Shown here: positions 1-32,000 of the stretch, piece after piece
Layout: every line of letters begins with the position of its first letter
How positions within the stretch are numbered: position 1 is the first letter of the stretch
Source: Nitrososphaerota archaeon
Lineage (GTDB): Archaea; Thermoproteota; Nitrososphaeria; Nitrososphaerales; Nitrosopumilaceae
Direction of reading: 5' to 3'
Assembly: GCA_022564515.1 (NCBI GenBank)
Contig: JADFLH010000003.1
Span: forward strand, 7,510 to 39,509
Length of the DNA stretch: 32,000 nt
Notes under the pieces: generated by a model
Seen by the model: only the letters and a program-made list of their open reading frames with translations
What the model was told of the DNA's origin: nothing
Database searches by the model: none
Position numbers and translations under genes: made by a program

Positions 1-755
1 AATTCTGTATCAGAATCTAATAGCGGGTAAAACGTCCCAATAGCATTTGAACCGCCCCCAATACAAGCTATTACAGCATCAGGGACCTGTGTATGAAATT
101 CTTTGATTTGTTTTTTAATTTCATTACCAATCACGGATTGAAAATCTCTAACCATAACAGGATAGGGATGTGGTCCCACGGCGGAACCTAGCAGATAGTA
201 TGTGGTTTCAACATTTGTAATCCAATCTCGAATGGCTTCATTAATAGCGTCTTTTAGGGTTTGCGAACCAGATTTTACGGGATATATTTTTGAACCTAAA
301 AGGTTCATGCGAAACACGTTGAGTTTTTGTCGAATGGTGTCTTTGTAACCCATGTATACCTCAGACTTCATTCCAAGACATGAACACGCCATCGCGGTTG
401 CAACCCCATGTTGGCCTGCTCCAGTTTCAGCAATGATTCTTTTCTTTTTCATTTTTTTTGCAAGCAGAGCTTGGCCCAAAGTATTGTTGATTTTATGAGC
501 TCCACCATGAAGCAAATCTTCTCTCTTTAAGAGGATTTTTGCACCTCCTATCTTTTCTGTCAAGTTTTTTGCAAAATATAGTGGAGTTGGCCTTCCAGCA
601 TATGCTCTAAGGTAATGATCTAACTCTTTTTTGAAATCTTCATCATTTTTGAATTTTAGATAATTTTCCTCGAGCTCTTCAATTGCTGGTATTAATGTTT
701 CAGGAATGTATTTTCCACCAAAATCTCCAAATCTGCCATTTTTTGGTAACTTCAT
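1..755 (-). CDS. trpB: tryptophan synthase beta subunit, C-terminal end runs off the window edge
   Basis: Absent from the ORF track because it is open to the window edge. Hand translation from ATG 755..753 gives [21 protein letters not shown]...[19 protein letters not shown]...[22 protein letters not shown]. The PLP-lysine and GGGSN motifs are typical of TrpB. Its ATG overlaps the trpC TGA (ATGA). Confidence 0.93.
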
Positions 756-1525
756 ATCGCATTCACCAATTTTTTTACATTTTCTTCGATGTTTTCGGTT
801 TTCATTATACTGGTACCAACTAGGAAAACATCTGCCCCTGAATCTCTGAGGAATTTTATATCATTGGGTGATGCTATACCGCTTTCTGAAAGAATCAATC
901 TTGATTTTTTATATCCATTCAGCACTTTTTTAGTCGTGTTTAGATCAATTTCTAAAGTATCCAGGTCTCGATTGTTTATACCTATTAAATCAGCTTTTGT
1001 CCTGATGGATTTTTCAAATTCTTCTTTTGTATGTGCCTCTAAAATGATCCTGAGGTCCTTTTTCTGTCCGTAATCTATGAATTCATCAATTTCTTTGAGA
1101 TATCCTAAATCAAAAAGGGATTGGATTAATAGTATGTAATCTGCACCCATTTTTTGAGCTGCATCAATTTGACATTTGTCAATAATAATGTCTTTCATCA
1201 ACATTGGAACACTCATCACTTTTCGAATTGAAATAAAATATTCTGGCGAGCCATTAAACATATGTGGTTGTGTGAGGACTGAAAGAGCTTTTGCCCCTCC
1301 ACTTATCATAGACTTCGCAATGGTTATGGGATCCTTAATGGTACTAATTTCGCCCATTGATGGAGAAGAAAATTTAACTTCAGTAATTAGCGGTGCATGT
1401 TTGCTCTCCTTAATTTCTTTAATTAAATCAATTTTTGATTTTTCTAAATTTTCATTTATTTCATAAATGCCGTCATTTATTGCCCTTTGAGAATTTCCAA
1501 CTAATTTTTTCAAAAAATCTCTCAT
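752..1525 (-). CDS. trpC: indole-3-glycerol-phosphate synthase
   Basis: TIM-barrel IGPS-like sequence ([31 protein letters not shown]). I place the start at the internal ATG 1525..1523 (MRDFLKK...), which forms an ATGA overlap with the trpD stop, rather than at the ORF-track start 1564. Confidence 0.88.
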
Positions 1526-2568
1526 TGTTTGCAAACCTCTTCTAATTTTTGGACATCTCCGCAATCTTTGATAAATCTCTCAAACAAATCAAATGTTTGT
1601 CCACTTTTGATAGTGTTAAGTGCAATTTCTACTCCATCTGAAAAATTATCAACTTTGTTTGCCACAATCAAACCGGCTGCAGCATTTAATGCTGTAACCT
1701 CAATCTTTGAACGGTTAGCAGTGTTATTTAAAACTGAAACAAACGAAGAAATTGCCTCTTCTTTACTAGTAATTTTAATATCACTTAATTGGGATTTTTG
1801 TAATCCAAATTCTTGACCATCAATAGTTTGTGATTTGATCTTACCATCTTTCAAAATGCAAATATGATTTTTTGAGGAAGTAGAAAATTCATCCATCCCA
1901 TCTACCGATCTTACTGTGATAATGTTTTGTGATCCTTTTCTTTTCAGTAATAATGGCAATCTATCAAGGAATTCTTCAGAAAAAACTCCGATTAATTGGT
2001 TTTTTACATTTGCAGGATTGCTGAGAGGCCCAAGCAAATTAAATGCAGTTCTTCCACCCACAATTTTTCGTGCCTTTGCAACATTTTTCATGGCAGGATG
2101 AAATTTTTGGGCAAACATGAAACCAATTCTATGTTTTTCAATTATTGATGTAATTTTTTTAGGAGCTGACATTAGATCAAAACCAAAATGCTCAAAGATG
2201 TCAGCGCTGCCACAAACCCCTGAAACAGAACGATTTCCATGCTTTGCAACCACTCCACCAGCAGCCGCTATCACAAAAGAGGCGGCAGTTGAAATGTTAA
2301 AAGTCTCCATATCATCTCCACCAGTTCCACAAACATCAATAATAGTTCCATTAATTTGTGGAGAAATATGAAGTCCAAATTCCTGCATTTTATCTAACAT
2401 TCCTAACAACTCGTCATCCGTCTCGCTTTTTTTTGTAAGTTGTTTCAAAAATTTTGCTGCATTTTCATCACTTTCATTACCATTTAAAATGCTATCCATT
2501 GCTATGCAAACTTCTTCATATGTTAGGTCATTTCTTTGTTCTAGCTTTAATGTAAATTTTGTAATCAT
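1522..2568 (-). CDS. trpD: anthranilate phosphoribosyltransferase
   Basis: 348 aa with DVCGTGGD, KHGNRSVSG and SGSADIFE-type motifs characteristic of TrpD. Lies in the trp cluster. Confidence 0.92.
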   Translation of the reverse strand: MITKFTLKLEQRNDLTYEEVCIAMDSILNGNESDENAAKFLKQLTKKSETDDELLGMLDKMQEFGLHISPQINGTIIDVCGTGGDDMETFNISTAASFVIAAAGGVVAKHGNRSVSGVCGSADIFEHFGFDLMSAPKKITSIIEKHRIGFMFAQKFHPAMKNVAKARKIVGGRTAFNLLGPLSNPANVKNQLIGVFSEEFLDRLPLLLKRKGSQNIITVRSVDGMDEFSTSSKNHICILKDGKIKSQTIDGQEFGLQKSQLSDIKITSKEEAISSFVSVLNNTANRSKIEVTALNAAAGLIVANKVDNFSDGVEIALNTIKSGQTFDLFERFIKDCGDVQKLEEVCKQ

Positions 2569-3158
2569 TTTCTTTTCTTCACCATTTTTATAAAATTACT
2601 GAGAATTTTTTTTCCTTCTGAAGTCAATATTGATTCAGGATGAAATTGAACTCCTTCGATGAGATATTGTTTATGACTAACCCCCATTATCTCACCATCA
2701 TCTTCAGCAATAGCTGTAACTTCAAGGGAATCAGGAATTATTGTTTTGTCTCCAACTAATGAATGGTATCTTGTTGCACGAAATGGACTATTCACATTTT
2801 CAAATAAAGGAGTCCCTTCGTGTTTTACAGGACTTGTCTTTCCATGTCTGACGTTTCTTGCATTAACAACTTTCCCTCCAAATGCATGAATGATTCCCTG
2901 ATGACCTAAACAAACTCCAAGAATTGGTTTTTTTGGCCCTAATTCAGATATTACATCAACACAAATTCCAAAATATTTTTTATCATCTGGAGTTCCAGGT
3001 CCTGGAGAAATGACTATTGCATCATAATTATTTTTTTTAATTTGCTCAATAGTTATCTTGTCATTTCGAATCACATCTGATTTAACACCTAGCTCACCTA
3101 GAATTTGTGCTAGGTTGTAAACAAACGAATCATAATTATCAATAATTAAAAATTTCAT
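2565..3158 (-). CDS. trpG: anthranilate synthase component II (glutamine amidotransferase)
   Basis: 197 aa class-I GATase with LGVCLGHQ (catalytic Cys) and GVQFHPES (His/Glu). ATGA overlaps on both sides. Confidence 0.92.
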   Translation of the reverse strand: MKFLIIDNYDSFVYNLAQILGELGVKSDVIRNDKITIEQIKKNNYDAIVISPGPGTPDDKKYFGICVDVISELGPKKPILGVCLGHQGIIHAFGGKVVNARNVRHGKTSPVKHEGTPLFENVNSPFRATRYHSLVGDKTIIPDSLEVTAIAEDDGEIMGVSHKQYLIEGVQFHPESILTSEGKKILSNFIKMVKKRK

Positions 3159-4507
3159 TTTGATGCCTTCTTTAGAGCTGCTATCATTGCTTCTGCTTTG
3201 TGTTCAGTTTCTTTGAATTCATATTCAGGAACAGAATCTGATACAATTCCAGCACCAGATTGTACAAAACCATTTCCTCCCTTAAAAAATATGCTTCTGA
3301 TCGCGATGGCAAAATCACAGCAGCCATTAAAAGAGAAATAACCAACAGCACCTGCATATGGTCCCCGTGATTGTGGCTCTAATTCATCAATAATTTCCAT
3401 GGCCCTTATTTTAGGCGCTCCTGAAACTGTGCCTGCTGGAAAAACCGCTTTGAATGCATCAAACATATCATATTTGTCATCTAAATTGCCTACAACATGA
3501 GTTACCAAATGTTGTACATGACTGAATTGCTTTACTTCCATGAGTTCTTCAACATGTACGGAACCATATTTACAAACTCTTCCAATATCGTTTCTTCCTA
3601 AATCAACTAACATAGTATGTTCAGCAAGTTCTTTTTCATCATGAAGAAGTTCTTCTTTTAATCTTTCATTTTCTGCCTTGTCCTCTGTAATTTTTCTTGT
3701 TCCCGCAATTGGAAACGTTTCAACTAAATCATTTGTGACTCTAATTAACATTTCAGGACTCGCTCCAATAGTGATTTTATTTTCCATTTTTACATGATAC
3801 AAATACGGTGATGGATTTAGACTTCGTAAAATTTTATACACTTTAAGAAAATCTCCCTTTGCATTAAAGTTGAATCTTCTTGAAAGTACTGACTGGAACA
3901 TATCTCCATCATGAATGTATTTTTTAGCTCGGTTAACCATGTTTGAAAACTCTTCTTGATCTAGATTTGCAGAAATCTCTGACATTTCAAAATCAGCAAA
4001 TTTATCTTCTGAAATTTTTAATTCATTTGATCTATCTTTGTCATAATAGAAGTAAAGTAACTGTTTTTGTTTGTTGTCGTATAAAATACCATCTTTATAA
4101 ATTCCAAACTCCATTAATGGTTCAATTATGTTGTGAGAACTTGGAATTTCTTCCCACAATCTTATAGCATCATAATTAATGATGCCAACAGCTCCTCCTA
4201 AATAACGATAAGTTTGATCCGATGAAGTCTGCATAAAATCTTTTAAAGCAGACAAGGGTTCATTCGTCTTAATAATTTCAGTATTGTTATTTTTATGTTT
4301 TACAGCGATTTTGTCAGTGTACCCCTTTACAATAATTTCTGGGTCAAATCCCATAATTGAAGTCTCAGATAATCTTTCTGGGCCGGTGAGTGATTCAAAC
4401 AAAAATGAATGTGAATAATTTCGCGAAATTTTGTTATAAATTTGGAACTGGTTTTCAGATAAATCTAGGGGTATTATTGTAGGCGATATTTTTCCAAATA
4501 GGGTCAC
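3155..4507 (-). CDS. trpE: anthranilate synthase component I
   Basis: 450 aa chorismate-binding enzyme (LFESL, GASPE, FPAGTVSGAPKIRAMEII, RGPYAGAVGYF). The start is GTG at 4507..4505. Confidence 0.92.
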   Translation of the reverse strand: MTLFGKISPTIIPLDLSENQFQIYNKISRNYSHSFLFESLTGPERLSETSIMGFDPEIIVKGYTDKIAVKHKNNNTEIIKTNEPLSALKDFMQTSSDQTYRYLGGAVGIINYDAIRLWEEIPSSHNIIEPLMEFGIYKDGILYDNKQKQLLYFYYDKDRSNELKISEDKFADFEMSEISANLDQEEFSNMVNRAKKYIHDGDMFQSVLSRRFNFNAKGDFLKVYKILRSLNPSPYLYHVKMENKITIGASPEMLIRVTNDLVETFPIAGTRKITEDKAENERLKEELLHDEKELAEHTMLVDLGRNDIGRVCKYGSVHVEELMEVKQFSHVQHLVTHVVGNLDDKYDMFDAFKAVFPAGTVSGAPKIRAMEIIDELEPQSRGPYAGAVGYFSFNGCCDFAIAIRSIFFKGGNGFVQSGAGIVSDSVPEYEFKETEHKAEAMIAALKKASK

Positions 4508-4533
4508 CCATATTGGGCATGAAATGCATAGGG

Positions 4534-4541
4534 TATTTAAA
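4534..4541 (-). promoter_or_regulatory. candidate TATA box of the trp operon
   Basis: The minus strand reads TTTAAATA. Its 3' edge lies 26 nt upstream of the trpE GTG, which is the geometry of a (near) leaderless archaeal transcript. Confidence 0.45.
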
Positions 4542-4696
4542 ATTTTGATAAATTATGTTACCTGTTGTGACAGACTGATCTTTAAGTCCTCCACAGGTAT
4601 TACTATAAAGTAATAGAACCGGGGATGCCTTAAGCCCAATTGCCCCAATTTTTGGTACCTCGGTTTCTATTTTTTATTACGGTATAGTACGGTACC

Positions 4697-4703
4697 TTTA
4701 TAT
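4697..4703 (+). promoter_or_regulatory. candidate TATA box for the 4726 ORF
   Basis: TTTATAT ends 22 nt before ATG 4726. Confidence 0.4.
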
Positions 4704-4725
4704 CCGATCTTGTACTATTTTTATT

Positions 4726-4932
4726 ATGAGCCAAATTATTCTAGACGCCAAATTTACAAGACCCGCCTTGGTTCAAGACATCATATTTTCAAGAAAAAAA
4801 CTGGCTCTGATTTCGTCTGCAAACTTTGTTGAATGTGATATTTGTGGCAAAGGAATAGAGAATGGTTTTTCTATAACTGCTAAATCAATTTCAAACGAAA
4901 CTGTCTTTTTTTGTGATTTTCATTATAATTAG
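4726..4932 (+). CDS. small hypothetical protein with a CxxC...CxxH motif
   Basis: 68-aa ORF with an ATG start and a suitably placed TATA. Contains CDICGKG...FFCDFHYN, a possible zinc knuckle or ribbon. I recognise no family. Confidence 0.45.
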   Translation: MSQIILDAKFTRPALVQDIIFSRKKLALISSANFVECDICGKGIENGFSITAKSISNETVFFCDFHYN

Positions 4933-4959
4933 TAAGAAATCTTTAAAATTACTATGGCT

Positions 4960-6633
4960 TCAGATCGGTTTTGTAATAGCTCCTTGCGCCGCTGATCCTA
5001 CAAGTGATGCATATTTTGCTAATACTCCTGATGTGTAATTCGGTTTTGGCTGTTTCCACCTATCTCGCCTTTGTCTCATCTCATCTTCTGACACATTGAG
5101 ATTAATGGAATTCTCTCCAATGTTGATAGATATTTCGTCACCATCCTTTACAAGAGCTATGTTTCCTCCTACAAATGCTTCGGGAGCAACATGGCCAATC
5201 ATAAGACCTTTAGTTGCACCTGAAAATCTTCCATCAGTTACCAAAGATACTTTATTACCAAGTCCCTGTCCCACTAACGCAGCTGTGACAGCTAACATTT
5301 CTCGCATTCCAGGACCGCCTTTTGGGCCTTCATATCGTATAACAACTACATCACCATCTTTAATTTCCTCATTTGCGACAGAATCAAATGCATCTTCCTC
5401 TCTATCAAATACTTTAGCATGTCCAACGAATCTTGTTTTCTCACCTCCTGCAATCTTTACTACTGCTCCATCTGGCGCAAGAGACCCCTTCAAAATCATT
5501 GCAGTTCCGGTACTGTGAATAGGGGCATCAATTGGTGTCACAACATTTTGATTTTCTACTGTTTGAATTGAAATTGAATCAAGATTTTCTTTGAGTGTTT
5601 TTCCAGTAACTGTCAGAACATTATCATGGAGCAAGTTTTTTTCAGTCAATTTCTTTAAGATTAAAGGAATGCCGCCAATTTTATCTAAATCAAGCATTAC
5701 GTGCCTTCCTCCAGGTTTCATATCTGCCAGATGGGGTGTCTTCTTCCTAATTCGTTCAAAATCATTATAGGACAATTTTATGTCTACTTCATTTGAGATT
5801 GCAAGCAAGTGTAAAATCGCATTTGTGGAGCCTCCAATTGCATTAAGAATTGTTATTGCATTTTCAAACGCATCAAATGTTAGAATGTCCCTTGGTCTGA
5901 TGTTTTGTTCAACTAAATTTGTTACAGCCCTTCCTGTATCATAACACATCTTTTCTCTTCTATCGTCTTCAGCTGGTGGACTTGCGCTTCCTGGCAATGC
6001 TAGTCCTAATGCTTCACTGATTGAAGCCATAGTGTTTGCAGTAAACATTCCTCCACAAGAGCCAGCGTTTGGACATGCATAATTTTCAATATTCTTCAAA
6101 GTTTCAAGTGTTAGTTGCCCAGCTTCATATGCTCCAACTGCCTCATAAACATCTTGAACAGTAATTTGTTTTCCTTCGTAAATTCCTGGCATTATTGTTC
6201 CGCCATAAACAAAAACTGATGGAAGATTCAATCTTGCAATGGCCATCATTGTGCCCGGCAAACTTTTGTCACAACCAGCTATGCAAATTAAACCGTCATA
6301 TTGATGAGCACGCATCATTAGTTCAATGGAATCCGCAATCACTTCTCTACTAATTAGAGATGATTTCATTCCCTCATGACCCATTGCAATTCCATCACTA
6401 ACTGCAATGGTACTAAATACGCGAGGTGTTGCCCCTCCATCACCCGCTCCTTCTTTTGCCTTTTGTGCTAAACGCCCTAGGTGGATGTTACAAGGAGTTG
6501 CCTCATTTCCGGTATGGCATACTCCAATGAATGGTTTACTTAGATCAGCATCAGTTAACCCCATAGCTTTGTACATTGCTCTGTGGGGAGCTCTTGCTAT
6601 TCCTTCAACTACATTTCTACTAGAAATTTCCAT
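4960..6633 (-). CDS. ilvD: dihydroxy-acid dehydratase
   Basis: 557 aa IlvD/Edd family protein ([30 protein letters not shown]). Confidence 0.95.
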
Positions 6634-6677
6634 AGAGAAACAATAATCAATTATGTTTGCTGTAATTTAGACTTTTT

Positions 6678-7274
6678 TTACTTTAAAATTATCTGGCTGT
6701 CTAATTCTTCTAACTGCTCATCTAATTGTTCTAGTGTCTCGTCACCATAGGAAATCAATATTTTATCACCTTCATTTCCTACATAGTTAAGAATGCTTGG
6801 AACTGGCTCATGATTAATGTAGAACTTTAGTGAATAATCTTCGTTGTTACAGAATTCTCTGCCATCAGGAAAAATAAAACATTCAGATGTTAAATCAATT
6901 CCAAGAGTCTCGAAAAGATATCCTGATGTTACACCTGAAGAGTGACGATGAACCGTATCTCCATCTCGTCCTTCAAAATGAATCCATCTATTTTTTATTT
7001 GGAAAGCTGGACCAGAAAAGTCAAACTTGTCTCCAAATATTCGAACTAGAACTGAGACATGTTCATGTTCATCACCAAATACTCCAGCACCAGGGGGTGT
7101 GCCCGGGGTTGACACTGGTTGACTCATGAATGTATAAACAGAGTAACCTACTATAACCGCAATCAGCCCAAATACACCTGCTGCAACTAAGGCGTTTTTT
7201 CTCTTTTCTCTGGATCTCTTTACAGCAAAATCCTCTCGTTTTTCTACCCTTTCTTTTCTTGCTTTCTTTCCCAT
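6678..7274 (-). CDS. membrane-anchored hypothetical protein
   Basis: 198 aa with a Lys/Arg-rich N-terminus, one TM helix (ALVAAGVFGLIAVIVGYSVYTF), a His-rich ectodomain (DEHEHVSV, HFEGRDGDTVHRH) and an acidic C-terminus. No named family recognised. Confidence 0.7.
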   Translation of the reverse strand: MGKKARKERVEKREDFAVKRSREKRKNALVAAGVFGLIAVIVGYSVYTFMSQPVSTPGTPPGAGVFGDEHEHVSVLVRIFGDKFDFSGPAFQIKNRWIHFEGRDGDTVHRHSSGVTSGYLFETLGIDLTSECFIFPDGREFCNNEDYSLKFYINHEPVPSILNYVGNEGDKILISYGDETLEQLDEQLEELDSQIILK

Positions 7275-7397
7275 GTGATACTAAATCTCAAAAAAAAACC
7301 CTAATTAATTGTAAGGTACCTAAACAAGTCATACCTGCACCAGTTCCTGCACCTGAATGGTGGGACACCTCAGAAGAAGACGAAGGTGATTTTTGAG

Positions 7398-7568
7398 ATG
7401 ATTGATGATTACATAGATGATCCACATGATGCAGATGATGTTTGTATAATTTGTAACAAGCAGTTATCACTCCATGACGAAATTCAATCTCAACGATGTT
7501 ATGATAATTTAGTTAATTTAAGAATTGTAAAAAGGGGTTTAAGGAGGACTAGTAGTTTTGTTAGCTAG
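7398..7568 (+). CDS. small acidic CxxC ORF, doubtful
   Basis: MIDDYIDDPHDADDVCIICNKQL...; the ORF-track version starts at GTG 7386. Only the open frame and one CxxC support it. Confidence 0.2.
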   Translation: MIDDYIDDPHDADDVCIICNKQLSLHDEIQSQRCYDNLVNLRIVKRGLRRTSSFVS

Positions 7569-7794
7569 ACCCTACCATCGCTGATTTCGAGGAGGAATTT
7601 GAAGATTAAAGGGTAAACTTCAGGATCACCACTGCTTAGGAATGAGACCCTGAAGAACTCTGGGATGAGTTTGTATTGTATTTTCATTTTAAGGTAAAAA
7701 AACTTTGTAATAGGCACGTTTTTCGTGAAAAATGGGCTCAGGGGACTCTTAATCACTTCATAGTTTGCGCTAACTGTGATCATAGGGTTAGGAT

Positions 7795-8904
7795 TTGGTT
7801 TTGAGTCAATTAGTTCAATATACCTTAGAGGGCAAACCGTTTGAACCCTTAGAAATCAAACCGTATAGATGGATAACAATTCAAGAACAAAATGACTTTG
7901 TTAATTTCATTGATTCTTTAGGAGGTTTAGCAAAACAGATCACAACTGAAGAAAAATTATCCTGGTGTGCTAGCGAATTTGAGAAGTATCGCTGTAAGAA
8001 CGATCCTAATCATGCAAGAAGAATAAAGTATTTAGCTTGTGGTAGGCGTGGAAAGTGTCCTAGATGTTCTATGAGTTATGCTAGTAAAAGAGCTGAAATA
8101 ATGTATCAATGGTTAAGAAAGAATATAGCTAAACATCTTCCTTTTGATTTGAAATTAAACCAGATTGTTTTGACCTTGCCAGAACCGCTTCATGATATGG
8201 ATGTGAAATTATTTTCAAAAATGGTTAGGAAGTTTATGACTGAATTTGGCATAGAGGCTTATGGTTATTGTAATCAAACAAGACATTCAAAAAATCCGTT
8301 GGATGGGAAGTATTTGCACACTCACATTTTATCATTGAATATAAAAAAAGAATCTAATGGAATAGTTCAGAATGCTTACTATTTTGATGTTGAAAGGATG
8401 AGAAAGGTTTGGAAGAATATTATAATAAAAAATACAGGATTTGAGGTTGAAGGTGAAGTTGATTTACATACTGAATATGTCAGTGTGATTCATGACCCAC
8501 GAAGAGTAAAACATCTTTTATCATATCTTTACAGATATCCAATAGAAGATTTATTCAAAGTCCAAATTCGTAACAAGTCTATTAATTATGTTCAATTTTC
8601 GCAAATCGAAAATTTTGATGGGGCTAATAATACACTGCAACTCGACCTATCAAAAAAAGTGTATGAGTTAACACAAGAAAAAAAATCAAGAATAGTTTGG
8701 TGTGGTTTGCTTACTTCAGCTAGGCGTAAGGAGTTAGTGAGGTTACTAAAAATAGATGAAAGTGAGTGGACTAGTCTCGCTGACGTGGAAAAAGACCTAG
8801 ACCTGAGGGCAAAGTGTTGCCTTGATTGTGGCTGTCCGCTTGAAGATCAGCCATATGATAGAGGAAGTTATCAAGCTGATAATGAGCCAGAATTATTTCA
8901 ATAA
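7795..8904 (+). CDS. Y2 HUH-superfamily rolling-circle transposase/replication initiator, IS91-family-like
   Basis: Ordered motifs: Cys cluster YLACGRRGKCPRCS; motif I QIVLTLPEP; HUH GKYLHTHILSL; Y-x3-Y in LLSYLYRYPIED; SRIVWCGLLTSARRKE; C-terminal CCLDCGCP. This pattern matches my memory of IS91 TnpA (zinc-binding N-domain plus Y2 transposase domain). The start is TTG with a TAG one codon upstream (7789..7791), so the N-terminus may be truncated. Confidence 0.75.
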   Translation: MVLSQLVQYTLEGKPFEPLEIKPYRWITIQEQNDFVNFIDSLGGLAKQITTEEKLSWCASEFEKYRCKNDPNHARRIKYLACGRRGKCPRCSMSYASKRAEIMYQWLRKNIAKHLPFDLKLNQIVLTLPEPLHDMDVKLFSKMVRKFMTEFGIEAYGYCNQTRHSKNPLDGKYLHTHILSLNIKKESNGIVQNAYYFDVERMRKVWKNIIIKNTGFEVEGEVDLHTEYVSVIHDPRRVKHLLSYLYRYPIEDLFKVQIRNKSINYVQFSQIENFDGANNTLQLDLSKKVYELTQEKKSRIVWCGLLTSARRKELVRLLKIDESEWTSLADVEKDLDLRAKCCLDCGCPLEDQPYDRGSYQADNEPELFQ

Positions 8905-8926
8905 ACAAAATCCTTAATTTTCTGTT

Positions 8927-9235
8927 ATGTTGATCGTTTACATGGTTTTACCTGAAGATTTTAGAAAGAAGTTTAGACATTTTATTGAAGATGAAATTGC
9001 TAGTATAGAACGACATGATTTTGAGGTTGAACGGCATAAGTCTATGTGGAAATATCAAAATGCTTGGGATTTTATGTATGGTCAAGAAGTTGGTTTTTTG
9101 TATGGTTCACTTATGGGTTATTGGGAAGGAAAGAAAGGAAGGAGCCCGACAGATGAAGAAATTGTTGAGATGAATGAACTTGTGGAAGAACACGCTTCAC
9201 AGTTAAGGGAAACACTTGAAAAGTATTGGGATTAG
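8927..9235 (+). CDS. hypothetical protein co-oriented with the Rep gene
   Basis: 102-aa ORF 22 nt downstream of the Rep stop, rich in Trp/Tyr/Glu. No family recognised. Confidence 0.5.
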   Translation: MLIVYMVLPEDFRKKFRHFIEDEIASIERHDFEVERHKSMWKYQNAWDFMYGQEVGFLYGSLMGYWEGKKGRSPTDEEIVEMNELVEEHASQLRETLEKYWD

Positions 9236-9248
9236 CCAAGTCTCAAAA

Positions 9249-9344
9249 ATGCTTCCGAAGTGAGCGAGCCTCCTCAATTAGAAGGAGGCAAGTGAACGAG
9301 GAAGCATGAATGATGCTTCCGAAAGAGCAGACCTCCTGATTTGA
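9249..9344 (+). repeat. two ~32-nt direct repeats; the first lies in a nested cruciform-capable inverted repeat
   Basis: DR1 9249..9280 is ATGCTTCCGAAGTGAGCGAGCCTCCTCAATTA; DR2 9313..9344 is ATGCTTCCGAAAGAGCAGACCTCCTGATTTGA. ATGCTTCC (9249-56) pairs with GGAAGCAT (9300-07). An inner stem pairs GCCTCCT (9268-74) with AGGAGGC (9283-89). Confidence 0.85.
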
Positions 9345-9365
9345 ATTATTTAATAGAAAAATTAA

Positions 9366-9400
9366 CATTTGTTACGAACTGTTAATTGACAGTTCGGTAA
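9366..9400 (+). repeat. hairpin whose 5' arm is a reverse copy of dispersed motif M1
   Basis: CATTTGTTACGAACTG (9366-81) is the reverse complement of CAGTTCGTAACAAATG. CGAACTGT (9375-82) pairs with ACAGTTCG (9389-96) across a 6-nt loop. Confidence 0.85.
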
Positions 9401-9468
9401 TTCTGTTGTTCAATCGACATTTTCGTTAGATTCTAAACTAAGAAATTCTCAGGATTAGGAGCAAATAT

Positions 9469-9579
9469 CTAGTATTTTGAGTATCCTCTAAGATAATATT
9501 CATTGAGACATTCTATGCAACAAAATTCACTATCAAATAATTCAAATTCCTTCTTACAGTTCTTACATTTAAAGTTCAT
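9469..9579 (-). CDS. 36-aa zinc-ribbon micro-protein (not in ORF track)
   Basis: Hand translation gives MNFKCKNCKKEFELFDSEFCCIECLNEYYLRGYSKY, with CxxC...CxxC spacing, an ATG start and a TAG stop. Confidence 0.4.
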   Translation of the reverse strand: MNFKCKNCKKEFELFDSEFCCIECLNEYYLRGYSKY

Positions 9580-9614
9580 AATTACTCAATTTTTAAAAAA
9601 AGGGAAAATTGATT

Positions 9615-9719
9615 CTAACGCCTCTTTTTTTTAGAACCTTTTTTTGCGGCTGCATTTCTTTTTCTAGTGAGAGCAGCTTTTTTTGCTGAAGCACTACGTT
9701 GAGCTTTTGTACGTGCCAT
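9615..9719 (-). CDS. 34-aa highly basic micro-protein (not in ORF track)
   Basis: Hand translation gives MARTKAQRSASAKKAALTRKRNAAAKKGSKKKRR. It has an ATG start, and a TATAAG-like element lies about 25-30 nt upstream on the minus strand. Confidence 0.45.
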   Translation of the reverse strand: MARTKAQRSASAKKAALTRKRNAAAKKGSKKKRR

Positions 9720-9870
9720 TCTACAAAGTAGAGTGTGTGCTTGGTCTTATAGACTAGCATGTACTTTTTTTACGCCAAAATTTCATTTGTAGAATGGTAT
9801 TTTTACGGGATACGAGCTTTTGATAAACAGATGAATCTTATTCTCACCAACTCTAAAGACATTACTGAAG

Positions 9871-10401
9871 ATGATGCCTCAATCTAAACCATTAATCAGC
9901 ATAGAAAATGTTGTTGTAACAGCAACAATTGATCAACGACTAGACCTAAAAGATATAACAAAAAAATTTCCCGAGGTAGAATGGCGTCCAGAACTGTTTC
10001 CAGGAGATGAGAATTTAAAAAGAAGAATTGGTTTTAAAATATTGAAAGAATTGATAAAACCACTCTAATACTATACTAAAATAATCAATACGTGAAGTGC
10101 AAATCTGGATATGTACACTATTTTACTTGGTTTTCTCTACAAGAAAAACGACTTTGTATTAACTGCCACATAGAATCTAATTCTGAAGAATCTTAACATC
10201 TGTTCATTGTCAATGATGAATAATTTGTTCACAACAGTTATACTAAGCGATCAAGGACAATTAGTAGAGATAACAGGAAAACAATTACGATTAAAAAATT
10301 TTGATTATGAATACTGTTGTCTACTAAAGATTATTATGGTTCTGACTCATCAAAATCACACAAATCTTTTAGAAATTACTATTTTTGTCAAATTATGGTA
10401 G
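9871..10401 (+). pseudogene. TATA-binding-protein-like gene disrupted by three in-frame stops
   Basis: The first 45 codons (LISIENVVVTATIDQRLDLKDITKKFPEVEWRPELFPG) match the TBP repeat-1 pattern IENIVAS..L...LDL......EY.PE.FPG. The same frame continues for 177 codons, about TBP length, with stops at 10066 (TAA), 10093 (TGA) and 10171 (TAG). Weak TBP-like pieces follow (ILLGFLYKKNDFVLTAT; VILSDQGQ...LKNFDYEY). Confidence 0.55.
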
Positions 10402-10467
10402 CTGATTTGGCAACGTTACTTAATTGAATCGCTGAAACAATAAATTAAACGAAATTCGAATTTTAAT

Positions 10468-10878
10468 ATGAAGTGCCTATTCTGTGATATAATTAATAGG
10501 AAAAAAACAGGTCATTTTATTTTTGAAGATGAAATTCATGTAGCATTTTTGGATAGATATCCAATCGATATTGGTCATAGTCTTGTATTGCCACGAAAAC
10601 ATTATGAAAAAATTACAGATATGCCTGAAAAACAAGTTGGTGAACTTTTTTCCAAAGTGCAAAAAATTGTAAAGGCGATTTTACAAGCAACAAATGCTGA
10701 CGCCTTTAGTATAGGACAAAATAACGGTAGAGCTGCAAAACAAATCGTTCCACATGTACATGTTCATCTTATACCTAGGTATGACCATAAAGGTACAGTT
10801 TGGACTAAAAGAGGAATTTCAAATGATGAGGAAATGAAATGTCTGTCTGAAAAAATCAGAAAATTTATTCAATCATGA
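10468..10878 (+). CDS. HIT-family nucleotide hydrolase/transferase
   Basis: 136 aa with the histidine triad HVHVHLIP and an N-terminal CLFC. Confidence 0.88.
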   Translation: MKCLFCDIINRKKTGHFIFEDEIHVAFLDRYPIDIGHSLVLPRKHYEKITDMPEKQVGELFSKVQKIVKAILQATNADAFSIGQNNGRAAKQIVPHVHVHLIPRYDHKGTVWTKRGISNDEEMKCLSEKIRKFIQS

Positions 10879-10889
10879 AAATCAAATTT

Positions 10890-12173
10890 TTAACTAGCGG
10901 AATATCCTGGATTGTATCTTAAAATGGCACCAATTTTTCCAAGACTTGATAGCATCACACCGTGTTCAGCTTTTCCTGAAATCACTTCTACCTTTGAACC
11001 AGTTTTATCCGAAATCAACGCGAGATAATCAACAAGGTCTTGTTCTGCTATTTCCAAGTCCATTGATTTACAGTTTGGGCATGGCGAATTAAGCAAGTCT
11101 GTTTTTCTCGGAATTACATTGGGACGCTCTACAATCTCTTCTTGAATATGTTGACATCTTTTGCACTTTGCTTCAATTCGATTGAGATCAGTATCATCAG
11201 TAATAATTACGGTATCAACTACCTTGTTCATTAACAATTTGATAATCTCCTTTAGTCCATAAACGCCCAATCCAGTATGAGAATTAATATGCTTAAACAA
11301 ATTTTCAACAATTTGTTTTTCCTCAACCATTCTAAAACCAGATAAAATATCTCCAGATTTATCAAATGCTTCTCTAATACCTTCAGCACCTGAATAAGCA
11401 GAATCGATTGTATCAATAATCATTTCCTGTAGACGATATTCAAGGTAACCCCCATTGATAAAATCCTCTTTTGTGGGTCCAGGTCCTGAAATAATGATGC
11501 CCTTTACGGGATAAATATCAATGAAATATTCTCTCGTAGTATGAGCAACTCTGTTAAAATAATGAGTGAGCTCCATCTCTCTTAATTTCTGAAACCTTTT
11601 GGCAGACTGTCCTCCTTGTCGATGCTTTCCAGCAACTCCAGAACCTGTCTCACCAAGAACTTCAATTTTGTCACCATGAAGTATTCCCCAACCAGTATCT
11701 TTGGCATCAATCGCCAAAAACCCAATTAGATTCTCATCTTTTAACATCTTCTTCAGAACGTCAACATGAAAATGATCATCACATCTGTAAAGAAATGTTT
11801 TAAGATCTTTTGGAGGATCTAACTCATAAACATTAATTACTTCAGTTCCTATTGGTCCTCCACCTTCAGGCGGTAATGCCCCACAAAAAATTACTAACCC
11901 TCGGTCAGGAGTTTTTTTGTAGAGCTTTAGTCTCTGAATAACCTTCCCTAGTGAATCTACAACATGAGTCCTTGTAAGGTCAGATTTTATATTATCAGCA
12001 GTACCTTGCTCTTCTTTCAAAATGGTAATTACTTCATGTAATTGTTTTCCCTTTGGAATATACACACTAATTAGTTCAGTACCATGTCCTGTTTTTTGTG
12101 ATAACTCATTTAACGTTTTTCTAATTTTGTATAATTTAACAGAATCATGTTTCTCTATCTTTATTTTGCCCAT
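10890..12173 (-). CDS. prf1: peptide chain release factor aRF1
   Basis: 427 aa with NIKS (TADNIKSD) and GGQ (HRQGGQSAKRF) motifs. Confidence 0.93.
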   Translation of the reverse strand: MGKIKIEKHDSVKLYKIRKTLNELSQKTGHGTELISVYIPKGKQLHEVITILKEEQGTADNIKSDLTRTHVVDSLGKVIQRLKLYKKTPDRGLVIFCGALPPEGGGPIGTEVINVYELDPPKDLKTFLYRCDDHFHVDVLKKMLKDENLIGFLAIDAKDTGWGILHGDKIEVLGETGSGVAGKHRQGGQSAKRFQKLREMELTHYFNRVAHTTREYFIDIYPVKGIIISGPGPTKEDFINGGYLEYRLQEMIIDTIDSAYSGAEGIREAFDKSGDILSGFRMVEEKQIVENLFKHINSHTGLGVYGLKEIIKLLMNKVVDTVIITDDTDLNRIEAKCKRCQHIQEEIVERPNVIPRKTDLLNSPCPNCKSMDLEIAEQDLVDYLALISDKTGSKVEVISGKAEHGVMLSSLGKIGAILRYNPGYSAS

Positions 12174-12209
12174 AACCTCACCATTTTGAACTTTTGAATA
12201 CTAATTACG

Positions 12210-12896
12210 TCAAGCAGAGGAATTGTTTAACGCGTCGATTACTTTTCTAAAAACATCTAAAGGCTGATTTCCTGTAATTTTGATTATTTTTTCATCATTA
12301 AAAACCAAAAATGATGGAGTCGCATCAATGCCAATATTTCTTCCAAATTGTTCTAAATCTAACACTTTTTGTCGATATTTATGATCATCAAGGCATGAAT
12401 TGAACTTTTCTATATCTAAATCAACGGATTCAGCAAACATATTTAGAGAATTATCTGTAATCCAACCCGTTCTTTCACCCGCCCAGTTAGTGTATAATTC
12501 ATCATGATATAGCCAGTATCTTCCTTGATCATTGGCACAGTAAGTAGCTTCAGCTGCAAGAACAGAATCAGGCCCATTCAAGGGAAAATCTTTGAAAACT
12601 AGGTTCACCATGCCTGTTTCTATGTACTCTTTTTGAATAACTTTCAAACTTGATTCATGGAATCTATAGCAAAAAGTGCATTGATAATCCCCCCATTCCA
12701 AAATGGTTATTGGCGCCCTAGAGCTTCCTTGCATGGGTGAACCATTTTTCAGCAATTTTTCAGCAGTTAATAAAGTCACATTTTCACCACTTTCGACATT
12801 TTCAATAATTGAAAGATATATGCCAACAAAAATTCCTATGACCGCCGGAATAATTAGCAAGTAATAATTTTTCATTTTATGATCGGTCTTACTCAC
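12210..12896 (-). CDS. membrane-anchored DsbA-like thiol:disulfide oxidoreductase
   Basis: N-terminal TM helix followed by a thioredoxin fold with WGDYQCTFCYRF (CxxC) and DATPSF. Confidence 0.8.
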   Translation of the reverse strand: MSKTDHKMKNYYLLIIPAVIGIFVGIYLSIIENVESGENVTLLTAEKLLKNGSPMQGSSRAPITILEWGDYQCTFCYRFHESSLKVIQKEYIETGMVNLVFKDFPLNGPDSVLAAEATYCANDQGRYWLYHDELYTNWAGERTGWITDNSLNMFAESVDLDIEKFNSCLDDHKYRQKVLDLEQFGRNIGIDATPSFLVFNDEKIIKITGNQPLDVFRKVIDALNNSSA

Positions 12897-12951
12897 TCTT
12901 ATAAATTGGTGATAGTTGTAAGAATTTAAATACTGAAAAAAGTTTGTCGAT

Positions 12952-13170
12952 ATGTTGCCTTCAACAAAAGAGATTACTATTTCTAAACAACCGGTTCCAA
13001 TTTTTGCGGTGATACTTCTTGCAGTAATTTTTGCACTCGGTTTATTCGTTGTTGGATACGATCAAGGGCATCTTTTAAGCATAGTCCAAGGTCCTGAGGC
13101 ATTTGATGAACTTTTTTTCCATGAGCTGATGCATGACATGAGGCACGCTGCAGGATTTCCATGTCATTAG
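12952..13170 (+). CDS. cbtB: cobalt transporter subunit CbtB
   Basis: 72 aa with one TM helix and the C-terminus HELMHDMRHAAGFPCH, which is typical of CbtB. Confidence 0.8.
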   Translation: MLPSTKEITISKQPVPIFAVILLAVIFALGLFVVGYDQGHLLSIVQGPEAFDELFFHELMHDMRHAAGFPCH

Positions 13171-13182
13171 GAGGATATTTTT

Positions 13183-13914
13183 TTGAGAAACGTTAGTTTT
13201 ATGGGGATCGTTTTGTTAGCAGGTTGTTTTGCTGGAATTATTCATGGCACAGCAAATTTAGCAATAGTTGAACCTTATCTAGATGACGCAATCGGAATAG
13301 AAAATCAAAATCTTTTTGCGTCTGGGGAAGAAAAAGACACCCCAGAATTTTGGGTAGAATATTCTGCATATAGAAATTGGCAAAAAGGAGGGCAAGTTCT
13401 AGCTGGGGCAATTCTTGGTACATCTATTGGCGCCTTATTTGGAATTATTTTTGCCTATTCAAGATCCATCCTACCGGGAACACATAACGTGAAAAAAGCC
13501 CTAGTTTTAGCAGGAATTATGTGGCTAGCGATTTATTTCATTCCGTTTCTAAAATATCCTGCAAATCCACCAACAGTTGGCGATCCAGAAACTGTAGTGT
13601 TACGAGGAATCTTCTATCTTTCTTTTATTGCGATTTCTGGATTTGGTGTAATCGGGTTTTATCAGTTATACAAAAAATTAGAAAAGAGCAAAAAAATCGT
13701 TGCCTTTATTGGATATGCAGCCTTCATTACCGCTATTTTTGTGGTGATGCCTCAAAACCCAGATGAGGTAACTGCACCAATGGAATTAGTTTATGGTTTT
13801 AGGGCAATGTCAGTTATTGCGGTATCTATCTATTGGATTTCTCTTGGAGTTATTCTTGGTATATTTTGGCAAAAGATTCAACCTGATAAACCGATTCCAA
13901 TGAGACCTTACTAA
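13183..13914 (+). CDS. cbtA: cobalt transporter subunit CbtA
   Basis: 243-aa polytopic membrane protein directly after cbtB, with a CbtA-like N-terminus (GIIHGTANLAIVEPYLDDAI). The start is TTG 13183 or ATG 13201. Confidence 0.75.
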   Translation: MRNVSFMGIVLLAGCFAGIIHGTANLAIVEPYLDDAIGIENQNLFASGEEKDTPEFWVEYSAYRNWQKGGQVLAGAILGTSIGALFGIIFAYSRSILPGTHNVKKALVLAGIMWLAIYFIPFLKYPANPPTVGDPETVVLRGIFYLSFIAISGFGVIGFYQLYKKLEKSKKIVAFIGYAAFITAIFVVMPQNPDEVTAPMELVYGFRAMSVIAVSIYWISLGVILGIFWQKIQPDKPIPMRPY

Positions 13915-13930
13915 TAAAAATTAATTTTTT

Positions 13931-13948
13931 ATTCTAAGAATTTAGAAT
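13931..13948. promoter_or_regulatory. 18-bp perfect palindrome, candidate operator
   Basis: ATTCTAA-GAAT-TTAGAAT lies 11 nt upstream of TATA-like TTTAAATA (13960-67). An extra half-site ATTCTAA sits at 13968-74. Confidence 0.6.
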
Positions 13949-13991
13949 GAACCATGTCGTTTAAATAATTCTAAAAACCGTTGCTATATGT

Positions 13992-14321
13992 TTGACACGA
14001 AAACTTACTCTCCCACAGTTAAAGAAATATGATGTTACCCAGAAAGTAATAGATGCACTTGCTGATGCCGAATCACGGGCAATGCTTTTTTCAACTATAA
14101 AGAGAGGAAAAACAGCAGATGAGCTTTCGCGACAACTAAAAATTCCTCTTAGTTCTGTTTACAAAAAACTAGCTGATTTACAAGTATTAACATTAATCAA
14201 AGTAGAAAAGGTGTTAATATCAGATAAAGGGCGTAAATTCAAAGTTTACAAAAGTAGAATTAGCAAAGCAGACATTGTTATCAAAAAATCTGAACCCACT
14301 TTGTATTTGGTACCGAATTAG
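13992..14321 (+). CDS. winged-helix (ArsR/TrmB-like) transcription regulator, paralogue 1
   Basis: 109 aa with a TTG start. The HTH-like core is ADELSRQLKIPLSSVYKKLADLQVLTLIKVEK. It aligns along its full length with the next gene. Confidence 0.7.
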   Translation: MTRKLTLPQLKKYDVTQKVIDALADAESRAMLFSTIKRGKTADELSRQLKIPLSSVYKKLADLQVLTLIKVEKVLISDKGRKFKVYKSRISKADIVIKKSEPTLYLVPN

Positions 14322-14328
14322 TGATAAA

Positions 14329-14655
14329 ATGTCAAATCCAAAGATTTTTCAATTAAGTAAATTCGATATAACCCAAAAAATTATTGAATTATTAACTAAT
14401 GTGTGTACAAGAGCGATATTGTTTTCTGTCAAAAAGGAGGAAAAAGACGCAACACAAATAGCTGATGAATTGAACATTTCTCTTTCTACAGTTTATAAGA
14501 CTTTATCTAATTTAGAGGAATTAACTTTAATTCAAGTTGAAAAATTTGTTATTTCTAATGAAGGTAAAAAAATAAAGTTATACAAAAGCAGAATTGCCAA
14601 AGCCGAAATTAGTATGACCGATAAAGAACCCGTCCTTAATCTTTATCCAAATTAG
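14329..14655 (+). CDS. winged-helix (ArsR/TrmB-like) transcription regulator, paralogue 2
   Basis: I chose ATG 14329 (MSNPKIFQLSKFDITQKIIELL...) because it aligns with paralogue 1 (LPQLKKYDVTQKVIDAL...). Both end in ...LY(L/P)(V/-)PN. Confidence 0.7.
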   Translation: MSNPKIFQLSKFDITQKIIELLTNVCTRAILFSVKKEEKDATQIADELNISLSTVYKTLSNLEELTLIQVEKFVISNEGKKIKLYKSRIAKAEISMTDKEPVLNLYPN

Positions 14656-14706
14656 GTAACTACCGATTAAGATTTGTTATATTGCGCGAATTATTATAAT
14701 TAAGTC

Positions 14707-14737
14707 ATTCTAAGATTTTAGAATAAGAGCTTAGAAT
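14707..14737. promoter_or_regulatory. second copy of the palindromic operator plus an extra half-site
   Basis: ATTCTAA-GATT-TTAGAAT (14707-24) is followed by TTAGAAT (14731-37). TATA-like TTTAAATTA lies at 14748-56, 29 nt before the phnD ATG. Confidence 0.6.
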
Positions 14738-14784
14738 GAGTTGGTACTTTAAATTAGTTAGCTTATCCTAAGAACATGTAAAAA

Positions 14785-15885
14785 ATGCAAAAACGAGCAA
14801 TACTTGCCATTACAATAGCTGCTGTACTATTTACAACATTGATTGGATTTCTATCAGTTTTGCAGAATGTGTCAGCTGAATCTGACACAATTCCAAATTG
14901 GATAAAAAACACAGCAAAATGGTGGTCAGAGAATCAAGTTACCGATGGAGATTTCATAAATGCCATGGAATTTTTAATTACTGAAGGAATAATTCAACTT
15001 CCTGTCACAGTAAATTCACCTGATGTGGATACAATAACAATTGGTTTAATTCCGGTAGAAAAGGCCGGTGAACTGACTTCAAAAGAAGAAGCATTTGAAA
15101 AATTTCTTGAAGCAAAGCTTAACGGGGTTGATGTGATTATTTCTGTCACAACAAATTATGAGACTATTATCGAAGGAATGCGTTTTGGGCACATAGATGC
15201 TGCATTCATGGATGCTGGCCCAGGGTGGATTACACATTCAAGAACCGGAGCAGAAGTAGTTTTGGCGGAGGTGGTAAAAGGCAAGGTGAACTATCAGGCA
15301 ACCGTTTGGGCAAAATCCGATAATGAATCAATCCAATCCCTTGAAGACACCATTGGGAAAAAAGTGGCATTCACAAGTATTACTGGCTCGTCAGGTTTTG
15401 TTCGACCTATGGGAACTTTGGTAGCTTCTGGTTACATTACCATTCAAGGTGATGATATTACAGCCTTGATAGAGGCTTTAGCTGATTCGTTTGAAGCTTA
15501 TACATTTGCTGGTGGATATAAGGCAGCTTTAGAATTGTTACTTAATGATAATGTTGATGTTGCTTTTGGTTCCGACATAGCACCACAACAATATCTGGAA
15601 CCTTCAGATCAGGCAAAACTCCGTAAGGTCACATCAATCGGTATTGTGCCATCACACGTCTTTATGGTTAGTGCTGATATGTCAGATTCAACAAAAACTG
15701 CATTAGTTGATGCAATGATTCAATTAAACCGTGAAGAAAATAATGAGATTCTCAGAAATTTGTATGGGGCAGAAGCTTTACTTCCTACAACAACTGAAAT
15801 GCATATAGGTGACTTTGGCAACTTCATCGAGGCTTTGACGGGTCTTGATCAACTAATTTTGGACAAATACAACAAAAACAGGTAG
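14785..15885 (+). CDS. phnD: phosphonate/phosphite ABC transporter substrate-binding protein with an N-terminal 'WIKN' module
   Basis: 366 aa with a signal/anchor helix, then the PNWIKNTAKWWSENQVTDGDFINAMEFLITEGIIQLP module, then a PhnD-like periplasmic binding fold (YETIIEGMRFGHIDAAFMD...). phnC and phnE follow. Confidence 0.78.
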   Translation: MQKRAILAITIAAVLFTTLIGFLSVLQNVSAESDTIPNWIKNTAKWWSENQVTDGDFINAMEFLITEGIIQLPVTVNSPDVDTITIGLIPVEKAGELTSKEEAFEKFLEAKLNGVDVIISVTTNYETIIEGMRFGHIDAAFMDAGPGWITHSRTGAEVVLAEVVKGKVNYQATVWAKSDNESIQSLEDTIGKKVAFTSITGSSGFVRPMGTLVASGYITIQGDDITALIEALADSFEAYTFAGGYKAALELLLNDNVDVAFGSDIAPQQYLEPSDQAKLRKVTSIGIVPSHVFMVSADMSDSTKTALVDAMIQLNREENNEILRNLYGAEALLPTTTEMHIGDFGNFIEALTGLDQLILDKYNKNR

Positions 15886-15942
15886 ACATTCAAGGAGAAA
15901 TTTCTAACATTGAATCATAAACCCATATCTTTTTTTCCCCTG

Positions 15943-16728
15943 TTGACAAAAACCGTAATCCAAATGAATGATGTTTGGGCGTCTTACGATTCGAAAAATT
16001 TTGTCCTAAAAGAAATAACACTTTCAATTGAACGTGGTATAAATTATGCAATTGTTGGTCAATCTGGTTCTGGTAAATCTACCTTGCTAAAATTAATCAA
16101 CGGAATAATGACCCCAAGTAAAGGTGTTATAAAAACAGATTATCAGACACCAAACATGGCTGATAGAAAATTCAAATTAATGATGTCAAAGATTGGATAT
16201 ATCCCCCAAAATTTAGGTCTGATAAAAAATGTTTCAGTATTAGAAAATATTTTGATTGGAGCTTTGCCAAGAATTAGTAAAACCAAATCTCTTTTCAAAA
16301 TGTTTCCAGAAAAAGAAATTCAAGAAGCTGAAAAGATTTTGAAGCTTGTAGGTTTGGAAGACAAATCAGAAAGAAAAGCATACATGTTAAGTGGTGGGGA
16401 AAAAAGACGAGTTGCTATCGCTCGTGCCTTAATGCAAAAACCAGAAATTTTGTTGGCTGATGAAATTGTGTCTGAATTGGATCGTGTAACTGCCAAAGAA
16501 ATTTTGGACTTAATTTCGGAGGCACAACATAGAATTAGCCTTACCGCAGTGATAGTTCATCATGACATGAGGTTAGCGCTAGAATACGCAGATAGAGTAG
16601 CGGTTATCAAAGAAGGCCTAAAAATCTTGGAAATCGGGGTTGAAGGAGATGAAATCGTTGATTTTCAAACTGGAAATATATCCCAGCAAGAAATTATGGA
16701 GTTGTATCAAAACGAGCCCAAAAAATAA
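15943..16728 (+). CDS. phnC: phosphonate ABC transporter ATP-binding protein
   Basis: Walker A GQSGSGKST, signature LSGGEKRRVAIARAL and Walker B ILLADE. The start is ambiguous: TTG 15910, TTG 15943 or ATG 15964. 15943 gives the usual N-terminal length. Confidence 0.88.
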   Translation: MTKTVIQMNDVWASYDSKNFVLKEITLSIERGINYAIVGQSGSGKSTLLKLINGIMTPSKGVIKTDYQTPNMADRKFKLMMSKIGYIPQNLGLIKNVSVLENILIGALPRISKTKSLFKMFPEKEIQEAEKILKLVGLEDKSERKAYMLSGGEKRRVAIARALMQKPEILLADEIVSELDRVTAKEILDLISEAQHRISLTAVIVHHDMRLALEYADRVAVIKEGLKILEIGVEGDEIVDFQTGNISQQEIMELYQNEPKK

Positions 16729-17494
16729 TATCATAATCGGCTTAATCATTGCATTAGTTGTTGCCGCTTCATACAACGTAGATGCAAACCCAATTGATTT
16801 TGTAGAAGGGATTCCAAATTTGGCAATTATTGCAGAAGAAATTACTGAAATTGAACCAAAGTTATTTGAAACTGCATTATTGTCAATGTTTGAAACCATT
16901 CAGATGGCTTTCATTGGTACCATTGTGGGTGTGGTAATAGCTTTGCCATTAAGCATGTTTGCTGCACGAAATTTGAATAGTCTATGGGTATATGCACCAA
17001 TTAGGGTTATTCTAGCTGCAGTCCGCACCTTTCCATCAATTCTGTGGGCAATTTTATTTGTAATAATGGTAGGTCTTGGTACTTTTGCAGGGGTATTAGC
17101 AATCATAATGTATACCATTGGTTTTGTTACAAAGCTACAATACGAATCAATTGAAACAGTTGATGCGGACCCTATGGATGCTATTAGTTCAATCGGTGTA
17201 TCAAAATGGCAACTTATTCGATTTGTTGTGTTGCCTGAATCAGCCCCTCATTTGTTAAGTCAAATTCTTTACATGTTTGATTACAATGTAAGACAATCCA
17301 GCATTCTTGGATTAGTTGGTGCTGGCGGAATTGGATTTTACATCATAAATTACATCAAATTTTTTGAATATGGCAAAGCAATGGTTTTCATGTTAGTCGT
17401 TTTGGCTACTGTGTTATTCATTGATTGGATTAGTGTAAAAATTCGTGACAAGTATATTGTAAAATCACAACATGGTATGGTAGTAAAAATTTAG
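16649..17494 (+). CDS. phnE: phosphonate ABC transporter permease
   Basis: Polytopic permease following phnC (ETIQMAFIGT, PSILWAILFV, SAPHLLSQILYMFDYNVRQSSILGLVGAGGIG). The start is uncertain (TTG 16640 or ATG 16649) and overlaps the phnC 3' end. Confidence 0.82.
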   Translation: MKSLIFKLEIYPSKKLWSCIKTSPKNNIIIGLIIALVVAASYNVDANPIDFVEGIPNLAIIAEEITEIEPKLFETALLSMFETIQMAFIGTIVGVVIALPLSMFAARNLNSLWVYAPIRVILAAVRTFPSILWAILFVIMVGLGTFAGVLAIIMYTIGFVTKLQYESIETVDADPMDAISSIGVSKWQLIRFVVLPESAPHLLSQILYMFDYNVRQSSILGLVGAGGIGFYIINYIKFFEYGKAMVFMLVVLATVLFIDWISVKIRDKYIVKSQHGMVVKI

Positions 17495-17613
17495 TTGAAT
17501 GAAATCTTTTAGTTTCCCTGATTATCAAAGCCAAAGTCTCATTTCAATCTAAAATTTTGGACAGCCTAGCACAGCAAAAACACTAGTATCATAGGTTAAA
17601 TCAAAAAAAAACT

Positions 17614-17726
17614 GATCTAATAGTATGGGTGCTCACGGTAGAACGGGTCAGGACACATTGATTCTTGGTAGTATTCTCGATGGCATTGTTCATCTAGTAA
17701 AATGCCCTATTCTTATTGTAAGATAG
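17614..17726 (+). pseudogene. universal stress protein (UspA-family) C-terminal remnant
   Basis: MGAHGRTGQDTLILGSILDGIVHLVKCPILIVR* matches the USP C-terminal pattern GSHGR.G....LGSV......CPVLVV. The expected preceding DLIV is present but one nucleotide out of frame (GAT CTA ATA GTA overlapping ATG), and there are stops further upstream. Confidence 0.6.
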
Positions 17727-17824
17727 ATTTAGCCTCATCATAAATTGCCTTTTTCTATATACGTGAATTGGTAAGGTCATTTTTCACTTGACAATTTCTT
17801 AAAGTTCTTTTTATCCAGCAATAG

Positions 17825-18730
17825 ATGAAATTCATGTTAAAAAAATTGGTAGTGATCGACCCAATTGAATTATTGTTCTGGATTTTTCGAAGAAATGAAA
17901 AAGATGTAGTGAATCTCTATAATGCGCTATCAGACGTGATGAGGCTATCAACTGGTGGGGATATGCTAAATTTTGGTTATTGGAATGAAAAAACTAAGGA
18001 ACCAATTCAAGCACAAATTGAGCTATGTGATATTTTTGGAAGATTAGCCGAACTACAAACTGCCAAAAAAGTAGTGGATGTCGGTTGTGGTTTTTGTGCC
18101 CCCTCAATTCAATGGAAATCACAATATAGTTTTCTTGAAATAACTTGTTTGAATATTAATTTCAACCAACTGAAATCATCATTGGAGATAATCAATGAAC
18201 CATTAGGAAATTTAAATGGCAATTCCCTTGATGGTATACACCTTCTAAATGCCACCTCTACCTTCATTCCCCTTCCAAACGAATCAGTTGATAGGGTATT
18301 GGCTTTAGAATCCGTACATCACATGAAATCCTTAAGACTCTTTTTTTCTGAATCAAAAAGGATTTTGAAAAAAGATGGAATTTTAGCTTTAACAATTCCA
18401 ATCGTCAATAAGGAGATTATGCCAATAATAAAATGGGGGATATTGTCTATGACATGGTCTTCAGAACATTATAGCATGGATTATGTAAAATCATCAATAA
18501 CTGATTGTGGATTTAGTATTCTTGAAATGAAAAAAATTGGGCAAATGGTATATGAACCACTTGTAAAATATTACATAGATAACAGGAATTCGATCAGGAA
18601 TAAAATCCTATCAAAATACCCTTCATACGTAGAAAAAATTCTCTTCAAATCTTTATTGAAAATGAAACATGTTTCAGATGCAAATGTTATCGATTACCTT
18701 TTGATAAAGTGTAAGAGTGAAGAACGGTGA
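17825..18730 (+). CDS. class I SAM-dependent methyltransferase
   Basis: 301 aa with LNFGYW and motif I VVDVGCGFCAPS. Substrate unknown. Confidence 0.75.
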   Translation: MKFMLKKLVVIDPIELLFWIFRRNEKDVVNLYNALSDVMRLSTGGDMLNFGYWNEKTKEPIQAQIELCDIFGRLAELQTAKKVVDVGCGFCAPSIQWKSQYSFLEITCLNINFNQLKSSLEIINEPLGNLNGNSLDGIHLLNATSTFIPLPNESVDRVLALESVHHMKSLRLFFSESKRILKKDGILALTIPIVNKEIMPIIKWGILSMTWSSEHYSMDYVKSSITDCGFSILEMKKIGQMVYEPLVKYYIDNRNSIRNKILSKYPSYVEKILFKSLLKMKHVSDANVIDYLLIKCKSEER

Positions 18731-18849
18731 TTATTTTAAGACATGTTTTGGAATTATTAAACAAATTTCATTTATATTTCAACACAACTGTAAACGACGG
18801 TTCCAGTAAGAACATGTATGTATTTTGGTTTTATTTTAGATCTAAATTA

Positions 18850-19470
18850 CTACGTTTTAATTGTAATTTGTTCTCCATTTCCAAGATCTAATGTGATTGT
18901 TTGAACATTTGGTTTGGTTTTAATATATTCCACATATTTTTTCATTAATGGTCTAAATTTTTCTGGATACAAAATATTGTCAGTTGCTATTATTCCACCT
19001 ACTCTAACTATGGGTAGGATAAGATCAAAATACTCGAAATTTTGTTCTTTATCTGCATCTAGAAAAGCAAAATCAAATTGTTTCTTTTTACCTGATTTAA
19101 TAGATTCAGAAATTTGTTCAAGTATCTGAATGGCTTTGCCTTCTATTACTTTTATTTGATTTGCGACGCTTGCTTCTTCAAAATTTGCTCTGGCTCTTGA
19201 GATTTTTGAAGGATTTTGCTCAATTGTCACAATTTTGCCTTGATTTTTTTGCATCGCATCAGCAAACCACAAAGTTGAATATCCTACTGATGTTCCTATT
19301 TCAAGGATCCTTTTAGCTTTTATTGCTTTTAGGAGAATGTTGTAAAAAATACCAGTTTCTTTAGTTATGGCTAACATTCTGTCTTCCTGATTTATTTCAA
19401 TGTTTTCTAATTTTTCAAGTTTAGACCTTTTTTCTAATTTTTGTAATACGGATTTGATGCTTTCTTTCAT
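18850..19470 (-). CDS. O-methyltransferase, caffeoyl-CoA OMT-like (family 3)
   Basis: ILEIGTSVGYSTLWFA, FDFAFLDADKEQN and GGIIATDNILYP match the family-3 OMT pattern. Confidence 0.82.
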   Translation of the reverse strand: MKESIKSVLQKLEKRSKLEKLENIEINQEDRMLAITKETGIFYNILLKAIKAKRILEIGTSVGYSTLWFADAMQKNQGKIVTIEQNPSKISRARANFEEASVANQIKVIEGKAIQILEQISESIKSGKKKQFDFAFLDADKEQNFEYFDLILPIVRVGGIIATDNILYPEKFRPLMKKYVEYIKTKPNVQTITLDLGNGEQITIKT

Positions 19471-19667
19471 AGTACATCTTGAGTAAATTGTTTGTTTATT
19501 CTAAACACACAACCTAACTTAAGTCATTACACGGTACAAGTATTGTATTCCCAGGCTTTTTGGCTTGGCCAAATGTCTTTACTCAGGCTTGGGGATATTT
19601 TCCTATAGTTTGATAATCATATCTAAGTAAATGGTTTTATTCGCCATTTATTTTTGGGCTTTCTTTA

Positions 19668-19683
19668 CAGTTCGTATCAAATG
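19668..19683 (+). repeat. dispersed motif M1, copy A
   Basis: CAGTTCGTATCAAATG, 16 nt beyond the stop of the 19700..19960 ORF. Confidence 0.9.
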
Positions 19684-19699
19684 TAAATTATGAGAACTC

Positions 19700-19960
19700 T
19701 TATCGTTTCAGATTTTCCATTTTGCTGACACTATCCCAAGAATTAATCGTTAATTCTTTTGGCATTAATTTACAGAGTTTTCCTTTTTTAATTTCAACAA
19801 TAGCTAGCAATGGATAAGTTCCAACCGATAGTTTTGTTATTGGCCATGCGATAGTTTCTGCCCTTCCTTTTTTTGGAACAAGAGTAACCAATAATTCTAA
19901 TTGACCGTCTTTAGTAACTCGATATCGTAATTCAGTTCTTATAGTGTCCTTAAACACCAT
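19700..19960 (-). CDS. hypothetical 86-aa protein inside repeat-bounded unit A
   Basis: ATG-initiated ORF with no recognisable motif. Confidence 0.35.
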   Translation of the reverse strand: MVFKDTIRTELRYRVTKDGQLELLVTLVPKKGRAETIAWPITKLSVGTYPLLAIVEIKKGKLCKLMPKELTINSWDSVSKMENLKR

Positions 19961-20103
19961 TCGAACAGCTCAGCTTTGGTAATCGGTTTCCTTACCATTG
20001 ACAATATTGGAATTCAAAAATAGATATTATTTGCTTTAAGAATCTGTTTCTCTTCCCAATAATCAAATCATATCATGCCTAGGCTTATGTTTTGTTATTT
20101 TTA

Positions 20104-20120
20104 AGAATTTTCAGGATTAA
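20104..20120 (+). repeat. dispersed motif M2, copy A
   Basis: AGAATTTTCAGGATTAA, identical to 31484..31500 and to the reverse complement of 31108..31124. Confidence 0.9.
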
Positions 20121-20189
20121 ATGAAATTCTAATATTCTGATATCAACTACTAACCGGCATAATAATACGGTTATGCAAAAGATCAAAGA

Positions 20190-20319
20190 TAATGAGATGA
20201 ATCAGCGGCGAAAGTCCTACAGGTTTCCCAAGCCAGTAAGCCTAAGGCCATGCTGATCTATCTCATTTGTCAGTCTTTACTGACTCTGGCCATTTCTGGC
20301 AGTTTGTGTGTTTGACACA
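20190..20319. ncRNA. candidate structured RNA (G+C-rich multi-hairpin island), class unknown
   Basis: A 16-position stem pairs 20190-20205 with 20251-20266 (one mismatch, one G.U). Three short hairpins follow: 20268-83, 20285-301 and 20305-19. By hand count, 31 of 60 nt in 20201-20260 are G/C, against clearly AT-rich flanks. No credible ORF. Confidence 0.3.
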
Positions 20320-20449
20320 CTGAGTGATGATGCACTTGTACATTAATTATAAAATACATATGCGCTAGAGTATAGAATAGTAGACCTGATTTTTACAAGA
20401 TATTGACTATCTGAGTCTGGACTACGTTAATTATATAATTTGATTCTGT

Positions 20450-22840
20450 TTGAGAATTACATTGAAGAAAAACTGGCTTTTTTTAGTAATCATTCTTTGT
20501 ATTTTTTTCGTATTTCAAGAAGCAGATGCTATTGAAATAACTGCTACCCCAGAAAAAGATCTATTTGGTCCAAACGATTGGATTCAGATTGATGTCAAAA
20601 TCGATGATTATTTAGGGGGAGCAGTTGATTGGAATGCCACAAAACCTAATGGAAGTATAATATCCGGAGAATTATCAAATTTTGATGCATCAAATACGCT
20701 TCATACCATCACTAGAAATGCATTTGATAATCAATTTGGCACATGGAAAATTGATTATTTCTATAAAGATGCAAACAAAACTATTACAGCTGAGGTTGAA
20801 CCTCTAACAGTCATTCTATCTACAGATAAAGCAATTTATTTACAAAGTGACACAGGTATCGCTACATTTACAACAAATTACTATGAGCCGAATGCCGCAA
20901 TAGCTGAATATTATAGAATTAAAATTCAAGACGAACAAGGTAATCTAGCTTCCAACACAGATTATGTTGAAATTAAGGCATATCAGAAGACTACAACATA
21001 TCAATTCACAATTGATGAATTATTAAAACACAATCCACCAGGTACTTATTATGTTGTCATAGAATATTTCAATGTAATTACCAAGATACCTTTTTCAATT
21101 GGTACATCTTCTGTTAGTCTTTCAATCTTTCTTGCAAGTGAAAAATCACTCTATCTTCCAGGAGAAGTCGTTAAAATTAATGTAGTTGTTTCTGGAACAT
21201 TAGGATCAAATGCAATTCTTGAAATAACAAATCCGTCAGGGAAGTTAATCACAAAAACTTTTCCAATAAATTTCGTTTCTACAATTGTTGTATTGGATGA
21301 TGTTGCAACTGATTTATCCGGAACTTATCAATATATATTAGAATATGGTGGCCAATCGCAAATTAATTCGTTCCAAGTAAAAGACGAAGAAACTCAAACT
21401 ACAACAAACATTGAATATACTTTATTACTCGATAAAAAACAATATCAGCCTGGAGAAGCAATTTCAGCCACATTTACAACAAACAAAATTTTAGATGGAC
21501 AAATTTTATTCTGGTTTGAGGATCCTGTAGGAAATCAGAGTTCTAAAAATCCATACACGAATTCCTTATCAGGAAGTTTTTCGATTCAACATGTTTTGTC
21601 ACCAACGATAGAAAACGGTCCTTGGAAAATGCACATTGATTATGCCGGTGTACAAATCTTTGCAATATTTTTTGTAACTGGAGAACCCATAGAAGGCACA
21701 CTTATTTCAAATCAAGAATATGAAGGACCGAAAGTTTTACTCATCATCGACAGCACAAAAACCAATTTTATTGAAGTAGAGGACGTAGCTGTTGATTCTC
21801 AAAATTATTTGTACGTTCTGGATGCTGGAGATTCGAAAGTAAAAAAATTTGATTCAAATGGAAATTTGATTTTGTTTTGGGGCTCAGTTGGTTCTACCGA
21901 AGGACAACTTAAAAATCCCTCAGGAATTTTTGTAGATGCAAAACATGTGCATGTAGCAGATAAGGGAAACTCAAGAATAGTGACCTATGATAAAAACGGA
22001 AATTTTGAGAGAATTTGGGGCAATTCAGGAATAGAATCACAATCATTAAGGATTCCTGAAGATGTTGCAGTGGATCCCTCTGGAATCTATTTGGTTTCTG
22101 ACTCTGGTTGGAATAAAGTTCTGAAATTTGATCAAGTTGGTAAGTATGTTGGAAAAATTGAATCTTTGCAAACTGCAGCTGCAAAATTTTCTACAACTAA
22201 TTCAATTGTTTCTGATGAAAATCGTTTGTTAATTTTAGTAACCAAGGATAATAGAATTTTGCAATTCACTAGTAACGGCGAATTTGTAAAATCATTTGGA
22301 ACAACAGGTGAAGATAATGGAAAATTTCTGAATCCAAATTCATTAGCCTTTGATGCGAATGGTAACATCTTTGTAGCAGATTCTGGTAATCATAGAATTC
22401 AGGTTTTAGATCCCAACGGAAAATTTCTTAATAAGTGGGGAACTTTTGGAACGGGTTATGCACAGTTTTTGGAAATTTCAGGCATAGCAGTTGATTCTGA
22501 TGGTAATGTCTTTACGGCAGATTCAATCGCAAATAGAATTTTAAAATTTTCCCCTTTCAAACAAGTCAAATTGACTATGCCTGATTGGATACGAAATAAT
22601 GCAAATTGGTGGGCCAGTGATCAAATAAATGATGATGATTTTGTTCGGGGAATTCAATTCATGATAGAACAAAAAATTATTATCATTCCGGATTTGGGAA
22701 AATCTGAACAAAAGGTAGATCTGGAAATTCCTGATTGGATAAAAAATAATGCAAGATGGTGGTCAGAAAGAAAAATCTCTGATGAAGATTTTGCAAATGG
22801 AATTGAATACATGGTTAAAAATGGTATTATTCAGGTATGA
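20450..22840 (+). CDS. secreted multi-domain protein: Ig/MG-like repeats + six NHL repeats + two C-terminal 'WIKN' modules
   Basis: 796 aa with a signal peptide (NWLFLVIILCIFFVFQEADA). Six NHL-like repeats are present (e.g. PNSLAFDANGNIFVADSGNHRIQVLDPNGK). The C-terminus carries MPDWIRNNANWWASDQINDDDF... and IPDWIKNNARWWSERKISDEDF.... The start is TTG 20450 or TTG 20462; the latter fits TATA-like TTATATAA at 20431-38 better. Confidence 0.85.
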   Translation: MRITLKKNWLFLVIILCIFFVFQEADAIEITATPEKDLFGPNDWIQIDVKIDDYLGGAVDWNATKPNGSIISGELSNFDASNTLHTITRNAFDNQFGTWKIDYFYKDANKTITAEVEPLTVILSTDKAIYLQSDTGIATFTTNYYEPNAAIAEYYRIKIQDEQGNLASNTDYVEIKAYQKTTTYQFTIDELLKHNPPGTYYVVIEYFNVITKIPFSIGTSSVSLSIFLASEKSLYLPGEVVKINVVVSGTLGSNAILEITNPSGKLITKTFPINFVSTIVVLDDVATDLSGTYQYILEYGGQSQINSFQVKDEETQTTTNIEYTLLLDKKQYQPGEAISATFTTNKILDGQILFWFEDPVGNQSSKNPYTNSLSGSFSIQHVLSPTIENGPWKMHIDYAGVQIFAIFFVTGEPIEGTLISNQEYEGPKVLLIIDSTKTNFIEVEDVAVDSQNYLYVLDAGDSKVKKFDSNGNLILFWGSVGSTEGQLKNPSGIFVDAKHVHVADKGNSRIVTYDKNGNFERIWGNSGIESQSLRIPEDVAVDPSGIYLVSDSGWNKVLKFDQVGKYVGKIESLQTAAAKFSTTNSIVSDENRLLILVTKDNRILQFTSNGEFVKSFGTTGEDNGKFLNPNSLAFDANGNIFVADSGNHRIQVLDPNGKFLNKWGTFGTGYAQFLEISGIAVDSDGNVFTADSIANRILKFSPFKQVKLTMPDWIRNNANWWASDQINDDDFVRGIQFMIEQKIIIIPDLGKSEQKVDLEIPDWIKNNARWWSERKISDEDFANGIEYMVKNGIIQV

Positions 22841-22909
22841 CAAAATCAATCAATTATATTTAGTAAATTAATCTGTGCATCCAGATTGAATTATTACAAG
22901 GAACTTGAT

Positions 22910-23266
22910 ATGGTGACAATAGTTGAAGATATCATTAATTTAGATCCACAAATGCGATTTGCGGCTATCATTGATCATAGCGGAAATATAGTTGAATCAA
23001 TTATGCAGAGTGGAAAAACTTCATTAGAATCACAAAAAGAAGAAGAACATTTTTGCAAACAGGTTTCCCAAAGAAGACAAATGAGAAATCAATTTGATAA
23101 ATCCCTAGGTAAGGTACGGTATGTTCACGTTGAACGTGAGAAAGTCACTCAGATGGTTATCTATACCCCGCAATTTACGATCTATTTTACCATGGAACCA
23201 GAAATGACCATAGAAAACAAATTACAAATTATTAACAAAATCAAAAAAATGACTTCACATCTTTAA
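22910..23266 (+). CDS. Roadblock/LC7-like small protein (inferred), paralogue 1
   Basis: I chose the start at ATG 22910 (MVTIVEDIINLDPQMRFAAIIDHSGNIVES...). It shares a pattern with 26532..26924 (..(F/Y)(A/F)A(I/L)ID..G.I(V/I)E...RR..R..FD...G...H..R.K..Q...Y.P..TIY). The fold assignment rests on pattern only. Confidence 0.55.
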   Translation: MVTIVEDIINLDPQMRFAAIIDHSGNIVESIMQSGKTSLESQKEEEHFCKQVSQRRQMRNQFDKSLGKVRYVHVEREKVTQMVIYTPQFTIYFTMEPEMTIENKLQIINKIKKMTSHL

Positions 23267-23316
23267 AGTTGATTTTTAAACTGTACGCTCATATTCTCTG
23301 TAAATTATGAAATAAC

Positions 23317-23604
23317 ATGCCAACAAACAAATTGAAAATTCTTGTCGATGAGATGGATGATGGTATGGATGAAAGGTTAAGAGAAATTGGTTATGATGCA
23401 TATAGTGTAAAAAAGCTAAGATCTGATGGAACAAAATTACGAACTGATTATTCTGTAATTAATTATGCACGTGAAAACAATATGATTCTAATCACAAGAG
23501 ATACAGAAAGTGGTCAAGCTTGTGAAGAAAACAAGTTGCCTTACATACTTCTTGATAACGAGGAAATTTTTAAAATTGTTGTTAAAAAATTAAAACAGTT
23601 TTGA
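23317..23604 (+). CDS. PIN-like nuclease-fold protein (DUF5615 / Mut7-C N-domain-like)
   Basis: KILVDEMDDGMDERLREIGYDAYSV...DYSVINYARENNMILITRDTE matches the pattern ..LvDE.....l...L...G.d...v......D..i..yA.e...iliT.D. Confidence 0.6.
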   Translation: MPTNKLKILVDEMDDGMDERLREIGYDAYSVKKLRSDGTKLRTDYSVINYARENNMILITRDTESGQACEENKLPYILLDNEEIFKIVVKKLKQF

Positions 23605-23670
23605 TGATTATGAATGACAGTGATGGATATGAAAATGAGGACTGAAAAACATCTCAAGCATAAAATTATT

Positions 23671-24495
23671 TTATCGGTCTATTACGCAACTACCATCAGG
23701 ATTTCTCAGTTTTTGTGCCATAATTATTGGTGTCACAAAAAGAATAGGGATAGAAATTGCAATAAACAATGTTTGTAATTGTATTAATGCAATTGTTAGA
23801 GCGATTCCGCTAGCAGTCCCTATAAACAACGAAAGAAAGGATCCGGCACATGTAGGACACCCAATAAATAATCCTGTTGCGGCTCCAATAGAACTAATTC
23901 CTTTTCTTTTTTTTGAAATAGAAAATGCAGTTAAAGCCATAGCAACATTAAGGCCAACGAGATAGGTCACAGTAACTTGTAAAACAAGATTTATTGGTAT
24001 AATTTGGAGCCCAACGTGTTCTGTTAGATAGATTATGATTTTAGGCATGTATCCAGGTTGACCACAGCAAGGCGAAATAAAGGCCGATGGAATTTCAGCT
24101 CCATAGTGCTGAGAAAAGCTAACTTGAGGTTGATAAACAAGCATACCTGAAGCTAATGAAAAAAATATTCCATAAATAATAAAAGTAACAACAAAAATTT
24201 TTTTTGATTTTTTACTCCACGTTGATAATGCAATAATTGACAGTACCCCCTTTTCTTTTTCTTCTACTTTATGCTTGTGATATTGATATAGCCCAAAAGA
24301 AATGGCACCAAATGCCATCAATAAGGTAAGGTAAAAAGCAAGCGCTATCCGCTGGATGGAATCTATTGAACTAGGAGTGATTAATTCAGAATCTTGGTAA
24401 CGTGCATAGACTAAAAAGAGAATGGCGATGCTAACAAAACCTAAAATGGTTAATGTCTTGCCTGTTGAACTGCGTTTTGTAGTCTGCTTTTCCAT
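23671..24495 (-). CDS. polytopic membrane protein with paired Cys motifs (SPCCGQP, GCPTCAG)
   Basis: 274 aa with about 6-7 TM helices. The two Cys motifs sit at or near membrane segments and resemble the SPCxxP / PCTxP motifs of CcdA/DsbD. That resemblance is weak. Confidence 0.65.
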   Translation of the reverse strand: MEKQTTKRSSTGKTLTILGFVSIAILFLVYARYQDSELITPSSIDSIQRIALAFYLTLLMAFGAISFGLYQYHKHKVEEKEKGVLSIIALSTWSKKSKKIFVVTFIIYGIFFSLASGMLVYQPQVSFSQHYGAEIPSAFISPCCGQPGYMPKIIIYLTEHVGLQIIPINLVLQVTVTYLVGLNVAMALTAFSISKKRKGISSIGAATGLFIGCPTCAGSFLSLFIGTASGIALTIALIQLQTLFIAISIPILFVTPIIMAQKLRNPDGSCVIDR

Positions 24496-24557
24496 TCATC
24501 CAAAAAGCTCCAAAGTTAAATTAAACCCTATCCATGAAATTGATAAAAATTCTAAAT

Positions 24558-26375
24558 CTATGTGAGTTTACGAACGAAAATGTAAACTATCGCAATAATC
24601 TCAAGCCTACCAATTATCATAAGAAAACTTAGTGCTATCTTTGTGGCAGGATCAGTGTCTATTGTTATCACATTTGCTGAAAGACCGCCAGTTGTTATGA
24701 CTCCTGAAGCATCAAAAAATGCGTCAGCGAAATCTGCATTTGACACTTCACTAAGGTGTAAAGCAGTGATTGCTGAAATTAAAGGAAATGAAATTAGAAT
24801 AATTATAGTAGTCACAATTTCCTTTTTGTTTTCAGAAGTTAGGGTTTTTCTTGTTCCTTTTTTGATTATTTTTTTAAAATTTTTGAGATGGAAAAATCGA
24901 TAAATTTTGATTCCTCCTGCAGTTGAGAAGCCACATCCTCCAATAAACATTAACACAATCAAAATGGTTTGCGAAGTTTCATTAAGTGTGTTAAGAGGCT
25001 CTAACTGCAATCCTGCAGTAGTACTTGCTGAAACAGAATAAAATGCTCCAAAAAGTGGTTCAAGACCACTAGACCATGTAAAAAGCACAATTGCTATGCC
25101 TAAAACGCCAAAGTAAACTAAAACTTCTTTGCCTAATTTCGGTGACATGAATTTCTTTCTAACAAATGCATAGTGGAAAGTAAATGGCAGTGCGCCTAGT
25201 ATCATTGCGCCCATTAGAATAATGTGTTCTTCCCAGACTAGATTTTGAAGAATTGTGGAATTGGGAAGGAAACCACCTGTAGCAAGAGTGCTCATGGCAA
25301 GAGAGAAATTATCAATGATGTTTCTTTCTCCAAATAAGTACAATAATAGCGCAACTATCACAATATAAAGAGTGAAAATGATAGTAATGGTTCCAAACAG
25401 TTCCCTCATGTGTAAGGTTTTGCCTGAAATGAAACCTCTCATTGCTTGTAACTTCGTTTCTGGATAAAACGCAGTCATTACGAGATAAATGAAACTCATT
25501 CCGCCTACTAGTTGTGTGAAACTTCTGTAGAAAGTAAAACTCTGTGGTAATTCTTCTGGTTTATCATACAATGAAATTCCGACTGTGGTAAAACCAGCTG
25601 CACTAGAAAAGAAACTATTTGCAAACAGCTCTATTTCTGAGCCAGCTGTATATGTGGATACGTAAAGATATGGTATCGTCCCAAATAATGACAGGATAAA
25701 GAGACTCAAAAATACCAGTATTGAAGCATCTCGAAGATTTAGGCCTGACTTCTCTCCATAAGAATTTAGGAAAAACCCCGTCACAAGCAAAAGTACTGTA
25801 GTAAGATAAATGCCAGTGGCAGTGAGTGTATCATTTAAAACAGTCGCCAAAATTGCTGGAACAAATAATAACACTCCTGCAAATTGAAGTACAAAACCCA
25901 AATTTCCAAAAATTGCCTTGACAGGGGGACTCAACAATCGTGGTTGAATTGCAGTCGCATTTCTAATTACATTTGCAATTGTAACTTGTAAAATAATCCC
26001 AATAACTTGTTCTTTTTTTGCAATTACTGGCAATTTTCGTATTTTATTATCGCGCATTATGTGTAAAGCATCTTGTAGTGTTGCGTTTTCCTCAATTGTA
26101 ATTAAAGGAGAACTCATGATGTCTTTCAGATATGTTGCTTCAGCATATTCGTTTACATCGCTAACTTTGCTTAGAATATCTTCATCAGTAACAATTCCAA
26201 TTGGTTTTTTGTTTTCGTCAGTTACAACGATGTCGTCTCTCTTATATCTCTGAAGCATGCGTGTAGCATCACGAGTCATAGTGGTCTGATCCAAAATTAG
26301 GACATCATTGTCCATATATGCAGTGACTGGTTTTAAAAGAACGTAGGATACCGACTTTCTTGCCTCCATTGACAT
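24558..26375 (-). CDS. TrkH/KtrB-family cation transporter with an N-terminal CBS-domain pair
   Basis: 605 aa with an N-terminal CBS pair (IGIVTDEDILSKV..., KLPVIAKKEQVIGIIL). Four pore-loop motifs are present (FTTVGIS, LATGGF, TTAGLQ, ITTGGLS). Confidence 0.82.
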   Translation of the reverse strand: MSMEARKSVSYVLLKPVTAYMDNDVLILDQTTMTRDATRMLQRYKRDDIVVTDENKKPIGIVTDEDILSKVSDVNEYAEATYLKDIMSSPLITIEENATLQDALHIMRDNKIRKLPVIAKKEQVIGIILQVTIANVIRNATAIQPRLLSPPVKAIFGNLGFVLQFAGVLLFVPAILATVLNDTLTATGIYLTTVLLLVTGFFLNSYGEKSGLNLRDASILVFLSLFILSLFGTIPYLYVSTYTAGSEIELFANSFFSSAAGFTTVGISLYDKPEELPQSFTFYRSFTQLVGGMSFIYLVMTAFYPETKLQAMRGFISGKTLHMRELFGTITIIFTLYIVIVALLLYLFGERNIIDNFSLAMSTLATGGFLPNSTILQNLVWEEHIILMGAMILGALPFTFHYAFVRKKFMSPKLGKEVLVYFGVLGIAIVLFTWSSGLEPLFGAFYSVSASTTAGLQLEPLNTLNETSQTILIVLMFIGGCGFSTAGGIKIYRFFHLKNFKKIIKKGTRKTLTSENKKEIVTTIIILISFPLISAITALHLSEVSNADFADAFFDASGVITTGGLSANVITIDTDPATKIALSFLMIIGRLEIIAIVYIFVRKLT

Positions 26376-26531
26376 GAATGAATTTATCCCGTATACCTAA
26401 ACGATATATGCTTTTACTTTACTGTGCTGATCTTTTACGCACAATTTTTTAGCTGTTTTTGATCCAACTTAGAGTTAAAAATCTTAAAAGAAGCACCTAG
26501 ATCTAGAAATTTTCGTGCATTAATATACTAA

Positions 26532-26924
26532 TTAACACATGATCAAGGTTTGCATATCTATATTTTGTAATCCATGAACAAGGTCAATCATTTCATTTGG
26601 TTTTGCTTTGTTGCCAATCATCAAATAAATGGTTGTAGCAGGTAAATACACAATTAATTGTTGAATTTTTTTTCTTTGAATATGAATATGTAAAGTTTCT
26701 CCACAAATATCATCAAAATCTTCTCGTTTTGTTCTACGTGTGCCAATCTGGTGGTAAAACATGATTCGATCTGCATCGGTTTCAATAAAAGACATTGAGG
26801 ATTTAGAATTTTCTACAATGATGTGTCCTTCAAGATCTATTAATGCGAAATATTTGATGTTGACATTTAGTTTGAATATTTCCTTGGAAAAATCTTCAAA
26901 TTTCTTTGAATCACCCAAGACCAT
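26532..26924 (-). CDS. Roadblock/LC7-like small protein (inferred), paralogue 2
   Basis: 130-aa paralogue of 22910..23266 (KYFALIDLEGHIIVEN...TLHIHIQRKKIQQLIVYLPATTIYLMI). Confidence 0.55.
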   Translation of the reverse strand: MVLGDSKKFEDFSKEIFKLNVNIKYFALIDLEGHIIVENSKSSMSFIETDADRIMFYHQIGTRRTKREDFDDICGETLHIHIQRKKIQQLIVYLPATTIYLMIGNKAKPNEMIDLVHGLQNIDMQTLIMC

Positions 26925-27047
26925 AATATATTTTCAAACAGCTTTCAAAAAAGTCTTTTTTTACAAGTTTTTATATACACATTTAATGAACTCTAATTTC
27001 GTTTATCTTTATAAGCACTATGTAATAACTTTGTTTGGTACCCTCTA

Positions 27048-27473
27048 TTGAAAATTAACCAAGCTCAAGAACCTGATTACGAATCTGTAAGAATAGATTA
27101 TGTTGGATTCGTTGATCCATATGCAGTTGAGGGAATGCTTGTTTTGAAAGCTGATGACGGACGTGAATTTCATATGAGAGCATTTTCTGGAGAAGTGGCA
27201 AGACATATAGCGAGTTTTAATGAAGATATAAAAGATTCAGTTCCAACAATTTACAAAATGTTGGAAGAGGTTTGTGAACAAAATGAACAGATGCTTGTAA
27301 AAGTCAAAGTTTATGAGAGCGGTAGTGTTCTTAGAGCAAATCTTTACTTAACTGGAAAAAAAGATCTTGTCCTAAGAAATTATAGAGCTTCTGATGCAAT
27401 GGCTCTTGCTGCATTTTACGACATTCCAATTTTAGTTAGAAAATCATTGCTTAAAGAAAGAATGGAAGCTTAA
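27048..27473 (+). CDS. bifunctional nuclease (BFN/DUF151) family protein
   Basis: 141 aa with a TTG start. RAFSGEVARHIA, PTIYKML and YRASDAMALAAFYDIPILV match the DUF151 pattern (..RPSDAIALA....PI.V). Confidence 0.72.
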   Translation: MKINQAQEPDYESVRIDYVGFVDPYAVEGMLVLKADDGREFHMRAFSGEVARHIASFNEDIKDSVPTIYKMLEEVCEQNEQMLVKVKVYESGSVLRANLYLTGKKDLVLRNYRASDAMALAAFYDIPILVRKSLLKERMEA

Positions 27474-28561
27474 GTTACTATTTCATCCAACCTATCGTCT
27501 TGTTTGGCTTGCTTAATTTCCATCGCAACTCTCCTTCCAATTCCAAATGTTTGACCATACTGATATTTTGTGTATGGCGAGGTGGTCGCAACAATTGGAT
27601 TGCCAGGTACGCGTAATGAAACGTCATAAACTATTATTTCCAAGTCTTTTGTAATTACGCTTTGAAGTGAAAACGGACCAATAATTCCTGGCGGGTATTC
27701 TTTTTGAACAGCACGAACAAATTTATCTCCCATAGAAATCACCTTTTCTAGTAAAGACTCTCTAATACTAACAGGCGTGTGGCCTACCTCAATATTTTGT
27801 AAATCTATATTCAAATCTAGTTGTTGTTTTGCTGGCAAGGAATTAAAATCATGCAAGTTTGTTTGAAGTCTTCTTTCTATGCCGATAAAATCCACTTGTT
27901 CTGAAATTGGAGTATGAAAATAGTTAAAATTCATGTAGGTGCCAATTAACAATTCCTCAATGGTGGAATTTCTAAGATCGCTTTTTGAGATCATTCCTTG
28001 TTTGATTTTTTTTCCTGATTTTTCCTTGTAATCTCTGTATGAGGATACAGTAAAAAAAGCTCGTTCAAGTTTACGTTTTTTCTCTTGTACCTTAACTATT
28101 GCAAGCTTGTTGATATTTTTTGGATTTTTGAAAATTTTTGGGTGTTTGATTCTTGCTTTTTCTAACAAATAATATTGATTTTTTTTGTGAGAACGTTCTT
28201 CAGCCTGAAATAATGCTCTATTCCCAAATATTGGAACCTTGAAGGAATTTTCAATTGATTTGTATCCTAAGTAGGCTGTCAACGATCTGTGTGGAATTAT
28301 AATGGTACCAGTATCTCTCAAGTTTTTTTGAATTTTGGCAGAAACCATGTCTTTGAATTTTTCAAGAATAATTATTTCATCAGCTAATCTTCTAAATCGT
28401 TTGTAGGTTTCTTCCCGTCCTCTTTGACATAAAACAACAGTGGATAATTCTTCATCTTTGGCACCATCCATCACTTCTAAGGCTGAATGGCTACCAAGAA
28501 CACCTATTCGTATATCAGAATAACCATTTATGATATTCTTTATTTCTGATCTTTTGATCAT
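27470..28561 (-). CDS. purP: 5-formaminoimidazole-4-carboxamide ribonucleotide (FAICAR) synthetase, archaeal PurP
   Basis: 363-aa ATP-grasp protein with the PurP N-terminus IGVLGSHSALEVMDGAKDE. Confidence 0.88.
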   Translation of the reverse strand: MIKRSEIKNIINGYSDIRIGVLGSHSALEVMDGAKDEELSTVVLCQRGREETYKRFRRLADEIIILEKFKDMVSAKIQKNLRDTGTIIIPHRSLTAYLGYKSIENSFKVPIFGNRALFQAEERSHKKNQYYLLEKARIKHPKIFKNPKNINKLAIVKVQEKKRKLERAFFTVSSYRDYKEKSGKKIKQGMISKSDLRNSTIEELLIGTYMNFNYFHTPISEQVDFIGIERRLQTNLHDFNSLPAKQQLDLNIDLQNIEVGHTPVSIRESLLEKVISMGDKFVRAVQKEYPPGIIGPFSLQSVITKDLEIIVYDVSLRVPGNPIVATTSPYTKYQYGQTFGIGRRVAMEIKQAKQDDRLDEIVT

Positions 28562-28956
28562 ATTCCTGCTTAATTGGAGGAGCTAATATAGCTATTATTC
28601 TGATTTTTCTTTAGAGAATTTTTTTCAAATTTTTCTTTGCTTGTAGAGAATAATTTTAGCTCCATCATTTGGTAATCTGCTAAAAAAGAAACAATAACTT
28701 CAATTAACCATGAAAGAGTTATCACTTGCCTTTTTTAACAATTAGTATGTTTTATCAATTTGAGCTTTTTCTAGTGGGAGTTATTCTCTTGACAGCAATG
28801 ACTATGGGTGGTATTAGCCTATGGTGGAAGAGAAGAAATGCTCAAATCAAACAAATGGAACAATCTGAAAATGAGGAATCAAATCTATAATCTTTCTAGT
28901 GCTAATTTTTTCTTGTTACTAATAGATAAAATAGTGTATTTGTATTACAATAATAA

Positions 28957-29514
28957 TTGAAACTAATTATTGGAATTACAGGAAGTACAGGAGTAATTTA
29001 TGGCATTAGACTTCTTGAAATTCTAAAAAAATTGCATGTTGAAACTCATTTGATAATAACTGAATGGGCAACAAAATGCATTGGAATGGAAACAGAATTT
29101 ACTCCTGAGCATGTTAGATCATTAGCTGGTACAGTTTCAGATGAAAAAAATATGGCCGCTAGCATTTCAAGCGGAACCCATAAAGTTAATGGAATGATCA
29201 TTGCACCATGCAGTATGAAAACATTATCCTCTATTGCAAATGGTTACGATGAAACTCTAATAGCTAGAGCAGCTGCTGTAACTATTAAGGAAGGGAGGAA
29301 ATTGATATTAATGGTTCGAGAAACTCCTCTTAGTGCAATAAATATTGAAAACATGTTGAAATTAGCAAGACTCGGCGTGGTAATTTTGCCACCCGTTACG
29401 GAATTTTATACTCGCCCAAAAACCATAGATGATATTGTAAACCATGGTGTGGGAAAATGCCTTGATCAGTTTGATCTAGAACATGATTTATACCCTCGAT
29501 GGGGCACATTTTGA
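28957..29514 (+). CDS. ubiX: flavin prenyltransferase UbiX
   Basis: 185 aa with a TTG start. Motifs: LIIGITGSTGVIYG, APCSMKTLSSIANG, LILMVRETPLS. Confidence 0.9.
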   Translation: MKLIIGITGSTGVIYGIRLLEILKKLHVETHLIITEWATKCIGMETEFTPEHVRSLAGTVSDEKNMAASISSGTHKVNGMIIAPCSMKTLSSIANGYDETLIARAAAVTIKEGRKLILMVRETPLSAINIENMLKLARLGVVILPPVTEFYTRPKTIDDIVNHGVGKCLDQFDLEHDLYPRWGTF

Positions 29515-29520
29515 AAAAAA

Positions 29521-29958
29521 TTGCCCAAAATAAATTTTGAAAAAATAGTCAAAGCAAATAGGAACAAAGTTTTTGATATTGCAACAAATTTTAAAGAATT
29601 TCAAAAAATTCTACCCGAATATTTTCCTTCAATTAGAGTAATATCAATTAGAGATAATGTAGCAGTGGTTGAAGAACACGTCAGAATATCTGGAAAGGAA
29701 TTAGTAATGATGACAAAACATGTGATCCAATATCCAGAATTACATGAGATCTTTGTAATCGGCGGGGATATGAAGGGAAGTCATATTGTGGAAAAATATG
29801 ACACCATAGAGCAGGGAACTAAGATTACCTTTGATGCAGATATAAAACTGAATGGTATACAAAGAATGACAGATTTTTTTATGAAGGGAAAGATATCAAG
29901 AGGTTTTGCAAATATAATTGATGAATTTGCAAAATTTGCAGAAACTCAATCGCCTTGA
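29521..29958 (+). CDS. SRPBCC (START/polyketide-cyclase-like) family protein
   Basis: 145 aa with a TTG start and a general SRPBCC pattern (VFDIATNFKEFQKILPEYF...). The family call is moderate. Confidence 0.55.
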   Translation: MPKINFEKIVKANRNKVFDIATNFKEFQKILPEYFPSIRVISIRDNVAVVEEHVRISGKELVMMTKHVIQYPELHEIFVIGGDMKGSHIVEKYDTIEQGTKITFDADIKLNGIQRMTDFFMKGKISRGFANIIDEFAKFAETQSP

Positions 29959-30152
29959 GATTTTTTCTTTCCTTTAAATTCTTCTAGTTCTTTGTCACCT
30001 TCAATTCTACCTTTTTCGTATTCTCCCTTGGCCTTTCCAAAGGTTTTTGCAAGTTCAGGAATTTTTTTTGCACCAAAGAGTAGAACCGCAACAATAACAA
30101 TTATCCAGATCCATTCTGGGCCTGCAACAAAGTTTGTGATCTGCTCTAGCAT
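29946..30152 (-). CDS. tatA: twin-arginine translocase subunit TatA/E
   Basis: 68 aa with one TM helix followed by LLFGAKKIPELAKTFGKAKGEYEKG. Confidence 0.88.
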   Translation of the reverse strand: MLEQITNFVAGPEWIWIIVIVAVLLFGAKKIPELAKTFGKAKGEYEKGRIEGDKELEEFKGKKKSQGD

Positions 30153-30234
30153 TAAATCTTAATCCTTTAAATTGAGATTTAAATGTTCCATAATTTACTG
30201 TGAGTATTAAATGTAATTTTGTGTATATGACCGA

Positions 30235-30618
30235 TTATTCTTCTACTGTTTCTATTTCCCATCCATCGTTTATCCAGATTCCAATCACTTCAACTGACAT
30301 GTTCCAGGATTTAATAACGCTAATTGATTTTCTTATTTGATTTTGATGTTCTTCTTTTGAGATGGGATTTGCAGCACAATCATGATGTCCAGCAATAACC
30401 ACCAAGTTTGAACCATGTGCTTTGATGGAGATATTTATTTTGGATTTTAATTGCTCAATTTTTTCAACTTTTTCTTCAGACACTACTTTATCTGGACCTG
30501 GTTCTGTAATTGTATCAACATAGTCTATAGAATAATTTTCCTTAATCCAGTTAAAAGCAGGTAGCTGAGTCCTACCATCTATGCAATTTATTACAGTTCC
30601 AAACTTTCCTTCTACCAA
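30235..30618 (-). CDS. small protein with beta-carbonic-anhydrase-type metal-site motifs (function unproven)
   Basis: 127 aa with CIDGR (CxDxR) at residues 12-16 and GHHDC (HxxC) at residues 87-91. Confidence 0.6.
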   Translation of the reverse strand: MVEGKFGTVINCIDGRTQLPAFNWIKENYSIDYVDTITEPGPDKVVSEEKVEKIEQLKSKINISIKAHGSNLVVIAGHHDCAANPISKEEHQNQIRKSISVIKSWNMSVEVIGIWINDGWEIETVEE

Positions 30619-30705
30619 TGTTATATCGTAATTTTTAGCTGATGTTTGGTATTAAATCTCTTTCTTAAATTGCGTTTTTTGAGCTGTTGAGTATTTTACA
30701 AGTTT

Positions 30706-30721
30706 CAGTTCGTATCAAATA
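30706..30721 (+). repeat. dispersed motif M1, copy C
   Basis: CAGTTCGTATCAAATA, 15/16 identical to copy A. A weak inverted M2-like ACCTGAAAAACTC lies about 30 nt further on. Confidence 0.85.
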
Positions 30722-30855
30722 GTAATTCCCCAATTTTACATACTACAATTCATACCTGAAAAACTCGATAATTATTCAGCATGTTTTGGAAAAGAAAACA
30801 TACTGTTGAGGAACTAAATTGAATAAATCAAGAAAGATGGGCAAAAAGTGATCCT

Positions 30856-31059
30856 GTGGAAGAGGACATTATTGGTTTCAAAATATTTCTAAAAAGAGCA
30901 GGTGTAGATGATTCTATTATTGAAGATATTCTCAGTCGCCATCATGATGGAAAAAACATCGATGAAAAGGGAAACGAGTATTGGGTTTGTGGATGTTCTA
31001 GTTTTAAATTTTCAACAAAAGAAGAATACATTATGCATCATTATCGTGTACATAGTTAA
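30856..31059 (+). CDS. small C2H2-like zinc-finger protein
   Basis: 67 aa with a GTG start. WVCGCSSFKFSTKEEYIMHHYRVHS has Cys-Cys...His-His spacing. Confidence 0.4.
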   Translation: MEEDIIGFKIFLKRAGVDDSIIEDILSRHHDGKNIDEKGNEYWVCGCSSFKFSTKEEYIMHHYRVHS

Positions 31060-31090
31060 ATCAGAAAACTTTTCAAAAATCAGATCTTAA

Positions 31091-31124
31091 CAGTTCATAT
31101 CAAATGTTTAATCCTGAAAATTCT
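31091..31124. repeat. M1 copy B immediately followed by an inverted M2
   Basis: CAGTTCATATCAAATG (31091-106), then T, then TTAATCCTGAAAATTCT (31108-124). Confidence 0.9.
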
Positions 31125-31446
31125 TAATTCTTAGTATCATCATTATTCTACGTTGGGTATCGGGGTTCAAAAAATCATAATTCCCAAAAACACTTAAACT
31201 GGCATTAACTTGAAATGATTCGATTGTAACTGTATTTTGCAGTAAATTAACAATTAATTGCTCAGTGCCTGAACCACTAGTTCTACGCCAGCTAATTTTA
31301 GCAGTGGCAAGGTAGAGGCCTTTTGATGCTCCTGCTGTCAGTGTGGCAATCGTTCCTGTAGTGGTGACTGATCCGTCATTATCTTTCAAGTTTCCATTAA
31401 ATTCTTGGTGCTCATGAAATAATAATTCTAGATGAGAATTGAACAA
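31108..31446 (-). CDS. hypothetical ORF or gene fragment inside the TIR-bounded unit
   Basis: 112 aa and Ser/Thr/Gly-rich. The only start is TTG, and a stop lies two codons upstream. Its last codons (KNFQD*) are encoded by the inverted M2 copy. Confidence 0.3.
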   Translation of the reverse strand: MFNSHLELLFHEHQEFNGNLKDNDGSVTTTGTIATLTAGASKGLYLATAKISWRRTSGSGTEQLIVNLLQNTVTIESFQVNASLSVFGNYDFLNPDTQRRIMMILRIKNFQD

Positions 31447-31483
31447 TGGTTAACTTTCTACTCCACAAAATGCTTTTTAGTTT

Positions 31484-31500
31484 AGAATTTTCAGGATTAA
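31484..31500 (+). repeat. M2 copy forming a perfect 17-bp terminal inverted repeat with 31108..31124
   Basis: AGAATTTTCAGGATTAA. Confidence 0.9.
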
Positions 31501-31782
31501 AAAAGGGTTTAGTAACTAAGGGTTTTGTTTAGCTACATACTCATCAAGGAATTTTTGAGCAGAATCAGGATTCTCATATGCTAAATCGAGACATATCTGA
31601 AAAACTGGATCAAGATCCCATTTTTTTATCTTTCCACATTCTAAAACCATCTCCTCATATCCATATCCCCATTCATTAAATTGTGGATTTTCAGCATAAA
31701 ACTAAGAAAAGAACTTGAAAATTAGCAGTTTGTTCAGATTAAACATACACCTAAACATTAACCATCTTACCTATCCTATTAT

Positions 31783-31843
31783 GGAATAAAGCAAACTCAT
31801 ACTGTAACAGCTTCCGGTGGAATTTTTACCACCGCTTTATTCC
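31783..31843. other. two-tier stem structure (possible small RNA or terminator)
   Basis: GGAATAAAG (31783-91) pairs with CTTTATTCC (31835-43). An inner stem pairs GGTGG (31816-20) with CCACC (31829-33) across an 8-nt loop. A 22-23-nt bulge sits on the 5' side. Confidence 0.3.
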
Positions 31844-32000
31844 AACTCTCCTCATTTTACGATTATTCATTAAAAATGGATTAATATGAACATATTTCAA
31901 GGAGAGAGATTTATTACGATACAAAAGTAAAGAATACCTTAAACATGATGAATACCTATACAAAGTACGGTTAGCTACCGTACATTTCCCAGAGGGGAGG

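Follow-up and report, generated by a model that had tools for sequence, protein, structure and literature searches.

A putative HUH-type rolling-circle initiator, distantly related to IS91 transposases, in an integrase-less insertion of a thaumarchaeal genome

An insertion between two core genes

The window, here the whole stretch of 32,000 nucleotides that was analyzed, comes from contig JADFLH010000003.1 of a Nitrososphaerota archaeon (assembly GCA_022564515.1). Between a 198-aa core gene and a HIT-family gene, it carries an intact gene for a predicted replication initiator (Rep), which is accompanied by several small ORFs and a cluster of hairpins (Table 1). The 198-aa gene has 2,347 homologues, and every relative examined shows it in synteny with ilvD and the trp operon.

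Table 1. Coordinates of the Rep locus and its flanks in the window
Feature	Position	Strand	Remarks
198-aa core gene, host flank	6678..7274	-	Annotated in sources as protein-disulfide isomerase
Left boundary zone of the insertion, candidate attL	7297..7331		
60-aa small ORF, conserved cassette gene	7386..7568	+	Motif CIICNK...C
42-aa small Cys ORF	7676..7804	+	Stop overlaps Rep start (TTGA)
Rep gene	7795..8904	+	369 aa; ORF intact
102-aa ORFan	8927..9235	+	Carried as cargo
Three-hairpin cluster	9268..9397	.	Stem-loops 9268-9289, 9300-9320, 9376-9397
Right arm of the insertion	9417..10394		Common to both alleles
36-aa zinc-ribbon ORF	9469-9579	-	Right arm
34-aa basic ORF	9615-9719	-	Right arm
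TBP N-terminal fragment	9871-10068	+	Right arm; Pfam TBP 1.3e-6, profile positions 2-40 of 85 only
64-aa ORF	10207-10401	+	Right arm
Right boundary zone of the insertion, candidate attR	10394..10441		
HIT-family gene, host flank	10468..10878	+	Pfam HIT recorded for identical copies

The initial annotation suspected an insertion between core genes at 7.3-10.4 kb, and comparison with a relative bears this out. In that relative (L100; loci are given L numbers), HIT and the 198-aa gene are separated by 77 bp with synteny kept on both sides, whereas the distance in the window is 3.19 kb. Relative to this empty site, approximately 3.1 kb of the window is an insertion. At its left edge, L096 rejoins the window sequence at 7312, six contigs with an integrase allele diverge at 7331, and the L100 spacer aligns up to approximately this point. 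At the right edge, L011 diverges at 10393/10394, L096 rejoins at 10401, and the L100 spacer aligns from approximately 10416. Imperfect copies of a repeat of roughly 30 nt lie at 7297-7327 and 10411-10441, and both align to the single spacer of L100; their similarity is not above chance, since 30% of shuffled sequences and 17% of real windows score as high. No att-type repeats of 14 nt or more were found in L007, nor was a tRNA gene that could serve as integration target found in the window, L001, L004 or L007.

The slot between the 198-aa gene and HIT is polymorphic among strains. In the window, the Rep cassette extends from 7332 to approximately 9416. The six contigs switch at 7331 to an integrase, which occupies the same slot, and co-occurring strains with 99.9% identical flanks have this integrase allele in place of the Rep cassette. 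At 9417, L112 switches to a TFB-like gene. The right arm is present in 10 of 10 contigs with an identical HIT gene, absent from L100 and deleted in L096. The last of these loci was considered as an empty site and rejected, since it proved to be a remnant left by deletion: its junctions fall at short repeats, and most of the Rep cassette is gone. Occurrence of the gene at the same position in all relatives, named in the initial annotation as an observation that would speak against its reading, was not found: L100 is empty, and others hold the integrase allele. That annotation also took the surrounding 3 kb to contain only fragments, micro-ORFs and a pseudogene, a description that suits the TBP fragment but not the 60-aa and 42-aa ORFs, both of which have homologues at the same position elsewhere. 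As a whole, the locus is an ordinary, partly decayed insertion.

Sequence and predicted fold of Rep

The Rep ORF contains all of the motifs originally quoted from it: CGRRGKCPRCS (residues 82-92), IVLTLPEP (124-131), LHTHILSL (174-181), YLYRYP (244-249), RIVWCGLL (299-306) and CCLDCGCP (341-348). In 36 homologues with 48-64% identity, C82, C88, L126, T127, P129, H175, H177, Y244, Y246, R247, Y248, W302, C303, G304, C342 and C345 are invariant. In 28 relatives with 19-56% identity, C82, Y244 and G304 are invariant, and C88, T127, P129, H175, H177, R247 and C342 are at least 90% conserved. Because these columns are invariant across homologues, the motifs are not chance strings. They delineate an N-terminal zinc ribbon, followed by an HUH nuclease (motif I LTLP at 126-129, H175-x-H177 and Y244) and a C-terminal CxxC. 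The features that mark an HUH enzyme are conserved and present in the expected order: motif I, the HUH motif for metal binding and the predicted catalytic tyrosine. The double tyrosine (Y-x3-Y) that had been proposed is a property of the thaumarchaeal subfamily, in which both Y244 and Y248 are invariant, whereas the wider family has no conserved Y248. This family comprises at least 195 members and was previously without annotation.

The Pfam models Zn_Tnp_IS91 and Y2_Tnp, against which the initial annotation had suggested searching the 369-aa protein, do not match window Rep even at E ≤ 10, and no other Pfam model, PHROG or NCBIfam entry matches it. A single-protein scan of genome contigs returned one locus, which was already known, and exact-sequence look-ups of window Rep and of family member P0224 matched no contig. 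The relationship to IS91 is evident by comparison of profiles. Two genuine IS91 TnpA proteins, taken from weak tblastn matches in phage and plasmid collections and confirmed as IS91-type by Pfam, served as targets; tblastn of Rep against these collections gives matches at E 2-4 only. The family profile A2 aligns with the first at 98.4% (hhalign, E 4.5e-15, 265 columns) and with the second at 97.7% (E 1.4e-12), and the homology spans nearly the full length, from the zinc ribbon to the C-terminal CxxC. By these profile comparisons, window Rep is genuinely, though distantly, homologous to IS91 transposases. Additionally, A2 matches SNJ1 RepA with 90% probability (E 1.7e-6) over just 100 N-terminal columns, and the narrower profile A1 matches it with P = 0.017. 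Among distant members of the family, P0160 reaches Pfam Y2_Tnp (21.5 bits, cut-off 20.9), P0163 reaches Zn_Tnp_IS91 at exactly its cut-off of 26.3 bits, and other matches are to Rep_1 (4.9e-6), Relaxase (5.6e-6) and, weakly, Phage_GPA.

The AF2 model of Rep has a pLDDT of 85.5. It is matched by 51 viral proteins at E ≤ 1e-3, and every one of these that carries a name is a replication initiator of the Microviridae (best fold-level match E 1.2e-7); the modelled fold is that of an HUH nuclease. Foldseek against solved structures yielded no match at E ≤ 1e-3, and phmmer and profile searches of PDB sequences returned nothing relevant to Rep. From its motifs and homology, Rep is predicted to be an HUH-type rolling-circle initiator of the IS91-TnpA/SNJ1-RepA lineage, with the cleavage and joining chemistry that this implies.

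Small genes and hairpins beside Rep

The 60-aa ORF is 46% identical to p59 of L007 (tblastn, E 1.4e-11) and is identical in L013. The 42-aa ORF is homologous to p63 of L007 (E 1.3e-6), and its TGA stop overlaps the likely true start of Rep, a TTG at 7801; the two genes are probably translationally coupled. In 29 of 46 loci, a comparable small ORF, mostly with a C-x2-C motif, has its end at the start of Rep. Relative to L011, the 42-aa ORF is far more diverged than Rep (12.4% versus 1.1%). Downstream of Rep, the 102-aa ORFan falls into only two clusters among 5.8 billion proteins; it stays beside Rep in L010-L013 and is still present in the L096 remnant.

The hairpin cluster that had been noticed downstream of the gene is real, with three stem-loops and a DNA fold z of -3.4 (0 of 200 shuffles fold as well). 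It falls within the Rep-specific allele, whose right end is at approximately 9417, and its region has zero substitutions over 233 nt relative to L011 and L012. The cluster is a candidate, as yet unproven, for the replication origin. It is clade-specific, and no conserved hairpin or shared DNA word that might represent a nick site was found across the Rep family. No Rfam family was detected over 7000-10700, and scans for bacterial-type promoters and terminators were uninformative.

Integrase linkage and small circular relatives

Across its family, Rep is linked to a tyrosine integrase. Such a gene lies 0.5-2.1 kb upstream of Rep, on the same strand, in 14 of the 17 informative loci, these being dereplicated and having at least 2 kb of upstream sequence. 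In L053, integrase and Rep are carried by a 3,993-bp circle with a 127-bp terminal repeat; only when the two contig ends are joined is the integrase ORF complete. The same circle, opened at a different point and 100% identical, was recovered from another sample as L052; its Rep is approximately 50% identical to that of the window. In L007, a 5.2-kb cassette bounded by integrase and methyltransferase genes is located between ribosomal-protein and proteasome genes. Together with L011, L007 and L053 are the closest relatives with known context, and all are plasmid-like elements of 4-5 kb. The initial annotation saw no integrase nearby, which holds for all 32 kb of the window: searching with an HMM of the integrases from this family yields E 0.26 at best (positive control 1e-69).

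Rep is therefore likely to be the rolling-circle initiator of small (approximately 4-5 kb) integrative plasmids or cryptic integrated elements of Thaumarchaeota, of which the window copy would be an integrase-less insertion. In a complete element, the tyrosine integrase would insert and excise the circle. As suggested by the chemistry of HUH enzymes, Rep would nick one strand at the origin and hold the 5ʹ end through Y244, leaving a free 3ʹ-OH from which the host replisome would copy the circle. The small Cys-containing ORF that overlaps the Rep start would be cotranslated with Rep. Lacking an integrase, the window copy is probably unable to excise on its own, and plasmid-type mobility is not demonstrable for this copy.

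Several observations count against the plasmid reading. These are the failure to find an origin or nick site family-wide, the lack of a significant att repeat, the integrase-less state of the window, the absence of a Foldseek match to solved structures, the recurrence of a block of the insertion in L011 with different flanks (considered below), and the existence of integrase-less family members beside unknown ORFs (L083-L085 and L088).

The locus was originally read as IS91/ISCR-like. This was right as to the enzyme, an HUH protein homologous to IS91 TnpA, but the inferred transposon sits poorly with the integrase linkage and the 4-kb circle. In such a transposon, Rep would be the transposase and would drive one-ended rolling-circle transposition starting at a hairpin end that resembles an origin, with no integrase. 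Full-length homology to genuine IS91 TnpA is compatible with this, as are the hairpins downstream of Rep, the lack of an integrase in the window and the small upstream ORF overlapping the Rep start codon, which resembles orf121 of IS91 (PMC13181058). However, window Rep matches neither Pfam family of these transposases, the tyrosine integrase is linked to Rep family-wide and travels on the circle, and the integrase-bearing allele uses the same slot. Moreover, the window holds a single Rep copy, and there is no GTTC/CTTG target at the ends of the recurring block (~7589, 10393) or of the allele (7331, 9417). The hairpins had been likened in placement to oriIS, but no terminal structure or word of the oriIS/terIS kind is conserved across the Rep family. 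The recurring block itself (7591-10394; 2.8 kb) is found in L011 with 98.7% identity and different flanks on both sides, which speaks for transposition; the left flank of L011, however, carries further cassette genes, which points to a fuller element and not to a new insertion of the same unit. The different flanks of the L011 block can also be read as Rep-driven movement. On this evidence, a transposon of the IS91/ISCR type is unlikely.

A further set of relatives raises the question of viruses. L083-L085 and L088, at 46-47% identity, have no integrase and adjoin a block of at least 7 kb of co-directional unknown ORFs, which include basic and membrane-anchored proteins. Were the family also to serve undescribed thaumarchaeal viruses, the window could be the replication module of a degraded provirus, and it is consistent with this that SNJ1 RepA, the nearest experimentally studied relative, is viral and that the closest folds are those of Microviridae Reps. 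The ORFs of the block in L084, however, have no informative Pfam or PHROG match and include no recognizable capsid or packaging gene, the scan of IMG/VR with the Rep family found no member, the window is devoid of structural-type genes, and the closest relatives with context are the plasmid-like elements described above. A viral remnant is very unlikely.

Rather unlikely is an extension of the plasmid reading, in which the Rep family would represent widespread, undescribed integrative rolling-circle plasmids of approximately 4 kb in marine and soil Thaumarchaeota, may also replicate a virus-like element of the L084 type, and the window cassette may still replicate or move by Rep alone.

Selection on the window copy

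Despite the missing integrase, window Rep is under purifying selection, with 9-14 synonymous versus 3-7 non-synonymous substitutions (binomial p 3e-5 to 4e-4). Such selection on an intact ORF would be explained if the element were dead and the nuclease had been retained by the host for a function in the cell, for instance anti-plasmid defense or DNA repair, and other parts of the insertion do decay around Rep, as seen in the TBP fragment and the deletions of L096. Many co-occurring strains with near-identical flanks, however, carry the integrase allele and no cassette, and the cassette is largely deleted in L096 and absent from L100; being missing or deleted in these strains, it is dispensable. 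The selection may reflect no more than recent activity in the element lineage, given that Rep of L011 differs by only 1.1%. Domestication is accordingly judged very unlikely, and a Rep gene belonging to an integrative plasmid remains the favored reading.

Comparison with known systems

The initial annotation knew of no such element type characterized in ammonia-oxidizing archaea, but one had already been listed: NitAQ6f-E2, a thaumarchaeal cryptic integrated element with an "SNJ1-like RC-Rep" (Krupovic et al. 2019; PMC6563490). It shares the host phylum with the Rep elements described here and has the same module order, namely integrase (+), hypothetical gene (-), small ORF abutting Rep (+) and Rep (+); moreover, the Rep of each is described as related to SNJ1 RepA. 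Unlike the elements here, which are 4-5 kb in size, NitAQ6f-E2 is 19.3 kb long and lies in tRNA-Phe, whereas the insertion analyzed here is intergenic, the window containing no tRNA. The comparison with its Rep (WP_100182093.1) is one of gene order and description, from which membership in the same family is inferred. By the module order of its family, the window Rep element appears to be a new member of a kind already reported in 2019.

SNJ1 is a haloarchaeal virus whose RepA is credited to Wang et al. 2018 (J Gen Virol 99:416) as cited in PMC6563490. Both SNJ1 RepA and the Rep family are archaeal and related to IS91 TnpA, and their N-terminal CxxC zinc ribbon, motif I and a following WHS-type motif align, in an alignment of 100 columns that excludes the HUH and tyrosine regions. 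They differ in that SNJ1 RepA has 481 aa, belongs to a 16.5-kb virus genome and lacks the integrase module found here. IS91 transposases (Y2_Tnp plus Zn_Tnp_IS91) have the domain order of Rep, and a small upstream ORF overlaps the start in both; IS91, however, is an insertion sequence, whereas the context of the Rep family is an integrase-bearing plasmid in which no IS91-type ends or targets were found. Initiators of the Microviridae (phiX174 gpA type) and of Rep_1 (pUB110/pC194 type) would share the expected chemistry but lack the zinc ribbon and C-terminal CxxC, and they have no sequence-level match to window Rep. Among pleolipoviruses, SNJ2 with its Rep-Arvir/RepSNJ2 is archaeal and integrated, encodes a tyrosine integrase along with its Rep, and has its hairpin origin downstream of rep (PMC13107129). 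It is a functional analogue of the element here from an unrelated protein family (DUF7845, Rep_trans-related, not HUH/IS91). Identity of window Rep with Rep-Arvir was considered and rejected, as window Rep has no match to the Pfam family DUF7845, which is related to Rep_trans.

Implications for ammonia-oxidizing archaea

To our knowledge, no genetic system is available for ammonia-oxidizing archaea. In the 2019 survey of their integrated elements, small circles of 3-12 kb are put forward as starting points for shuttle vectors (PMC6563490, Discussion). The 3,993-bp circle, which carries the integrase, Rep and a few small genes and is identical in two samples, is a concrete candidate for such a vector. 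With its numerous members, invariant catalytic residues and confident structural model, the Rep family can additionally serve as a marker for finding more elements. The family also represents an archaeal branch between IS91 transposases and the initiators of plasmids and viruses and therefore bears on the exchange of enzymes between rolling-circle transposons and replicons. If the integrase-less cassette were indeed active by Rep alone, it would constitute an archaeal intermediate on the way from a plasmid Rep to an IS91-type transposase.

A divergent family of rolling-circle enzymes

The 369-aa protein under study (Rep) contains every motif quoted for it in the initial annotation. These motifs form invariant columns in an alignment (A1) of 36 close homologues: C82, C88, L126-T127, P129, H175, H177, Y244, Y246, R247, Y248, W302-C303-G304, C342, and C345. 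Among 28 relatives at 19–56% identity, C82, Y244, and G304 remain invariant, and C88, T127, P129, H175, H177, R247, and C342 are conserved in at least 90%. Y248 is retained within the thaumarchaeal subfamily but not outside it, so the two-tyrosine label initially given to the protein is valid only locally. Translation probably starts at the TTG at 7801; in the sequence TTGA this codon overlaps the stop (TGA) of an upstream 42-aa ORF (p42). Two zinc-binding clusters are common to all family members in A1; P0040, P0043, and P0060 have an additional Cys-rich domain of ~70 aa at the N-terminus, and P0041 and P0077 an inserted C-x2-C...H-C module after residue ~270. The C-terminal tail G-x-Y-x-G-D-N-E-P (residues 359–369; window 8869–8901) is also strongly conserved in A1 (Y359 and E364 invariant; G357, G361, and P365 at least 90%). 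No known motif was recognised in this tail, which may dock a host factor.

Features of the insertion and its flank (window coordinates)
Feature	Position	Strand	Remark
198-aa core host gene	6678-7274	-	2,347 homologues
Small ORF p60	7386-7568	+	homologous to a gene of the L007 cassette
Small ORF p42	7676-7804	+	homologous to a gene of the L007 cassette
Rep ORF	7795-8904	+	369-aa translation
102-aa ORF (p102)	8927-9235	+	
Micro-ORF, 36-aa double C-x2-C zinc ribbon	9469-9579	-	shared right arm
Micro-ORF, 34-aa very basic peptide MARTKAQRSASAKKAALTRKRNAAAKKGSKKKRR	9615-9719	-	shared right arm
HIT gene	10468-10878	+	

At least 195 homologues were found, mostly full-length at 47–65% identity, plus one cluster at 98%; an exhaustive search yielded 87 cluster representatives. 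Wherever the source is named or a genomic context is available, the homologue belongs to a thaumarchaeal genome or metagenome, and no annotation goes past "hypothetical protein." The suggested profile check failed: scans of the window protein against Pfam, PHROGs, and NCBIfam gave no Y2_Tnp, Zn_Tnp_IS91, or Rep match even at E ≤ 10, and PDB sequence searches found nothing. Weak matches of individual family members all fall within HUH families (Relaxase, 5.6e-6; Rep_1; Phage_GPA; Zn_Tnp_IS91), and distant relatives match Rep_1 (4.9e-6), Y2_Tnp (21.5 bits; cut-off 20.9), and Zn_Tnp_IS91 (26.3 bits, equal to the cut-off).

The family profile was compared with two bacterial "transposase" genes that had given marginal tblastn matches. 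Both are genuine IS91-type enzymes (Y2_Tnp 4.5e-23 and 6.1e-39; Zn_Tnp_IS91 8e-19 and 2.2e-21), and they matched at 98.4% probability (E 4.5e-15, 265 columns) and 97.7% (E 1.4e-12, 174 columns). The 265-column alignment spans the zinc ribbon, motif I, HUH, and the Tyr-x-x-Arg helix, up to the C-terminal CxxC. RepA of the haloarchaeal virus SNJ1 matched the broad profile (A2) at 90% probability (E 1.7e-6), with a WHS motif aligned besides the zinc ribbon and motif I; the narrow profile gave only P = 0.017. The structure predicted by AlphaFold from the alignment was confident (pLDDT 85.5, pTM 0.83). A Foldseek search of the PDB returned nothing significant, only a weak tail of TrwC, TraI, RAYT, and a CRESS Rep. 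Among predicted viral structures, 51 matched at E ≤ 1e-3 (best 1.2e-7), those with names all being Microviridae replication initiators. Together, the profile matches, the HUH-type weak matches, and the viral fold matches show that the protein is truly an HUH rolling-circle enzyme of the IS91-TnpA lineage, probably shared with SNJ1 RepA, in a separate family missed by current Pfam models. That the locus is a virus remnant, a reading that SNJ1 and the viral folds would favour, is the least probable one considered; the integrase-linked relatives described below are plasmids.

Rep-bearing relatives as probable integrative plasmids

Whether Rep belongs to a transposon or a replicon is decided by genomic context. 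The MAG of a soil thaumarchaeon has a tyrosine integrase 5ʹ of the Rep gene. The L007 cassette, flanked by ribosomal-protein and proteasome genes, reads integrase, RHH, 220-aa ORF, small ORFs, Rep, 104-aa ORF, and methyltransferase, and a 5,254-bp contig from another sample is exactly this cassette. A metagenome scan added 80 Rep loci. In a dereplicated set of 61 loci, a same-strand integrase lies 0.5–2.1 kb upstream in 14 of the 17 having at least 2 kb of upstream sequence. At 29 of 46 loci, the Rep start coincides with the end of a small ORF that usually contains a C-x2-C motif and typically overlaps Rep by 4 nt. Moreover, the 4,120-bp contig L053 has a 127-bp terminal repeat and thus represents a circle of 3,993 bp, whose 370-aa integrase is intact only when read across the contig junction; the same circle, 100% identical but circularly permuted, was recovered from a different sample as L052. 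These relatives are classed as small integrative rolling-circle plasmids rather than insertion sequences. While the homology to IS91 TnpA proposed initially stands, the transposon reading does not follow from it, and an IS91-like transposase is unlikely. The window protein is instead probably a Rep from a lineage of integrative plasmids, carried here within a polymorphic insertion as a cassette that lacks an integrase.

Damaged integrases also occur beside the family: one is split in two frames by a frameshift (L095:2-762, -), and another retains only its N-terminal 248 aa (L001:5790-6536). Elements of this kind may therefore often lose their integrase, as seen in the window.

Rep homologues at 46–47% identity (L084:1516-8556, L088:3631-7987, L083:3-2758, L085:2-1720) adjoin, in place of an integrase, a long co-directional block of unknown ORFs. 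Its products include two membrane proteins, a zinc protein of 93 aa, a basic protein of 143 aa, and a Pro/Thr/Glu-rich protein anchored at its C-terminus; further ORFs measure 142, 178, 198 ("MARKRRRR"), 271, and 240 aa. Searches of this block against Pfam and PHROGs gave nothing informative. It may be a virus-like element using the same Rep family.

A polymorphic insertion slot

In the more distant relative L100, the HIT and 198-aa genes are divergent neighbours 77 bp apart with synteny kept on both sides, so ~3.1 kb of the window (roughly 7313–7331 to 10394–10441) is inserted DNA, as anticipated. Also as anticipated, no integrase is present in the window, and neither is a tRNA gene. An imperfect ~30-nt repeat at both insertion edges aligns to the single empty-site spacer and is not above chance.

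The slot is polymorphic in three ways: an integrase allele, a TFB-like right side, and a deletion remnant. Six contigs from other samples (L095 among them) match window 1–7331 at 99.9%, beyond which they carry a 384-aa tyrosine integrase instead, its ATG lying 32 nt past the switch; L013 independently confirms the window's left junction. The window right arm is present in 10 of 10 contigs with an identical HIT gene. To the left of 9417, L112 departs from the window and enters the zinc-ribbon region of a TFB-like gene. The contigs L010 and L013 have their ends at 9394. From these junctions, 7332 to ~9416 (p60, p42, Rep, p102, and hairpins) constitutes one allele and "integrase ... TFB-like" the other. 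The remnant, L096 (93–97% DNA identity), retains only the last 78 bp of Rep and the 102-aa ORF, with three deletion junctions at the short repeats TTRATTGT, ATGCTTCCGAA, and CTGATTTG. In L011, window 7591–10394 is present at 98.7% identity with other flanks, the left carrying further cassette genes (RHH and a small RHH-like ORF). At least six metagenome assemblies from different samples break 2–390 bp from the 198-aa gene start (window 7275–7331; L092–L094, L097–L099); strain heterogeneity at the slot is thus evidently widespread in nature.

The insertion also contains a TBP N-terminal fragment (9871–10068, +; Pfam TBP 1.3e-6, profile positions 2–40 of 85), shortened to 48 aa in L011 (L011:110-184). 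With the TFB-like zinc-ribbon gene of the alternative allele (L112:2-130, -), this indicates that basal transcription factor fragments travel with these elements. The 36-aa and 34-aa micro-ORFs are almost identical in L011 and L012.

Against copies 98–99% identical, Rep shows synonymous/non-synonymous changes of 9/3, 13/7, and 14/6 (neutral ratio ~1:3; binomial p 3e-5 to 4e-4). Judged by this synonymous excess, the window copy is not a decaying pseudogene. Domestication of the gene, which would account for this constraint but against which the polymorphism of the slot speaks, is slightly less likely even than the transposase reading. The 42-aa ORF is 12.4% divergent from L011:1514-1642, with 13 of 16 changes non-synonymous, next to a 1.1% difference in Rep; this points to either a seam left by recombination or rapid evolution of a small protein. 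The 102-aa ORF is an ORFan of narrow distribution.

A candidate replication origin

The hairpin cluster initially noted downstream of Rep, where ISCR-type elements place oriIS, does contain three hairpins (9268–9397). As candidates for the origin they are reasonable: they fold better than 200 of 200 shuffles (z = -3.4), have zero substitutions relative to L011 and L012, and are part of the Rep allele. However, where other members have hairpins 3ʹ of Rep, these are of another sequence and at another position, a family-wide search found no common DNA word, and Rfam matched no family at the region; the origin accordingly keeps candidate status only.

Relation to known elements

This element type, of which the initial annotation was aware of no characterised case in ammonia-oxidising archaea, is not new to them. 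A single thaumarchaeal cryptic integrated element with an "SNJ1-like RC-Rep" was found by Krupovic et al. 2019 (PMC6563490): NitAQ6f-E2, 19.3 kb long and located at tRNA-Phe. Its supplementary gene table lists an integrase (+), a hypothetical gene (-), a 66-aa ORF (+), and a 331-aa Rep (+), an arrangement of modules also seen in the Rep elements here; the likeness is one of gene order. Homology between SNJ1 RepA and IS91 is attributed to Wang et al. 2018, as cited in PMC6563490. The Rep-Arvir family (2026, PMC13107129) is distinct from this one and has its relationship with Rep_trans. What is new here is the breadth of the Rep family, its 4-kb circular member, and a polymorphic window copy that is integrase-less yet under selection.

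What the first reader, a model, noticed from the sequence alone, without database searches (positions are those of the whole stretch)
31091..31500. 393-bp MITE-like unit bounded by perfect 17-bp inverted repeats, abutting an M1 copy
TTAATCCTGAAAATTCT (31108-24) and AGAATTTTCAGGATTAA (31484-500) are perfect reverse complements enclosing 359 bp. The left repeat is separated from an M1 copy by a single T. The enclosed 112-aa frame has only a TTG start and a stop two codons upstream. Its last five codons and its stop lie within the repeat, so it may be a captured or decayed fragment. The outermost TTAA on each side could be either part of the repeat or a TTAA target duplication; the palindrome makes the two indistinguishable.
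Basis: seen in the sequence. Interest (0 to 1): 0.62.

Follow-up and report, generated by a model that had tools for sequence, protein, structure and literature searches.

The report
Inverted gene remnant between promoter repeats
Two inverted copies of a 28-base promoter-like repeat in a deep-sea ammonia-oxidising archaeon bracket a truncated virus-type gene, and one natural lineage carries the bracketed 0.4 kb flipped, so this is a repeat-mediated inversion and not a MITE.

Summary
TTAATCCTGAAAATTCT (31108-24) and its reverse complement (31484-500) are exact, and the pairing extends to 21 nt with one mismatch.

The MITE reading fails.
- The interior is single-copy in this genome and was not found in 60 related genomes.
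- The 17-mer is the 5' half of a 28-nt module, M2 (ttAAtcCTGAAAATTCTTAATTCtTAgt). M2 has 21-52 copies in three of the four genomes of this genus counted, and most copies stand alone.
- The outer TTAA belongs to the M2 consensus, so it is not a target duplication.

In 16 of 62 M2 copies an ATG lies exactly 23 nt after TTCTTAAT. That is where a BRE/TATA box sits for leaderless archaeal mRNAs, so M2 is most likely a promoter module.

The enclosed ORF is real coding sequence with 66 remote homologues, some on MCM-encoding viral contigs. It lacks the last ~25 residues of its family. It lies in a decaying 3.3-kb insertion between tatA and tatC.

New result: five metagenome contigs from five samples carry 31107-31501 inverted, with breakpoints inside the repeat. 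All five share one segment haplotype, which points to a single old inversion rather than fast switching.

A conserved gene with its M2 also occurs at 99.5% identity in several contexts that diverge exactly at M2.

Earlier agents of this scan described the partner repeat M1 in this genome. M2 and the inversion are new.

The parts
31087..31110 (+). M1 copy (core CAGTTCATATCAAATG at 31091-31106) with its flanking TTAA on each side. M1 is the genus-wide intergenic quasi-palindrome found at cassette joints.
   Evidence: about 150 copies, of which 114 of 117 near-exact copies are intergenic; similarity between species starts and stops at M1.
31108..31135 (+). Complete M2 module TTAATCCTGAAAATTCTTAATTCTTAGT (upstream element, A-rich BRE-like run, TATA-like TTCTTAAT). 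It points rightwards, antisense into the 3' end of ORF112, with no ORF of its own downstream.
   Evidence: Searches give the consensus from 109 copies. One search gives the ATG at +23 in other copies. One search shows no + strand ORF of 30 aa or more in 31108-31500.
31107..31127 (.). Left arm of the inverted repeat. It is 21 nt with one mismatch, and 31108-31124 is the perfect 17-mer. The inversion crossover lies within 31107-31124.
   Evidence: (I2) for the repeat. for the junction sequences of L016 and L017.
31108..31446 (-). ORF112, a single-copy C-terminally truncated member of an uncharacterised ~135-160-aa protein family that also occurs on MCM-encoding viral contigs. A 1-nt indel at 31409 gives an alternative 102-aa ATG form in other haplotypes.
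31481..31501 (.). Right arm of the inverted repeat.
31476..31500 (-). M2 half-site. The 5' half TTAATCCTGAAAATTCT is canonical. The 3' half has diverged to AAACTAAA, which gives a TATA-like TTCTAAAC. It lies upstream of and in sense with ORF112. The TTG start is about 10 nt beyond the predicted transcription start.
   Evidence: The transcription start position is inferred from the +23 rule.
31501..31514 (-). CTAAACCCTTTTTT, an oligo-T run directly after the 44-aa ORF (31516-31650, -). It resembles an archaeal terminator and forms the right flank of the unit.
   Evidence: It is not a repeated module in this genome.
30153..32000 (.). Part of a 3.3-kb species-specific insertion (window 30153 to about 33463, running past the window end) between tatA and tatC. 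All six congeners have tatC and tatA adjacent.
30856..31059 (+). o67, a remnant of a 92-aa gene for a small Cys/His-rich protein that forms the left flank. A nonsense codon at 30820 in this genome shortens it, and another lineage carries a different nonsense allele.

Best explanation
**Setting.** The 393-bp unit is a decaying accessory-gene remnant bracketed by two inverted copies of a dispersed promoter module. It is not a transposable element. The host is an uncultured Nitrosopumilaceae archaeon whose relatives are labelled NP-theta and deep-sea sediment MAGs.

**M2 (shown to exist, function inferred).** M2 is a 28-nt module restricted almost entirely to this genus. Its TTCTTAAT box sits 23 nt before the start codon of many unrelated small genes. 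That is the BRE/TATA position for leaderless mRNAs, so M2 is inferred to be a portable promoter.

**The two copies here.** The right copy is a half-site with a degenerate TATA part, and it faces ORF112 in sense. The left copy is complete, abuts the cassette-joint repeat M1, and points antisense into the ORF's truncated 3' end. It is an orphan promoter, left where a recombination event at M2 cut off the last ~25 codons of a virus-family gene.

**The inversion.** Because the two copies are inverted and share 17-18 identical bases, recombination between them has flipped the intervening 359 bp at least once in nature. The flipped allele is inherited in one lineage. The flip leaves each promoter copy facing into the segment, so it changes only the orientation of the remnant relative to its neighbours. 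It is probably neutral.

**What is shown:**
- the repeat family;
- the single-copy interior;
- the insertion island;
- the truncation of ORF112;
- the inverted allele with breakpoints inside the repeat;
- the linkage of that allele to one haplotype.

**What is inferred:**
- the promoter function of M2;
- the orphan, antisense status of the left copy;
- a single inversion event;
- the enzyme, which is unknown. It could be short-homology recombination or a recombinase that uses M2.
For: **Repeat family.**
- There are 11 exact 17-mers in the genome.
- The M2 18-mer at one mismatch or fewer counts 21, 23 and 52 copies in G000, G002 and G004, none in G006, 1-4 in five other genera, and 0-1 for the reversed control.
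- There are no exact matches in IMG/VR.
- Conservation is confined to 28 nt across 109 copies.

**Promoter reading.**
- An ATG lies exactly 23 nt after TTCTTAAT in 8 of 28 copies in G000 and 8 of 34 in other genomes, with binomial p of about 5e-7 and 9e-7.
- One more copy has a TTG at +23, opening a 116-aa ORF.
- Genome-wide there is an A/T box at -30 to -25 from start codons.
- PMC6028130 places the archaeal promoter box about 26 nt before leaderless starts and assigns 11 of 11 Thaumarchaeota to that class.

**Interior.**
- It is single-copy.
- The family profile hit no other genome among 61 of the family, and ORF112 covers profile positions 3-114 of 138.
- There are 66 remote homologues, the best at E = 1e-16. 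The alignment shows the missing C-terminal block VEGxxxCFEEDTGxxP.
- A relative lies on a 35-kb viral contig that encodes MCM and Dam.

**Island.**
- tatC and tatA are adjacent in six congeners.
- Neighbouring genes carry nonsense and frameshift alleles.

**Inversion.**
- L016 carries both inverted junctions. L065, L067 and L040 carry the left-flank junction. L017 carries the right-flank junction.
- These come from five samples and from assemblies named in SPAdes style (NODE), MEGAHIT style (k141) and as a JGI record. The repeat is far shorter than the 141-base words named in the two k141 contigs.
- All five carry segment haplotype E. None of 23 non-E contigs shows an inverted junction (Fisher p = 5e-5).
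Against: - No RNA data were available.
- About 30% of M2 copies face the 3' end of a convergent gene. Similar convergent M2 pairs bracket single ORFs in two congeners. That is more than a 'fossil' reading would predict, and it hints at a function for inward-facing copies.
- The 28-nt conservation is longer than a BRE/TATA box needs.
- Haplotype E also appears with normal junctions in L039, L017 and L040. Those may be strain chimeras, but they could also mean real switching.
- Synteny breaks at M2 elsewhere fit a dedicated recombination system as well as they fit passive homology.
Confidence: 0.6

Rival explanations
1. Programmed invertible element. A site-specific recombinase recognises M2 and flips the segment reversibly. 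Flipping changes which promoter copy lies next to M1, and so changes the balance of sense and antisense transcripts of ORF112 or its neighbours.
For: - Both orientations exist in nature, with breakpoints inside the repeat.
- Contigs L017 and L040 contain one normal and one inverted junction from the same sample.
- The genome has six tyrosine-recombinase genes.
- Contexts of another gene diverge exactly at M2.
- Archaeal invertons are reported but little studied (bioRxiv 10.1101/2023.03.11.532203).
Against: - Orientation is tightly linked to one haplotype, 5 of 6 against 0 of 23. Fast switching would erase such linkage.
- The two left-flank copies in L040 differ at 31032, so that contig mixes two strains.
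- No recombinase gene lies on this 63-kb contig, and no serine invertase was found in the genome.
- The cargo is a truncated gene, and the flip leaves both promoters facing inwards.
Confidence: 0.15
2. Non-autonomous mobile cassette, either MITE-like or like a 'mobile insertion cassette'. M2 (with M1) would act as the terminal inverted repeats, moved in trans by a transposase or integrase, and ORF112 would be the passenger.
For: - Inverted M2 ends bracket single ORFs three times in three species. One case, G002:C66, has 47-nt M1.M2 inverted repeats.
- A 407-413-bp unit of M2 plus gene is 99.5% identical in at least three upstream and four downstream contexts.
- M1-bounded cassettes are 92-93% identical between species whose core genes are 75-80% identical.
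Against: - The interior here is single-copy, and no strain lacks the unit.
- The TTAA is part of the motif, not a duplication.
- Most M2 copies are solitary and direct.
- The mobile-looking units elsewhere are bounded by direct M2 copies, not inverted ones.
- No transposase gene lies nearby.
Confidence: 0.12
3. An ordinary regulated gene. The two 17-mers would be operator sites for one transcription factor placed at both ends of a functional small gene, and the inversion would be an irrelevant accident.
For: - M2 is conserved beyond the BRE/TATA core. It occurs before many unrelated accessory genes, as a regulon operator would.
Against: - ORF112 lacks the conserved C-terminal block of its family and has a 5' frameshift polymorphism.
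- Neighbouring genes are pseudogenising.
- The unit was not found in any congener searched.
Confidence: 0.08
4. Assembly artefact. The inverted contigs would be mis-assemblies at an inverted repeat.
For: - L017 and L040 are visibly chimeric at the repeat.
Against: - The repeat is 17-21 nt, well below the 141-base words named in the two k141 contigs.
- L016, L065 and L067 join 0.8-2.6 kb of unique left flank to the inverted interior.
- There are five samples and several assemblers, and the inverted contigs carry their own SNPs.
Confidence: 0.03

Closest known systems
MITEs (miniature inverted-repeat transposable elements, including the archaeal SM-type MITEs of Sulfolobus; from my own knowledge)
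   Same: It is a short unit of about 0.4 kb bounded by perfect inverted repeats, with TTAA at the outer edges.
   Different: The interior is single-copy and coding. No target duplication can be told apart from the motif. No empty site was found. The 'ends' are copies of a module that mostly occurs alone and in front of genes.
Invertons, the invertible DNA segments of bacteria such as fimS/FimBE and hin/hix, and the putative archaeal invertons reported in bioRxiv 10.1101/2023.03.11.532203
   Same: Inverted repeats of 15-30 bp flank a few hundred bp. Both orientations are found in natural populations. The repeats contain promoter-like sequence.
   Different: There is no adjacent recombinase gene. 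Orientation is linked to one haplotype. The flip does not move a promoter relative to the enclosed gene. The cargo is a truncated gene.
Mobile or propagated promoters (homologous promoter sequences upstream of non-homologous genes; Matus-Garcia, Nijveen and van Passel, Nucleic Acids Res 2012, recalled from memory and not checked here)
   Same: A nearly identical ~28-nt promoter-like sequence stands before many unrelated genes in one genome and in close relatives.
   Different: This case is archaeal (BRE/TATA, leaderless) and tied to a second repeat, M1. Here the module is also shown at rearrangement breakpoints.
Integron gene cassettes with attC sites, and REP/BIME elements. Earlier agents of this scan named both as the closest matches for M1 in this genome.
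   Same: Single-gene units are bounded by a short repeat. The same unit occurs in different contexts. Arrays of co-oriented small genes are present.
   Different: M2 has no hairpin potential (0 kcal/mol), unlike attC or REP. M2 lies at the 5' end of its gene and looks like its promoter, whereas integron cassettes are mostly promoterless. No integrase-plus-attI platform or RAYT gene has been identified.

Membership tests
MITE | Terminal inverted repeats | tested here: met
   The arms are 17 nt perfect and 21 nt with one mismatch.
MITE | Many copies with homologous interior in the genome | tested here: not met
   The interior is single-copy by protein search and by DNA search. It was not found in 60 related genomes.
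MITE | Target-site duplication flanking the element | tested here: not met
   The TTAA is part of the M2 consensus (ttAAtcCTG...) in solitary copies. No further duplication is seen outside it.
MITE | Presence/absence polymorphism (empty site) | tested here: not met
   About 30 strain-level contigs all carry the unit. The congeners lack the whole 3.3-kb block, not the unit alone. Raw reads could not be examined.
Inverton (programmed invertible element) | Inverted repeats flanking the segment, and both orientations present in nature | tested here: met
   Five contigs from five samples carry inverted junctions, with breakpoints within 31107-31124.
Inverton (programmed invertible element) | Both orientations within one clone or haplotype (reversible switching) | tested here: inconclusive
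   Haplotype E occurs with both junction types, but the contigs concerned look like strain chimeras.
Inverton (programmed invertible element) | Dedicated recombinase, usually adjacent | tested here: not met
   None of the six tyrosine-recombinase genes lies on contig C23. No serine recombinase was found.
Inverton (programmed invertible element) | Orientation changes expression of a gene | not testable with these tools
   No RNA data were available. From the sequence, both promoter copies face inwards in either state.
Archaeal BRE/TATA promoter of leaderless genes (for M2) | An A/T-rich box about 24-31 nt upstream of the start codon, preceded by a purine-rich BRE | tested here: met
   An ATG lies at +23 after TTCTTAAT in 16 of 62 copies, p about 1e-6 in each set. 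GAAAA lies directly upstream. The genome-wide box is at -30 to -25. The literature position is about 26 nt.
Archaeal BRE/TATA promoter of leaderless genes (for M2) | Transcription initiates about 24 nt downstream of the box | not testable with these tools
Integron-type cassette site (attC-like) | An imperfect palindrome that folds as a single-stranded hairpin | tested here: not met
   M2 folds at 0 kcal/mol, no better than shuffles. M1 forms only a weak hairpin of -2.3 kcal/mol.
Integron-type cassette site (attC-like) | The repeat marks the exact boundaries of units found in different contexts | tested here: met
   The P0074 gene plus its M2 is 99.5% identical over 407-413 bp, bounded by CCTG of M2 on both sides, in at least three upstream and four downstream contexts.

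The most novel reading that the evidence does not exclude
M2 is both the leaderless promoter and the recombination site of an archaeal gene-cassette system, with the crossover near its CCTG. Units of M2 plus one gene would be excised, reinserted and inverted at M2 (with M1 as a second joint) by a still unidentified recombinase. The inversion at 31107-31501 and the half-M2 on the right arm would then be products of that system.
Probability: 0.22. Interest if true: 0.8.

Novelty: new variant of a known kind. Interest (0 to 1): 0.5.

Why it matters
- It shows that an inverted-repeat pair read from raw sequence as a MITE is in fact two copies of a genus-specific promoter module.
- It documents a natural DNA inversion in Nitrosopumilaceae, a group in which inversions are hardly studied.
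- It gives a simple rule for annotating small accessory genes in these genomes: the start codon lies 23 nt after TTCTTAAT.
- It identifies a compact candidate promoter for ammonia-oxidising archaea.
- M2 sits at rearrangement joints next to the M1 repeat that this scan reported earlier. This adds a second, promoter-bearing component to what may be a cassette-shuffling system in deep-sea ammonia oxidisers.

Tried and rejected
**Searches that found nothing**
- Pfam and PHROGs gave no match for ORF112, its homologues or its neighbours.
- A single-sequence AlphaFold2 model of ORF112 was uninformative, with mean pLDDT 42.6.
- Rfam showed nothing in 30600-32000.
- A literature search for the M1 sequence found nothing.
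- M2 is not viral, with 0 exact matches in IMG/VR. The 11 single M1 hits there are no more than I estimate a 16-mer would give by chance in a collection of that size; this was not computed.
- A scan of JGI metagenome contigs for the ORF-end-plus-repeat junction returned only three contigs that were already known and normal.
- A pattern search of species-representative genomes found no relative of the ORF112 family.

**Ideas considered and dropped**
- I suspected that Logan contigs ending at 31111 or 31127 marked inversion forks. The ends are explained instead by 30-33-nt identities with other M1.M2 copies (C7, C9, C29), so I do not use them as evidence.
- L041 looked inverted from its gene list but is normal.
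- CTAAACCCTTTTT, a candidate third module, is not repeated in this genome.
- G+C content does not set the unit apart.
- dN/dS is not informative, with only two synonymous and two non-synonymous common SNPs.

**Tests that could not be run**
No read-level orientation ratio and no RNA evidence could be obtained.

Full report
**1. Observation**

- TTAATCCTGAAAATTCT lies at 31108-31124, and its exact reverse complement at 31484-31500.
- The pairing runs to 21 nt (31107-27 / 31481-501) with one mismatch at 31125.
- The M1 copy CAGTTCATATCAAATG (31091-31106) is one T away from the repeat.
- The enclosed minus-strand frame 31446..31108 is 112 aa with a TTG start, and an in-frame TAA sits two codons upstream.

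The pair is far beyond chance, but it is not private. A third exact copy lies at 20104-20 in the window. There are 11 exact copies in the 1.5-Mb assembly, and 24 at two mismatches or fewer.

**2. What the repeat is**

I aligned 109 distinct copies from this genome and its relatives. They define a 28-nt module, ttAAtcCTGAAAATTCTTAATTCtTAgt, which I call M2. There is no conservation outside it.

Counts of the M2 18-mer at one mismatch or fewer:

| Genome | Copies |
|---|---|
| This genome (G000) | 21 |
| Congener G002 | 23 |
| Congener G004 | 52 |
| Congener G006 | 0 |
| Five other genera of the family | 1-4 each |
| Reversed-pattern control | 0-1 |

M2 has no exact match in 2.9 million viral contigs. 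Record titles of relatives name them Nitrosopumilaceae, including NP-theta and deep-sea sediment MAGs.

The outer TTAA is part of the consensus in solitary copies, so it cannot be read as a target duplication.

M2 is very often joined at that TTAA to M1, in either M1 orientation. Earlier agents of this scan described M1 on other windows of this genome as a cassette-boundary repeat. I checked that in part.
- M1 has about 150 copies, and 114 of 117 near-exact copies are intergenic.
- Similarity between species for two small-gene units starts and stops exactly at M1. Those units are 86-93% identical, against 75-80% for the core genes of this window.

**3. M2 looks like a promoter**

- In 8 of 28 copies in this genome and 8 of 34 copies in other genomes, an ATG lies exactly 23 nt after TTCTTAAT. 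The mean for any other offset is about 0.75 per offset. The binomial p values are about 5e-7 and 9e-7.
- The genes concerned are unrelated to one another.
- A further copy has a TTG at +23 that opens a 116-aa frame in some strains. That frame is frameshifted in this genome.
- Genome-wide, start codons are preceded by an A/T box at -30 to -25 and an A-rich stretch at -36 to -32. TTCTTAAT and GAAAA of M2 fall at exactly those positions.
- The GeneMarkS-2 paper places the archaeal promoter box about 26 nt before leaderless starts and assigns 11 of 11 Thaumarchaeota to that class (PMC6028130).

Promoter function is therefore an inference from position. M2 has no hairpin potential as single-stranded DNA.

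**4. The interior**

ORF112 is single-copy in the genome. The word-indexed search found only variants more than 95% identical.

An exhaustive HMMER search found 66 remote homologues, the best at E = 1e-16 and 38-42% identity.
- Most are 130-160 aa, or about 310 aa with two copies of the domain.
- They have no Pfam or PHROG family.

The alignment covers ORF112 from residue ~7 to its end. It shows that ORF112 lacks the family's conserved C-terminal block (VEGxxxCFEEDTGxxP). A profile search places it at positions 3-114 of 138. That search found the family in none of 60 other genomes of the taxonomic family.

Two viral contigs carry relatives. One is a 35-kb contig that encodes an MCM helicase and a Dam methylase.

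The ORF's last codons and its stop are supplied by the reverse complement of M2, which has stops in all three frames. A 1-nt indel at 31409 splits the population into a 112-aa TTG form and a 102-aa ATG form.

So the cargo is a truncated, horizontally acquired gene.

**5. Setting**

In all six congeners tatC and tatA are adjacent. This species has a 3.3-kb insertion between them, from window 30153 to about 33463. The insertion holds:
- a Pro_CA_2 gene that lies elsewhere in congeners;
- o67/o92;
- the unit studied here;
- a 44-aa ORF;
- a 270-nt repeat;
- two further genes fronted by M2.

o92 carries different nonsense alleles in different lineages, and o116 is frameshifted. The island is decaying.

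**6. The inversion**

Contig L016 matches the window left flank directly. It then matches 31501-31107 in reverse, and then matches the right flank directly. Its junction sequences place the crossover inside the shared 18 nt.

| Contig | Evidence |
|---|---|
| L016 | Both inverted junctions |
| L065, L067 | About 0.8 kb of left flank joined to the inverted interior |
| L040 | The same left-flank junction on one side, a normal junction on the other |
| L017 | The inverted right-flank junction at its end |

These are five samples, and the contig names point to several assemblers. The repeat is well below the 141-base words named in the two k141 contigs, so mis-assembly is unlikely.

All five carry one segment haplotype, E. 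None of 23 contigs with other haplotypes shows an inverted junction (Fisher p = 5e-5). The two left-flank copies inside L040 differ at 31032, so that contig mixes two strains.

The simplest reading is one old inversion inherited by one lineage. Active switching in that lineage is not excluded.

No recombinase gene lies on this 63-kb contig. The genome has six tyrosine-recombinase genes elsewhere and no serine recombinase.

**7. M2 at other rearrangement joints**

Convergent M2 pairs bracket single ORFs in G004:C72 and in G002:C66. The G002:C66 case has 47-nt M1.M2 inverted repeats.

The G004 gene is a conserved Nitrosopumilaceae protein. The identical protein with its M2 is found in at least three upstream and four downstream contexts. 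The shared 407-413 bp is 99.5% identical. It begins at the CCTG of its own M2 and ends at the CATCCTG of the next one. The flank that holds it in one genome holds other sequence in four others.

M2 is therefore a recurrent breakpoint. This could be because 28-nt dispersed repeats are good substrates for recombination, or because a recombinase uses them. The right arm of the present unit is itself a half-M2, which fits a past exchange inside the module.

**8. Verdict**

This is not a MITE. It is a truncated accessory gene between two inverted copies of a promoter-like, recombination-prone module, and the pair has mediated a natural inversion.

| Reading | Confidence |
|---|---|
| This explanation | 0.6 |
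| Programmed switch | 0.15 |
| Mobile cassette | 0.12 |
| Ordinary regulated gene | 0.08 |
| Assembly artefact | 0.03 |

The scan had already found M1 on other DNA of this genome. M2, its promoter position and the inversion are new here.

Noticed in passing
window 31718-31987: A ~270-nt non-coding stretch has one other copy in the genome (G000:C17:23613-23889, 81% identity). It has no Rfam match. It could be an element end or an RNA.
   Followed up: partly
window 30770-31059 (o67/o92): The left-flank gene encodes a 92-aa protein whose tail (WVCGC...HHYRVH) looks by eye like a C2H2 zinc finger; no family search matched it. This genome has a TGA at 30820 where other strains have CGA. The L016 lineage has a different nonsense codon near 30862.
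   Followed up: partly
window 30153 to about 33463 (runs past the window end): A 3.3-kb insertion splits the tatC-tatA pair, which is adjacent in six congeners. Its Pro_CA_2 gene (30235-30618) lies on other contigs in the congeners. No M1 or M2 sits at the outer junctions of the insertion.
   Followed up: yes
L221-L230, G004:C72:23930-24335: A conserved 112-aa Nitrosopumilaceae protein (P0074) with its M2 promoter occurs at 99.5% DNA identity in several genomic contexts. One context lies next to an IS240-type DDE transposase (L223).
   Followed up: partly
L132 (G001:C272) 1501-2040; L126 (G002:C66) 2449-2960: A 142-aa gene unit is flanked by direct M1 copies 514 bp apart. It is 92-93% identical among three species whose core genes are 75-80% identical, which suggests recent exchange between species.
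   Followed up: partly
G000:C23:40515-40902 (window about 33006-33393); L014 1085-1481: An M2 copy is followed at +23 by a TTG that opens a 116-aa frame in some strains. A 1-nt deletion in this genome leaves only a 68-aa ORF.
   Followed up: yes
L118 (G004:C48) 6599-6680: Two M2 copies face each other only about 64 nt apart, with no ORF between them. The same 7.8-kb contig carries at least 8 co-oriented M2 copies.
   Followed up: no
L190, L192 (NZWI01000024.1, NZWI01000036.1): Two contigs of a MAG labelled Candidatus Neomarinimicrobiota bacterium encode a UbiX 76% identical to the thaumarchaeal one. The MAG probably contains mis-binned archaeal contigs.
   Followed up: no
L016 397-2000 against window 28900-30620: The inverted-allele contig is about 4% diverged from the window across ubiX to Pro_CA_2 but only about 1% diverged from 30640 onward. 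This suggests recent exchange of the cassette region between diverged strains.
   Followed up: partly
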